Assembly (NCBI GenBank): GCA_964016885.1
Contig: OZ024740.1
Coordinates: 200,818,001 to 200,882,000, forward strand
Length of the DNA stretch: 64,000 nucleotides
Direction of reading: 5' to 3'
Source: Eledone cirrhosa
Lineage: Eukaryota
Below are positions 1-64,000 of the stretch, in pieces; the stretch's first letter is position 1, and every line of letters starts with the position of its first letter. The notes under the pieces were generated by a model. The model did not search any database. It was not told the DNA's origin and was given only the letters and a program-made list of their open reading frames with translations. The position numbers were made by a program, and so were the translations under genes.

Positions 1-2395
1 TAGTAGATGACGGACGCGATGTACGCGTTCGCCACCTCCGCGCGATCTTTCAGTCATAGCTTCATCCCAGACCATTTCTGGGTGAGAGTGGCTACCCTGC
101 CCGTCACTTCGTCCCATTTCATATCCACCTGCAGGTCTGGCCCGAACCATATTCCGAGCAACTTTACCGGTCCGTCCGTCCAGCGTTAACGACGCTGTTA
201 GAGGGCATGGACTTGCCTCTCCAGGTGCCGAGTTGCAAGCCCACCGACTTTTCCGGGTTAAGTTTTGCTCCCGTCAACCTTTCATATTCCTCCAATAAGT
301 TGCCGACCACCTCCATTTTTGAGGTGTCCGACGCCATCACGGTGATGTCGTCCGCATAAGCCGACACAGCCTTTCCACGTCCCGGTTCGAGCGGGATGCC
401 CTGCAACAGCTCCAGCTTCCGCAGTAAAGGCTCGACAGTCAAATTGTACAGAAGGGAGGAGAGAGGGCACCCTTGACGGACCGATCGGGAGGCCTGAAAC
501 GGTTCCGAAAGGTGGCCATCTCTTTTTACCATCGAGCAGGTGCCGCTGCGTATTCCAGCGATCCAGCTTCTGAAGAGTGGGCCGAAGCTAGCCGCCTTGA
601 GGACAGCTCCAGGTACCGATGGTCGACCCTATCGAATGCTTTCGATTGATCTAAATTGATTAGAGCCCCACAGAAGCCAGGTTTACACTCTACCCTCTCT
701 ATGATGTATCGCATTAGGTGGAGGTTGTCGTGTATGGACGTGGTTGGGATTGCGCAAGTTTGCGCCTCTCCAACCAAATCCCAGACGACAAGCGCCGACC
801 TCTTCGCTAACACCCTGGCCAAAATCTTAAACTCTGTGTTGAGCAGAGTTATGGGCCTGAAATTGTCTAATGTGTCCCTCTTGTTCTCGTCTTTCCTTAT
901 CAGCGTCACTACGCCCCGGCTCACAGAACTGGGAATACTCCCGTTTTGCTGCCAGTTGCAGTAGAGGGCTTCGAGGAGATTTGAGAACAAGTCTGGCATA
1001 TTTACGTAAAGCTCGTAGGGCTGACCATCCAAACCGGGTGACTTGCGCCTCATGCATCCTGACTCTCGGCTGAAGTAATTGGCCTTTCGCAGCGCCCAGC
1101 GTCAGCCGTCAAGAGTTGCGACAAGCCATCGAGGTAGGGACTGAAGTCCGCCACCATCTCTGACCCGCCACTTCCCCCGAACAACCGACCAAAATATTGG
1201 CGAAAGGCCACACACATCCGCTTGGAATCGGTCAACTCGCGTCCGTCTCGGTCCGTCAAAGGCCGAATCGTGGTTTTATTACCACGCTGCGCCTCTTCCA
1301 CGCGGGCCCATCGAACAGCTTTTGTTCCCTCGTTTCTCAGAGCACGCGCCTTAGCTCTGACAATGCAACCCTCGTGTTTCGCATTGAAGAAATGGTCTAA
1401 TGCCATTCTCGCCACTAGCACATCAGTTGCAATGTCACTACCAATAGCCTCGTCTAACTTATCTACCAACTCCCCCTCCTTTCTATTTTCTCTAACGCTA
1501 CTTCTTTGCTAAACTCTATCGACATTACTCTAATCTCCCTTTTGAGAGCCCCCCACCTTCTATTGTTGACGACTCCCCCTGTCAACTTTTTCTTAACTAA
1601 ATTATTGACCGGGTCCCTGTAAGCCTTATGTGCCGGAAATGACATGTTTAGCTTCCAGTAACCAGATCCTAACCTACGCGTCTTATCTAGGTCGACCATA
1701 CAGATCACAAACTTGTGATCTGAATAGGCGACCGTTTCAAAACGTGGACAGCTTACACTATTTATGTCTATTTTCCTAATGAATATCCTGTCTATATACG
1801 ATCTAGATGACCCTATGCTGTTAGTCCAGGTCCACACTGGCGCATTAGGGAAATCTAGTCGGTACCAGTCAGACAGTTGGAACCGGCTGATCAGGTTCTT
1901 GAGGCTGTTGCACCCCTCGCTCCTATCGGATACTCCCAGACAGTCCCAGCGTGCGTCTAAGATGCCGTTCCAGTCCCCCGCTAACAGTAAAGGGCGAGAC
2001 GTACCCAGAAAGGCTTCCAGGCGTCTAAAGAAGTCCGGCAGTCCTGCCTCTGTAGGAGCATAGATGGCCACCAGTCTAAAGGCAAAGCCTTCGTTATTGT
2101 TCACGTCCAGGACCACCAACTTCCCGTCCGGGTCCCGGAAGATCGACCTTACCTCGAAATCCAGGCCTTTCCTAAACAGGACTGCCACCCTTCCTCCCAT
2201 TCCCGGCCGGCTAACAGATGCAAAGATCTGATAGTCGTCGAAAATGGAGGTTAGAGTGCGCGTGTCGGAAATCCTGGTCTCGCTGACGGCAATTACATCC
2301 ATTTCTAGAGACCTGAGGTCGTTGAGCAGGTGACCCTGCTTCCAGGACGATCCCAGGCCTCGAACATTTAAACATGCTACTCTTAATACGGCCAT
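1..2395 (-). pseudogene. LINE ORF2 (APE endonuclease + reverse transcriptase), frameshifted
   Basis: ORFs 1463..2395 (CLNVRGL, VSETR, GDWN, YIDRIF, SDHK, GYWKLN), 1050..1469, 526..1053 (SPGLDG, FRPITLLNTEFKIL, LDQSKAFDRVDH) and 164..532 (RQGCPLS, YADD). Confidence 0.93.
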
Positions 2396-2970
2396 GTTGG
2401 CAGGTTAAAAAGAGAGAGAGGAAAGGTTTACTTACCTTCCAGGCTCTTGTGAAGGTCGGGTTGTTCGACCTCCATAGTTGGTGGGGTTTCTTTTGGGAAC
2501 CCCTTTAAAAGTCTTGAAGTGGGTTTTACGTTCGGGGTTCCCACGTCCCGAGGAAAGCTGTCTCGTATTTCTTTGAATATGTCGAGCGACATTCGCACCA
2601 GAAACAAATCTTCCGGCACGCGAAATGTGCTCGATTTAAAAATGTCCCCCTCTTTTTGTATATTTTCACTTCGTTCTACGAGGGCCATCAGTTCCTTGTT
2701 GGGCCTCCTGACGAGCACAGAGTTTTGTATGTTTTGTTGGTGTGATTTTATTTGTTTGCGTGGCTGTGGTGGTGATGGTTTTGGTGGTGTTGTTTCGGTT
2801 GTGTCTGTGTTTGTTGTGAGTGCGGTGTCTGTGGTTTCAGATGTTTGTGTGTTTATTTGTTCTTGCGTCTGTTTAGGTTGTTTGCGTTTGGGGGATTCTG
2901 GTGATGGTGATGGTGGTGTTGGCGTTGGTGTTATTGGAGAGATGTTTGCGTGGGTGGTGTCTGCGGATTT

Positions 2971-4462
2971 TTATTGTGGGTGATTTTGTGCTTTGTTGAT
3001 TTTTTTTTTTTTTTGTGTTTCCTTTTTGTATTTGGTGGATTTTGGTTTTCCCTCATCTTCACTACTGGTAGATGAGGCGTCTGTGTCTGTAAGTGTGTCT
3101 GTGTGTATGTTTATGGTTTTATTGGTGTGTGTATTTTGGGGGGGAGAGGAAATTTGACAGCTTTCCTCGTTTCCCCCTGGGTGGTCAATGTTGGTGGTGG
3201 TCTTTCTATTGGTGTTGTTGTTGGTGGTTTTGCCGGTGCTGGTGTTGGTTGTGGTCCTCGCCCCGGCGTCGGCAGCAGTGGAGCCTTTCGACCCCTTGCC
3301 TCTTTCAGCAGTTGAGGGCAGAAGGCTCGCAAATGGGTTTTTTCCCCACAAACAAAACAATGCGCCCTTTTGCCTTCGGTCATAATGTGAATGACCGTCC
3401 CATTCTGAGAGTGGATGTAGTCTGGGATTGTCTTCACATTCTCGGGCCTGATCTGGAGAAGGATCTCCAGGTCAAACTCGGTCCAGTCCTCTCTGGCCGT
3501 TCTAGTCACTTCTATAGGGACGGTATCCGTCCCCTCCACAATCACACATCCCAGAAGCCACCACGTGTCAAGTCCTGGTGGGATTCTAGGAATGAGGAGA
3601 CGTGCCGTTCTTTTTCCCATGTGGGAGGGGTACATTATGACCTTGCTGGTTTTTCAAGGAGTCATAGCGTGTTTCATAGCGAGGACTTCTAACTTGAACA
3701 ACACCAAAAAGGTGCCGTACAGTCTGCCCCTCTCTATGTATTCGGTATCTTCTCTGATGCACCTCAGCGCGACTTCGACATCTGCTTGTGGGATTAAAGC
3801 TGCCATTTTGGTTTGTGCTGAGATGCATCTATAATGCACCGTTCTGCGCTCCATTGCCTCAATAGCTTCTAGCGGGACAGTTAAGTTGGCCCAGGTTTGC
3901 TCTTGCTTGATGAGCTTCCATGCCTGGGCCAACTGTTCATCTTTGTTTGAGAGGTCCATGTTTAAGCATGGCTTCTTTTTTGCTGCTGCCGCAGCGAAAG
4001 TGTTCTTTTTGTATTCGTTGGGGCGTTGTTGTCGTTGTCGTTGTTGTTGTTATCACTGTCGCTGTTATCATTGTTGTCTTTGTTGCCACCGTTGTTCTCG
4101 GTGCAGTTGGTATTGTTGCTGTTCGTGTTGTCGCTATTTGTTTTCATGTTAGTGGTGTTGATATTATTGTTGCATTTGTCATTTTCTTTTTTGTTATCTG
4201 TATTTACGTTGTCGCTGCTACTGTCATTTTTTTCAAAATTAGAGTTCTCATTGGTATCATTGGTGTCTTTGTTTACATTGTTTGTGGTGGTGTTTGTGTT
4301 ATCAATTTGTGTTAATTTCGCTTTAGCGCTCCTCTCAACTTCTACGTCGTTGTCGCACGACAGCAGACATATCGCTGGGGGGCGTGGCTCAGCCATGTTT
4401 TTTTTCTCCGTAAACTTTTTAAAATGTAAAAAAAGTTCAAATATTTGGGCTAAAAGGCCCAA
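2971..4462 (-). pseudogene. LINE ORF1 (gag-like), fragmented, with Asn-rich N-terminus and Pro/Thr-rich C-terminus
   Basis: CFVCGEKTHLRAFC (CX2CX4HX4C) in ORF 3111..3635; adjacent ORF pieces 3654..3959 and 3962..4462 lie upstream of ORF2. Confidence 0.8.
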
Positions 4463-4589
4463 ATATTATACTTCCCCTTCACAGGGCAAAGTCTAAGGGC
4501 TTATATCCCGTACACAACAAGAAATATTTAACAACAAATAATTTAAACAGGCAAATAAAGCGACTTACTGGGAGCGAGCAAAATACATC

Positions 4590-4599
4590 CGATTAGACC

Positions 4600-4645
<46 letters not shown>
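4590..4645. repeat. (AAT)n microsatellite
   Basis: Direct reading. Confidence 0.95.
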
Positions 4646-4650
<5 letters not shown>

Positions 4651-4811
4651 AAGGACGGCACAATCCCTATATATGTATATATATATATATATTTAGAGAG
4701 AGAGAGATTTTGGGAGGGTCATGTTGCAAATAAAAATATGCGCACCTATTCGTTTTCATTTCAATTTATTACAAATTTTCCAGTTAGTTATTGTCGTGAT
4801 TTTCAAACTTC

Positions 4812-4953
<142 letters not shown>

Positions 4954-5847
4954 TATATATATATATAGTAATAATAATAAATTTGAAGACTTAAATCTAA
5001 GAAGGAATATGACGTCACTTTCAGCTTATATCTGGAGTCTAAAAGACAACCACACCCAATATAAGTTACACTGGGAGATCCTAGCTAGGGCTAGATCGTA
5101 TAACGGAAATAAAAGACAATGTGACCTCTGCGCCGCTGAGGCCCTGGAAATACTCTACGCCACAGACCACATCATAAACAAAAAATCTGAGGCAATTTCG
5201 GCTTCTAAACATAAATTGCACAAAACTTTCCTGTATTACAGCCCCACGCTATACCCTAACGGATAGTACGATTTATACGTGGATATTTTACGTCTTGATG
5301 TGGGAGCTAAGTATGTTTTGCTTATACCATTACTTATTTGCATAGGTAAGTATATTTTACCCGTATGTTTTGTGAAGGTACGTATACCTTCTCGTACATA
5401 TATTTGATTGTTTATGTTATGGCGTATAATTTTATATATTCTGGTACATATGGTTTGGCTATGTGTATACGGGAGTTTTGCGTCTGTGCGAGTATGCAGG
5501 TTCGTACGTATGTTGGGTGTGTGTATATGTGTACTTCATATTTTGGTTGACTTACGTCTCCGAACATTCGTGTATTTACATGTAGGTATGTGTGTGCGCT
5601 TGTTATACACGTAATTATTTATTTATATACGTTTATATAATTATTTATTTATTTGTATACACGCATACACACACATATTTATATGTGCGTGGTTTTGTAT
5701 ACCGATGGTAAGTGTTCTGCGTATGCTTGTGTATGTACGTATTTGTTTGCGTGTATGTATTTATTTATTTCTATTACTTCTGTATTGTATTTATTTACTT
5801 TGCTCTTAACTCTGTAGCGGAGATTCATTCGGTCTCCTAGTTAGAAT

Positions 5848-6120
5848 TTTAGTCTACGACTTCTGCTATACCATTTACGTGGTTTTGTCTTTGCGTGCTA
5901 TTGTTCTCCACGCTCCACATATGACGTATTATCTTCGTTTTTTTCGTTCATTGCCAGAGAACGTCTCTATGAACCACCTAAGAGAACTTTAGTCTACGAC
6001 CTCTTTTATACCATAAACGTGGTTCTGTCTTTGCGCGTAATTGTTTTTCACCGCTCCTATTAATGACGTATTATATTCGTTTTTTCCCGTTCTTTGCCAG
6101 CGAACGTTTCCACGAACCAA
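5848..6120 (+). repeat. Two diverged ~140-bp tandem units in the PLE 3' UTR
   Basis: ttagtctacgac...gaacca repeated at ~5849 and ~5989. Confidence 0.85.
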
Positions 6121-6197
6121 AGTATCGTCTTCCTGTCTTCCTCCGGTTGCAACGTTTTTTGAAATATCCACTTCTGCGTTTACAGATTGACTTTGTT

Positions 6198-6248
6198 AGT
6201 TTCAGAAGATCCCGTTAAGGGTGAAAGCAGCGATTCTTTGCTTAAACT
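6198..6248 (+). ncRNA. Type I hammerhead-like motif with variant core (CAGAAGA)
   Basis: agttt-CAGAAGA-t-ccc-gttaa-ggg-t-GAAA-gcag...ttgc-TT-aaact; stems I-III pair. Confidence 0.55.
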
Positions 6249-6264
6249 TTAATCTGTTATTTTA

Positions 6265-6299
<35 letters not shown>

Positions 6300-6303
<4 letters not shown>

Positions 6304-9300
6304 GAAGTAAGGAACAAGTCATCCTCCCGAGAAAATTACGAATTAGAGATTACATCGGAACTAAACCAAGAAACTAAAAAAGACTAAATCTAGCACTCCA
6401 GAAACTTGAGACTGAAATCACCCTGCTTCGTCTAAGAGTGCCAAAATTCAAATAAAAAGTTGAAAAATGCGACACCACCATTCGAGAAGAAATAAACAAA
6501 AGAAGCAGCAGCAATGTACGTGAAAGACTCTTTGACCTATGGAAGACCGATACAACCAGGGAGGAATTAATATCAAAGAAAATTTTGGAGTCAAGATCAC
6601 AATGGCTACAAGTCTATGAAAAGAACTATGGGATAGACCAAATGAAAACCAGAAAACAAGCCCATAAGAAACCCTCAAATTCGGGAATATTCAAAAATAC
6701 AAGAAATGAAGAATTCTTACGCAATAAACAAACATTAACCAGAGATCGGAGAATTTCAAACACAATTATTCACAGACCTAATACTAAACACCAGAACCAG
6801 ATACAACTACTGTCAAAACCTAAAGAACAATTTCCAGCGGCAAAATCAAAGACATAAAATGACCGAATTGAACAACAGACGAACCAGAACCCGATATATC
6901 AACCACCAAACAAGACCCTACCGTTCAATGATCAACATAAAATGCCAGCGAACAGAATATTTCACCACAACAGAAACACCCCTATCTCAAATGGGAATTA
7001 TTTTTTAGGACAAGGTGCTCCCCATCAGATGAAGGGAAAAGAAAACACGACCCTTCAAGTGGCAACTGACAAGAAAAACCTAAAGGAATAAAAAATAATC
7101 AACATATTGGCCAAGAAACTAACACAGCAGAAAACCAAACTGCTAGAAAATGGACTGAAGTTCACACCCACTCCGAAAGCAGATCCAGCCGACCTTATAA
7201 AAGACACTGATTTTTGTCAAAAATTACGTCTAGAAGAACTCTTCAAGGGTGTAGAATACGAGGAGGAATCACTAGTGAAAAAGATAAAGAACTTCAAACC
7301 CCCGTTAAATAGACACAAACACATGGAGGAATATTTAACCTGCCTACGACGATCGGTACAGTCAAATATTGCAGAGACGAAACACAAACGCAATATTCCT
7401 ACAGACCAACTGCTAGCACTAAACAAGCTACAAAACGACTCCTCAATAATCATAAAGAAGCTGACAAAGGTGGAGCAATCATCACCATGGACAAAAAACC
7501 ACTAGAACAGTTGAATGACGAAGGTTTTTACAGGAAAATCAGCAAAGGCGAAGAAAGAAAATCGATGATTCAAGTAGATCAACTGACAACAAAGTACCAA
7601 AATAACCTCCCACTAAAGGAAATCAATTACTTAACCAACTTCGAAATGAAAACCAGCAATTTTTATGAATTGCCGAAAGTTCACAAATCCAGAGAAATCC
7701 AAAACAACATAAAAGGCAAAAAAACACCATATGTCGAAGTACCAAAACCGACAGATTTAAAATTACGCCCAATTGTTGCTGGTCCGGCGTCAAGCACACA
7801 ATGTCTAAGCAACCTATTAGACATCATACTGAACCCTTATGTAAAAAAGTGCCAAGCTTCATCAGTGATATGGAATTCTGAACTATATACCCCAGAAAGT
7901 ACACCAAGAAACAATCTTAGTCAGCTTTGACGCGACAAGCTTATAGACTAACATCCCACGCGGCTTAGGAATTGAAGCTGTTGATTTCTGGATTATAAAG
8001 CACCCAGACTGCATTTCAGAGAGATTCCTAAAATAGTTTATTTTGGAAGGACTCAAATTAGTATTGGAGAACAACCACTTCCTACTTGATAACGTACTGT
8101 TTTTATAAATAAAAGGAACGACCCTGGGCACCAAAGTAGCCCCAACATATGTAACACTCGTTATGGGTCACCTAGAGGCAAAATTGTATTCCCAGCTGCA
8201 GTAAACGTTCAGTCACGACTTCACCACCTACATTAATAACAGCTGGAAACGTTACCTAGACGACTGCTTCATCTTCTGGAATAGAAGCTAAGAAGACCTG
8301 CAAAGATTTTATTCCATCATAAACAGGCTTCCCCAAGCAATAAAATTTACCATGGAATGTAATAATAAGGAACTACCGCTTCTGGATATCGTTATCATTA
8401 AAGAAGGGGAAAATATCAAAACAGAGCTATTTTACAAACCAACAGACACACACCGATAGTTGAATTTCCAATCAGCACACCCATCACATACCAAAAAGAA
8501 CATTCCCTTTAACAAGACAAGACGCATTTGCACCATAGTAAGACCCCCCCACACACACACACACACACTAGAGAAAAAAGATTATATGAACTAAAAGGGT
8601 TCCTTAAAAGACAAGAATATCCAGTGAACCTCATCAATATGGCCATCTCCAAGGCCCAGAACATCCCAGTAACAACACTGAGAAAAACAAACCAACAAAA
8701 TAAAAAGGAAAAAACAGTTATCACACAAAATCCAAGGAACTTCAACATTGTGAAAGTCGCTAAACAATATATCCTGATTCTCCAACAGTCCCCCAAAATG
8801 ACTGCACTTATAAAGACTCACAAATAATATATAGTAGACGTCAAGCATCTGTAGCGACCTGGTTAGTCAGTCTAGTCACTACTTCTGATCAGATCCGAGA
8901 ATAGCTCTTAGAAGGACTCTTATCGCATACGGTCTGATCAGATCTGAAGATAGCCCTTAAAAGGACTGTTGTCGCATATAGCCCTTAAAAGAACTGTTGA
9001 GGATGGACAGACGAAAGCACAAGTTGAAAGGACGAAGCAAGGCGAGATGTAAATTCGAACAGCTATTTATTTTCACATGAAGCGACGATACGAGGTACAA
9101 GGCGTGTGTGAGTGACAAAGCGTGGCAGAGGCGAGGAACAACGATGCGCTAGCTGACTCTGCCAAAAGTCGACTGGCGAAGTGTTTGGAACCACTCTATT
9201 TATACAGAAACAATCGTTTGTGTTTAACCGTGTGTAGGCGTTTATTCTGGTAGCTTTTAAGGGTTCTTTTGTTTCACGTTGCGGTAGCTAGCTAACAGGT

Positions 9301-9900
9301 AGATGGCGCTGTATATTTCACAGATGTTATTTCCGGTGTGTGTACACATCCAATCTAAAAAATAAGTACCAAGGCAGAATTTACCTCTGACAATAAAACA
9401 ATGTAAGTTCAAAAATGCGGGGACCCTCGATGCCGAACTTGTGAATACATTGAAGAAGGTGGGCAAATCTTTAAAAACAATGAGATTTTCAAAGTTAATG
9501 CAAACATGAATTGCAAAACAAAAAATTTAATTTACTGTGCAATCTGCCCACAATGTAAAGAATATTACATGAGTGAAACCGGAACGGGTCTACATGTTCG
9601 TGTACATAAACAACAAATTAGGGACTTCTCTGTCAGAAACACTATATGCTGTGAACACTTCGTATCATGCGGAAAGGGAAAATTCAGAATCTTTCCCTTC
9701 TTTAAGTTATGGTTGTACAACGAACATTTCCGGAAATATAAAGAAGAATCCATCATTAGAAAGTGCAAACCGCTCAGAACACAGAAAAAATGACATTCCA
9801 TCTGCAAATAACAGGATTCTCACTTTTCTTTTTAAACCGCATGTTGAAAAAAGAAAAATATCCAAATAGAAGTGGATGACTTTGAAACATTGGATCGTTG
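6300..9900 (+). mobile_element. Near full-length but decayed Penelope-like element (Neptune-like RT + GIY-YIG)
   Basis: LLENGLKFTPTP; FYELPKVHK; LRPIVAGPAS; ...WKRYLDDCF (8243-8270); RRICTIV; MNCKTKNLIYCAICPQCKEYY.SETG...HKQQIR. Many stops and frameshifts. Confidence 0.9.
8850..9346 (-). mobile_element. Solo LTR (gypsy-type) inserted in the PLE
   Basis: TGTA...TACA termini; 4-bp TSD CATC (8846-8849 and 9347-9350); AATAAA on the minus strand near 9065. Removing it restores the PLE motif RRQASNLK. Confidence 0.88.
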
Positions 9901-10079
9901 AAGAGAACAACCCTCGGAGATACACTACCATTTCACTAATTCCCACCCACAATGTATATGTGAACTTAAATACTTGAGTAGATGTGTACACATATGTGTG
10001 TGTAGATGTGTATGTGTATGCATATATATATATTAAATATAGAAAGGCCTTGTATATTGATTTTTATACTCTGCTATGT

Positions 10080-10120
<41 letters not shown>

Positions 10121-10974
10121 GTGTGTGTGTGTTTATATATGTATATATAAGTATATATGTGTGAGTGCATGTGCATGTGTAAATATATGGGTATATATGA
10201 AATAGAATATGTACATGGGCTGTATGTAGGTTTACATGTACGGAAGAAAATATGGGAGCTAGCATGATCCCCCACCACCTCCCCTCCCAAACCAATATCA
10301 ACAACATATATTTCTGTCAACAAATATTCCAAAACTAACCTTATTTCTCTCTTTGCTGTCATCCCCTTTTTACCAAAATAAATGTATCTTACATCCCGTT
10401 AACCGCCCCACCCACGACTCGCACACAAATACAACTTTTATATAAAAAATTGGTGAGGTTTTTCTTTATAAATTTAAGATAATTTATTCAGCTATAAGAA
10501 AATAATTTGAAAAGCATCTGGCCATTATATTTAATTCACCAATGGCGGTCTATTGAAATGGAACCAGCAGGAGGGCACTTTCACAAGCCCTTTTCTAAAA
10601 CACTCCCAACCCCAGCACCTCCCAAATCCACTCCCAATCAATTATCTTGCTGTTACAATTCACTATTTTCCGTATATATGTATATATGCTTTAATTCCTT
10701 TAAATCTTCATCAACATTCCTTCACTCCCACACTCATTACCCCACCCTCCGACACACCAAAATCTCTTATATAGAGAGTCACACATCACAACACATCCTG
10801 AGATCAGTTTGACAATCGCCACGAATGAATCTGAGAAAGTTCTCCGGGAAAGTTAACCAGGAATCTTTAAAACTTCTCCCCACCTAAGTTAACAAAGAAC
10901 TTACTAGATCTACCAAACCAAATTGTAAAAATCAACATAATATTATAAAAACTACTAGTGAAGTCATTCTTTTC

Positions 10975-11011
<37 letters not shown>

Positions 11012-11013
<2 letters not shown>

Positions 11014-11570
11014 CCAAAAGTTAAACAAGGTTCCTTGATCAATGAATATAGTTTTACAATAGATTAGAAGCATTCAAAAGTTAGGTTTTCTGGAGTTTTT
11101 AATAATACTTCAAAATATTAATAAATATAGACATTCATGTGATCAAATATATTTTATTATATATATTTCAGAGGTACTGAGCTGTTTCATCAGTACGTCC
11201 TCATCAGATAAAATAAATTGATGTCTGACATACCTCAACTGTGCTGATGGTTCAATTCCAGTTTTGGCAGTCAAAACTGGAATTGAAATTAAAACGTGCG
11301 AAACTACAGCCGGTCTGAGAGTTGAAGTGGTTAAAAGATGTCAGATCTTAGTCTCGATCATTTTCTTCCTGTCCTACTTTCTCCTTATTACTTATGTGGG
11401 CCAACACACTTCTAGCCGCTGATTTCCGTCGTTCGAGGAAACTTTTACCGAATGCCGTGATTGACGGCATTTTCATCTTTTAACAGCTATTCTTGCGTTG
11501 AGATTTTCTCATTATTCTATAATTTCTAATACTCTCGCGCTCCAATTCTGTCTTCGAGAAAACTTTGTAT
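11012..11570 (-). mobile_element. Short non-coding hammerhead-bearing element (PLE pLTR or retrozyme-like) between (TA)n tracts
   Basis: Contains the hammerhead at 11150-11215 and a 16-bp-stem hairpin at 11251-11287; no ORF. Confidence 0.6.
11150..11215 (-). ncRNA. Type I hammerhead ribozyme
   Basis: Minus strand: tattttat-CTGATGA-ggacgtactga...tcagtacctc-t-GAAA-tatata-TA-ataaaata. Confidence 0.85.
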
Positions 11571-11599
11571 ATATATATATACAAAGTTATATATATATA

Positions 11600-12140
11600 T
11601 ATATGAATGTATATACAGTGTATTTTGCAATACACTGTATGCTTAATTAAAAGCATTTTGAAGACCAGACGCTATTGTTTTAAAATAGCGACATTGTCGC
11701 TTACTTAAATTTCGGCAGACAGTGGAAGATAAGTTGACAGCTCTGTTTCGTACTTTTTGGTACTTATCAAAACTCACTACTCTCCCCGTCTGCCGAAAAT
11801 TATGTGTGTTGGATTCTTATAGAATTCCAGTAACAATTAGGAACTGATTTTACAGAACGGTCGCCAGCCCATCAGAAATTGAAAATTAGAATTGGTGCTC
11901 TGAAATAGCGATATATATATATGAATGTATATACAGTGTATTTTGCAATACACTGTATGCTTAATTAAAAGCATTTTGAAGACCATACGTTATTGTTTTA
12001 AAGTAGCGACATTGTCGCTTACTTAAATTTTCGGTAGACAGAGGGAGATAAGTTGACAGCTCTGTTTCGTACTTTTTGGTACTTATCAAAATTCACTACT
12101 CTCTCTGTCTGCCGAAAATTATGTGTGTTGGATTCTTTCC
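11600..12140. repeat. Direct duplication of a ~215-bp hairpin-rich unit (~11600-11817 and ~11918-12136)
   Basis: Near-identical atgaatgtatatacagtgtattttgcaatacactgtat...gtctgccgaaaattatgtgtgttggattct in both copies. Confidence 0.9.
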
Positions 12141-12378
12141 TAATCTGCTTCGTAGAATCAAGACGTATCTGAGGACCTTGCGATTTTCAGAGTCAGTCTC
12201 GATCATTACATCGATCGTGGCTCGAGATGGTCGCCAGAGAAACGATTGCAATATGTCCAATAAATTCCATTCGTCGCAACACTGATTCTCTTTTTTTTGT
12301 GATATCACACTCTGCTCTATGAGAGCATCGAGTGCTCAAACGGCCTACCGCATACGGATGCTTTAAGCATCCAACAGC

Positions 12379-12522
<144 letters not shown>

Positions 12523-12553
12523 TATATGTGTATATATATATATATATATACAC

Positions 12554-12586
<33 letters not shown>

Positions 12587-12615
12587 TATATACACATATA
12601 TATATGTATATACAT

Positions 12616-12681
<66 letters not shown>

Positions 12682-12686
12682 GCGTA

Positions 12687-12719
<33 letters not shown>

Positions 12720-12721
12720 AT

Positions 12722-13057
12722 ATTGAAAAAAGTGGAAGGTTCTATATAAAACAGGTTATAGAAAAAAATGTAGGAATAGAAACAGTAGGGAAATATATCT
12801 AAAGTATTTGTTTCTCTTACTTTCTTCTTTCATCCGTCAAAGTGACATTGAAAAAATGAGAATAATTTTTTTTAATACAGGAGTTTTATAAAGTTTATAA
12901 GATATATAAAATATTACCGGCTTTAAATATCTTATATACTGCATAAAACTCGTTTTTTTTTTTAAATTGTTCTTCTCATTTTATCAATAATATCACTTTG
13001 ACGGATCAAAGGAGAAAAAAAGAAAAACAGATTCTTTAAATATATTCCCGTGCTGTT

Positions 13058-13060
<3 letters not shown>
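12722..13060. repeat. Imperfect palindrome (12778-13060) with left tail; homologous to the PLE 3' end at 54340-54560
   Basis: agaaacagtagggaaatatat...atccgtcaaagtga mirrored by tcactttgacggat...atatattcccgtgctgtttct. Confidence 0.75.
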
Positions 13061-13109
<49 letters not shown>

Positions 13110-13225
13110 TGTATGGTCTTTAAAGCGATGAAATACCAATGAAGGTTGGAAGATCACTGATGAAGGACTAAATTTATTCATATGTAACCCAATTGCAACC
13201 ACGCAGCACGCCATGTTTTCGAATT

Positions 13226-13325
<100 letters not shown>

Positions 13326-13327
13326 TT

Positions 13328-14085
13328 ATAACAAAGAAGGTGTGGAGAGCTACCAGGTAGACTATAACACACCAGAGTACTCGATACTTAGTGTAGTAGG
13401 GTGGGTAGTAGTGAAAAGAACCCTTACGGTTAGCTCCGACGATTCCACAGCTAGATCCGAACTAAGCCACCAGTGTTAGAATAGCAGGAATCTAGCTGAA
13501 CCAATCAAGGGGTGCAGTTCATATATGGGCATGCAGTCAAAACAAAAAAGCAGAAATATCAAAGCAAAAGATCCTAAAAGTTTGTTGTCACGGGGAGTGG
13601 TCAATGATCTGCAGTGTCATGTATATAGTTAAAATTCCTTCATAGATGCGGGGATGGGGATGAACAGGCCTGAAGAATAAGGGGAAGGAGTAAGAAGAGT
13701 AAGTCTGACCTGTGGCTGACAAATCAGTCAGGCATTAAGAGAGAAATCTATACAACTATCTTTCATTTATAGAATCGGTAAACTACAATTGAAAGAGGTA
13801 AGAATATAATTGTAAGAATCGAAGACGGTAGTTAGGGAGTTTAAGTTAAGTATGCCTCATTTAACACTGAGCTAAAGAGCAAAGCATTTAAATGTTATTA
13901 CTAATTCAAATTATTTGCTTTGATATTTCGGCTTTGTTTGTATTGACTACACGCCCCTTATATGGACTGTACCTCTACATAAGTTCAGTTAGATTCCCGC
14001 TCTTCTAATACTGCTGGCTTAGTTCGGATCTAGCTGTCGAAACGGCCGGAGCTCAGCCGTCGGGGTCCTGACTCTTTTCCCTATA
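13328..14085. mobile_element. Fold-back repeat family F, old copy with ~170-bp arms
   Basis: Shares the tail and arm sequence with 28618-28815; arms ~13405-13567 and ~13913-14085 are inverted. Confidence 0.75.
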
Positions 14086-14093
14086 TACATGTG

Positions 14094-14177
<84 letters not shown>

Positions 14178-14338
14178 AGGAACAATCGGGAGTAACTACA
14201 GTAAGTAAGGTACTCAATACATGGCAGAGTATAGATATTTAATATGGAAATGGCTTCTACGAGACTAGAACTGTTTCATTCGAAGGAAACCATCAGGAAA
14301 TCCCTGATAATTTCCTGTCTCGTAGAAGCGATTTCTAT

Positions 14339-14466
<128 letters not shown>

Positions 14467-14589
14467 TTAAGTATCGAGAGAGAGAAGGAGGGATAGGCGA
14501 TACATGTAGTTATTTGCCAATAGCATATGCAGAGGGTGCCCAATACTAGTGCCGGCAGTGTTAAATATTAGAAGTGTTAATATCTAGTG

Positions 14590-15970
14590 GGCGAAAGAAT
14601 TACCAGAGCGGAAACACGTGGTGAAGTAAATAAAGGAGAACAAATCGTTAAAACATGTTTATTTAAAATAGCACATACGTACGTTTCGCCCGAATGGGCT
14701 TCTCAAGAGCATAAACAACTAAAAAGCGTTCCTTACATGACCCGGAATGGGGTTTTATAAATAAGTTCACGTCAGTGTTCATTCTTCGTAAAAAAACATG
14801 TATTGATTTTGCAGTAGGTCAAGGGAGATAACTCTAGCCGGTGTTAGAGCAGTATTTTCCGGACGACTTTTTTATCCGTTACTACTATGTGGTTACTACC
14901 CTACCATTTTCGATTCGCACAGGGTCAGGTATGCAATGTTAGTTTTGCGATGTTTGTTTGCTGCGCCTGCCCGCCTGGGTTGATTCATGCCGGATCCTGG
15001 ATGCATGGTTAGTTTCCGGATGTTTTTTGCAGCGCCTGCCCGCCGGGGTGTTAAACTTTGGTGCAGGGAGACCCGGTTTACGGTTTCCACTCCTCGTTCT
15101 TATTCCATCTGGAGTAGGATATTTTTAAGCGGTGTGTACAGCTTATCGTCGTTTCAGTTCTGTTGTTGATGAGCTCGTGGGGTGCCGTTATGATATGGTA
15201 GAGCTCCATGAGGCAAAGCTCGCACTTCTTCTTGAAGTTGTACGGTGCTGCTCTGCCGACAATTTCCCAGTGCGTGGAGAAGCTGATGTTTGAGTCTTTT
15301 AATGCTGTGATGTAATTCGCGAGCGAAGTGGGGTGTCTTAGTTTCTTGTTTGCGAAAGAGTGGAGATGTGTTTGAAATCTATTTTTGAACGGGCCAGAGG
15401 TAGCCCCTATTTAATGTTTAACGCTATTATGGCTAGTTACGGTGCACTTATATATAACCCTATCAGTCAGGCAGTTACCCCCAAGGGAGAAGCGTCCCCT
15501 GTCGCGGCAGTTGCAATTTCGGTCGCGGTCCCTTCTAGTTCCCACGGTAAGGCTATTATTATTGCTATCTACGTTGTTACCTACGCTCCTACACCTCTCA
15601 TTAGCACCATTATAACACACTGTGTGCGGGGTGGTACCATTATTATTCCGCACGCAGCAGTGTCTTCCGTTGCCGTCAGGTGACCCGCAGGGGTCACCTG
15701 CATATTCCCCAGTCATGTCGCGGTTATGTTGGTTGCGTCTGTAGGGGCTGTTCCCAGCACTATTGGATGCTGCTAGGGAGTCGTTAAGGCCGATATAGTT
15801 GTTGTCAGGTGTAGATGCATCGGTGCTAAGGTGCTGTGTCTTGGTGATCTTACTGTGATTAGTTGTTCCTATGATGTCTACTAGGTTAGGAGTAGTACAG
15901 AAGGATATTTTTATATTGTTCCTATTAAGGATGTTCCTATACTTATGGTTGGGTGGGAAGTTCTTCTCTA
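14590..15970 (-). mobile_element. 5'-truncated Naiad-like PLE (linker + GIY-YIG + 3' UTR)
   Basis: Minus-strand translation: IEKNFPPNHKYRNILNRNNIKISFCTTPNL...CNCR...GNCLTDRVIYKCTV...H*IGATSGPFKNRF..H..SF...SLANYI...HWEIV...CELCLMEL...INNRTE..SCTHR. Confidence 0.88.
14668..14712 (-). ncRNA. Hammerhead-like motif with variant core (CTTGAGAA)
   Basis: gct-CTTGAGAA-gccc-attc-gggc-GAAA-cgtacg-TA; stem I is weak; lies at the PLE 3' end. Confidence 0.5.
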
Positions 15971-15977
15971 TATAATA

Positions 15978-16082
15978 TGGTGGATTGGCAGAATCGGTAG
16001 AGCGTCAGACTCCATGCTTTGCAGCAAAGAGTTATGGCCCTTTACGTTCTGAGTGCAAATCTCGCCGAGGTTAAATTTGCCA
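15978..16082 (+). mobile_element. tRNA-derived SINE family 1, 5' part
   Basis: A-box tggcagaatcgg and B-box-like gagtgcaaatctc; matches the full copy at 35090-35300. Confidence 0.8.
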
Positions 16083-16194
16083 CCCCTACCTCCCACCAAA
16101 TGCCATGATAGACTTATTTGTGTTTACAACAAATTTTAACCAATCCTCTTGACAACTACAATCTTCCCATATAAGGAAGTACCCCGTTGACAAG

Positions 16195-16368
16195 TTCGGC
16201 TATTTATTCACCAGGCTAAAAGTTCTAATTTAGTCCAGAAATAGCCGTCGATACGGCTTGAGCTCTGCCGTCGGTGTCATACTTTTTCCTATTTCCCACT
16301 CTACTACTCTAAGTATTGAGTACTCAGGTGCGTTATGGTCCATCTGGTTCCTTACCATAATTCTTTTG

Positions 16369-16372
<4 letters not shown>
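16195..16372. mobile_element. Repeat family F copy, opposite orientation, short fold-back
   Basis: ccagaaatagccgtcgatacggcttgagctctgccgtcgg...gagtactcaggtgcgttatggtccatctggttccttacca. Confidence 0.85.
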
Positions 16373-16413
<41 letters not shown>

Positions 16414-16458
16414 CAATGATATTAAATAAATGGAAACTATATTTATAAAACCATATTT

Positions 16459-16519
16459 ATTCTATTATATATATTTCAAGGGTACCAAAAAACTTTGGTA
16501 CGCTTTCATCAGATAAAAT
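16459..16519 (-). ncRNA. Type I hammerhead ribozyme (left arm)
   Basis: Reverse complement of the motif at 16633-16692. Confidence 0.82.
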
Positions 16520-16632
16520 ACAAAGTGTGTATTATAAATTTTGACATAGCCAAGGAAAATACCTTATCAAGGAAAATTCAACTGATAAGGTATGTTCCTT
16601 GGCTCTGTCAAAATTTATAAAACACACTTTGT

Positions 16633-16692
16633 ATTTTATCTGATGAAAGCGTACCAAAGTGTTTGGTACCCTTGAAATATATATAATAGAAT
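16633..16692 (+). ncRNA. Type I hammerhead ribozyme (right arm)
   Basis: attttat-CTGATGA-aagcgtaccaaa-gtg-tttggtaccctt-GAAA-tatata-TA-atagaat. Confidence 0.85.
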
Positions 16693-16836
16693 AAATATGG
16701 TTTTATAAATATAGTTTCCATTTATTTAAGATCATTGAATATTTACTCCAGAAAACTGTCGAGTGCTCTGAATCAGTTATAAGCATTTATATTTGTTGAA
16801 TTTCCAACAAGTTAAATATCCCTTCTGCTTATATAT

Positions 16837-16992
<156 letters not shown>

Positions 16993-17058
16993 TGTGACTT
17001 TAGAAATACGAAATGTCTATACATATCTGTATACAACTATGCCTGAAGCTAAATCCTA

Positions 17059-17227
<169 letters not shown>

Positions 17228-17539
17228 GTGCGTGCGTGTGCGTGTGTGTGCGTGTAGGTGTGAGAAGGATAGAAACAAAACATATTTTGGAAAGTTTACG
17301 ATACACCTGCCCAAAATATTTGTATGCCAAAACATGTAATACAAGAGTTAACAATAAGTATGTATTCTGTTTGTTGGAAAACAGGCTGGTGACAAAATAA
17401 ATTGTAGTAGATTTTAGAAAATACTAGTGTACATGCAACTACCAGACAATACCTGGATGAGCACTCAATACATGTGAGTAGAGTGGGTGCATTGGCTGGA
17501 ACTTCCACATCACTGAACCCTTTTTCTCCATGACATATG

Positions 17540-17607
<68 letters not shown>

Positions 17608-17954
17608 AATATGGGGAGAAGAATACTGCATGGTTGCACATGGATAACATGTTATAAAATGAGTCCCTCATCAGTGATTTGCCAACGGTCATTGGTATTT
17701 CATTGCATTAAAAATCATATACCTCCCGTTGGTGCAATAATAACAAAAATAAGTTATTAGGACAATTAAAACGCGTAAAGCGAGTGAGACAAGTAAACAA
17801 CACAGGGGAAAGCTAACCGAAGATAGGAAGAAACACAAGCTACATAGTTATTCTATCAGTATAAGCTGGGTATATATATATATATATATATATATGTGTA
17901 ATACATGATGGAGGCACATATATATATATATATGTATATATGTAATACATAATG

Positions 17955-18275
17955 GAGGCACGTGGCTTAGTGGTTAGAGCATTGGCCTTGCAATCGAAAG
18001 GTTGTGAGTTCAATTCTCAGACCGGATGATGTGTTGTTTCCTTGAGCAAGATACTTTATTTCACATTGCTCCAGTTTACTCAGCTGTAGAAATGAGATGA
18101 TATGGACTGGGGTCCCTATCATTCCACAGTAAAGTGGTCGTGGAGGTGCCACGGCAAAAAAAGCACCCAGCACTCACTGTAAATGAGGTTGGTGTTAGGA
18201 AGGGCATCCTGCTGTAGAAATCAGGCCAGAATCAGTTCCCGTCCCACCCTTGCAAGCAGGGAAAAGTGGATGTAA
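17955..18275 (+). mobile_element. tRNA-derived SINE family 2 (CORE-like body); related copies near 27230-27480(-), 32500-32600(-), 39914-40130(+), 51600-51910(-)
   Basis: A-box tggcttagtgg, B-box gagttcaattc, then ccttgagcaagatactt. Confidence 0.8.
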
Positions 18276-18348
18276 AATGAAATGAATATATATATGTAAT
18301 ACATATATATATATATATATGTGCATATATGTAATACTTATATATATG

Positions 18349-18395
<47 letters not shown>

Positions 18396-18523
18396 TGTGT
18401 GTCTGTCTAAGTGTGTGCGTTTCTTCGTATGTGTATAAGTGATTACGTATAGATTTATTGATATTATTCGATTGCAAAGAAATACACTCAATATATGAAT
18501 ATGTGAATGCTTGTATGTGCAAA

Positions 18524-18564
<41 letters not shown>

Positions 18565-18836
18565 TTGCACACACAAGCATTCACATATTCATACATTGAC
18601 GGGTCATCGGTGACTAAACCACCAAACCCACCAAGCTTGCTTAGTGAGAGGGTGTTATTTGGACACCCTGTAGGATGAAATACAACACCCGAAGAGCGAA
18701 GGAACTCAGCACAGGCATTACTTGTTCAGGATCTGTCAAAGGTTTGTGTGGCTGGCTGTAGCCTAGAAGTACACCATTTTCTGTAATCTGACAAGCGATT
18801 GTAATACTCTTTCTCTTAGCAGAGTTTGCAGCCATC

Positions 18837-21128
<2,292 letters not shown>

Positions 21129-21169
21129 AATATATATATATATGTATGTAAATATATATATATATTTAT

Positions 21170-24012
21170 GAGAGAACTCATAGTGGGATTGCTCTGTATA
21201 TCCGTGAAGATGTCACACCAATTGTACTGTTGACACATTCAAACTCAGTCTGTGACACACTGATAATACATATGAAGCAACTACAGACAGTAATATGTGT
21301 CACATATCGGCCGCCCGATGCCCCCAGTCATGAGATTAAATTTGAGGATAGTCTAAGTAGGATAGAAGAGGTCCTTGACAAACTGGACCAGGGTCTCAAC
21401 AGCCTACTGCTGGGAGACTTCAACCTACCAAAGGTCAAATGGCCTGAGGGCCACCTCCTCCCTGGAATGACGTCAATAGAACAGAGACAGACGGAATCCC
21501 ACACAGGCTGTTCATGGAGCAAGCAATACTCCTCCCAACAAGTGGCGAAAATGTCCTGGACCTCTGTTTTACAAACAACGAAGTGCTCATCCACAATGTA
21601 AAGGTGACACCAACAATTCTCTCGGATCATAACTTAGTAGAGCTAATGATATGTGGTCCAAGAGAACCAACAGAGACAAAACCACCAAGAAGCTCCGGGA
21701 CGCTATCCAGCCTTAACTTCTACAAGGCTAACTGGTAAAAGATTAAGAGTGAAATCCGGAAGCAAACATGGAGTGAAAACACCGCCACACAAGACACTAA
21801 CACACAATTTCAACACTTCATGACAACGATACACACCATATGCAAAAAGTGTGTCCCGGAGAAAGAGGCAAACAGACACAATAATCTTATTCCCAGAGAT
21901 AGGAAAATCCTTATGAGACGTAGAACTAAACTCTCAAACCAGTTGAATAGTCAACAAAACAAAAACAAGAAGGAATCCTATTTGAAACGTGCACTACTTG
22001 ACACCGAGATTGCACTCAAACTTTCACATGAGAATGAGAGGGCAAAGAAAGAGAACAGGGCTATAGAAAACATTAAAACAAACCCTAAGGCCTTCTTTAA
22101 ATTTGCAAAAGAAACTGCCTCAGTATACTGCAAGATTGGGCCACTCTTCCACACGGACGGTTCATTAACCGAAAACCCCCAAGAGATATGTGAAATACTG
22201 AACGAACAGTACAAAAGTGTCTTCACATGTCCACTGAGGCACATGCAAATAACGAAGCCAGAGGAGTTCTTTGATGCCACAACACTACATCAGGAAATGG
22301 CAACCATCAACCACATAGACATAACAGAGGAGGATGTGGTGTACGCCATTGATGAAATTAGAACAGACTCGGCTGCTGGACCTGATGGATTCCCAGCAGC
22401 TCTCTTAAAAATATGTAAGCGGGCCTTAGCAACTCCACTGAAGATGCTCTTCAGAAGCTCCTTGGCTAGCGGTGTACTACCCAGGGAGCTGAAGGAAGGC
22501 ACAATATGCCCTATCCATAAAGGAGGTAGTAGAGCGGAGGCCAAGAACTATAGGCCAGTCTCCCTGACGTCGCATATCAGTAAGGTCATGGAACGAGTCG
22601 TCAGAAAGAAACTAATCACTTTCCTCGAAGAAAATGACCGCCTGACTAGCACGCAACATGGCTTCCCCCTAGGAAGAAGCTACCTTACACAGCTGCTACA
22701 TCACTATGACTGGGTACTGAGACAACTACTAGACAGCTCACATGTGGACGTGATATATCTTGACTTTGCGAAGGCCTTTGACAAGGTCAACCACGGAATG
22801 ATATGTCACAAACTACACGGACTCGGCATAACTGGAAAAGTAGGTGAGTGGCTGCATGGCTTCCTAAGGGACAGAAGCCAGGCAGTCCCAGCAAATGGGG
22901 CCCTCTCGAGGGAAACACCGATAACAAGTGGGGTGCCCCAGGGGACAGTCCTGGGACCACTACTGTTTTTGGTGGCTCTCTCGGACATGCCCTCTGTGGT
23001 GCATGCAACAATATCCCTCACTAGCTATGCTGATGACACTAAGGTAGCACAGGCAATCAAAAACCCGGCTGACGCTGCCCTTTTACAGCAGGATCTGGAT
23101 GCCATATACAGATGGGCGGAAGAAAACAACATGCAGTTTAATGCTGGCAAATTCCAAGCCCTACAATACAAACCTGCAAACACAAATATAGTGGAACACA
23201 GCTACACAGGACCAGGATGGACCGATATCCCCGTGTCAAAATCGATACGAGACCTGGGCATAGACATGAGCGATGATGCATCTTTTTCTTCACACATCAT
23301 GAAAGTGGCGACAACGTGCAGACAACTCGCTGGCTGGATCTTGAGGACTTTCCGGACAAGAGATCGAGACACCATGTTGACACTGTGGAGGACTTTTGTC
23401 CTAAGCCGCCTGGACTACTGCTCCCAGTTGTGGTCACCCCATAGTGTCAAACTAACCACGGAGCTTGAGGCAATCCAGCGAAGTTACACCAAGAGGATTG
23501 CCAAGCTGAGGGAGACAAGCTACTGGGAGAGGCTAAAGGAACTGAACCTCTACTCCTTGGAGCGAAGACGGGAGAGATACGCAGTGATCTACATGTGGAA
23601 AATCCTGGAGGGACTAGCACCAAACTTTGGCATTGGGAGCTGGACCAACCGTCGAACAGGACGTCACTGTGTGGTGCCAAAGGTCCCGTCTTCCACATCT
23701 AGAATAAGGAGCAGGTATTGCCATAGCCTGGGATTCAAGGGCCCTCAACTCTTCAACAGGCTGCCGAGGCATCTGAGAGACTTGCATGACGTGGAGGTGG
23801 ATGTCTTTAAGAAACATCTCGACACCTTGTTATCCAGGATCCCGGATGAGCCCACAGCAAGACACGAGGGAAAGCTAAGGGCAGCAGCAACAAACTCCCT
23901 CTTACACTAGTGGCCAACCTATACAGGTTGGAGATAAAATGTGTAGCAACAAGGGCGGTGCCCCAGCATGGCCTCAGCCGGATGGCTGAAACAGGTCAAA
24001 GAGTAAAAGAGA
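21170..24012 (+). mobile_element. CR1-group LINE, 5'-truncated
   Basis: APE remnants (YRPP, LLGDFNLP, LDLCF, SDHNLV), long RT ORF, and a 3' end with a short (GAGTAAAA)-type tail. Confidence 0.9.
21820..23910 (+). CDS. LINE reverse transcriptase region, 696-aa open frame (part of an ORF2 that is broken upstream)
   Basis: AAGPDG, NYRPVSLTS, YLDFAKAFDKV, SGVPQGTVLGPLLF, YADDTK, YWERLKELNLYSLERRRER. Confidence 0.88.
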   Translation: MTTIHTICKKCVPEKEANRHNNLIPRDRKILMRRRTKLSNQLNSQQNKNKKESYLKRALLDTEIALKLSHENERAKKENRAIENIKTNPKAFFKFAKETASVYCKIGPLFHTDGSLTENPQEICEILNEQYKSVFTCPLRHMQITKPEEFFDATTLHQEMATINHIDITEEDVVYAIDEIRTDSAAGPDGFPAALLKICKRALATPLKMLFRSSLASGVLPRELKEGTICPIHKGGSRAEAKNYRPVSLTSHISKVMERVVRKKLITFLEENDRLTSTQHGFPLGRSYLTQLLHHYDWVLRQLLDSSHVDVIYLDFAKAFDKVNHGMICHKLHGLGITGKVGEWLHGFLRDRSQAVPANGALSRETPITSGVPQGTVLGPLLFLVALSDMPSVVHATISLTSYADDTKVAQAIKNPADAALLQQDLDAIYRWAEENNMQFNAGKFQALQYKPANTNIVEHSYTGPGWTDIPVSKSIRDLGIDMSDDASFSSHIMKVATTCRQLAGWILRTFRTRDRDTMLTLWRTFVLSRLDYCSQLWSPHSVKLTTELEAIQRSYTKRIAKLRETSYWERLKELNLYSLERRRERYAVIYMWKILEGLAPNFGIGSWTNRRTGRHCVVPKVPSSTSRIRSRYCHSLGFKGPQLFNRLPRHLRDLHDVEVDVFKKHLDTLLSRIPDEPTARHEGKLRAAATNSLLH

Positions 24013-24050
<38 letters not shown>

Positions 24051-25069
24051 TTTAGTGTACTGTATTTGTTTTCTATTTGACTGCTTGTGGCAATAATCAT
24101 ATTTTTTCAATGTGAATTGTTTTTGCCAACGTGATTCACTGTTTGGTCAGACGTGGCTTACCAGGTAAGCCTTACCTCCTCATTGATGTGACGTCACGCG
24201 TCCCTAGGGAGATTACTGTTACCATCACTTGCCTCACGCAACTAAGAGAGCTTAGCCTACCACTTTCTGTCTTTCCTAAACAGAGAGACGACACCCCGCT
24301 GATGTAACGGCCCTATGCCGAATTACGTAATGTGTACTATTATTACCTAATATTCTGCATCTTTTGGTTCGGGACCGGAGAAATTGTTATAACAGTCCCG
24401 GTACTGTATCATATTAACCACACGATGCCGTTTCACTTGCTGTTTAACGAAATTGTCCACTCTGGTGAGCTGGGTTCGAATTTGAATAATACGAACTTAG
24501 TTTTCCATCGAGTGAGTTTGGAAACAGCCGAAGCTATTTCTGTTCTATTCGAATTGCTTCGTCTCCAAATTATATATATAACATAAAAAATACCTTTGTG
24601 TATTTTGTTGCTGTCATATCTGCAGTCGCCCATCATGGAGAACATAATTATATTTGTTCTTAAGTCTGTTGATAGAGTTTGGTAATTTATATTTTTTATT
24701 TTTTTATCACACAAAGATTGAATTAAAAAAATTGGTCCCGTGTATGTTGTGTGTTACTGTATATTCATCTTCTATTCAATCAACATTAGATTTCAGGACA
24801 AACCAGATACAACATCTGAGATAACAACTAGTCCTTAAGGGGACTCCAGTACTGGAGTTACTGTGTGAAACACAACTATAAGTGTGGATCTTACAAGTAG
24901 GCCCAGGAGCAATTTCGTGCATTCTTTGAAACAGGTAATCTTCTTTCAAAGTCAATATACAAATTTGGGTGAAGTGGTTTGAGAGCTGTGGCACAGTGGA
25001 GAACCTCTAAAGAATGTCTGATGACAGTTCTACCCAAGAAGCGTACTCAGAAATTTATTGACATGTTCC

Positions 25070-25440
25070 AGAGCTCAAATACAAGCGCTGCACAAGCGAA
25101 GCCAATGCCTGTGTCTCTCCATAGAAATTTTCAGAACGGTTTTCAAAGAGGTGTACATCTCTAGAAAACTGGTTGGAAAATAACTTCAAAAATCGTTTAT
25201 GTTTGAAAACTGATTTTGAGTGGGAGCCACACAACCCGGATTTAAGCCTTCCAGATTTCTTTCTTTGGCGTTATCTAAAGGATTGGGTGTATGACAAGAA
25301 ACTTTGAACTAAAGTAAAACATCGGGGAAGCGATAATAGCCACCCATAGCTGTATTTGCAAAGACATTATGCTAAATTTCGCCATGTTACTCAAAACACG
25401 CGTGGATTAAAATGGAGATCATTTGGACAAAACCAAGAGA
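25070..25440 (+). pseudogene. Tc1/mariner transposase C-terminal relic
   Basis: WEPHNPDLSLPDFFLWRYLKDWVY (WPxxSPDL motif) at ~25221-25295 and NGDHL near 25415. Confidence 0.75.
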
Positions 25441-25787
25441 AGATAATACATTTTTTATATATTATTTTTAATGGATTGAACTAAACGAAGTTTCATTAGT
25501 TTTTGTCAAATAGTGAATAATGTAGACGAAAATAGTGTTTATTATTCAGTTTTTTTTGTTATTCCTCCTACACACATACAAACGCGCATACACATATATA
25601 CTCTTACATTTTCAAATACACTCACACACTGAATGTATTTATACACAAGTGAATCATATCTATGCGTATGTACATATACACATACTTAAAACCACACGCT
25701 CATACGCACACTCACTCATATATATATATATAGGAGGTCGAAACGGTTTGAGATCTGCCGTCGGGGTTAAACATATTCCTATATATT

Positions 25788-25871
<84 letters not shown>

Positions 25872-28352
25872 TGTGTATATATATATATATGTATACATGT
25901 ATGTATATGTGTGTTTATGTATGAGTTCTGTATATGCACAAACATGCTGCAGTAAACATTTACCTTCACCCACAGCCACACAGATACGCACACACACCTG
26001 GTGAAACCTTCACACATGAAAACTATATTACACTCACACACACATCCAGTCACATATCGTCTTTTTACAAACGGTTTTATTTACATCCCATTCATCCTTA
26101 CTCTTTCCTTCATTCTCTTTGAAACTATCGAAATATAAATACGCTAACTTTGCTTAAGATCATGAAATATCAATAAAAAATAGTCAACTTTGATCTCCGA
26201 AATTTCCATTTATCGATGCTGTATATTCAAGAATCACAGTTCTACATTATTTATCAAAGTCTTATTAAATGGCAGAACCATATACAACGGTGTTCACAGA
26301 AATACAGTTTCAGTCACATAACATTATTTCCAACTTAAACACTTTGGCAGTATGTATTATTGATTGTATTTTTGTTATATTTCTTTCATGTCTTTCATTG
26401 TGTCTTTCACATGTCTCAACTTTATCCTTAATTTATTTATACGAAAAATACTATTTCCCCCATATTTGCTCAATCGTGTCTGCACTGTTTGCAAAATACC
26501 GTTCGTTATTAAAAGACGGCCATTGTCTCATCAGCATCATCGACATCCTCCTGGTCACGATGATGATGAGGATTATATATTATCGTTGTTATTGTTATTG
26601 GGAGTGTTCTGAGTTCAAATCCCACCACTGTCAACTTTACCTTTCATGCTTCCGATGTGGATAAAATAAAGTACTAGTGACTTATTGGGTCGATATAATC
26701 GACATTTCTCTTCCCCCAACGTGTTGACCTTATGCCTAGATTAGAAATCATTTAAGAGAGGCAGATGCGCAGAATCGTTAGAGCGTCGGAAAAATTAATT
26801 TGCGATACTTGTTTATAGGTTTTTACGTCGTTCTGAGTCCACACTAAATGGAGATCAACTTTGCGTCTTTACCTTTCATCCTTCCGGTGTCGATAAAATG
26901 ATGTACCAGTGAAGTACTGGGGTCGATATAATCGACTTTCTCCTTCCCCCAAATTTCTGGCTTCATATTTGAAAGCATGATTATTGACTGGGCTAATCTT
27001 TTTTTTTTTTTCTGTGATTACACTTCAAACCATCTACACGACATAGATACAGGCAGAATTGTGTCTTTATTGAAATGTAGCTACTCTACGTAATATGCGC
27101 AATATGTGTCCAGAAGAGTTATTTTATATTTGATGTTTCATTTAGAATTTAATTGGGATAGTGTGATTAGATTTTATTAATGAATCATTAGGGTATTTGC
27201 TTTCAAATATCTCACAGAACGCAACCTGGTTTCATTAGCGTTTAGCAACTGAGGGTGTAAAATTCCTCTCCTTACAGATTGTGACGCTAGTCCGTCGTAT
27301 GGTTAGCCAGAGCACAACAAACCGCCCATCACACCAGCTGTGTTGTGGGTGGTATATATTTTTTCAGCCGAGTGGACTAAAGCAGAGTGAAATCATGTCT
27401 TGTTGAGGAACATACTACACGTTTCCAGTAGCAGTAAGATCAAACCGAAACCTTTTTGATCATGTGCTCAACACATTTACTATTAGAAACAGAGAGAGCG
27501 GACGTGAGAGAGAAAGGGGGTAGAGAATAGAGAGGGGAGTATCGGGAGAGAGTTCGATCCCCAGAGAAGCTGGAAATGAGAGATGGAAGATGGTGCAGCA
27601 TTTATATCTATCTTTGGAGAGTAAAATTGGATATTTAATTTGATTTAATTTAAATTTCCAGATAAATTGACGTCACACATCTTGGTAATTCCCCTTCAAT
27701 CAACATATAGAAGATTCATTCCAATTTTATCTGAGTCATTCATTCTTTGAATTATAAATACTAAAGCATCGTAGCTCAGCGCGGATAATTAATGAAAGAT
27801 GAGATTGTTAGGTGTATATTAAATAAAAATAATGCTACTTCAAAATTATTCTCATAAGAATTAGATTGTTGTAGTACTTTCCTATCCAATTATTGTTTTC
27901 AATATTACACAGACCACACACACACACAACAAACACACATACACACACCACAAACACATATACAGACACACGCACACACGCGCACACACATGTACATGCA
28001 GAGAGTGGAAAATTAAATAAAAAATAAATATATATTTTTTTAATTAAAATTATTCATTTTTTTTTTTTCAGGCGGAGAAAACATTGGAAATAAAAAAAGA
28101 ACATCTAAAATAAATTTTACTATATTTCTTTTTTCTATAATTTTACTGAGAAGAACGTGGCTTAGTGGTTAGGATGTTCGGCTCATGCTGGAACTGACGG
28201 AATTCAAACTAGATTACAATTTTAATAATGTTTATGAAAGGCTCAGGCATGGCTACTGTTTAAAGAATTTGGTTTGTTATCATGAGGCAAGAGTAATCAT
28301 AGACTCCATTTGACCGATGATTTTGGTGTGATATATGTGTACATATATCACT

Positions 28353-28406
<54 letters not shown>

Positions 28407-28427
28407 AGTATATATATATATATATAA

Positions 28428-28610
28428 CTGTTTCTACTTTTGGCACAAGGCCACCAATTACCCAGTGCATTACTGGTACTTTATTTTATCGACCCCGTAA
28501 GGATGAAAGGCAAAGTCGACCTCGGCCGGATTTGAACTCAGATCGTTAAGGGACGTAACTATGCTGGGAAACATGGCGTCCGACCCTCTACCAATACTGC
28601 CAATCCACCT
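28428..28610 (-). mobile_element. SINE family 1 copy; near-identical to 55632-55815
   Basis: Same A/B boxes and gcctttcatccttacggggtcgataaaataaagtacc body. Confidence 0.85.
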
Positions 28611-28617
28611 ATATATA

Positions 28618-28815
28618 TATAACGAAGGAGGTGTGGTAAGGAACCAGATGGACCATAACGCACCAGAGTACTCAATACTTAGGGCAGTAGAGTGGGTAAT
28701 AGGAAAAAGTTTAACCCCGACGGCAGAGCTCAAGCCGTTTCGACGGCTATTTCTGGTCCAGAAATAGCCGTCGAAACGGCTTGAGCTCTGCCGTCGGGGT
28801 TAAAATGTGTTCCTA
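28618..28815. mobile_element. Fold-back family F, young copy: ~80-bp tail plus near-perfect hairpin centred at 28757
   Basis: ttaaccccgacggcagagctcaagccgtttcgacggctatttctgg-t-ccagaaatagccgtcgaaacggcttgagctctgccgtcggggttaa. Confidence 0.9.
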
Positions 28816-29123
28816 TATATATATATATAAATATATCTGCGTTTACATCAGCTATTAATATATGTCCCGCTTTTCGGCAGAACATAGATCGATAAAATAG
28901 GTACAACAGTAAATCTTTTCAACGCACTGTCCCAGCAATATGTCGCTTCAGATATTTTCAAAACGTTAGCAAAATTTAGTAAATGGATGAATGCATGGAT
29001 ACTTAACACCTGGCGGATTCATGAGGGCACTCTATTGATACTTAAAGGTGAGGCCAATCCCTCAAGGTCGGGAGACAGCTGAATTATTTCAGAGAAAGAG
29101 GGAGAAAGGGAGAGAGAGAGAGG

Positions 29124-29190
<67 letters not shown>

Positions 29191-30463
29191 GGAAATCAAC
29201 TCCATTACTTGATCGGTACTTTATTTATCGACCACGAAAAATGTAAGTTGATGTTGACTTGGGTGACACTGGAGCAGAAACGAATACTGCATAGCATCCC
29301 ATCCGATCCGATTTTATAATGACTGTTTCAACCCTCTCCCCTTCCCCACCTACGTAATAAATTAATAAATATGTAAATCAATGAAATACAAAACAAATAA
29401 CCATGAATACGTTGTCAAGAAATTGATAAAATATTATTCCCATGTCAAGTGTCAAATATCTTCGCACTGAATGAATCCACCCCCCACCCACCCCCACCAT
29501 AAAAAAGAAATGATTTGAACCATAAAAAACCGCGATATCTCCTCTGATGCTGTTGTGATTTCGCTTACAATGAGATAATTCTTTATATCTGATTACCTCT
29601 ATTAAAATATTGATCACATTCTCTTAACATTGACTCTCAGATTTTCCGTAATAACTGCAGCACTCCCATTGGTCACATTCTTTTATTCCATCCCATTATT
29701 AGAAATCCAAGTTTTTCTCTTTATCTTCCTCGTCCTCTTCTTCTCTATTTAGGCATTAATGTCTAAATATATCGATTTCTACACTGCACAACCACGAGAA
29801 CACGAACGCATGCGAGCACACGCAGAGACACACACATATACAGACTCACACATAAACGTCTGCCCACACACGCATACACACACACATATATGCATATATA
29901 TTCATATACCATAGATACATATATACATACATACTTCTTAACACAGACACGTATATACGTACATACATGGTGGCTGCCAACTCGTTTTCGAGTACGGCCA
30001 CTACTTTATATCCATGTAAGAGAACCCCTACCGATGTGCTGAACGAGTGTGACTTTTAACGAGCTGACTTGAATACTCTGGTACAAACACTACACTTGTG
30101 ACAATTATTGACATATAGTGCTGGGCCCATGGTACCATGTGACGACAAGTGCAGAGAGATCACCAGATATAAAGCAATGCCTGTGCCCTGAAGCTTTTAT
30201 AGTGAGCAAAGGCACTGCACAAAGCCAGTCCCACTCTCTTAACCAAGATGATATTTACCAAAAAGAAGAATAAGTTAACATCATTGGATACCATCAGGGT
30301 TGCAGGTGTTATATCAGAGTTTTCCTTCTCCTAGAATTCTGCCTTGACAAAGGCTAAGGGGTCATCTCGCCCGGTGATTTTGGATGGCCATTGACTCTTA
30401 AGAGCTCCTTTGCCCTTTGATAGGTTTTGTTTTTAGTCCTGCAGGATGTCCAAAGTCACCCTC

Positions 30464-30533
<70 letters not shown>

Positions 30534-33500
30534 CATACATACATACATACATACATACATACATACATACATACAAACATACATATACATGTATGTGTGC
30601 GTGTGTGTGTGTGAGCGTGCGCACGAGTATGTTTTTGTGAGTGTGTAATAGAGGCAAACCAATTAAAAGGGCCGAACCAGAGAACAACACATTATAAAAG
30701 TAATAAACGTTTCGCCCTCTGGGTTTTCATCGGAAATGAAAATTTAAAAAGAAAAGTGCATTGTTTTGGAGGGAGAAAGAAATGGAAGACAGGCAGAAAA
30801 GGATAAAACTCGTGGTTAAATGTTATGCCAAGGTTAACTAACTCTAAGATAGCTGACAATTCCCACTTATCCGAGTTTTGCTGGTCTCCTACGAGATTGC
30901 AAGATAGCGAAACTAAGAATCTGAGCCTTGACAATGTGATCGTAACTCCAGCAGACTGTCCAATAGACTATATGTCATACTAATTGGATACCTATCTTTC
31001 TATTTTAATGATAAATCAAACATAATTTAACAATGTACACACATCATAATACATGCTTTTTCTTCAGAAATTCGTGACAAATGTCTGTAGAGTTCATGTA
31101 AATGTTTCTTTACCTATACGTCTCATTGAGTTGGAATTAATTAGTAATGCATTAAGGAAATGAAAAAGTAACAGTACTAATCGTCAGAGCTGTCCAAGAA
31201 AGCAATATGCCCATTGATATTTCCGTTACTGATATTATCCGCCGGTGAACGCTGCTATTAGAATGACTAGCAGAAAACCACCCTTTGGCTGATTTTCTGC
31301 TAGCATGTGTAGTGTGTATATTGATATTATACGCAAGTAGATATTATACATGTAGATATGATACGTCAAATAAAATCGTAATTAAAGAGAGTCTGTGTTA
31401 CACTTTCTTATGTAATCAGTAACGTAATTCATGATACATTAAAAACAGAAGATATTATATATAAATTGCCTTAGGAGAAAATTAGTGACAGAAAATAAAT
31501 ATGTTTATTTAAGCGATCGCCACCAGAAGTGTAGACATTTGAAAATGTTAAATAAGTGAATCTTTAAATAAATAAAATATATTTAAGGAACAGCCACGAA
31601 ATTTAGTAGATAAATTATGTAATATTCATTCATTATTTATTCAAAGTAATCCAACTTATTTTACTAATGGGAAAAACAATTATAAACCGTACGCAGTCCC
31701 GCGTTTCTTACTTTATTATAGTTTAGATGAGCGATGTGATCCCAGAACGCACAAAAATTGATCAGGTACACAAAAGTGTCTTATATGGCTCTTTAACAAT
31801 GCTGGCAATCCACTGCTCTAGACCTGGTTCTTTATTTATCAACAACGAAAGGATGAAAGACAAAATGACCTTCAGTGGGAGTTGAACTCCAAGTACAGAC
31901 GTGTATGTAGAAATAAATACCGACGCATTTAATCCGGTGCCCTCATAACTATGCCAATTTGCCGCCGTAAAATACTCCTGTATTATAGAACGAGCTAATG
32001 GGTTATACATCAAATTTGAGGGTGATAATTCACTTAGTTGTTCAACTGTACGTATACGTGGTCATATATTCCATAGATGTGTTTACTTTGGATATAATTC
32101 TCATGCAGAATCGGCGTGAACCAATATGTGATAACGCTGGATGCTTCAATTGCATGTACAATCCATCCTATGGACTTCTACAGTGTCCGTCTACCCAATT
32201 TCCATCAAGATTGGGTCAACACAAGGCTATGATAAAGATATTTGCCCACGATGCCACACAGTTGGGTCAAATACAGGACCTCATGAAAGTGAGGTGCACT
32301 AGACCTTTCATTATTGCTTTCATTCAATTATATGTGTTACACAACTGGAATACAAAACATCAATGTGAGGAGGGCGATTCCACGAACTGCGCGGAGAAGG
32401 ATGCATAGGCTGAAGAGGAGATAGAAAGACGACATAAAAAAGACATGAAAGTGATCAGAGGAGATAAATGCCTGTTTGGACAAGGATTGCAACGGACAGG
32501 AATGAACAGTAAATCAAATGTTACGGTGAACACTCTTGATAAATATACCACGCAGTGAATCGAACCCATGACCTCATGATTTCGAATCAAAAGTTGTACT
32601 TCTACAGTAATATTTGCGTCAATTATACATCGATTGCCATGGGGTTAATAGCATTTCATATCAGTCTCTCTGACATCACATTTATTATAGCCTTGATCTC
32701 TATTGTAATGTTTTTAGATCATGCTTAGCTTTTGTTCCATATTATTTTTATTTTTTGGAAATTATAAGATTATTAAAAGACGATTTTCCTGCATCTTTTA
32801 TATTAAAAGAATCTTCGAGATTTTTAATTTTCAGGCAATTTATTTGCTGAATCGGAATTGAGGCGAAGTATGCTTAGCATGCTGTGTGTCTGAAAATCGA
32901 TAAGACTAGAAATAATAATGCAGAAAATGATATTTGTAAAGCTTTTTCTACACTGCCTATTCATTTCTTTACTTCGTCAAGTAGTGTCGAGGAATATTCT
33001 AAAGATCATTAACTCCGAAACAAAATGGAGAACTCTATAATCTATGCATATTCCATGTTGATTAATATCGCATGAATTATGGTCAGTTTATTTGACTGAT
33101 GAATAAGGCTTATACTTTAAGTTATTTTTACTAGCGCCGTAATATATTGGTTAACGCGGCCGTTCTGTAGCTAATTCTGAAGCTGTGGCTGTATAACTCC
33201 TTATATATATTTAACGACTCAGGAGTAAACAATTTGACATTACTTTATGAATAACTTTTTTTTTATTCAAAACAATTTTTAGTTAGGTGAAATTATCCAT
33301 GTTTCGAGTATAGCAAGGGGCTGGCCTTATCACTGCTCGAATCTCTCTGAGAGATACACATTGACGTCCATTTAGAGCCGACATTTGTGTATTTAGCGCC
33401 CTATCCTAGCACTACATTGTGCACTCCATTCTCCCAATTAAAATGATTTCAACTTACAATTTGGTACGCTGACGAAAATAGTTTTTGTCACTTCTTACTC

Positions 33501-35089
33501 TGACCACATAGAAAATTAGTAAGACTGCATTTCTACTAGTGTCCACATTCAGCCTCGCCAAATCATGTGACAGATCATAACACTAAACAAAAAGAGAATC
33601 CATTTGAATTGTTCACTCTTTCGTTTTTAATCAAGGGTGGAAACATCCTGAGTCCCAGAACCACATCCATACTTACTCCGATCAGGATAGAGAGGGCCAT
33701 TTGGACAGAATCTTTCAACGCCTTGCAGTCGCCATCTTACGGTGTATGTAACCCATCCATGACGCACAAAAACGTGAATATTAAGCACAAAAAACATGAA
33801 TATTTTCTTCATTACAGAATTTATTCAACTAAACTACGATAAAGTGTATTTGATATCAACCAAAATACATACATATACCGTTGTATCGTATTCGTATATT
33901 TGTTAGAGAGTAATTTTAAATATCTCGATAAATATATCTGCGTTATAGGTATTCAAATCTCTCCGAGCTCAATATTTTCGGGGTTGATAAATGAAGTTCC
34001 AACCCAGGAACAGTGGATTGGTGGAACTATTAAAGAGTAGGCGAAGTGCTTTGCATTATCATATCCGCTTCGTTGCATTGTCAGTTCATATCCCGCCATT
34101 TTCTTCTAGGAGTTGTGACTCACAGATAGTAACATCAATGGAGACATTAAAAGAAACCTAGTTTCCTCGGTCCGATCTGATAATCGACTCCTTTCCTTTC
34201 CTGTTATATCATTGCATTTGGATTTTGTTTGTTTATATGATGGAAACAACACTGAGCAGTTCTATTCGAAAACAGACACTTAAGCCATACTATATATCAC
34301 ACTATAAACATCCAACATCCATTAATGATAATCAAAAGCAAAGAGAACCTGAATCGAAGGGTAGTCGCTGGCCACAATTAATTAAACGCTGTGATAAGAC
34401 AGCAAGGATGCCATGGTTAAATGTAATTAAAGGTGAAGTATATGATGCATGATTAAATAATTGATGCAAAAACTAGTAAATGACAACGGCGATTCGAATA
34501 ATTAATCTCAATGTTTGTGCCAACAGATATGGAAGGAATTATTGAAGCTATATAATATATTGTCTTTTGTTGTTTGATATCATCAACAGGTTCGAAACTA
34601 AAGCAATTACTGGAGAATCATAATTCTTCGAGATATGTTTAAAAACAAAATGTTCATGCATACAAAGTCGGAAATTATTATTTAATGCAGTTGAGTGATA
34701 GAACTGTTGAGGCGGCCTAACAAATGCACCCATCCCTTTTAGATCTGGTTGAGTTCACCCATCTCCTGGTCTGAACAAAGTAGATTACTTCGAGAAAGAA
34801 AGAGAGAATCAATGTGAGATAGGGGAAATAGCGACGACAATATTGGATTGGTAATTTATGTATTAATATTGAAAGAATGAATGAGAAACAAATTGACCTC
34901 AGGTAGGATTTGAACTCATAGCATAGAACGCGAAGGAAGAGTGCAAAACATTGTACCCGGTGTTTTAATGACTCCGCTAATTTGCTGTCTTAGACAAATG
35001 CATACGTCTATTCAATTTAATCTCTTTATAATTCTGAGTTCAAGACCCTGCCTTTCCTTATTTGTCCACTGTTGATGTTATGTGTATCA

Positions 35090-35300
35090 AGGGTGGTGGG
35101 TTGGCAGTATCGGTAGAGCGTCGGACAGTCTGATTTGCACATAGAGTTACGTCCCTTTACGTTCTGAGTTCAAATCACGCCGAGGTTAGCTTTGCCTTTC
35201 ATCCTTACGGGGGTCGATAATATAAACTATCAGTAACGCACAGGGGTCGATTTAATCCACTTTCCTCTCCTCCAAAATTGTTGACCTTATGACTGAGAAA
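35090..35300 (+). mobile_element. Full SINE family 1 copy (tRNA head + Meta-like domain); further copies near 26600-26980, 29190-29320, 31740-31970, 34850-34990, 36060-36260, 40490-40570, 49135-49235, 50245-50395, 52620-52870
   Basis: tggcagtatcgg A-box, gagttcaaatc B-box, and a gcctttcatccttacgggggtcgataa core shared across copies. Confidence 0.85.
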
Positions 35301-36469
35301 CCCATATGTGTATCAATTATAACTATAGTCATTTAATACACATTGCTAATAGTTTGTCAACGTACGACAGCATTATTGTAATTATGTGATAACAGTTCAA
35401 TGTGAGCTTTTACTGTATCAATATGTGCGCATCAGTGCTTTTCAGAAATGTACATTATTTTAGGCAGTGTGAGAGTGTTTGTATGTTAGCAGTCCTGCCA
35501 ACCTATAAAAACTCAAACGAGGAGTACAATGAAAAACAGTGCCCCAAAACGAGGAGAAATGAGGGAAAATGGGGAGATTTTACATGATGAAAGCTATACC
35601 CATTTTTACAAGTGAAGACATCTCTCACCCACCCAAAAGTGGGTGTAAGATCTCCCCGTTGGACGGGGAGAGGTGACGGGTCTGATTACATTTAATTTCA
35701 TGTTATATTGTTAATATATGGACGTAGCATGGCCAAATGGTTAAGAAGTTAGATCCCACTTTATTCAATTTACCCAAAATTGGGGAGACAGAAACTGTTT
35801 GGTACCCCGTCAAGTGGAATGTACCTGCAATTCACGTTGTCATCATACAGTCATGCGGTATCTCCCTGAAAATTACATTAAGGTTACACGTATCTGTGGA
35901 ATACCATTTACGCATTCATTTCATGAGCAGACTTCGTTTTTATCGAACAACTGGAAAACACATCATCGAAACTGACACAACAAAGTTTACAATACAGTGT
36001 TGTTATATAATATAGTTTATAATACATTATACCTAAACACTTTAGGTTATAATGGATTGTGATTTAGGCACAAGGCCAACAATTCTGAGGGGTGGAGAAA
36101 GTGGATTAAATTGACCCCAGTGCATTACTGGTGCTTAATTTTATCGCCCCCGTAAGGATGAAAGACGAAGTTAACCTCAACGGGATTTGAATTCAGAACG
36201 TAAATGACCGTAATTATATGTCGCAAAGCATGCTATTCGACGCTCTGCCAAGCCACCACTCTACTATTGGTTATAATACAGTGTATTTATAAGATATATT
36301 TATATAGGTAAAAAAAAATTTACTTGAATATGTTAGTTCATAATAGAGTGTACTTGTACTATACTGTTTGTAATAGTGTACATAGTGTCTATAATTCATG
36401 ATAAAATGTAGTGATACAATACAATAGTGTTTGTTTAAAGTATAGATTATAATATAATGGACCAAAGAA

Positions 36470-36856
36470 GACTTCTTCGCCAACTTATTCCTGGGAGGGT
36501 CGTGGCGGAAGAGCCCTCAAACACTCCTTACAGCGGGTCCTGTCAGACACAACCATCGCCAATTGATCTGGCTGGATCCCCAAGCGTAACTAGCCAGGCT
36601 CATGGATGTTATCCAACCATCTTGCTCGGAGTCTACACCTGGGTCTCTTACCGGTTGGTTTTACCCGTAAAATCTGTCATGTGATTCTTTCCTGAAACAT
36701 TCTAGCCACATGTCCATAGTATTGGAGTTGTGATCTTTCAATTCGGAGAAGTAGCGGCTCTACCTGGAGTGACACTCTGATCTCCGAGATACACACTCTG
36801 TCGAGTAACGTTACTCCAAAGACCCCTCGGAGAAATCCCATTTCGACCGCTTCATA
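36470..36856 (-). mobile_element. RTE-clade LINE 3' fragment
   Basis: Minus-strand translation: EMGFLRGVFGVTLLDRV..SEIR..LQVEPLLLRIERSQLQYYGHVARM...GKRPR.R.RARWLDNI. Confidence 0.85.
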
Positions 36857-37269
36857 TAAAGTACCTATACAATTTAGTTTATAATAGAGTGTAATTATAC
36901 GATATTGGTTTAATTCAGTGTAATATAGGTTGGTTCAGTTTAGATATGCCTATTATTAGATATGGCTATCTAATAATAGGCATAACTAAAATACCAATAT
37001 ATCTACTGGTGTATTATGTTTCTGAGCAGATTGGATAAACAGAAATAACCAGCTACTGATTGAAGAGTCATGAAGTTTGTGATAGTTATTTGGCTAGTTT
37101 CAATCATTAGACGGCGGTCATGTGGCCGCATCGTTTTCAAGGGAATTAGACGATCAAATCTGGTACTCAATTTATCGATCTCTGTTTTATAGAATTGCTA
37201 AGTTAGGCGATATAAACACAAAAACACAAACACCAACACATAAAAACACACATGGACACACAATATGTA

Positions 37270-37467
37270 TGCGAGAGTCGGCTGAGAAGTTCACAGACTA
37301 AGATACTACCAAAGAATGAACAAATAAGGTTTACTTTTCAACTTAGTCCTTGGAAGGAAACACTGTAGTTATTTATAAGAAGAGTTGAAATTAATGTATG
37401 CAGGATTCCACCACTCTAGCATTAATCTTTCATAGTCAGCCTATGAAATTTTCAGCCGAACCTCGTA
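37270..37467. mobile_element. Mariner-type MITE
   Basis: Imperfect ~30-bp TIRs tgcgagagtcggctgagaagttcacagact and agcctatgaaattttcagccgaacctcgta in TA context. Confidence 0.7.
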
Positions 37468-37624
37468 TACATGTATATATATATATAAAATGGTCGACTG
37501 AATATGCACGTGTGTTTTTCTTCTCCCTATTTATTTTTCTAATTTTCCCTGTTCTTTAATTTTCCCTGTTCTTTCTTGTCATCACTCTTTACTTTTTATT
37601 TAGCTTCTATTTTTTCTAACTCTA

Positions 37625-37660
37625 TCTTCTGACGAAGGACTAGTGTCCGAAACGTTAAGA
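37625..37660 (+). ncRNA. Minimal type I hammerhead ribozyme
   Basis: tctt-CTGACGA-a-ggac-tagt-gtcc-GAAA-cg-TT-aaga; stem III region is the palindrome AACGTT. Confidence 0.8.
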
Positions 37661-39051
37661 CTATCTTCATGCTATTTCAAGCATTAAACTAATATATTTC
37701 TTCCATGTACTGTGCCGTTTGTTTTGTTATTTTTGTTTTTTCTCTTTACCATTTACATCTGTGTGTGTGTGTATGTGTGTGTGTGTATGTTCGTGCGTGT
37801 GTGTGTGTGTGCGCCTGTGTGTGTTTGCGTGCGCGTGTGTGTGTGGGGGCGTGTGTGTGTGCGTGCGCGTGTGTGTGTGTGACAGGATTTTGCAATTTCC
37901 GTCCATCACATTCCACTTACAATGCATAGTCAACCCGAGGCTATTAGTAGAAGCCACTTGCCACAGACACCACGCAGTGAGACTGAATGTGGATCTACAT
38001 GGCTACCAAGCGAACTACTAACTATATAGACAAGCCTGCACATACATTTTTTTTCTTTTTCGAATTGTAGCTAATCATTGATGTTGTGCAGTTAAAATGC
38101 TATCTTCCGTTTTTGCCTTTAGTCCAAGCTGTATGAGCCATTGTTAGCTTTAATGTTGTCTCATTTCCTCTCTGTGGAGCTCTGCAGGATATTGTCCATG
38201 ACCAGGATGTTATCTCCATTTTATTTTACTACTATTTTATAAAGTTCTATTTTGAATTTATTTATCTTTTGTTATTTTAAAAGTTTCTGTTTCTTTGATC
38301 TTCTCTAAACATTTATCCTTAGTCTACTTAGATTCTAGTTTGTCCTTTATTGTTTCCTTTCATATACAGTCATGCTGTCCTATTATACGCTCGTTTCCCA
38401 TTAAGTAGTATTCAACACCAATTGTACTTACATTGTATTAATCTTAGCAGAGCTAAATGGTTACCAAGTTTATTTCACAATCATACTTTCTCGGCATCGA
38501 ATCTGACTACCTGGTATCTTCAACTAATATCGTTTACCATAGCGTCAGCTATAATGAAATTGAGCCAACGGAAACTATTTAGAAGACCATCGGCAGGGAG
38601 GGGCTATAGAGGAATTGTGAAGGGCCAGGCTTGTCACGTGTTGTGTTACGATGAATATCGCCGAGAATTACGTTAATGGTACAAGTGTCTGTGGACGTAG
38701 CCAGATTAAAATGACACACAATATACTAAACAATTATTTCATTTCAACAGATGGACGTTGTGCAATATAGTACATAGAAGCATACTAAGATGGTCATACA
38801 TAGACACAGTTATGTATATGAGTTGTGGTAAATAAATATACATATGCATCAGGTCCGAACACAAAGGAACAAAACCTCCCACTGTCAATGACTCCAACTT
38901 TCCCGCTCTCCCCTGACGTGCATTCCATTTAATACTACTCCATTCATTATTAACAGTTCCATTTCTCTGCCGAAAATAGTTATATCCTAGCCCTACCAGT
39001 TTATATATTTTGAATTAGAATGCAGTTGTCTTCTACTATAGCTATGAATCG

Positions 39052-39098
<47 letters not shown>

Positions 39099-39320
39099 AT
39101 TACTAAGATGAATAAAGTTGTCGTGTCTGAGAAAATTACAGACACGCGCCATATCGCCTGCAAAGAAAACTCAAAGAAAAAATTCATAGAAAATATTCCG
39201 AGCTCTTATTATAAATTCAAAAACGAATGACATATATAAATATATCAAACATTAAAACGGGAGATAAATTATCTCCTGTTTTCATGTTTCATATATTTAT
39301 GTTTTATTCGTTGTTAAATT

Positions 39321-39399
<79 letters not shown>

Positions 39400-39568
39400 G
39401 AATGAGAGAGAGGTAGATAGAAAGATAGATAGGTATATCAGTGTTATGCAATAAATGTTATTCCGACTCTTCTGAGTTGTGATGCTTTATATAATAGTTT
39501 TGTAAATTTATCTCTGTCTATCTCTCTTCCCCTCCCTCTCTCTCGCTCTCTCTCTCTCTCTCACTCTT

Positions 39569-39626
<58 letters not shown>

Positions 39627-39733
39627 AAGATGGTTTCAGTAAGAACTGGTTAGATCATTACTCACCAAAGTACTCGATACTAGGGGTAGTAGAGTATGGT
39701 TATAAGAATGATATATATATATATATATATATA

Positions 39734-39917
<184 letters not shown>

Positions 39918-40688
39918 CGTGTGGCTAAGTGTTTAGAGAATTGGATTCGCAATCGTAAGGTTGTGAGTTTGATTCCTGGACCAGGCGATGCGTTATGTCC
40001 TTGAGCAAGACACTTTATTTCACGTTGCTCCTTCTACCTGGAGTTGCGACCGATAGATAGTATTAGCAATTGGAAAGACCAACGGGAACATTGTTTCCTC
40101 GGTCCGATTTGACGAAAGTCGATGGTTTAAAAAAGAATATATATATATATTAGTTTTGCGAGGTTTTTTATATGAAATCGTGTGTCGAAACAAATATTGT
40201 TATACTTGGGGAGGGTCATATTTGTGTAATATTGCCAGAATCAATAACAGAACACACTCACTGTTTGGTTGGTTTTCGCTTTTCGCTTCTGTGTCTTTTA
40301 TATCGGTAATCTAAATTATTCGGTCCTCAATGTTGCCATTGACTGACCAACGGTCAAAAATAATACATATACAAAATAGACACAAACACATATATATAGT
40401 TTATCAAAGTTCTTTCGTTGCACATCTGCAACATCGTCAGTGGTGCTATTGTTTCCTCCCGTTACATTGTATGTCTACGCCATTTTTATTTAGTCTTACG
40501 GGGTCGATAAAATAAAGTACCAGTAATGCACTGGTTAATTGCTGGCCTTGTGCCTAACGTAGAAACAATTATTATTATCATTACTATTATTATTATTACA
40601 TTCTGCTTAGTATTACACCTCTATACTTACTGGAAACTATGCATCGAGTGCTCACTGTGGTGAACCTACAGTAACTGGACGTTACAAT

Positions 40689-40736
<48 letters not shown>

Positions 40737-41019
40737 TATTAAAAAAATGATTGACTCTGTTTTCCGTTTATTTTTCACCGAAAGTAGTTTTTGAATGCAT
40801 CTTCTCGTTTCATGATATCCGGATTACATTGAGTTCTTCATGCGGATTGGACACTACTGTAAACTTTTGGTAGATTTATCTACATACTTTGCTCCTATTT
40901 TCACGGGGATATTCTTATTTTTGTATTGTATGTGTATGTAGATTTATATATATATATATATATATACATATATGTGTATGGCTTTATAACTCCATATACA
41001 AATAGTTGAGCTCTTTTTC

Positions 41020-42786
41020 TTGTCCATTATCCATATCACAATGGAAAAACAATACTTGGGAACTTCTTTAAAGAATATACCATTACCTTCTAAGGATGAT
41101 TTCTTACTTCTTATGATACAAAAAACCAACCAATTTATCAGAAGAGTCAGATGGAGGGCCTACCACTTCGATAAAAAATCAAAATGTACAGATAGGAAAT
41201 ATCTGTATGATTTCACGACATATAAAAATCCACCACACAACTCTTTACTTGAAAACTTTGAGAAAGACCTTTTTAATTTAATCAAACACCTCAAATTTAA
41301 GAGGTATAAATCTAACTTTCAAAAGGACCTTGATTCTACCCTATTGGACCTAAAAAAATCTAAAAAAATCCATGTCCACTCGGACAAAACTGGAAACCTA
41401 TATCACATGGATATTGAAAATTACAATGAGTTCATATATAAAGAACTCAGGAAAAATTATAGAAAAACAAACAATGCGTCACTTACCAATATCAACAACA
41501 AAACACACAGCATAGTGAATAGACTTAATATTGAAGATAGAACTGAACCTTTGGCATTGAAAAGACCACACTTCAACCTGAAAGATCATAAATCAAACTT
41601 TAACTCTAATCCTTCTATAAGACTTATATGCCCTTCCAAATCTGATATTGGAATAATTAGTAAAAAAAATTTAGATAGAGTCATCCCACAAATAAGAAAA
41701 CATGTTAATTTACCACTCTGGGAAAACACATCCCAGGTAATTAACTGGTTTAATAATATTAGATATAATTCCTCTGCTTCATTTCTACAATTTGATATAG
41801 ATAATTACTATTCATCTATATCACCTATACTCCTGAACAAAGCCTTGATATTTGCTAAAAATAGATCTAACTTAACTTTGGATGACATTAATATTATTAC
41901 ACATGCTAGACTAACACTACTGGAATTTCAGAATGAATAATGGACCAGAAACACATATAGTAATCTTTCTGATATTACTATGGGCTCAAGCGATTCTGCC
42001 CAAATTACTGATCTTGTGGGCCTCTTTCTTCTTTTTAACATAAATGCTTCCTTTCCCCACCTTAAAGGTGGTTTATATCGTGACGACTGTCTTCTTCTTT
42101 CCAATAACCTTAGCCTCTCAGAGATAGAAAAAAATAAAAAGCTTATTAGAACTTTCCTTAAAGACTATTATAGTCTAGATATTACATTTGAAAACACAAG
42201 TAAAGTAGTTAATTTCCTAGATATAACATTAGACTTATCTACGGGTATCTACCAACCTTACCATAAACCCAACCAAAATTTACACTACATACACTCACAA
42301 TCTAATCACCCTAAATCTATCCTTAAAAACCTTGCATATAATATATCACTTAGAATTTCTAACCTTTCGTCTAACCAAGATGTATTTGATAAAAATGCGA
42401 CCTTTTATAACGAAGTTCTAGCTAGAAGTGGCCACAAAAATAGATTAGTATATATACCTTCTACCAATAACACTACAAACATACAACCTAATATTACCAA
42501 CAAACACCAAATGAAACGTACACACCTAAATGCCACTCACACTATACCCCAAAATACCAACATAAAACCAAATTTCTCTAACTCTTCTAATATACAGTAT
42601 AGTAACTCTCAAAAAACTACTCATCCTACAACTCTAATAAATGTTAATAATAAAACTCCTAATAAACAAGCTAAAACACCTAAATCAATAAATCTAACTA
42701 AAAATGTGTGCGGAGAGGTCATTAACAATAATTCTCCTAGTAAACATCAGGATGCATCCTATAAAAACAATAACATTCTATCATGA
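41020..42786 (+). pseudogene. Naiad-like PLE reverse transcriptase with one in-frame TAA at 41938-41940; its own GIY-YIG is not seen
   Basis: SLKNIPLP, FIRRVRWRA, DKTGNLY, LKDHKSNF...RLICPSKSDIG, FLQFDIDNYYSSIS, MGSSDSAQITDLVG, GLYRDD, NFLDITLDL, YIHSQSNHP. Confidence 0.9.
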
Positions 42787-44554
42787 AATACCGTCAAATA
42801 TAGACCACAACATCATGAAGAAGATCAACAACCTGGCTTCAAAATACCACAACTCATTTACTGATAAGGAAAGAGACTACATCACCAATTTTGAGCCGAA
42901 ACCCAGCAACCTGTATGGCCTACCGAAAGTTCACAAGTCAAAAGAAATACAACTGGCAGTAAGAGAACAAAACAGTGAGTACATTAAATTATTACACCCA
43001 AAAGACTTAAAACTTAGACCTATTATAGCTGGTCCAACAAGCCCCACTCACCGTCTAAGCAACTTTGTTGACATTATATTGAAACCACTATGTATTCACA
43101 TACCCAGTTTCATCCGGGATGATATCGACTTCCTGTCCCATCTTCCCAAAACCACGGAAACGAATTCACTTCTACTCAGTTTTGATGTGGTAAGCCTTTA
43201 CACCAACATTACACATGATTTAGGAATAAAGGCGGTTAAATACTGGGTGGAAAAACATAGAGAAGTGATTCCCATTAGATTCACAGCGCCATTTATATTA
43301 GACGCAGTTAAACTTATTCTGGAAAACAACACTTTCTTCTTCAATGGAAAGAATTACATCCAAATTAGAGGCACAGCGATGGGAACGAAGTGTGATCCCG
43401 TTTACGCGAACTCTGTAATGGGATACTTAGAACAACAACTCTACCAAGAAATAGAGGAAAAATATAGTACTGACTTTAGAAAGTACATTGAAAAATCTTG
43501 GAAGAGATTCCTTGACGACTGTTTCATCATCTGGACAGAATCTCTAGATACTCTGGATGAGTTCAATATCCTCCTGAATAACCTACACCCATCTCTCCAA
43601 TTCACAAAAGAGATGAGTAGGACCAAATTACCATTCCTAGATATAATGATAATCAAAAACGACACCACCATTACCACGGATATATATTATAAACACACAG
43701 ACATCCATCAATATCTGAATTTTAAGTCGTGCCATCCACCTCATACAAAACGCAACATCCCATACTGCCTAGCCAGAAGAATTTGAACCATTGTAGAAGA
43801 TACGAATACCAGGTACAAACGCCTAACAGAACTAAGAGAATTTTTGCTCAAACAAAAATACCCATCTCTACTTATAGAAAATGGCATACAGCGGGCTATA
43901 AAAATACCTATACAACAACTTAGAACAACCCAAGGAAGAAGAAACCAAGAACTAGTCATACCATTTATAATGCCACACAACCCATGTCACCAGAATATAT
44001 TCAACACTGCCAAAGCAAACCTACCGATCATTGCTCAAAGTAATGAATTAAAAGGCTTAATCACAGATCGATCTTTGACTCTTAGTAAAAGACAGCCAAA
44101 AAATTTGAAGCAATTGTTAACAAAAGCAAAGTGTGACCTTAACAACAAAGACCAATCATTCACTGTATCTAAATGCAATGATAATCGATGCGGCACATGT
44201 CAATCCATACACGCCGGTCAATATATGAAAACAAAAACTGGAAAAATATTCCCAAATGCAAATATGAACTGCAAAAGCAGAAATCTAATTTACTGCATTA
44301 AATGCCCGAATTGTGAAGAAATATATGTCGGTCAAACTGGAAATGCACTATCGGAACGTGCACGGGTACACCGTCAACAAATCAGAGACCCAAATGTCCG
44401 TCAGATACCCCTAAGCGGCCACCTGGCAACATGTGGTCAGGGAATATTTATAATATTCCCATTCTACAAATTACACAGCCCAAGTGAAATCAAGAGAAAA
44501 ATCAAAGAAAAGAATTTTATTGATAAATTCAAACCCAAGCTAAATGAACAATAA
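42704..44554 (+). pseudogene. Nested 5'-truncated Neptune-like PLE RT + GIY-YIG; single frame with one internal TGA at 43784-43786
   Basis: LYGLPKVHK, LRPIIAG, FDVVSLYTNI, GTAMGT, WKRFLDDCF, LPFLDI, CxxxRCxTC, NLIYCIKCPNC..YVGQTG. ORFs 42704..43786 and 43844..44554 share the same frame. Confidence 0.92.
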
Positions 44555-44940
44555 TAACGCCTAGGGGTATTACTTCTACTACCACTATGACCACGACCAC
44601 TAACAACAACAACAACAACAACAACAATAATAATAATAATAATAATAAAAGTGATGTTGATGGTGATGATTAATAGAAAATGCTATTTTCATCATTTCAA
44701 AAAGCAAAACAATTGATACGTTGGGTATGACTATTGGTCGTTAGCATGCTCAACCAGCCGTGACGCTTAAACCAATCAGCTGTAGTAATTCAGTGAAACT
44801 ACACACTGATTGGTCGAAATACAGTTTACAGGGCTTTGCATTCTGAAGCCACTTTTCTCTGTATAAAATGTATAAAAGGTAGTAAATTTACCCATCTCAT
44901 TACAGTTGAAAATTGCAAACTCGACCTTCACCACATATCA

Positions 44941-44979
44941 TGAACCTGAAGATTGCGAAAGCATGAAAGTACTTGTTCA
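44941..44979 (+). ncRNA. Minimal type I hammerhead ribozyme at the Neptune 3' end
   Basis: tgaac-CTGAAGA-t-tgc-gaaa-gca-t-GAAA-gtac-TT-gttca. Confidence 0.82.
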
Positions 44980-45967
44980 ATTAACACTTAGAATTTAATA
45001 TGCTATCATACTATTTCATTATAATACCATATTATATATATTTTAAAGGATTGTAAATAAAACAAGTAAATCAGACAAAGTTGGAATTCCTCTTATTAAT
45101 ATAATCTTCTATACACAATCATACACACCCGTGTATATTTACCTATCTATATCTATATATATATATATATATATATGTCTGTGTGTGTGTGTGTGTATGT
45201 ATATGTACATATGTATATGCGTATATATATATATATATATATATATCATTTTTATATTCTTTTAATCTCCCCGCATCCTTAATAGCACTTTTCAACTGCA
45301 TCTAACTCTTATTTATCATATCTATATGTATTAGTATAGTTTTATCAATATAAATATACCCATCAATTAAATTAATTTTATATCCTTTTCATAGATGTAT
45401 TTTTTTCACTAACATCCTTATCTTAAGACTCTGGTCACCTTAGATATTTGTATTGGCATCACTATTTTATAACAGCAACTGCTTGTATACCTTCTACTGA
45501 CCACCTGACCTAGTTTCACCCCTAAAATAAGTTTCAATTACTACTATTTTACCATTTGGCCAATTATTGGTTAATTCTAAACCTCTTACCAAACAGACAG
45601 AATTTATTTGATCTTTGTTGGTTAAATTCAATTAACAAAATAAAATTATTTCTGAGGTCAACATATGACCTACTCCTTCCCTAAAGTAATCCATTATTAT
45701 ATTGGATCTTTGTTGGTTTTATTCAATGAACAAATAAAATTATTTCTGAGGTCAACGTATGACCTACTTCTTCCCTAAAGTAATCCTTCATTCATAATAC
45801 TCTTTTCCATCCAAAACTGAAATCTACCTTCCTCTACCCATAATTTAACGTTCTTCTAATACTGTATCACTATTTTGACCCTCACTATCTCCTGATTGGT
45901 CAATTCAAAACATGTTCCCAAACAGACCTATTGTATTGAATCTTTGTTCTTATCAATAAACAAGTAT

Positions 45968-46107
45968 CATTATTTCTGAAGACAGCATATATATGTGAAG
46001 GTATGTATATTCCCTCTGATAGTTTGTATAAATATTGTACATAGATCTATAGAATATGCATACCAATTCTAACACATATATATCCTAGAAACGATCGTAA
46101 AATAATG
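45968..46107 (+). ncRNA. Type I hammerhead ribozyme with a ~105-nt extended stem II
   Basis: cattattt-CTGAAGA-[atatatatgtg/cacatatatat; ggtatgtatattc/gaatatgcatacc]-GAAA-cgatcg-TA-aaataatg; perfect 8-bp stem I. Confidence 0.8.
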
Positions 46108-46297
46108 AATTTTTTTAATATAAGGAACTGTTTCTTTGTTTATTCATTATTTTTTTAATAATTTATCTTGACTCTGTTTTCCGTTTATTTTTCACCGAAA
46201 GTAGTTTTTGAATGCATCTTCTCTTTTCATGATATCCGGATTACATTGAGTTCTTCATACGGATTGGACACTACTGTAAACTTTTGGTAGATTTATC

Positions 46298-46366
<69 letters not shown>

Positions 46367-46667
46367 GTATATGTATCTATGTATATGTATATATTATCAG
46401 TAGCACGAACACAGCTCGATTGAGATTAGAGGCATATATGGAAGCTTATCCAATATGTTCATGTACAGTCAACAGTGGCGTATTTGCTAGGTCGCTAGCC
46501 TGCTTGATGGCAACTGCACCACTCGATGGCCCACGTTAGTACTTTAGGGGCAATGCAAAAACATTGCTTGCAAAGATAATATCATAAGTCCTAGAGGTAG
46601 AATAAAAAATAACAATAAGCATATAAAACAATTAAGCATAATAGGGTCGTCTTGCACATGAAATGGA

Positions 46668-46712
<45 letters not shown>

Positions 46713-46740
46713 ATCAAAAGATGGTTAAATGAGTTCCATG

Positions 46741-46811
46741 TATTTTATTATGCGCATTTCAAAAACAAATATCATCATGCAACAACATTTGTGTTTTCAT
46801 CAGATAAAATA
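46741..46811 (-). ncRNA. Type I hammerhead ribozyme (left arm)
   Basis: Reverse complement of the motif at 48860-48930. Confidence 0.85.
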
Positions 46812-48859
46812 GGAGGACATGAAATGAAGGTTAAAAAACACTTGTAGATAGTGCAGTTTTAAATCAACATATGAAAAGTAGTTTTAGATTGATGTGTGAT
46901 ATTGGGTAAAAATAAATTTTGAGGGGGGGGGGGGATGAAAAAGAGGAGGAGATGAGAGTAAAAAGTGGAGGGGGAGGAGTATAGTGAGGAAGGATGAGAT
47001 AGGAGGAGAGATGGGTGATAGAGAGAGAGAGATAACTTTTATAACTGAGAAAAATATATTGTTTTACATAGAGAGGTTGTAAAAACCGTTGGAAGATAAT
47101 GTATAAATTAAAAGAATTTAAAAATTAACGAAGAGAAAAATAATGGAAAGTTAAGGTTTCTATATTGAAGGGTTTAATAATATGTGCGATGAAAAGAAAT
47201 TGTTAATATGTATTAAGAATAATATTTAAGGGTTTAATAATATGTGCGATGGAAAGAAAATGTTGATATGTATTATTAAAAAAAACAGAAGTAATGTAAG
47301 TAAGGATATATTGTGAGATGAGCATGAATAAGTTTGATGAAAGGGAGAAAAAAATAATGAATAGAGGATGAATAATCTAACGTCAAAAAATGTTTATGTT
47401 TACGAAGGATTTTTTCAAGGTCATATGAAGTAAGAATATGGTGTATTGTGTAATAATTGTTTCTATGTTAGGCACAGTGAAAAAAGGTACAGATTAGGGG
47501 TTAGAAATTAGGAGTGATGTAGAATATAATAAATATAATAAATAACTTTGAAATAAGGTAGAAAGATGGGTATATTTTTAGAGAAGTATATATATATATA
47601 TATATGTGCCTTTGAGAAAAGGATTCTGAATTGATAAAGTTTATCATATTAGCTGTATACTTTATGGAAAGTTCTGTGGAATTTATGCAAGCAGATAGAA
47701 AACAAGTCAGTGCGTCTATTTATTATAGAATCTAAATTAGAAATAATGGTAAATTTTTCATTTAGACAGAGATTGCAAGTCTTGGATAGAGAACTGTTCC
47801 TCTGCTTCTTCATACTTGAACAGTTCTCTATCTAAGACTTGCAATCTCTGTCTAAATGAAAAATTTACCATTATTTCTAATTTAGATTCTATAATAAATA
47901 GACGCACTGACTTGTTTTCTATCTGCTTGCATAAATTCCACAGAACTTTCCATAAAGTATACAGCTAATATGATAAACTTTATCAATTCAGAATCCTTTT
48001 CTCAAAGGCACATATATATATATATATACTTCTCTAAAAATATACCCATCTTTCTACCTTATTTCAAAGTTATTTATTATATTTATTATATTCTACATCA
48101 CTCCTAATTTCTAACCCCTAATCTGTACCTTTTCTCACTGTGCCTAACATTGAAACAATACACCATATTCCTACTACATATCACCTTGAAAAAATCCTTC
48201 GTAAACATAAACATTTTTTGACGTTAGATTATTCATCCTCTATTCATTATTTTTTCTCCCTTTCATCTAACTTATTCATGCTCATCTCACAATATATCCT
48301 TACTTACATTACTTCTGTTTTTTTAATAATACATATCAACATTTTCTTTCCATCGCACATATTATTAAACCCTTAAATATTATTCTTAATACATATTAAC
48401 ATTTTCTTTCCATCGCACATATTATTAAACCCTTAAATATTATTCTTAATACATATTAACAATTTCTTTTCATCGCACATATTATTAAACCCTTCAATAT
48501 ACAAACCTTAACTTTACATTATTTTTCTCTTCGTTAATTTTCAAATTCTTTTAATTTATACATTATCTTCCAACGGTTTTTTCAACCTCTCTATGTAAAA
48601 CAATATATTTTTCTCAGTTATAAAAGCTATCTCTCTCTCTCTATCACCCATCTCTCCTCATATCTCGTCCTTCCTCACTATACTCCTCCCCCTCCACTTT
48701 TTACTCTCATCTCCTCCTCTTTTTCATCCTTTCCAACTTCCCCACCCCCCTCCAAAATTTTTTTTGCCCAATATCACACATCAATCTAAAACTACTTTTC
48801 ATATGTTGATTTAAAACTGTACTATCCACAAGTGTTTTTTTAACCTTCATATCATGTCC

Positions 48860-48930
48860 TATTTTATCTGATGAAAACCCAAATGTTATTGCATGATGAT
48901 ATTTGTTTTTGAAATGCGCATAATAAAATA
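48860..48930 (+). ncRNA. Type I hammerhead ribozyme (right arm)
   Basis: tattttat-CTGATGA-aaacccaaatgttatt-gcatg-atgatatttgttttt-GAAA-tgcgca-TA-ataaaata. Confidence 0.87.
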
Positions 48931-49054
48931 CATGGAACTCATTTAACCATCTTTTGATCTTATATATTATGTATACTCCAGTCCTACAAACTGTAGAGTG
49001 CTTCTTATCCGATATCTGCATTGCTTTATTGTACTACAATAAAACTCACCTCCT

Positions 49055-49116
<62 letters not shown>

Positions 49117-49364
49117 TCCATCTCATGTACAAGACGAGGTTAACTTTGCCTTTCATCCTTACGGGGTCGATAAAATAAAGTACCAGTAATGCACTGGAAT
49201 AATTGCTGGCCTTGTGCCAAAAGTAGAAACAATTATTATTTTTTATTCTACCTCTAGGACTTATGATATTATCTTTGCATATATATATAAACAATGCATG
49301 AAACCGAATTTTCAGCTCTTGAGGCGCCGAGAATATATGTAATTATATAAGTATAATGTGCTTA

Positions 49365-49602
49365 AGTGCAGAAATGCTGTAAAGATAGCTTATAAAATAG
49401 GGTAAAAACAGTTAAAAGACAGAAAAAAAATTTGCCAACGACCGGTATGAAGAATTGAACCCCATATTTTCCAGATAGTGGCTGGAGAATATCTAGAAGA
49501 TATGGGGTTCAATACCTCATCGTGGTCGCTGGCAAATTCTTTTTTGCTCTTTTAAAGGTCTTCATCCTATTTTATAAGCTATATTTATAGCATTTCTGCG
49601 CT
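49365..49602. repeat. Imperfect ~240-bp palindrome with a tRNA B-box-like motif near the centre
   Basis: gcagaaatgct...tagcttataaaatagg...tttgcca...ttgaaccccatat mirrored by atatggggttcaa...tggcaaa...cctattttataagcta...agcatttctgc. Confidence 0.8.
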
Positions 49603-50476
49603 CTGGGAACTTTCTTTATGCTTATATTATTAAATATATAGAGAGAGAGAGTGTGTGTGTGTGTGTGAGAGAGAGAGCGACAGAGAGAATTAGTTATTTG
49701 TATTAATAAATATAAACATAATTAAATAAATAAAAGTAAATATTAGTGTGGAATAATTGATAGAATAAACGAACCCGGTATCCAACGTTGTTAAATATTT
49801 AAGCAAACCCATACATAACTTTTAAGTAAGACCATAAAGTTTACAAAGATTAATATATATATAACTTCAAAATATATTTTAAATTCTAACAGTCACGGTG
49901 GTTGTGTTGTACAAGTGTTGGTTACATAATTGTATAACAGATAATTTTAATTGGTAAAGACTGTTCAGAGTTCAATCTCCTCACTCCCCCAGAAGAAGAA
50001 GCTTGCTTTTTTTTTTTTTTTTTTTTTTTCTTTTGCTAATTAGAAGTGAGAATTTAGAAGTAACTGAAGAGCACAGCCCACCTTGGCATCTGTGGCTGCG
50101 ACTTCCTTCGGCATCGTTGTGCTTGGGGCGCGATTCGCCCTGGTAGCTCCGACTGCGGCTGCGGCTTCCTTCGGCATCGCTTGGCGTTGGGCGCAACTCG
50201 CCCTGGCAGTACCGGCCACGACTGGGGCTTCCTCCGGCATTATATCCTTTTACGTTCTGAGTTCAAATCTCACCGAGGTTAAGCTTTGCTATTCATATTT
50301 ACGGGGTTGATGAAATAATGGAACCAGTAACGAATTGGTGTCGGTTTAATCCACATTTCTTTCCGTTAAAAATATTGGCCTTGCAAAATCAGCAACCATT
50401 ATCCATAAACATATTGTTTATGCTTTCATATACGCCTCTCTCTCCTACTTTTTCTTTCCCTCTATATAAGTATATA

Positions 50477-50534
<58 letters not shown>

Positions 50535-50539
<5 letters not shown>

Positions 50540-50920
50540 GGAAAAGAATGAAACGAAATTTCATTTCTCACTCTTAGTACGGCTGATACCTAAATATAAA
50601 TATTTATACGTACATACATATATGTGTACAGACGTACAGTAGTATGTATATATATACATACATGCACACATATATATATGTACATATGGGTTTACCGAAC
50701 ATTTATTATAATGTTCGGTTTGTTTGTAAACAAACAGCCCGAATTACGCCGTACAGTGCTCGGCAACCGTCGTCGCCCTTTTGTTCAACACTGACAAAGG
50801 AACGATGTACTAGTTTCAAGCTTATAAGCTATCGTCAGCATCGTATACCTTTCTCTCAGATGATTGAACGTTTGAAAGTATATTCTTTCCTTATGCATAT
50901 TAACGTTCAAATTCTCTGAT
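50535..50920 (-). mobile_element. Non-coding hammerhead element, family C; homolog at 58735-59170
   Basis: Shared aaacgaaatttcatttctcactcttagta end and ttgttcaacactgac...gaacgatg.actagtttcaagctt body. Confidence 0.8.
50802..50844 (-). ncRNA. Minimal type I hammerhead ribozyme
   Basis: acgatg-CTGACGA-t-agct-tata-agct-t-GAAA-ctag-TA-catcgt. Confidence 0.88.
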
Positions 50921-53257
50921 TCAGTATTTCAATGTTCCTTCTGTTAAAAGACCTCCAAAAATTTGGTTAATATACTTTAGGATATCGGATTACATTTTTT
51001 TAGAATCACTGTATTCTGTGTACAAACCGAGGCCAACATCACCTTTCATCCATTCGAGATCGGTAAATTGGCGGAATGTTTACAGAGTGAGACGGTGCGT
51101 AATTCGGTTGTGTGCGTTGAGATCAAATTCCAGCTCTTTCTATCAGGAATTGCGCTTGGGTGATAGTATCAGCAAAAGAAATACCCGTAGAAACATTGTT
51201 TCCTTTATCCGATCTGACGATCGGCTTCTTTCCTTTTCTTTTTTTCTTCCCGTCTTAGAAAACAACGTAAAACGTTGCTATCATTAGTTTTACAAGTGTA
51301 ATAACCCTTAAATCCAAAGTAAACACTATTCTTCCCACTTATTTTAGAAATTTTCCATCGCTGGCCACATTTATTGATATTATATTGATTTCTTAAATTA
51401 CCGTAGATATTTATCCTTTTCACTAATGCCTTAGTTTGTCTCATTTATAAACGTTAATAAATATAATAGTGAATAAATTTCGTCATTGAAAATTAATTGT
51501 CTGAAATTCTCATTAGTGTCAGAATCCTGACAAAGTAACATTAATGCTGTGTTGAAACGTTGGTTTAGAGCATTGACGTTCATCACTCAGTAGTTGGAAT
51601 AGACCTCCGTCGGTTTCGACGATGAGTCTTCCAGTTGTTCAATCGATGGAATGGCATGCTCATGAGATTTACGAGTTGGTGGCTGAACATTCCATAGATA
51701 TGTGTACCCTTAACATAAGGGAAATTCAGGGTGACACATTGCGTGACAAGGCAGACCTTTTGAATTACACGTACAGTCCATCCACGGGCTTCCAAACAGT
51801 TACCACCTACCTAATTTCACTCACAAGTTATGGTTTGACCTGTGGCTATGGTAAATGACACTTGCCCAAGACACTACGCAAGGAAATCGAACTCGGAACT
51901 TAATGATTGTAGAGAAAAGTTTTTATCATTTAGTCAAGCTACCTCCACATCAGCCGGTGGTTGTGCGAAAGTGTATGATGCACACAATGTGCTCTGTCAC
52001 CCAGATTACATGCTGATCTTTTTTTTAAATATTTGTACATATAAATACAATCAGGCGGCGAATTGGTATATTTGTTGTAGCATCCGAGAGAATATTTTAC
52101 GTATTCATTCCGACATTATGCTTTCTGATTTCAAATACATCCTTCAATAAATGAATATATTATTCTTGGACTGAAGAAGGTTATTTTTTTTTTCTGTTTT
52201 TCTTTCATTCTAACCCCTCCTCTCTCCCTGTCTCTTTGTAAAAAAAAGTCAGCTGTGGTGAAACCTTGAGAAGGATGAACACGGCTAGGTTTAAAATGAT
52301 GAAGACACGCCGTATGTGGTTGTACCCACAATTACATTAACTGCTAAGAAACACATTATCAATGATAGATACATTAACCCAGATTATTCGATTCTTATTA
52401 AATTAATCGCTTATTTAGTATAGTATCTCTAATATGGTTTGGTCGCCTAACTCCTGAGTCGTAGGGCCGCCGTAGTTGTATACGACTTTTCCTGTGCATT
52501 TTTTAAGCCTGGCGGAGCCCATCTCCTCGGATCTGAACACAGTAGATTTTTTCCAGAGAAAGTTAAAAATGAGCACGGAAAGTCATAAAAAGGTATAGAG
52601 GAAGAATCGACGACAGTACTAAACTGGTTCTTCTTTTATCGACCTTGAAAAGATAAAAGGTGAAGTCGACTTCGGATTGATTTGAACTTGGAGAGCAGAG
52701 AACCGGAAAGAGTGCCACAAACATTATATCCAATCCCGCCGAGGTTAACTTTGCCTTTCATCCTTACGGGGTCGATAAAATAAAGTACCAGTAATGCACT
52801 GGGATAATTGCTGGTCTTGTGCCAAAAGTAGAAACAATTATATCCAACGTTCTGCCAATTCTCCACCTATCATAACGTATGCATTGTCATTTGTATTTTT
52901 TGTCTTTTTCTATTTTACTTAGTTTTCTTTCGTTAGACAGCCGCCATGCTAGGACACAACATTTAGGACATTTTGTTCACTATGTCAATCCCAGGACATT
53001 TTTTTTTAATATCAAATACTTGTTTTAGCGATTTTGTAATTGTTGAACAGTTAAGCTATGGCAGGGAAACAAATACTGAACGTAAACACAGACACTGAGA
53101 ATCACATGATTTCTTCCGAATGAAACAGTTCTAGTCCTGTATAAGCCATTTCTATATTAAATGTTTATACTTTGCTATGTTTTGAGTACCTTACTTTCTG
53201 CGGTTACCCCCGATTGAACCCGGAATAAACATACACACACACACACTCACACACACA

Positions 53258-53322
<65 letters not shown>

Positions 53323-53324
<2 letters not shown>

Positions 53325-54065
53325 TACCAGAAGTACCCGGCGTTGCGCGGCTGTAAGTCCACCTTTGCTCTGTTGTTAAAATGTGTGAAAGTTACTTCCC
53401 GCGCATCACAGGTGCAAAAACCTTCGAACCTCAAGGAAAAAATACAGAGGTTAGTAGACGCAGGTGTGTAATTGAGCATAAATAATGGATCAATTGTCGA
53501 TATACAGTGTATCGTTGAAATTGTTCTTTGCACGACTGACGGAGGTCAAATTGACTTGAAATTGAATTTTCAGTTGATTTTTAAAGCAGGGTGAAAAAGT
53601 CGATTTTGCAATATTACACACTGAATTCTTCTGCCAAAAATAAGGGTTGCCTCCCTTGCCGAGACCCACGTGGGTATTGGTAACGGTCAATCCTTGGCCT
53701 GGCACTTGAACTGAAACCTGTTGAGAAAGTGACTTCCTTGTTCAATCATCTTACCAAAAGCTTAACATTATTTGTCTAAGCGGACAGTACTTGATTTAGG
53801 AGTCGCAGGAACCCAAATGCTGGATTTTACCAACCATCCAGGGGTCCGGGTAAATTTTTCAATCACATTTTTTTATTTGTTTGACCCGAATTATTTGGTC
53901 GTTTCTATGGCTGTGCGGATAATGGTTTAACCATCGTCTCAGTGTGTTTGGCCTTTTAACGTATGTTGTAGCTCTGGTTCGTTAGAATTTATTGAGCGCT
54001 TGCCACACATCTCGGAAGTTGTTTTTCGCTAATTTCCAATAGCCGAAATACGATTCTCGCTAATT
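53323..54065 (-). mobile_element. Non-autonomous Helitron-like element carrying an unidentified structured segment
   Basis: The minus-strand end ccgcgcaacgccgggtacttctggtag|t resembles a Helitron 3' hairpin plus CTRR end. 53603-54065 is homologous to 56470-56955 and 61890-62375. Confidence 0.5.
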
Positions 54066-54094
54066 TATATTTGTATATATATATATATATATAT

Positions 54095-54325
54095 ATAACG
54101 AAGGAAGTTTGGTAATGAACCAGATGTACCATAACGCACCAGAGTACGCAATACTAAGGGTAATAGAATGGGTAATAGGAAAAAGTTTAACCCCGGCGGC
54201 AGAGCTCAAGCCGTTTCGACGACTATTTCAGGACTAAATTAGAACCTTTAGCTAAAAATTCTAATTTAGTCCCGAAATGTCGTAGAAACGGCTTGAGCTC
54301 TGCCGTCGGGGTAAACTTTTTCCTA
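54095..54325. mobile_element. Fold-back family F copy, arms ~75 bp
   Basis: Same tail and arm as 28618-28815, but the turnaround lies further in (tttagctaaa, ~54253). Confidence 0.88.
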
Positions 54326-54339
54326 TATATATATATATT

Positions 54340-55590
54340 AAAAAAGGGAAGTAAGGTTATATACAAAAAGTGGATATAGAGAAATGGTGAAGTTGGAAAT
54401 AGCACGGAAATATATTTTAGGGTCTGTTTTTCTTTTTTTTTTCCTTCGATTCGTCAAAGCGACATTATTGAAAAGATGACATTATTGAAAAAATGAGAGG
54501 GACAATTCTTTTAAAAAAGAGTTTTATAATGTATATAAAGTATATAAAGTATTATCAGTTTCGATGTATTATTAAAATTCATCTTATCAAAAGTTGAGTA
54601 TTACAATTAAAAAGAATTAATAAGAATTAAAAACTAAAAATTTAAAATTTAAAATTAAGTGTTGAAGTAAGTTTTTTTCCCATCTTCCTTGCTCAGAAGG
54701 GTACTGGCGAATGAGTTCTTGTATATATTATAGAGAGTGGTGTGTAGTCTTGATTGTAGCAGCAGTGTTGGGAGTTGTTTCTTCACAGAACAAAATTGTT
54801 TTGGGGGGACAAAGGAAATATTCTGTAAATATATGTGTGTTTATCTGATTGTGTTAATTGACTGGTAAAGAGATCAAATGGGGGTGGGGAGGGGAATGGG
54901 GATTTGTAAGCTAGAGTCAAATTCTACGGAAACAGTAGGGTTGTAAAAGCAATTCTATTTTTGGAATATGGTTTTAGGGAGTGTGAGGGTATATATATAT
55001 ATAAAAATACACACATGTGTGGGGGATTGTGGGGTGTGTATGTGTGTGTGTGTGTGTTTTCAATCTGTCTATCACAGGTCCCTTTGTGGTGGGAAATAAA
55101 TAAAAAAACAGAGCAGAGTATTGGGGTGGCTTTCACATTTTTGAAAAATATGTGAATGAGCAATTTTTTCTCTTTTATTTTGTGGTGTGTGTGTGTGTGG
55201 GGGGGGGGGGACAGCATATTAAATTTTGGTTTAAATTTGTTAATAAATAGTTTTTCGTTATTTATTCTTAGTTGTTGAGTGAACGAATCGGAGAACTTGT
55301 AAAGGGGGCGGATTTTAAAGTTGGGTAGAGTCAGTCCTGCACAATCTGCAATGTGGCTATTTAAGGGGATTTTTCTCGTGTTTGCGTCTCGGATTTGTTG
55401 GCGATGGATGGTTATTCTTTTGCGCAGTGGCACACCCGTCTGCCCTATATAGTTATGTCGACAGCCACCGCATGTGATTACGTAGATCAGGTTCTCCGAG
55501 TTGCAAATGAAGGTGTTTTTCACTGTGAAAGTTTGGCCATCTTTGAACGTGAATTTTGTCCTTCAATTAAATATAGGTATGTGCCAGTTT
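54340..55590 (-). mobile_element. Neptune-like PLE 3' fragment (GIY-YIG + 3' UTR)
   Basis: ORF 54924..55523: FICNSENLIYVITCGGCRHNYIGQTG..LRKRITIHRQQIR...HIADC...EKLFINKFKPKFN. Confidence 0.9.
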
Positions 55591-55811
55591 GTTCATATAT
55601 ATATATATATATATATAATTATATATATATATAATTGTTTCTACTTTAGGCACAAGGCCAGCAATTACCCAGTGCATTACTGGTACTTTATTTTATTGAC
55701 CCCGTAAGGATGAAAGGCAAAGTCAACGTCGGCTGGATTTGAACTCGGATCGTAAATGGACGTAACTATCTGGAAAACATGGCGTCCGACACTCTACCGA
55801 TACTGTCAATC

Positions 55812-55829
<18 letters not shown>

Positions 55830-55855
<26 letters not shown>

Positions 55856-56337
55856 CTCTATTTTCATTTATATATATATATATATATGCTAAGGGTATAT
55901 GAATTTAAGAATGCTCAGCCACTTACACAAAATTGATTCCATGATCAAGCTGTTCCGTTGATTGAACAACCAAGTTATTAATGATTGTAACCTATGGAGG
56001 TATATTCCATACCCTAATTACTCTCATCTGTATACATCATACTCTATCTTCATTCTCATTCCTTCTTATATATCCTCTATTTTTTCTAATCCTATTCGTT
56101 TCTTTCTATTGGGTGGGAGCAGGCTTCATTTTTCCTTTTAATTTCTTTCATATTTTCAATTTTTTATACTTTTTTTTACATATTGTTTTCTTTACATCTA
56201 TATGAAATATGTCGGTATTATGTGTTATGTTTTATTATTTCTATTTTCTTTATTATTATGCAGGTGGCAATTCCTTATAGATGTCACATAAGTTAAATGG
56301 CTTTTTGTTACCGTATTTCACACACACACACACATTT

Positions 56338-56390
<53 letters not shown>

Positions 56391-56961
56391 TCTATTCTAT
56401 TGACTGCCGAATAGCTTTGTTATATTTAACCACTCTGTCGAGAGCTTCATTCGATTTGTGATATTTTGCATTTTCGCAATATTATACACAGATGAATTCA
56501 TTCGCCTAATTTAGGTGTTGCCTCCCTTGCTGAACCCCACGTGGGGTCAGTTACAGACACATCTATGTGGTCTTTCGAACTGAATCCCGTTGATAACGCG
56601 TACTCCTAGTTCAGTTAGGATACGAGAAACTTAACATCCTTTATGTAAGTGGACAGTAAATGACTTATGGAGCCGCAGAAACCCCAACACTGGACTTTAC
56701 CATCATCCCAGGGGTCCGGGTGAGTATCAAACATTTATGCTTTCATATATTTTTATATCTGTATATCTGTTTGACCCGAAATAGGAGATCGAATCTTCGC
56801 TATGTGGATAATTAGTTTAACCACCATCTCAGTGTGTTTGGCCTTTAACGTAAGTTGTAAGCTCTAATTCATTTTAATTATAGAGCGCTTGCCTCACAGT
56901 TCGAAAGTGTTTTCTCGTTATTTCATGGGCTGAAATTCGATTCTCGTTAATTTTTACTCAT

Positions 56962-57045
<84 letters not shown>

Positions 57046-58224
57046 ATATATATATATGTGGGGGGGGGGGGGGGGGTATAAAATAATTCCGTCGGAAAAG
57101 TCCAGGAAAAGAGGAAAAAAGAGTGCTCTATGTAGGTAACAGAGCTTAATACTTATGTAATAAACAACATAAGGCAATTATTCCATTTACCAATGGTTTC
57201 TTAAAAGCAAAAAATGTTGCTTTCAATCGTCAGAATGAAAAATTCCTGGTGTATTTATTGATATTGGATTCTAAAAACAAAAATGCAATCTATATGAAAG
57301 TGAGGCTGGAGAAGGAAGAAGGAAAGGAAAAATAAAATAAAAACACACATACAAACACACACACGCACACACACACACATCATTATATACATACACACAT
57401 ATATATATATATATATACACACATACATACATACACACATATACACATATATATATGTATATATATATACATACACATACATATACACATACATACACAC
57501 ATAAATATCAACATATCAATACATACACATACATATATACAACCACACACATATATATACATATATATATATATAGAAATAGAAATATATATATATATAT
57601 GCATACAGATATACATACATAGCCATACACACATACAAATACATAGATACATACATACACACAATCGTACGTATATACACACACATACATACATAGCCAT
57701 ACAATTATACACATACAAATACGTACATATCACAAACACGGACAACCAAATACAAACACACACATATATATATATGTGTGTATAAAACTCATTCTTAGAT
57801 AATTCATATGAACCTTATTTAACTCTAAAATATACATATATATATATATATATATATACACATACACATACATACACATACATACATACTAACATACACA
57901 TATATACCTACACACACATATATACATACACATACATATTTATACGTACACACACACACACACATATACATATATAACTCAATATATATATATATATATA
58001 TATATAAGAAAGAACATAAATATTATAAAATAAATATTGTATATATAAAAAAAATTTTGGGAATACGACAAATAATAAGTAAAAAAATATATATTTAGAA
58101 AAGGGTATAAATGCCCATAGCAGACCTAGAGCACTCAACAAGTTCCTGGAGCAAAAGATCAATGAAAATAATCATCAAATCACTATATGTAATGATGCAC
58201 ATACATACACCCTTATACATATAT

Positions 58225-58293
<69 letters not shown>

Positions 58294-58562
58294 AATATAT
58301 ATATACAAACACACACACACAAAAATGTGTGTGTGTCTGTGTATGTATATATGTATACGGGTGTATGTATGTGCATCAATACATATAGTGATTTGATGAT
58401 TATTTTCATTGATCTTTTGCTCGAGGAACTTGTTGAGTGCTCTAGGTCTGCTATGGACATTTATACCCTTTTCTAAATATATTTTTTTTTATTTATTATT
58501 TGTCGTATTCCCAAAAATTTTTTTAGATATACAATATTTATTTTATAATATTTATGTTCTTT

Positions 58563-58570
<8 letters not shown>
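55830..58570 (+). repeat. ~2.75-kb segment duplicated directly at ~61200-63960
   Basis: Near-identical sequence; the spurious ORFs 55981..56205 and 61351..61575 have identical translations. Confidence 0.95.
57181..57240 (-). ncRNA. Type I hammerhead ribozyme
   Basis: tttcatt-CTGACGA-ttgaaagcaa...ttgcttttaa-GAAA-ccattgg-TA-aatggaa. Confidence 0.85.
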
Positions 58571-58597
<27 letters not shown>

Positions 58598-58725
58598 AGT
58601 TATATATGTATATGTGTGTGTGTGTGTGTACGTATGAATATGTATGTGTATGTATATATGTGTGTAGATATATATGTGTACGTTAGTATGTATGTATGTG
58701 TATGTATGTGTATGCGTATATATAT
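57850..58725. repeat. ~870-bp palindrome centred near 58320; second copy at ~63245-64000
   Basis: Mirror-image ORFs 58095..58460(-) and 58111..58476(+) have near-identical translations. Confidence 0.92.
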
Positions 58726-58734
58726 ATATATATA

Positions 58735-59304
58735 TAAGTTGAAAAAAATGAAAACGAAATTTCATTTCTCACTCTTAGTATGGCACTTACTTAAATGTAA
58801 GTATGTATGTATACGTACATACATATATGTATACAGACGTACAGTAGCATGCATATATACATATATATTTATATATATATATATATATACACACATATGC
58901 ATACAGGTACACATACATATATGCACGCATCAGTTTAGTCGACGTTTATTATAACGCCGGCCGCTTTGTTCGTTTGTTTGTCAACAAAGCGAACAGCCTG
59001 AATTTATGCCATACGGTGTTAAGGCAACCACGTCACCTTTTTGTTCAACACTGACACAGGAACGATGGACTAGTTTCAAGCTTGTTAGCTATCATCAGCA
59101 CCGTTTACCCATCTGCCAGATAGTTGAACGTTCGAAAGTATATACTTTCCTTATGAAAATTAACGGCTGAGCAGCCTAATTTGCATATTGAGTGAGTTAA
59201 ATCGGTTAATTCGCTTTGTTGACAAACAAACGAACAAAGCGGCCGGCGTTATAATAAACGTCGACTAAACTGATGCGTGCATATATATATGTGTACCTGT
59301 ATGC

Positions 59305-59351
<47 letters not shown>

Positions 59352-59420
59352 TATATGTATATATGCATGCTACTGTACGTCTGTATACATATATGTATAT
59401 ACGTATACATACATACTTAC

Positions 59421-59425
<5 letters not shown>
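58735..59425. mobile_element. Family C hammerhead element with fold-back arms (~58792-58993 and ~59210-59425)
   Basis: gcatcagtttagtcgacgtttattataacgccggccgctttgttcgtttgtttgtcaacaaagcgaa and its reverse complement. Confidence 0.88.
59062..59104 (-). ncRNA. Minimal type I hammerhead ribozyme
   Basis: acggtg-CTGATGA-t-agct-aaca-agct-t-GAAA-ctag-TC-catcgt. Confidence 0.88.
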
Positions 59426-59470
<45 letters not shown>

Positions 59471-59618
59471 TTTAGAGGTAAATAAGGTTCATATGAATTT
59501 ATCTAAGAATGAGTTTTACATACATATATATATATATATATATGTGTGTGTTTGTATTTGGTTGTGCATGTTTGTGATATGTACGTATTTGTATGTGTAT
59601 AATGGTATTGCTATGTAT

Positions 59619-59666
<48 letters not shown>

Positions 59667-59689
59667 GTATGTATATGTGTGTGTATATA

Positions 59690-59720
<31 letters not shown>

Positions 59721-60465
59721 ATTTGTGTATGCGTATGTATGTGTTTATGTATTTGTATATGTATATTTATGTGTGAGAGTGTGTGTATGTATTTATTTTT
59801 ACGTACGTATGTGTACGTGCATTTGTGTGTATTGCTTACCACGCGTGTTTGTTCATTTATTTGTTGCCTGTATCGCTGTCAACTTTATAATAGTCTTTAT
59901 TTTCTTTTTTATGTCTTTTATTATTATATATATATTTTGTTATATTTATTTGCGTGTGTGAATATGTAGAGGTGTGTGTATATATTTTTCTATTTTTGTG
60001 CATGTATATGTATGCATGTATATATGTGTGTATGTATGTGTATGTATGTACGTGTGTATATACGTACGATTGTGTGTATGTATGTATATGTATGTGTGTA
60101 TGGCTATGTATGTGTATGTGTATGCATATATATATATATTTATATTTCTATATATATATGTATATATATGTGTGTGGTTGTATATATGTATGTGTATGTA
60201 TAGATATGTTAATATTTATGTGTGTATGTATGTATGTGTATATGTATGTGTATGTATATATATACACATATATATATGTGTATATGTGTGTGTGTATGTA
60301 TGTGTGTATGTATATATATATGTGTGTGTATGTATATAATTGCGAGTGTGTTTGCATGTGTGTTTTTATTTTATTTTTCCTTTCCTTCTTCCTTCTCCAG
60401 CCTCACTTTCATATAGATTGCATTTTTGTTTTTAGAATCCAATATCAATAAATACACCAGGATTT

Positions 60466-60526
60466 TTTCATTCTGATGATTGAAAGTGAACATTTTTTGC
60501 TTTTAAGAAACCACTGGTAAATGGAA
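60466..60526 (+). ncRNA. Type I hammerhead ribozyme
   Basis: tttcatt-CTGATGA-ttgaaagt...gcttttaa-GAAA-ccactgg-TA-aatggaa. Confidence 0.85.
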
Positions 60527-60918
60527 TAATTGTCTTATGTTGTTTATTGCATAACTATATATATATATATATATTAATATGTATTGTTTTATGTGAAACC
60601 TTTGCCATACTGTAATATATATGCCTAGTACCATTGCTTGTTTTTTGCCTGGTTATTCTGTATATGCATAATTCCTCTGCACTCTTTCTATACGTTTGCC
60701 TATGTACTGCTAATGTCCTCATTTTATGAGTACCTTTCTTCTTTAATTCCTCTATAATTGTTGTATTATTCTTTTATAATCTTTGTCGCATCCACTGATA
60801 CTGACTACATCATCTTCACTCTTTAAATATTACACTGTTAATAACAACAGTAATATCTACGATTCTTTACAATCATTCTGTGGAATAGGAGGTTAATTAT
60901 ATGTCTAAACTTTGCCAG

Positions 60919-60965
60919 TGCTCCGATGAAACCAAACGAAAGTTTGGAAGAAACGATTGTCAGCA
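60919..60965 (+). ncRNA. Hammerhead-like motif with variant core (CCGATGA)
   Basis: tgct-CCGATGA-aa-ccaaac-gaaa-gtttgg-aa-GAAA-cgattg-TC-agca, followed by AATAAA. Confidence 0.65.
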
Positions 60966-61184
60966 ATAAAATGTTTTGAACATAGTTTTGATTATTCTGT
61001 TATTTATATTCCGGCTCTGTAAAACATCTGATGTGTTTACATTGAGCTATTTTTGTTACTGGTAATAAAGTGATGATGAATTACTGACCTTTCCTATTTA
61101 TAATTATATATAATGTATATATAAGTATAAATAATATTATTATTATTATATGAATATGTATGTATACCTTCACAACAGACACCT

Positions 61185-61223
<39 letters not shown>

Positions 61224-61707
61224 CTCTATTTTCATTTATATATATATATATATATATGCTAACGGTATATGAATTTAAGAATGCTCAGCCACTTACACAA
61301 AATTGATTCCATGATCAAGCTGTTCCGTTGATTGAACAATCAAGTTATTAATGATTGTAACCTATGGAGGTATATTCCATACCCTAATTACTCTCATCTG
61401 TATACATCATACTCTATCTTCATTCTCATTCCTTCTTATATATCCTCTATTTTTTCTAATCCTATTCGTTTCTTTCTATTGGGTGGGAGCAGGCTTCATT
61501 TTTCCTTTTAATTTCTTTCATATTTTCAATTTTTTATACTTTTTTTTACATATTGTTTTCTTTACATCTATATGAAATATGTCGGTATTATGTGTTATGT
61601 TTTATTATTTCTATTTTCTTTATTATTATGCAGGTGGCAATTCCTTATAGATGTCACATAAGTTAAATGGCTTTTTGTTACCGTATTACACACACACACA
61701 CACACAC

Positions 61708-61809
<102 letters not shown>

Positions 61810-62385
61810 TCTATTCTATTGACTGCCGAATAGCTTTGTTATATTTAACCACTCTGTCGAGAGCTTCATTCGATTTGTGATATTTTGCATTTTCGCAATA
61901 TTATACACAGATGAATTCATTCGCCTAATTTAGGTGTTGCCTCCCTTGCTGAACCCCACGTGGGGTCAGTTACAGACACATCTATGTGGTCTTTCGAACT
62001 GAATCCCGTTGACAACGCGTACTCCTAGTTCAGTCAGGATACAAGAAACTTAACATCCTTTATGTAAGTGGACAGTAAATGACTTATGGAGCCGCAGAAA
62101 CCCCAACACTGGACTTCACCATCATCCCAGGGGTCCGGGTGAGTATAAAACATTTATGCTTTCATATATTTTTATATCTGTATATCTGTTTGACCCGAAA
62201 TAGGAGATCGAATCTTCGCTATGTGGATGATTAGTTTAACCACCATCTCATTGTGTTTGGCCTTTAACGTAAGTTGTAAGCTCTAATTCATTTGAATTAT
62301 CTAGCGCTTGCCTCACAACTCGAAAGTGTTTTTTTCGTTATTTCATGGGCTGAAATTCGATTCTCGTTAATTTTTGCTTATATAT

Positions 62386-62442
<57 letters not shown>

Positions 62443-62557
62443 GGGGGGGGGTGTATAAAGTAATTCCGTCGGAAAAGTCCAGGAAAAAAGGAAAAAAGAG
62501 TGCTCTATGTAGGTAACAGAGCTTAATACTTATGTAATAAACAACATAAGGCAATTA

Positions 62558-62617
62558 TTCCATTTACCAGTGGTTTCTTAAAAGCAAAAAATGTTGCTTT
62601 CAATCGTCAGAATGAAA
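62558..62617 (-). ncRNA. Type I hammerhead ribozyme (duplicated copy)
   Basis: Copy of 57181-57240. Confidence 0.85.
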
Positions 62618-62728
62618 AATTCCTAGTGTATTTATTGATATTGGATTCTAAAAACAAAAATGCAATCTATATGAAAGTGAGGCTGGAGAAGGAAGAATGA
62701 AAGGAAAAATAAAATAAAAACACACATA

Positions 62729-62768
<40 letters not shown>

Positions 62769-63607
62769 ATTATATACATACACACATATATATATATATA
62801 TACACACATACATACACACACACATATACACATATATATATGTATATATATATACATACACATACATATACACATACATACATACACACATAAATATCAA
62901 CATATCAATACATACACATACATATATACAACCACACACATATATATACATATATATATATATAGAAATATAAATATATATATATATATATGCATACAGA
63001 TATACATACATAGCCATACACACATACAAATACATAGATACATACATACACACAATCGTACGTATATACACACACATACATAGCCATACAATTATACACA
63101 TACAAATACGTACATATCACAAACACGCACAACCAAATACAAACACACACATATATATATATGTGTGTATAAAACTCATTCTTAGATAATTCATATGAAC
63201 CTTATTTAACTCTAAAATATACATATATATATATATATATATATACACATACACATACATACACATACATACATACTAACATACACATATATACCTACAC
63301 ACACATATATACATACACATACATATTCATACGTACGCACACACACACACATATACATATATAACTCAATATATATATATATATATAAGAAAGAACATAA
63401 ATATTATAAAATAAATATTGTATATATAAAAAAAAATTTGGGAATACGTCAAATAATAAATAAAAAAATATATATTTAGAAAAGGGTATAAATGCCCATA
63501 GCAGACCTAGAGCACTCAACAAGTTCCTGGAGCAAAAGATCAATGAAAATAATCATCAAATCACTATATGTAATGATGCACATACATACACCCTTATACA
63601 TATACAC

Positions 63608-63680
<73 letters not shown>

Positions 63681-63714
63681 AATATATATATACATACACA
63701 CACACACACAAAAA

Positions 63715-63748
<34 letters not shown>

Positions 63749-63955
63749 TAAGGGTGTATGTATGTGCATCAATACATATAGTGATTTGATGATTATTTTC
63801 ATTGATCTTTTGCTCGAGGAACTTGTTGAGTGCTCTAGGTCTGCTATGGGCATTTATACCCTTTTCTAAATATATTTTTTTTTATTTATTATATGTCGTA
63901 TTACGAAAAATTTTTTTAGATATACAATATTTATTTTATAATATTTATGTTCTTT

Positions 63956-64000
<45 letters not shown>

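Follow-up and report, generated by a model that had tools for sequence, protein, structure and literature searches.

How does a single insertion come to consist of two mirrored, 5'-truncated copies of the same retroelement, only one of which carries a tail? This question is raised by a locus in a 64,000-nt stretch of Eledone cirrhosa DNA (hereafter the window, whose own positions are used throughout). Self-alignment of the window brings out a left arm of 1089 nt (46711-47799) and a right arm of 1145 nt (47818-48962), inverted and 98% alike (1049 matches, 21 mismatches and 94 gap columns), on either side of an 18-nt loop (47800-47817). This is the layout of the original prediction, which had described two ~1.1-kb inverted arms with an 18-nt loop, an extra tail on one side, (TA)n on both flanks, and two versus three copies of a 60-bp unit in the arms. 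The tail (48960-49062) is present on the right side alone, the flanks are (TA)21 on the left and (AT)26 on the right, tracts inside which a target-site duplication is not readable, and the 60-bp unit was measured at 1.9 copies in the left arm vs 2.9 in the right. The locus consists of two 5'-truncated, inactive copies of a Hydra-clade Penelope-like element (PLE) placed head-to-head, with the following features.

46669-46710, unstranded: (TA)n target, left flank; tract seen in the sequence
46711-47799, minus: left arm, tail-less 5'-truncated Hydra-PLE copy ending at site A; from alignment
46741-46811, minus: predicted type I hammerhead motif of the left arm, core start 46803; descriptor match
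47162-47275, minus: 60-bp 3'-UTR unit, 2 copies; repeat count
47649-47799, minus: C-terminal GIY-YIG remnant (CxxC..E..N..CxH) of the left arm; from sequence
47797-47799, unstranded: TTC microhomology, 3 nt, at the head-to-head junction; junction listing
47800-47817, plus: 18-nt loop, extra 5' element sequence of the right arm; alignment and locus L033
47801-47968, plus: C-terminal GIY-YIG remnant and stop codon of the right arm; from sequence
47818-48959, plus: right arm, tail-bearing 5'-truncated copy; from alignment
48327-48500, plus: 60-bp 3'-UTR unit, 3 copies; repeat count
48801-48808, plus: d161, start of many short family copies, often after a non-templated G; putative capped RNA 5' end
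48860-48930, plus: predicted right-arm type I hammerhead motif, which would cleave after 48922; descriptor match
48960-48970, plus: TA-like site A, joint of tail-less arms with the (TA)n target; family comparison
48971-49062, plus: tail up to site B, followed without a break in L112 by the next unit (5' UTR, then ATG); family comparison
49063-49115, unstranded: (AT)n target, right flank; tract seen in the sequence

As for the center of the pair, the loop is no spacer: it is the element sequence that naturally precedes the right arm, as L033 shows (WKKVSSASSYLNSS). The tail-bearing arm is 21 nt longer than the tail-less one, and the two overlap by 3 nt (TTC) at the junction. The turnaround was placed within ...SSLSKTCNLCLNEK...INRRTDLFSICLHKF, which is a C-terminal GIY-YIG remnant as had been claimed, although of Hydra type and not of the Naiad type claimed with it. 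Further out, the flanks (46569-46668 and 49116-49279) hold older inverted repeats, 48 nt at 98% and 22 nt at 91%, so that an older inverted structure surrounds the insertion, which occupies its central TA tract. On the right (49116-49279), the flank resembles what we take to be a SINE-like repeat of cephalopod genomes.

The element is best read at better-preserved loci. In L023, a 634-aa frame contains YRDD and LIY..YFG, the reverse transcriptase (RT) being followed by the linker CNCPDKNKC and, at the C-terminus, by a GIY-YIG-like core with one Cys and then CNLC..E..N..CLH. At one locus (L044/L112), a pLTR, the tail, a 5' UTR and an ATG (at 3370) follow one another in tandem, the tail being the start of the next unit. 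With RT and GIY-YIG endonuclease in one ORF, a pLTR tandem and a pLTR hammerhead motif detected by our descriptor, the element is an EN+ PLE, in agreement with the original prediction. A Pfam search of the ORF returned no relevant family, and atlas look-alikes at 0.95-0.96 have RVT_1 and GIY-YIG on fewer than half of their members.

The clade was assigned from motifs, published papers being cited here and below for the passages covered. The L112 ORF contains HSDKTNNLY, with an exact DKT motif, and RRLKWIAYF, a variant of RRMRWKAFF. A CxCX5C linker is present together with a C-terminal endonuclease in the focal family and in a second family (CNCRDRSKC), while CCHH is absent, CxxC and CxH flanking E and N in the focal endonuclease. 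Since the linker, DKT, RWK-like and CxxC/CxH motifs match the definition of the Hydra clade (PMC8557442, section 11), the element is assigned, on its sequence motifs, to this clade of PLEs with a C-terminal endonuclease, as a distinct family. The N-terminus of the family also aligns by eye with Hydra-1_Obim (proteins from the PMC8557442 supplement). The Naiad label was rejected, because in Naiads the endonuclease is N-terminal, a CxC linker connects it to an RT at the C-terminus, and canonical hammerheads are absent (PMC8557442), whereas the endonuclease here is C-terminal and Hydra-type. Elsewhere in the window, decayed Hydra-like ORF pieces at 41533-42468, 15126-15524 and 4997-5230 are 35-49% identical to the family protein.

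The arrangement of the focal copy is common in its family. The genome contains 1,527 exact matches to a 26-nt end motif and none to a control motif. Two samples were compared with TA masked: 35 loci picked by similarity, and, in order of position, the 75 loci with the first 100 motif matches on contig C1 (66 additional and 9 examined before). A head-to-head pair is present at 52/75 position-ordered loci. The outer ends are fixed at two places past the hammerhead, TA-like site A and, ~100 nt further, site B, while the inner ends vary from tail-only up to 2655 nt; fixed outer ends that are both element 3' ends, with a turnaround varying per copy, are what had been predicted. Exactly one tail is found in 70/71 pairs, L058 having two. 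Among the 52 position-ordered pairs, the arm that bears the tail is the shorter of the two in 34 and the longer in 7, while in the other 11 the lengths agree to within 5 nt (p=2.5e-5); L044 is counted among the 34, yet its tail reads on into the ORF, and without it the split is 33 vs 7. Eleven arms are tail-only by BLAST, which the junction listing divides into 7 pure tails with no sequence in common with the partner arm (L025, L083, L092, L096, L097, L100 and L101), 3 arms that stop ~10 nt or less past site A (L086, L089 and L110) and 1 that stops ~30 nt past it. Near-symmetric long pairs are found in 5/25 cases vs 0.6 expected, a figure inflated by the mis-measured L015 and the pre-selected focal copy, leaving 1 other in the position-ordered sample. 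Unrelated inverted repeats are also frequent near the copies examined (L131-L172; L031:2623-6236), and L031 holds a 100%-identical 1.3-kb inverted pair around a different PLE-like ORF.

The two arms of a pair go back to a single template, and to the same stretch of it. Of 168 calls made at 17 common polymorphic sites, 164 agree between arms, where 67 disagreements would be expected. In 59 pairs, 400 columns differ between arms (597 expected) and 105 non-majority bases are common to both (21 expected), a count to which gene conversion between arms could add. Moreover, arms starting at d157-166 are paired with an arm of >200 nt in 0/35 cases vs 14.4 expected. It is because of this agreement in polymorphisms, the common non-majority bases and the absence of long partners for d161 arms that we conclude in favor of one template, which upholds the earlier claim of a common origin.

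Position d161 (48801 in the window) is a frequent start of short arms. The natural upstream base there is C in 75/76 cases, and G precedes in 11/45 other contexts (5/45 being natural-context variants). A cap leaves an extra-G signature on reverse transcripts, and d161 may be a capped transcription start inside the pLTR. Arm starts at d161 sometimes come with a short duplication.

Head-to-head junctions could be measured in 62/65 cases. The arms overlap by 2-7 nt in 27, by 0-1 nt in 9, and are joined by filler or mutated sequence in 26, some of which may be mutated element sequence rather than filler. At the filler-free junctions, the overlap is at least 2 nt in 27/36, for a null chance of 0.18 and with the proviso that CATATG joins are not independent of one another.

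Both focal arms match a type I hammerhead descriptor of our own (46803 on the minus strand and 48868 on the plus strand), which finds 8 matches in the window vs 0-1 in each of 20 shuffles. The prediction of a hammerhead at each arm is upheld to this extent, but not the qualification of canonical: helix III has 2 bp with a palindromic loop, and the pair at 10.1/11.1 is A-U, not the usual G-C. Short helices III with palindromic loops are of the kind said to require a dimer (PMC4209133), and the minimum free energy fold of the monomer does not form helix III. Rfam scans returned no hammerhead family, only microsatellite-driven miRNA noise. All 12 core nucleotides are intact in 144/151 family arms; variation is lower in the core than outside it (7/1902 vs 279/22638), which we do not take as evidence. 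As the two focal hammerheads sit on opposite strands, a read-through RNA would hold one of them, paired to its own antisense copy. Hammerhead-core-like motifs are also seen at 11207(-), 37629(+), 40440(-), 44946(+), 50838(-) and 59098(-), of which 11207 alone passes the full descriptor.

The same layout had been predicted at seven other sites in the window, and it is found in full at two, 16414 and 57080. Inverted arms and a one-sided extra, with no descriptor match and a 3' hammerhead half visible by eye, are present at 28618, 54095 and 13328. The two remaining sites depart from the prediction, the descriptor finding no hammerhead at 12722, and 58735 having a single hammerhead-like core in the spacer and not at the ends. 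Two further families account for part of these sites. The second (16406-16837) is Hydra-type, with an ORF C-terminus 50% identical to that of the focal family. Its end motif is matched 44,753 times, both of its arms have a hammerhead, and the tail is found on one side. It repeats the pattern of the focal family: in its first 60 loci, tallied by eye with arms re-measured by self-alignment and with L132, L135 and L136 left aside, the arm with the tail is the shorter one in 9, the longer one in 6, about equal to its partner in 4, and tail-only or nearly so in 13, while none of the resolved pairs has two tails or no tail. The third (13328-14069, 28618-28816 and 54095-54326), with 15,117 matches, has very short arms and a one-sided extra of ~80 nt. 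Nested inverted repeats occupy 57057-63143, where hammerhead-ended arms at 57233/60473/62610 enclose the pairs 57839-58736 and 58792-59425; part of this block recurs near 62500-64000.

How, then, would such a pair be made? We propose, with a probability of about 0.6, twin-primed double reverse transcription of one RNA. First, the GIY-YIG endonuclease of the element would cut both strands in a (TA)n tract. One 3' end would then prime cDNA synthesis at TA-like site A, just past the hammerhead, and the other would prime on the same RNA at site B, ~100 nt downstream at the end of the tail. The B-primed polymerase would usually stop sooner, at times at or before site A, and could run over the same stretch. 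The two cDNA 3' ends would be joined via 2-7 nt of inverted microhomology or filler, each joined cDNA finally templating the second strand of the other. Twin priming would explain why a pair has one tail and why the arm bearing it is usually the shorter, as well as the stops at site A, the common variants and the joins of complete ends; arms that are tail-only or stop near site A look as though synthesis had run into the first primer. For one RNA to be copied twice, the PLE RT would have to be without RNase H. The layout, the clade motifs, the single tail, the common template and the junction microhomology are observed, whereas the order of events, and two polymerase events rather than one hairpin making the arms, are what we infer. 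The two tails of L058, the apparent excess of near-symmetric long pairs and the focal copy itself count against the model. The final DNA is alike for a join of A- and B-primed cDNAs, for the fold-back of one cDNA followed by capture, and for a free hairpin trimmed on one strand.

The fold-back version, in which one cDNA folds on a short internal homology and copies itself, and the endonuclease trims the hairpin at site A on one strand before target joining leaves a single tail, is in our judgment rather unlikely, even though it is the strongest competitor. Self-priming has an antecedent in PMC3846280, and in PMC8557442 the tail was suggested to be resolved by the endonuclease; fold-back accounts for the common template, for d161 arms being paired only with short arms and for junction microhomology. 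The focal copy taken alone, with its tail arm 21 nt longer, its near-symmetric 18-nt loop, its TTC overlap and one private variant common to both arms, fits fold-back. However, a cDNA that is target-primed and folds must be the longer arm and contain all of its copy, so that this form predicts the tail on the longer arm, as seen in only 7/41 asymmetric pairs, and fails for most pairs. The free-hairpin form requires a strand joining not demonstrated for GIY-YIG. Moreover, in 9 pairs both arms reach d161, which leaves no templated loop: five are zero-loop joins (L049, L071, L095, L104 and L060) and four have filler (L054, L056, L074 and L108). In L036, L111 and L029 the overlap at the join is 0-1 nt, and in two of the three the join spans a loop of 0.7-1.2 kb. 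The tail made in vitro is determined by where the RT starts (PMC11167929). The mirroring of a whole truncated cDNA, which had been put forward as the general mechanism, is consequently not borne out, given the strong asymmetry of most sister pairs, the tail on the shorter arm in 34 vs 7 pairs and the 7 tail-only arms.

Less probable again is a combination, in which both target ends prime, one cDNA folds back, and the new plus strand anneals to the other cDNA, making the center a true mirror and the outer part a second cDNA. It fits one tail per pair on either arm, and the focal center is indeed the best-matched part, its inner ~315 nt having 1 mismatch and the remainder of the arms 20. Against this, the single inner mismatch is a family polymorphism at which the focal arms disagree, and the combination is superfluous for tail-only or zero-loop pairs.

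We rejected, as very improbable, an origin from separate insertions, or from different RNAs, that came together head-to-head and that gene conversion subsequently homogenized. The endonuclease may cut its own pLTR (PMC11167929), and the 60-bp unit count differs between arms in 6/11 pairs although SNPs agree (L016, L030, L032, L040, L066 and the focal copy), a discordance that independent RT slippage and later loss would produce alike. Such events are nonetheless at odds with the one-tail rule, with the concordant polymorphisms and with d161 arms never being paired with a long arm. An ordinary fixed-center MITE or an assembly artefact is hardly credible and was rejected in line with the original prediction, because turnarounds range from tail-only to 2.6 kb, the family encodes RT and endonuclease, and each focal arm has 13-14 non-majority bases, mostly private to that arm, which fits ageing after insertion rather than artefact; a search for the 86-nt junction in 4 runs gave no junction-spanning Logan contig among the matches listed and is uninformative.

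The element and its layout are ordinary for PLEs. An inverted 5'-truncated copy with a one-sided tail is depicted in Fig. 2 of PMC8557442 (Craig et al. 2021), in which the formation of inverted structures is named as open; self-priming was put forward in PMC3846280 (Arkhipova 2013); inverted Penelope copies match siRNA sources in flies (PMC3681739), and Penelope is heavily edited in a lizard (PMC5625713). Neither the layout nor the ideas of self-priming and of siRNA production are new to the literature. The pair counts obtained here lead to a specific twin-priming model for the mechanism named as open in PMC8557442, a model that is testable in an existing in vitro system. In the literature covered, mostly papers outside subscription and excluding the 2005-2006 PLE reviews, no paper applies twin priming to Penelope, and the passages covered of a 2026 retrozyme preprint do not address inverted insertions. 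Whether twin priming is the default mode of PLE insertion, a dimer copying the same RNA twice from two fixed starts and the cDNAs priming each other's second strand, we regard as an even bet. If it is, a single mechanism would account for second-strand synthesis as well as for the inverted pLTR and the tail on one side, and would seed the genome with tens of thousands of ready-made hairpins. With 1,527, 44,753 and 15,117 matches for the three families, these insertions, if transcribed, could supply near-perfect hairpins on a large scale; a sequencing-run search had no RNA run among the matches listed, which is evidence neither way.

Comparison with known systems places the element close to the Hydra clade, including Hydra-1_Obim and Hydra-1_Ajap (PMC8557442), with which it has in common DKT, an RWK-like motif, CxCX5C, CxxC/CxH around E/N, no CCHH, a hammerhead and (TA)n. 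It differs in its ~1.0-kb 3' UTR with 60-bp units, in its tail of ~100 nt vs 30-40 bp in PMC8557442, in RLKW replacing RWK, and in the A-U at 10.1/11.1 of the hammerhead. The pairs resemble the inverted truncated PLE copies of PMC8557442 (Fig. 2) and PMC3846280, which are head-to-head, meet at a palindromic junction and may have a tail at one of their ends, but these were tentatively attributed to self-priming or endonuclease resolution, whereas our counts favor two primed cDNAs from one RNA. The Poseidon element of Anolis (PAc), a predicted dimer, cuts and extends both target strands in vitro, its RT starting at two sites that delimit the tail (PMC11167929, Frangieh 2024), and there too the tail is the start of the next unit. 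PAc starts without homology, however, while site A here has an 8-11 nt TA-like match to the target, and the passages covered of PMC11167929 do not tie the reaction to head-to-head insertions. Naiads have the (TA)n preference and the inverted or tandem layout in common with the focal element, which differs from them in endonuclease position and in having a hammerhead motif. In L1, twin priming is a minority outcome, and its two pieces barely overlap. The second target end there primes internally on the same RNA and the inversion is joined by microhomology (10.1101/2024.12.14.628481; see also PMC2837659), both of which are reminiscent of the present model. By contrast, the primers here would both have a fixed location close to the 3' end, the overlap between arms extends to kilobases, and the head-to-head pair is the majority outcome.

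Follow-up and report, generated by a model that had tools for sequence, protein, structure and literature searches.

The repeat present three times in the window (the whole stretch of 64,000 nt that was analysed) belongs to a non-coding unit of ~610 bp (597-658 bp across families) with thousands of copies in the genome. We consider it quite probable that this unit is a tandem repeat with a variant type I hammerhead, namely a non-LTR retrozyme of the non-autonomous Penelope-like kind, whose RNA would cleave itself and be copied into (TA)n by a reverse transcriptase (RT) acting in trans. The assignment builds on features seen directly in genomic DNA, i.e. the size of the unit, its families, the fixed 3′ end in (TA)n, truncation, tandems, an invariant core, covarying stems and a pile-up of 5′ ends. 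An earlier sequence-only reading of the window had described a shorter element (~450 bp) as a structured RNA or single-stranded DNA module, possibly a new ribozyme or a signal of a mobile element. Our results support a structured plus-strand RNA that is under selection and resides in a mobile element; it is probably a ribozyme, but not one of a new class.

At least six families (A-F) and several subfamilies were distinguished. Identity between families is 53-80%, copies differ by 2-5% from the majority of their own family, and all families have a common architecture. Genome searches with copies 1 and 2 of the window gave 4,029 and 2,726 first-look candidates, respectively, and the 40 candidates scored per query were 94-100% identical to it. 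Further families were reached through diverged neighbours of known copies. Since loci were picked by similarity or exact pattern, they do not make up a random sample. Locus flanks indicate that the right (3′) end of the unit is fixed and the left (5′) ends are variable: (TA)n follows 187 of the 203 free 3′ ends, as compared to a background of 8.7%, and precedes 138 of 197 truncated 5′ ends. In many loci a whole unit comes right after a 5′-truncated piece, and the junction between the two is constant (partial head-to-tail tandems). Full dimers and trimers are also present, and inverted pieces occur occasionally (inverted neighbours in 5 loci, some from other families).

Several other features of the unit were noticed. 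The stretch of unit positions 1-110 plus the junction (e.g. L009:1367-1480), which lies upstream of the window copies, has a conserved TCTCC at the unit junction in six families, and a long covarying hairpin at positions 22-78 is retained in all six. In six loci (L113, L122, L124, L131, L157 and L164) one SINE is inserted at nearly one site, the stem II loop (unit positions ~292-313), with an apparent duplication of 11-20 bp; this could be a target hot spot or a composite subfamily. A satellite-like array (L175/L176, G000:C1:150104000-150121000, continuing) holds at least 28 units with a period of 608-632 bp and higher-order repeats. The core has decayed in about half of its units, which suggests amplification at the DNA level. 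Viral contigs gave 0 matches to the family A/B pattern and 120 to a loose core pattern; 0/120 had the stems and none fits the profile, and the two matches in metagenomes are both unrelated. Family A-like contigs and the tandem junction were found in three sequencing runs of one sample with library kind unspecified, which shows neither expression nor circles. A literature search that excluded subscription papers, Repbase and Dfam found no published description of the ~610-bp element. These sources, or work on hammerhead variants in Penelope-like elements, may already catalogue it.

The three homologous stretches reported for the window were recovered at their positions (Table 1). Copy 1 is 98.7% identical to the family A majority, and its relatives elsewhere in the genome are 94-98% identical to it; copy 2 is 98.4% identical to the family B majority. 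The window copies of the two families share 73-74% identity. Copies 2 and 3 are one insertion and not independent, because both sit in a local duplication (97% identical) whose flanks, 55812-58595 and 61180-63988, match at 96-98%. The segmental duplication covers window positions 55812-64000 and beyond (L032, L033) and has at least 4 copies of this family B insertion. The left ends do vary, as had been observed, but they are 5′ truncations rather than distinct termini. No ORF of at least 120 aa overlaps any of the three copies, in agreement with the sequence-only reading. The Rfam search it had called for gave no match in the whole window at gathering level except a tRNA at 17961, and nothing real on copy 2 at E<=10. 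The palindrome CCCACGTGGG is found in a hairpin at window positions 53669-53678 and 56536-56549, with variants kept in other families; a role as dimerisation loop or as E-box promoter site is conceivable.

Table 1. Positions of the element copies, their hammerhead features and the adjoining fragment within the window.
Feature	Position	Strand	Remarks
Helitron-like 3′ end fragment, separate from the element	53322-53602	-	hairpin and CTAG-type end; abuts copy 1
Copy 1	53603-54073	+	family A, unit positions 138-608 of 608; 5′-truncated; ends in (TA)n
Hammerhead module, copy 1	53708-53851	+	predicted
Pseudoknot strands, copy 1	53708-53712 / 53739-53743	+	predicted
Stem I, copy 1	53717-53720 / 53847-53850	+	predicted
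Core UUGAGAA, copy 1	53721-53727	+	
Stem II, copy 1	53729-53806	+	predicted
Core GGAA, copy 1	53808-53811	+	GAAA otherwise in family A; followed by stem III
GUC, copy 1	53844-53846	+	predicted cut after 53846
ACCCG, copy 1	53884-53888	+	can pair with the strand right after the predicted cut, competing with stem I
3′-terminal hairpin and fixed unit 3′ end, copy 1	54044-54073	+	followed by (TA)n
Copy 2	56387-56958	+	family B, unit positions 52-623 of 623; 5′-truncated; (TA)n on both sides
Hammerhead module, copy 2	56577-56721	+	core intact: UUGAUAA 56590-56596, GAAA 56678-56681
GUC, copy 2	56714-56716	+	predicted cut after 56716
Copy 3	61806-62378	+	family B, unit positions 52-623; local segmental duplicate of copy 2
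Hammerhead module, copy 3	61996-62140	+	core intact: UUGACAA 62009-62015, GAAA 62097-62100, GUC 62133-62135

Only a few runs are invariant, four of which (GTTGA, GTTC, AGAAAC and GTCC) lie within one 145-nt module. The order of its parts is CCYG (stem I), UUGANAA, A or C, stem II of ~80 nt (span ~78), A, GAAA, stem III, GUC and CRGG (stem I). Three helices thus surround a junction that is open at stem I, which is the topology of a type I hammerhead. None of the 12 core positions varies among the six families, compared with 163 invariant columns of 502 (32%) in the alignment overall, and each of the four bases occurs at position N7 (G 58, U 46, A 24 and C 15 in 143 distinct modules). GAAAC...GUC, likewise invariant in six families, contains the GAAA, the A15.1-U16.1 pair and the NUH triplet. 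It is likely that the conserved junction motifs, correctly singled out before, are the core of a type I hammerhead with U3-A8 in place of C3-G8, and cleavage is predicted from this core. The absence of a canonical hammerhead was also correctly noted: CUGANGA is missing from most copies, which have UUGANAA instead. This is not a new ribozyme class: the module conforms to a type I hammerhead whose core has U3-A8, a variant reported in PMC4209133 and PMC3088659. What appears to be new is its combination of features; the U3-A8 core alone has already been reported.

The exact U3-A8 core pattern matches 2,983 times in the genome and its reversed control 0 times, and relaxing positions 3 and 8 raises the number to 3,565. 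Among the first 100 relaxed matches listed, 88 have U-A, 9 U·G and 3 C·A at 3/8. The last three (G000:C1:4734493, 29042447 and 63967742) belong to a subfamily that resembles family C, has C3·A8 mismatched in its core and has multiplied. The canonical C3-G8 pattern has 10 matches, and of 9 loci examined, 8 have the same scaffold and 1 looks like chance. Positions 3 and 8 show no clean covariation, and the pair is no evidence by itself, because 10 C-G are not above independent change (about 20 expected). Two copies of a very distant family (L385, L390) were seen that have a canonical C3-G8 core with the same extra A before GAAAC and all stem II pairs changed. The core is intact in 107 of the 122 covered copies of families A, B, C and E. 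The G10.1-C11.1 pair that closes stem II is absent; A·A (12/18) or C·A (6/18) stands between core and stem II instead, and the next pair is G-C in 12/18. The mismatch could lower the predicted activity. Elsewhere in the window (44940-44979, + strand) we noticed by eye a minimal hammerhead-like motif, consisting of CUGAAGA, a 3-bp stem II that has U·U at the base, GAAAGUACUU and a 5-bp stem I. It lies ~390 nt past the RT/GIY-YIG ORFs at 42698-44554 and is unlike the module of the ~610-bp unit.

Pairing is preserved across the diverged copies beyond chance, as had been claimed. In 21 natural copies (4 of the 21 rows chosen for C3-G8) 90% of 560 cells pair and 13 of 27 pairs change on both sides. 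None of 500 shuffles reaches any of the pairing measures and slid controls pair at 30-44%; in this test related sequences can beat shuffles and the structure was drawn from the same families. Run without constraints on the 21 copies, RNAalifold returned the three-way junction and left the core unpaired. Stem II pairs differ on both sides among families (GUGAC/GUCGC, CUGAA/UUCAA, GUAAA/UUUAC and GGGAU/AUCCC). One of the stems suggested earlier, cgga/tccg, had to be given up: it clashes with the core, and families D, E and F have tcca instead of tccg. Twelve helices written on family A gave, over 12 subfamilies, 499 Watson-Crick, 51 G-U, 6 A-C and 15 other cells. The excess of G-U over A-C favours the plus strand as the structured RNA, the strand that the sequence-only reading had preferred. 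A general helix scan, with 108 helices on the plus and 69 on the minus strand (shuffles: mean 76, maximum 116), is modestly above controls. Single copies fold weakly better than shuffles (plus z -2.5 and -0.6, minus z -0.8 and -1.8), and family majorities folded as circles reach z -2.1 to -4.7 on the plus and -0.7 to -3.2 on the minus strand (12 shuffles each).

For the isolated module, no more than 1 kcal/mol separates the hammerhead fold from the best one in 13 of 18 parsed sequences. In whole-unit folding with a model that ignores pseudoknots, the probability of stem I is 0-0.13 in the circle and exceeds 0.3 in 2 of 8 families in the nascent RNA. In 17 of 18 sequences, a GAAC upstream of stem I and a GUUC in a stem II bulge could form a predicted pseudoknot of 4-5 bp. 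Its first four pairs are kept in these 17, with one A-U to G-C change (GGAC/GUCC in one family). An ACCYG downstream matches the post-cut strand in 114 of 117 modules, a count with few independent changes behind it.

The 5′ ends of copies bear on whether the hammerhead acts. We mapped them in 93 upstream partial pieces and 20 solo copies, a sample picked by the 3′ end only. In 26 of 58 at-risk copies the 5′ end falls 0-24 nt after the predicted cut, as compared to 53/658 in eight 25-nt windows further 3′ (Fisher p = 4e-12) and 2/32 in the 25 nt before the cut (p = 1e-4). The first ends past the cut are at +1, +3 and +3, and the stretch from -9 to 0 has none. About six ends near -79 come from SINE interruptions and not from truncation. 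Because the post-cut stretch is AT-rich, part of the pile-up could come from microhomology to (TA)n or from stalling of the polymerase. At one locus (L207:1986-2095), a piece in inverted orientation next to a family E insertion starts at most 3 nt from the predicted cut.

It is rather improbable that the hammerhead-like fold of this same retroelement is weak or dead and acts as a protein-binding or RT signal, with 5′ ends clustering through structure or AT-rich microhomology. The mismatch at the base of stem II, the U·G and C·A combinations at 3/8 in amplified subfamilies and the whole-unit folds disfavouring stem I would all fit such a loss of activity, and minimal Penelope hammerheads are described in PMC4209133 as cleaving poorly in vitro. 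A dead ribozyme would, however, have to be reconciled with 12 core positions, including GUC, that are unchanged down to 53% identity and with an edge of 5′ ends that begins exactly at +1.

Penelope pseudo-LTRs bear hammerheads and make partial tandems (PMC4209133 and PMC8557442), and Penelope-like ORFs are present in the 64-kb window. The unit might be a pseudo-LTR that became detached from an autonomous Penelope-like element and spread in 5′-truncated pieces of the long element, not as its own RNA. We regard this as very unlikely: in the loci read, another unit's 3′ end or (TA)n, and not an ORF, lies upstream of copies reaching unit position 1, and tblastn of the Penelope proteins of the window against 142 loci gave matches at scattered places only. 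No autonomous RT/GIY-YIG partner sharing the module was present among the loci examined.

A rolling-circle DNA element of the Helitron kind, with the minus strand as its sense and structured as single-stranded DNA, could also be suggested by the single fixed end, the arrays of head-to-tail units, the insertions into AT tracts and the Helitron-type end next to copy 1. This is hardly credible given the strand preference of G-U pairs, conserved motifs that spell a ribozyme core, a unit that has no hairpin-CTAG end and does not show the 5′-TC start plus 3′ hairpin-CTRR end of Helitrons, and the separate family to which the Helitron-type end belongs. That fragment, which we take to be Helitron-like, has 40 matches (94-100%); 11/11 other copies read continue into different sequence and 0/11 have the ~610-bp element next to them. 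The element is not a single-stranded DNA or Helitron signal. Group I/II introns and HDV-like, twister, hairpin, RNase P/MRP and telomerase RNAs were set aside after comparison by eye, as their topology or motifs do not fit. A retained spliceosomal intron, with GT just past the cut and a pyrimidine-AG ~100 nt further, would suit families A-D; in E and F, however, there is no AG at that place, and no contig joint skips the putative intron.

Our preferred reading, a non-LTR retrozyme of the non-autonomous Penelope-like kind, agrees with known systems in its main traits. The unit is non-coding and tandem, has one type I hammerhead per unit and no LTR; 5′ truncation, partial tandems, inverted pieces and microsatellite targets are those of non-autonomous Penelope-like elements, and the partial tandems, dimers/trimers and inverted pieces match the arrangement given in section 6 of PMC8557442. 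Non-LTR retrozymes have been defined, and their circular RNAs shown, in PMC7229834. According to bioRxiv 10.64898/2026.07.22.740005, a vertebrate survey with lengths of 51-972 bp, they derive from Penelope elements. As described in these two sources, metazoan non-LTR retrozymes are likewise non-coding, low-GC tandem units with one type I hammerhead and no LTR/PBS/PPT, present as monomers, dimers and long arrays in thousands of copies. Their units are 150-450 bp in invertebrates, whereas the unit here has ~600-660 bp, a U3-A8 core, a ~80-nt stem II with a predicted pseudoknot, mostly 5′-truncated copies and a 3′ end fixed in (TA)n.

PMC4209133 describes hammerheads in Penelope pseudo-LTRs and a Schistosoma variant with U3-A8, notes one extra base following position 9 and proposes circles as templates for tandems. 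The Cercyon hammerheads of Schistosoma, as presented there, share with ours type I topology, a helix I of 4-5 bp, the extra nucleotide after position 9, U3-A8 and partial tandems. They are minimal, with a helix II of 7-8 bp and almost no helix III, in contrast to the long helices II and III, the extra A before GAAA and the lack of an ORF here. Natural U3-A8 cores active in vitro, stem I-stem II pseudoknots and a U·U mismatch at 10.1/11.1 as natural variants are all recorded in PMC3088659. U3-A8 and a mismatch where stem II begins are common to both, and so would be a paired contact linking stem II to the side of stem I. The mismatch is U·U there and A·A/C·A here. In our unit the predicted pseudoknot engages an internal bulge of a very long stem II, and all these features come together in one animal retroelement of high copy number.

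The Naiad elements (PMC8557442) target (TA)n as the unit does, and they and non-autonomous Chlamys elements share with it partial/inverted tandems and the lack of a detectable canonical hammerhead. The search string used for them, 'cuganga', would miss a UUGANAA core. The octopus Naiad consensus 3′ ends in the supplement of that paper are, by eye, unlike this unit, and string searches of the supplement found no matching core. In the last 150 nt of Naiad_Ovul and Naiad_Obim in the same supplement, hammerhead pieces look scrambled by eye, with GAAA before CUGAUGA and complementary stems, and these are possibly a permuted or dimeric ribozyme.

Taken as a non-LTR retrozyme, the unit could propagate as follows. 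Read-through transcription of a tandem locus on the plus strand would yield an RNA that is cut after GUC once the nascent chain makes stem I, aided by the pseudoknot between the 5′ strand and the stem II bulge. Pairing of the downstream ACCYG with the post-cut strand would then hold the mature RNA in an inactive fold and switch the ribozyme off, and monomers may be ligated to circles. A Penelope-like RT/endonuclease acting in trans would prime at the UA-rich 3′ end of the unit on nicked (TA)n and copy one unit or more, round the circle or along a multimer. A stop at the cleaved 5′ end would leave the common ~220-bp pieces, and copying past the junction would give partial tandems. It is conceivable, if doubtful, that the element represents an extended hammerhead subtype (U3-A8, a purine mismatch for G10.1-C11.1, a ~80-nt stem II pseudoknotted to stem I and an off-switch helix) with efficient monomer cleavage and a 600-nt circular RNA with RT-capture domains, one of a hidden class explaining why some abundant Penelope-type elements seem ribozyme-free.

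Based on these results, a repeat that had no name becomes a testable candidate ribozyme with a predicted cut site. Its families form a natural mutation series for the tolerance of the core at positions 3/8 (U-A, U·G, C·A and C-G). The role of hammerheads in retrotransposition is termed unclear in PMC8557442, and insertion ends piling up where the cut is predicted would be a rare genomic trace of hammerhead action in this process. Ribozyme-bearing retroelements may be undercounted in invertebrates, because descriptors with CUGANGA and short stems, and also Rfam, miss this element, yet it has thousands of copies in many families.
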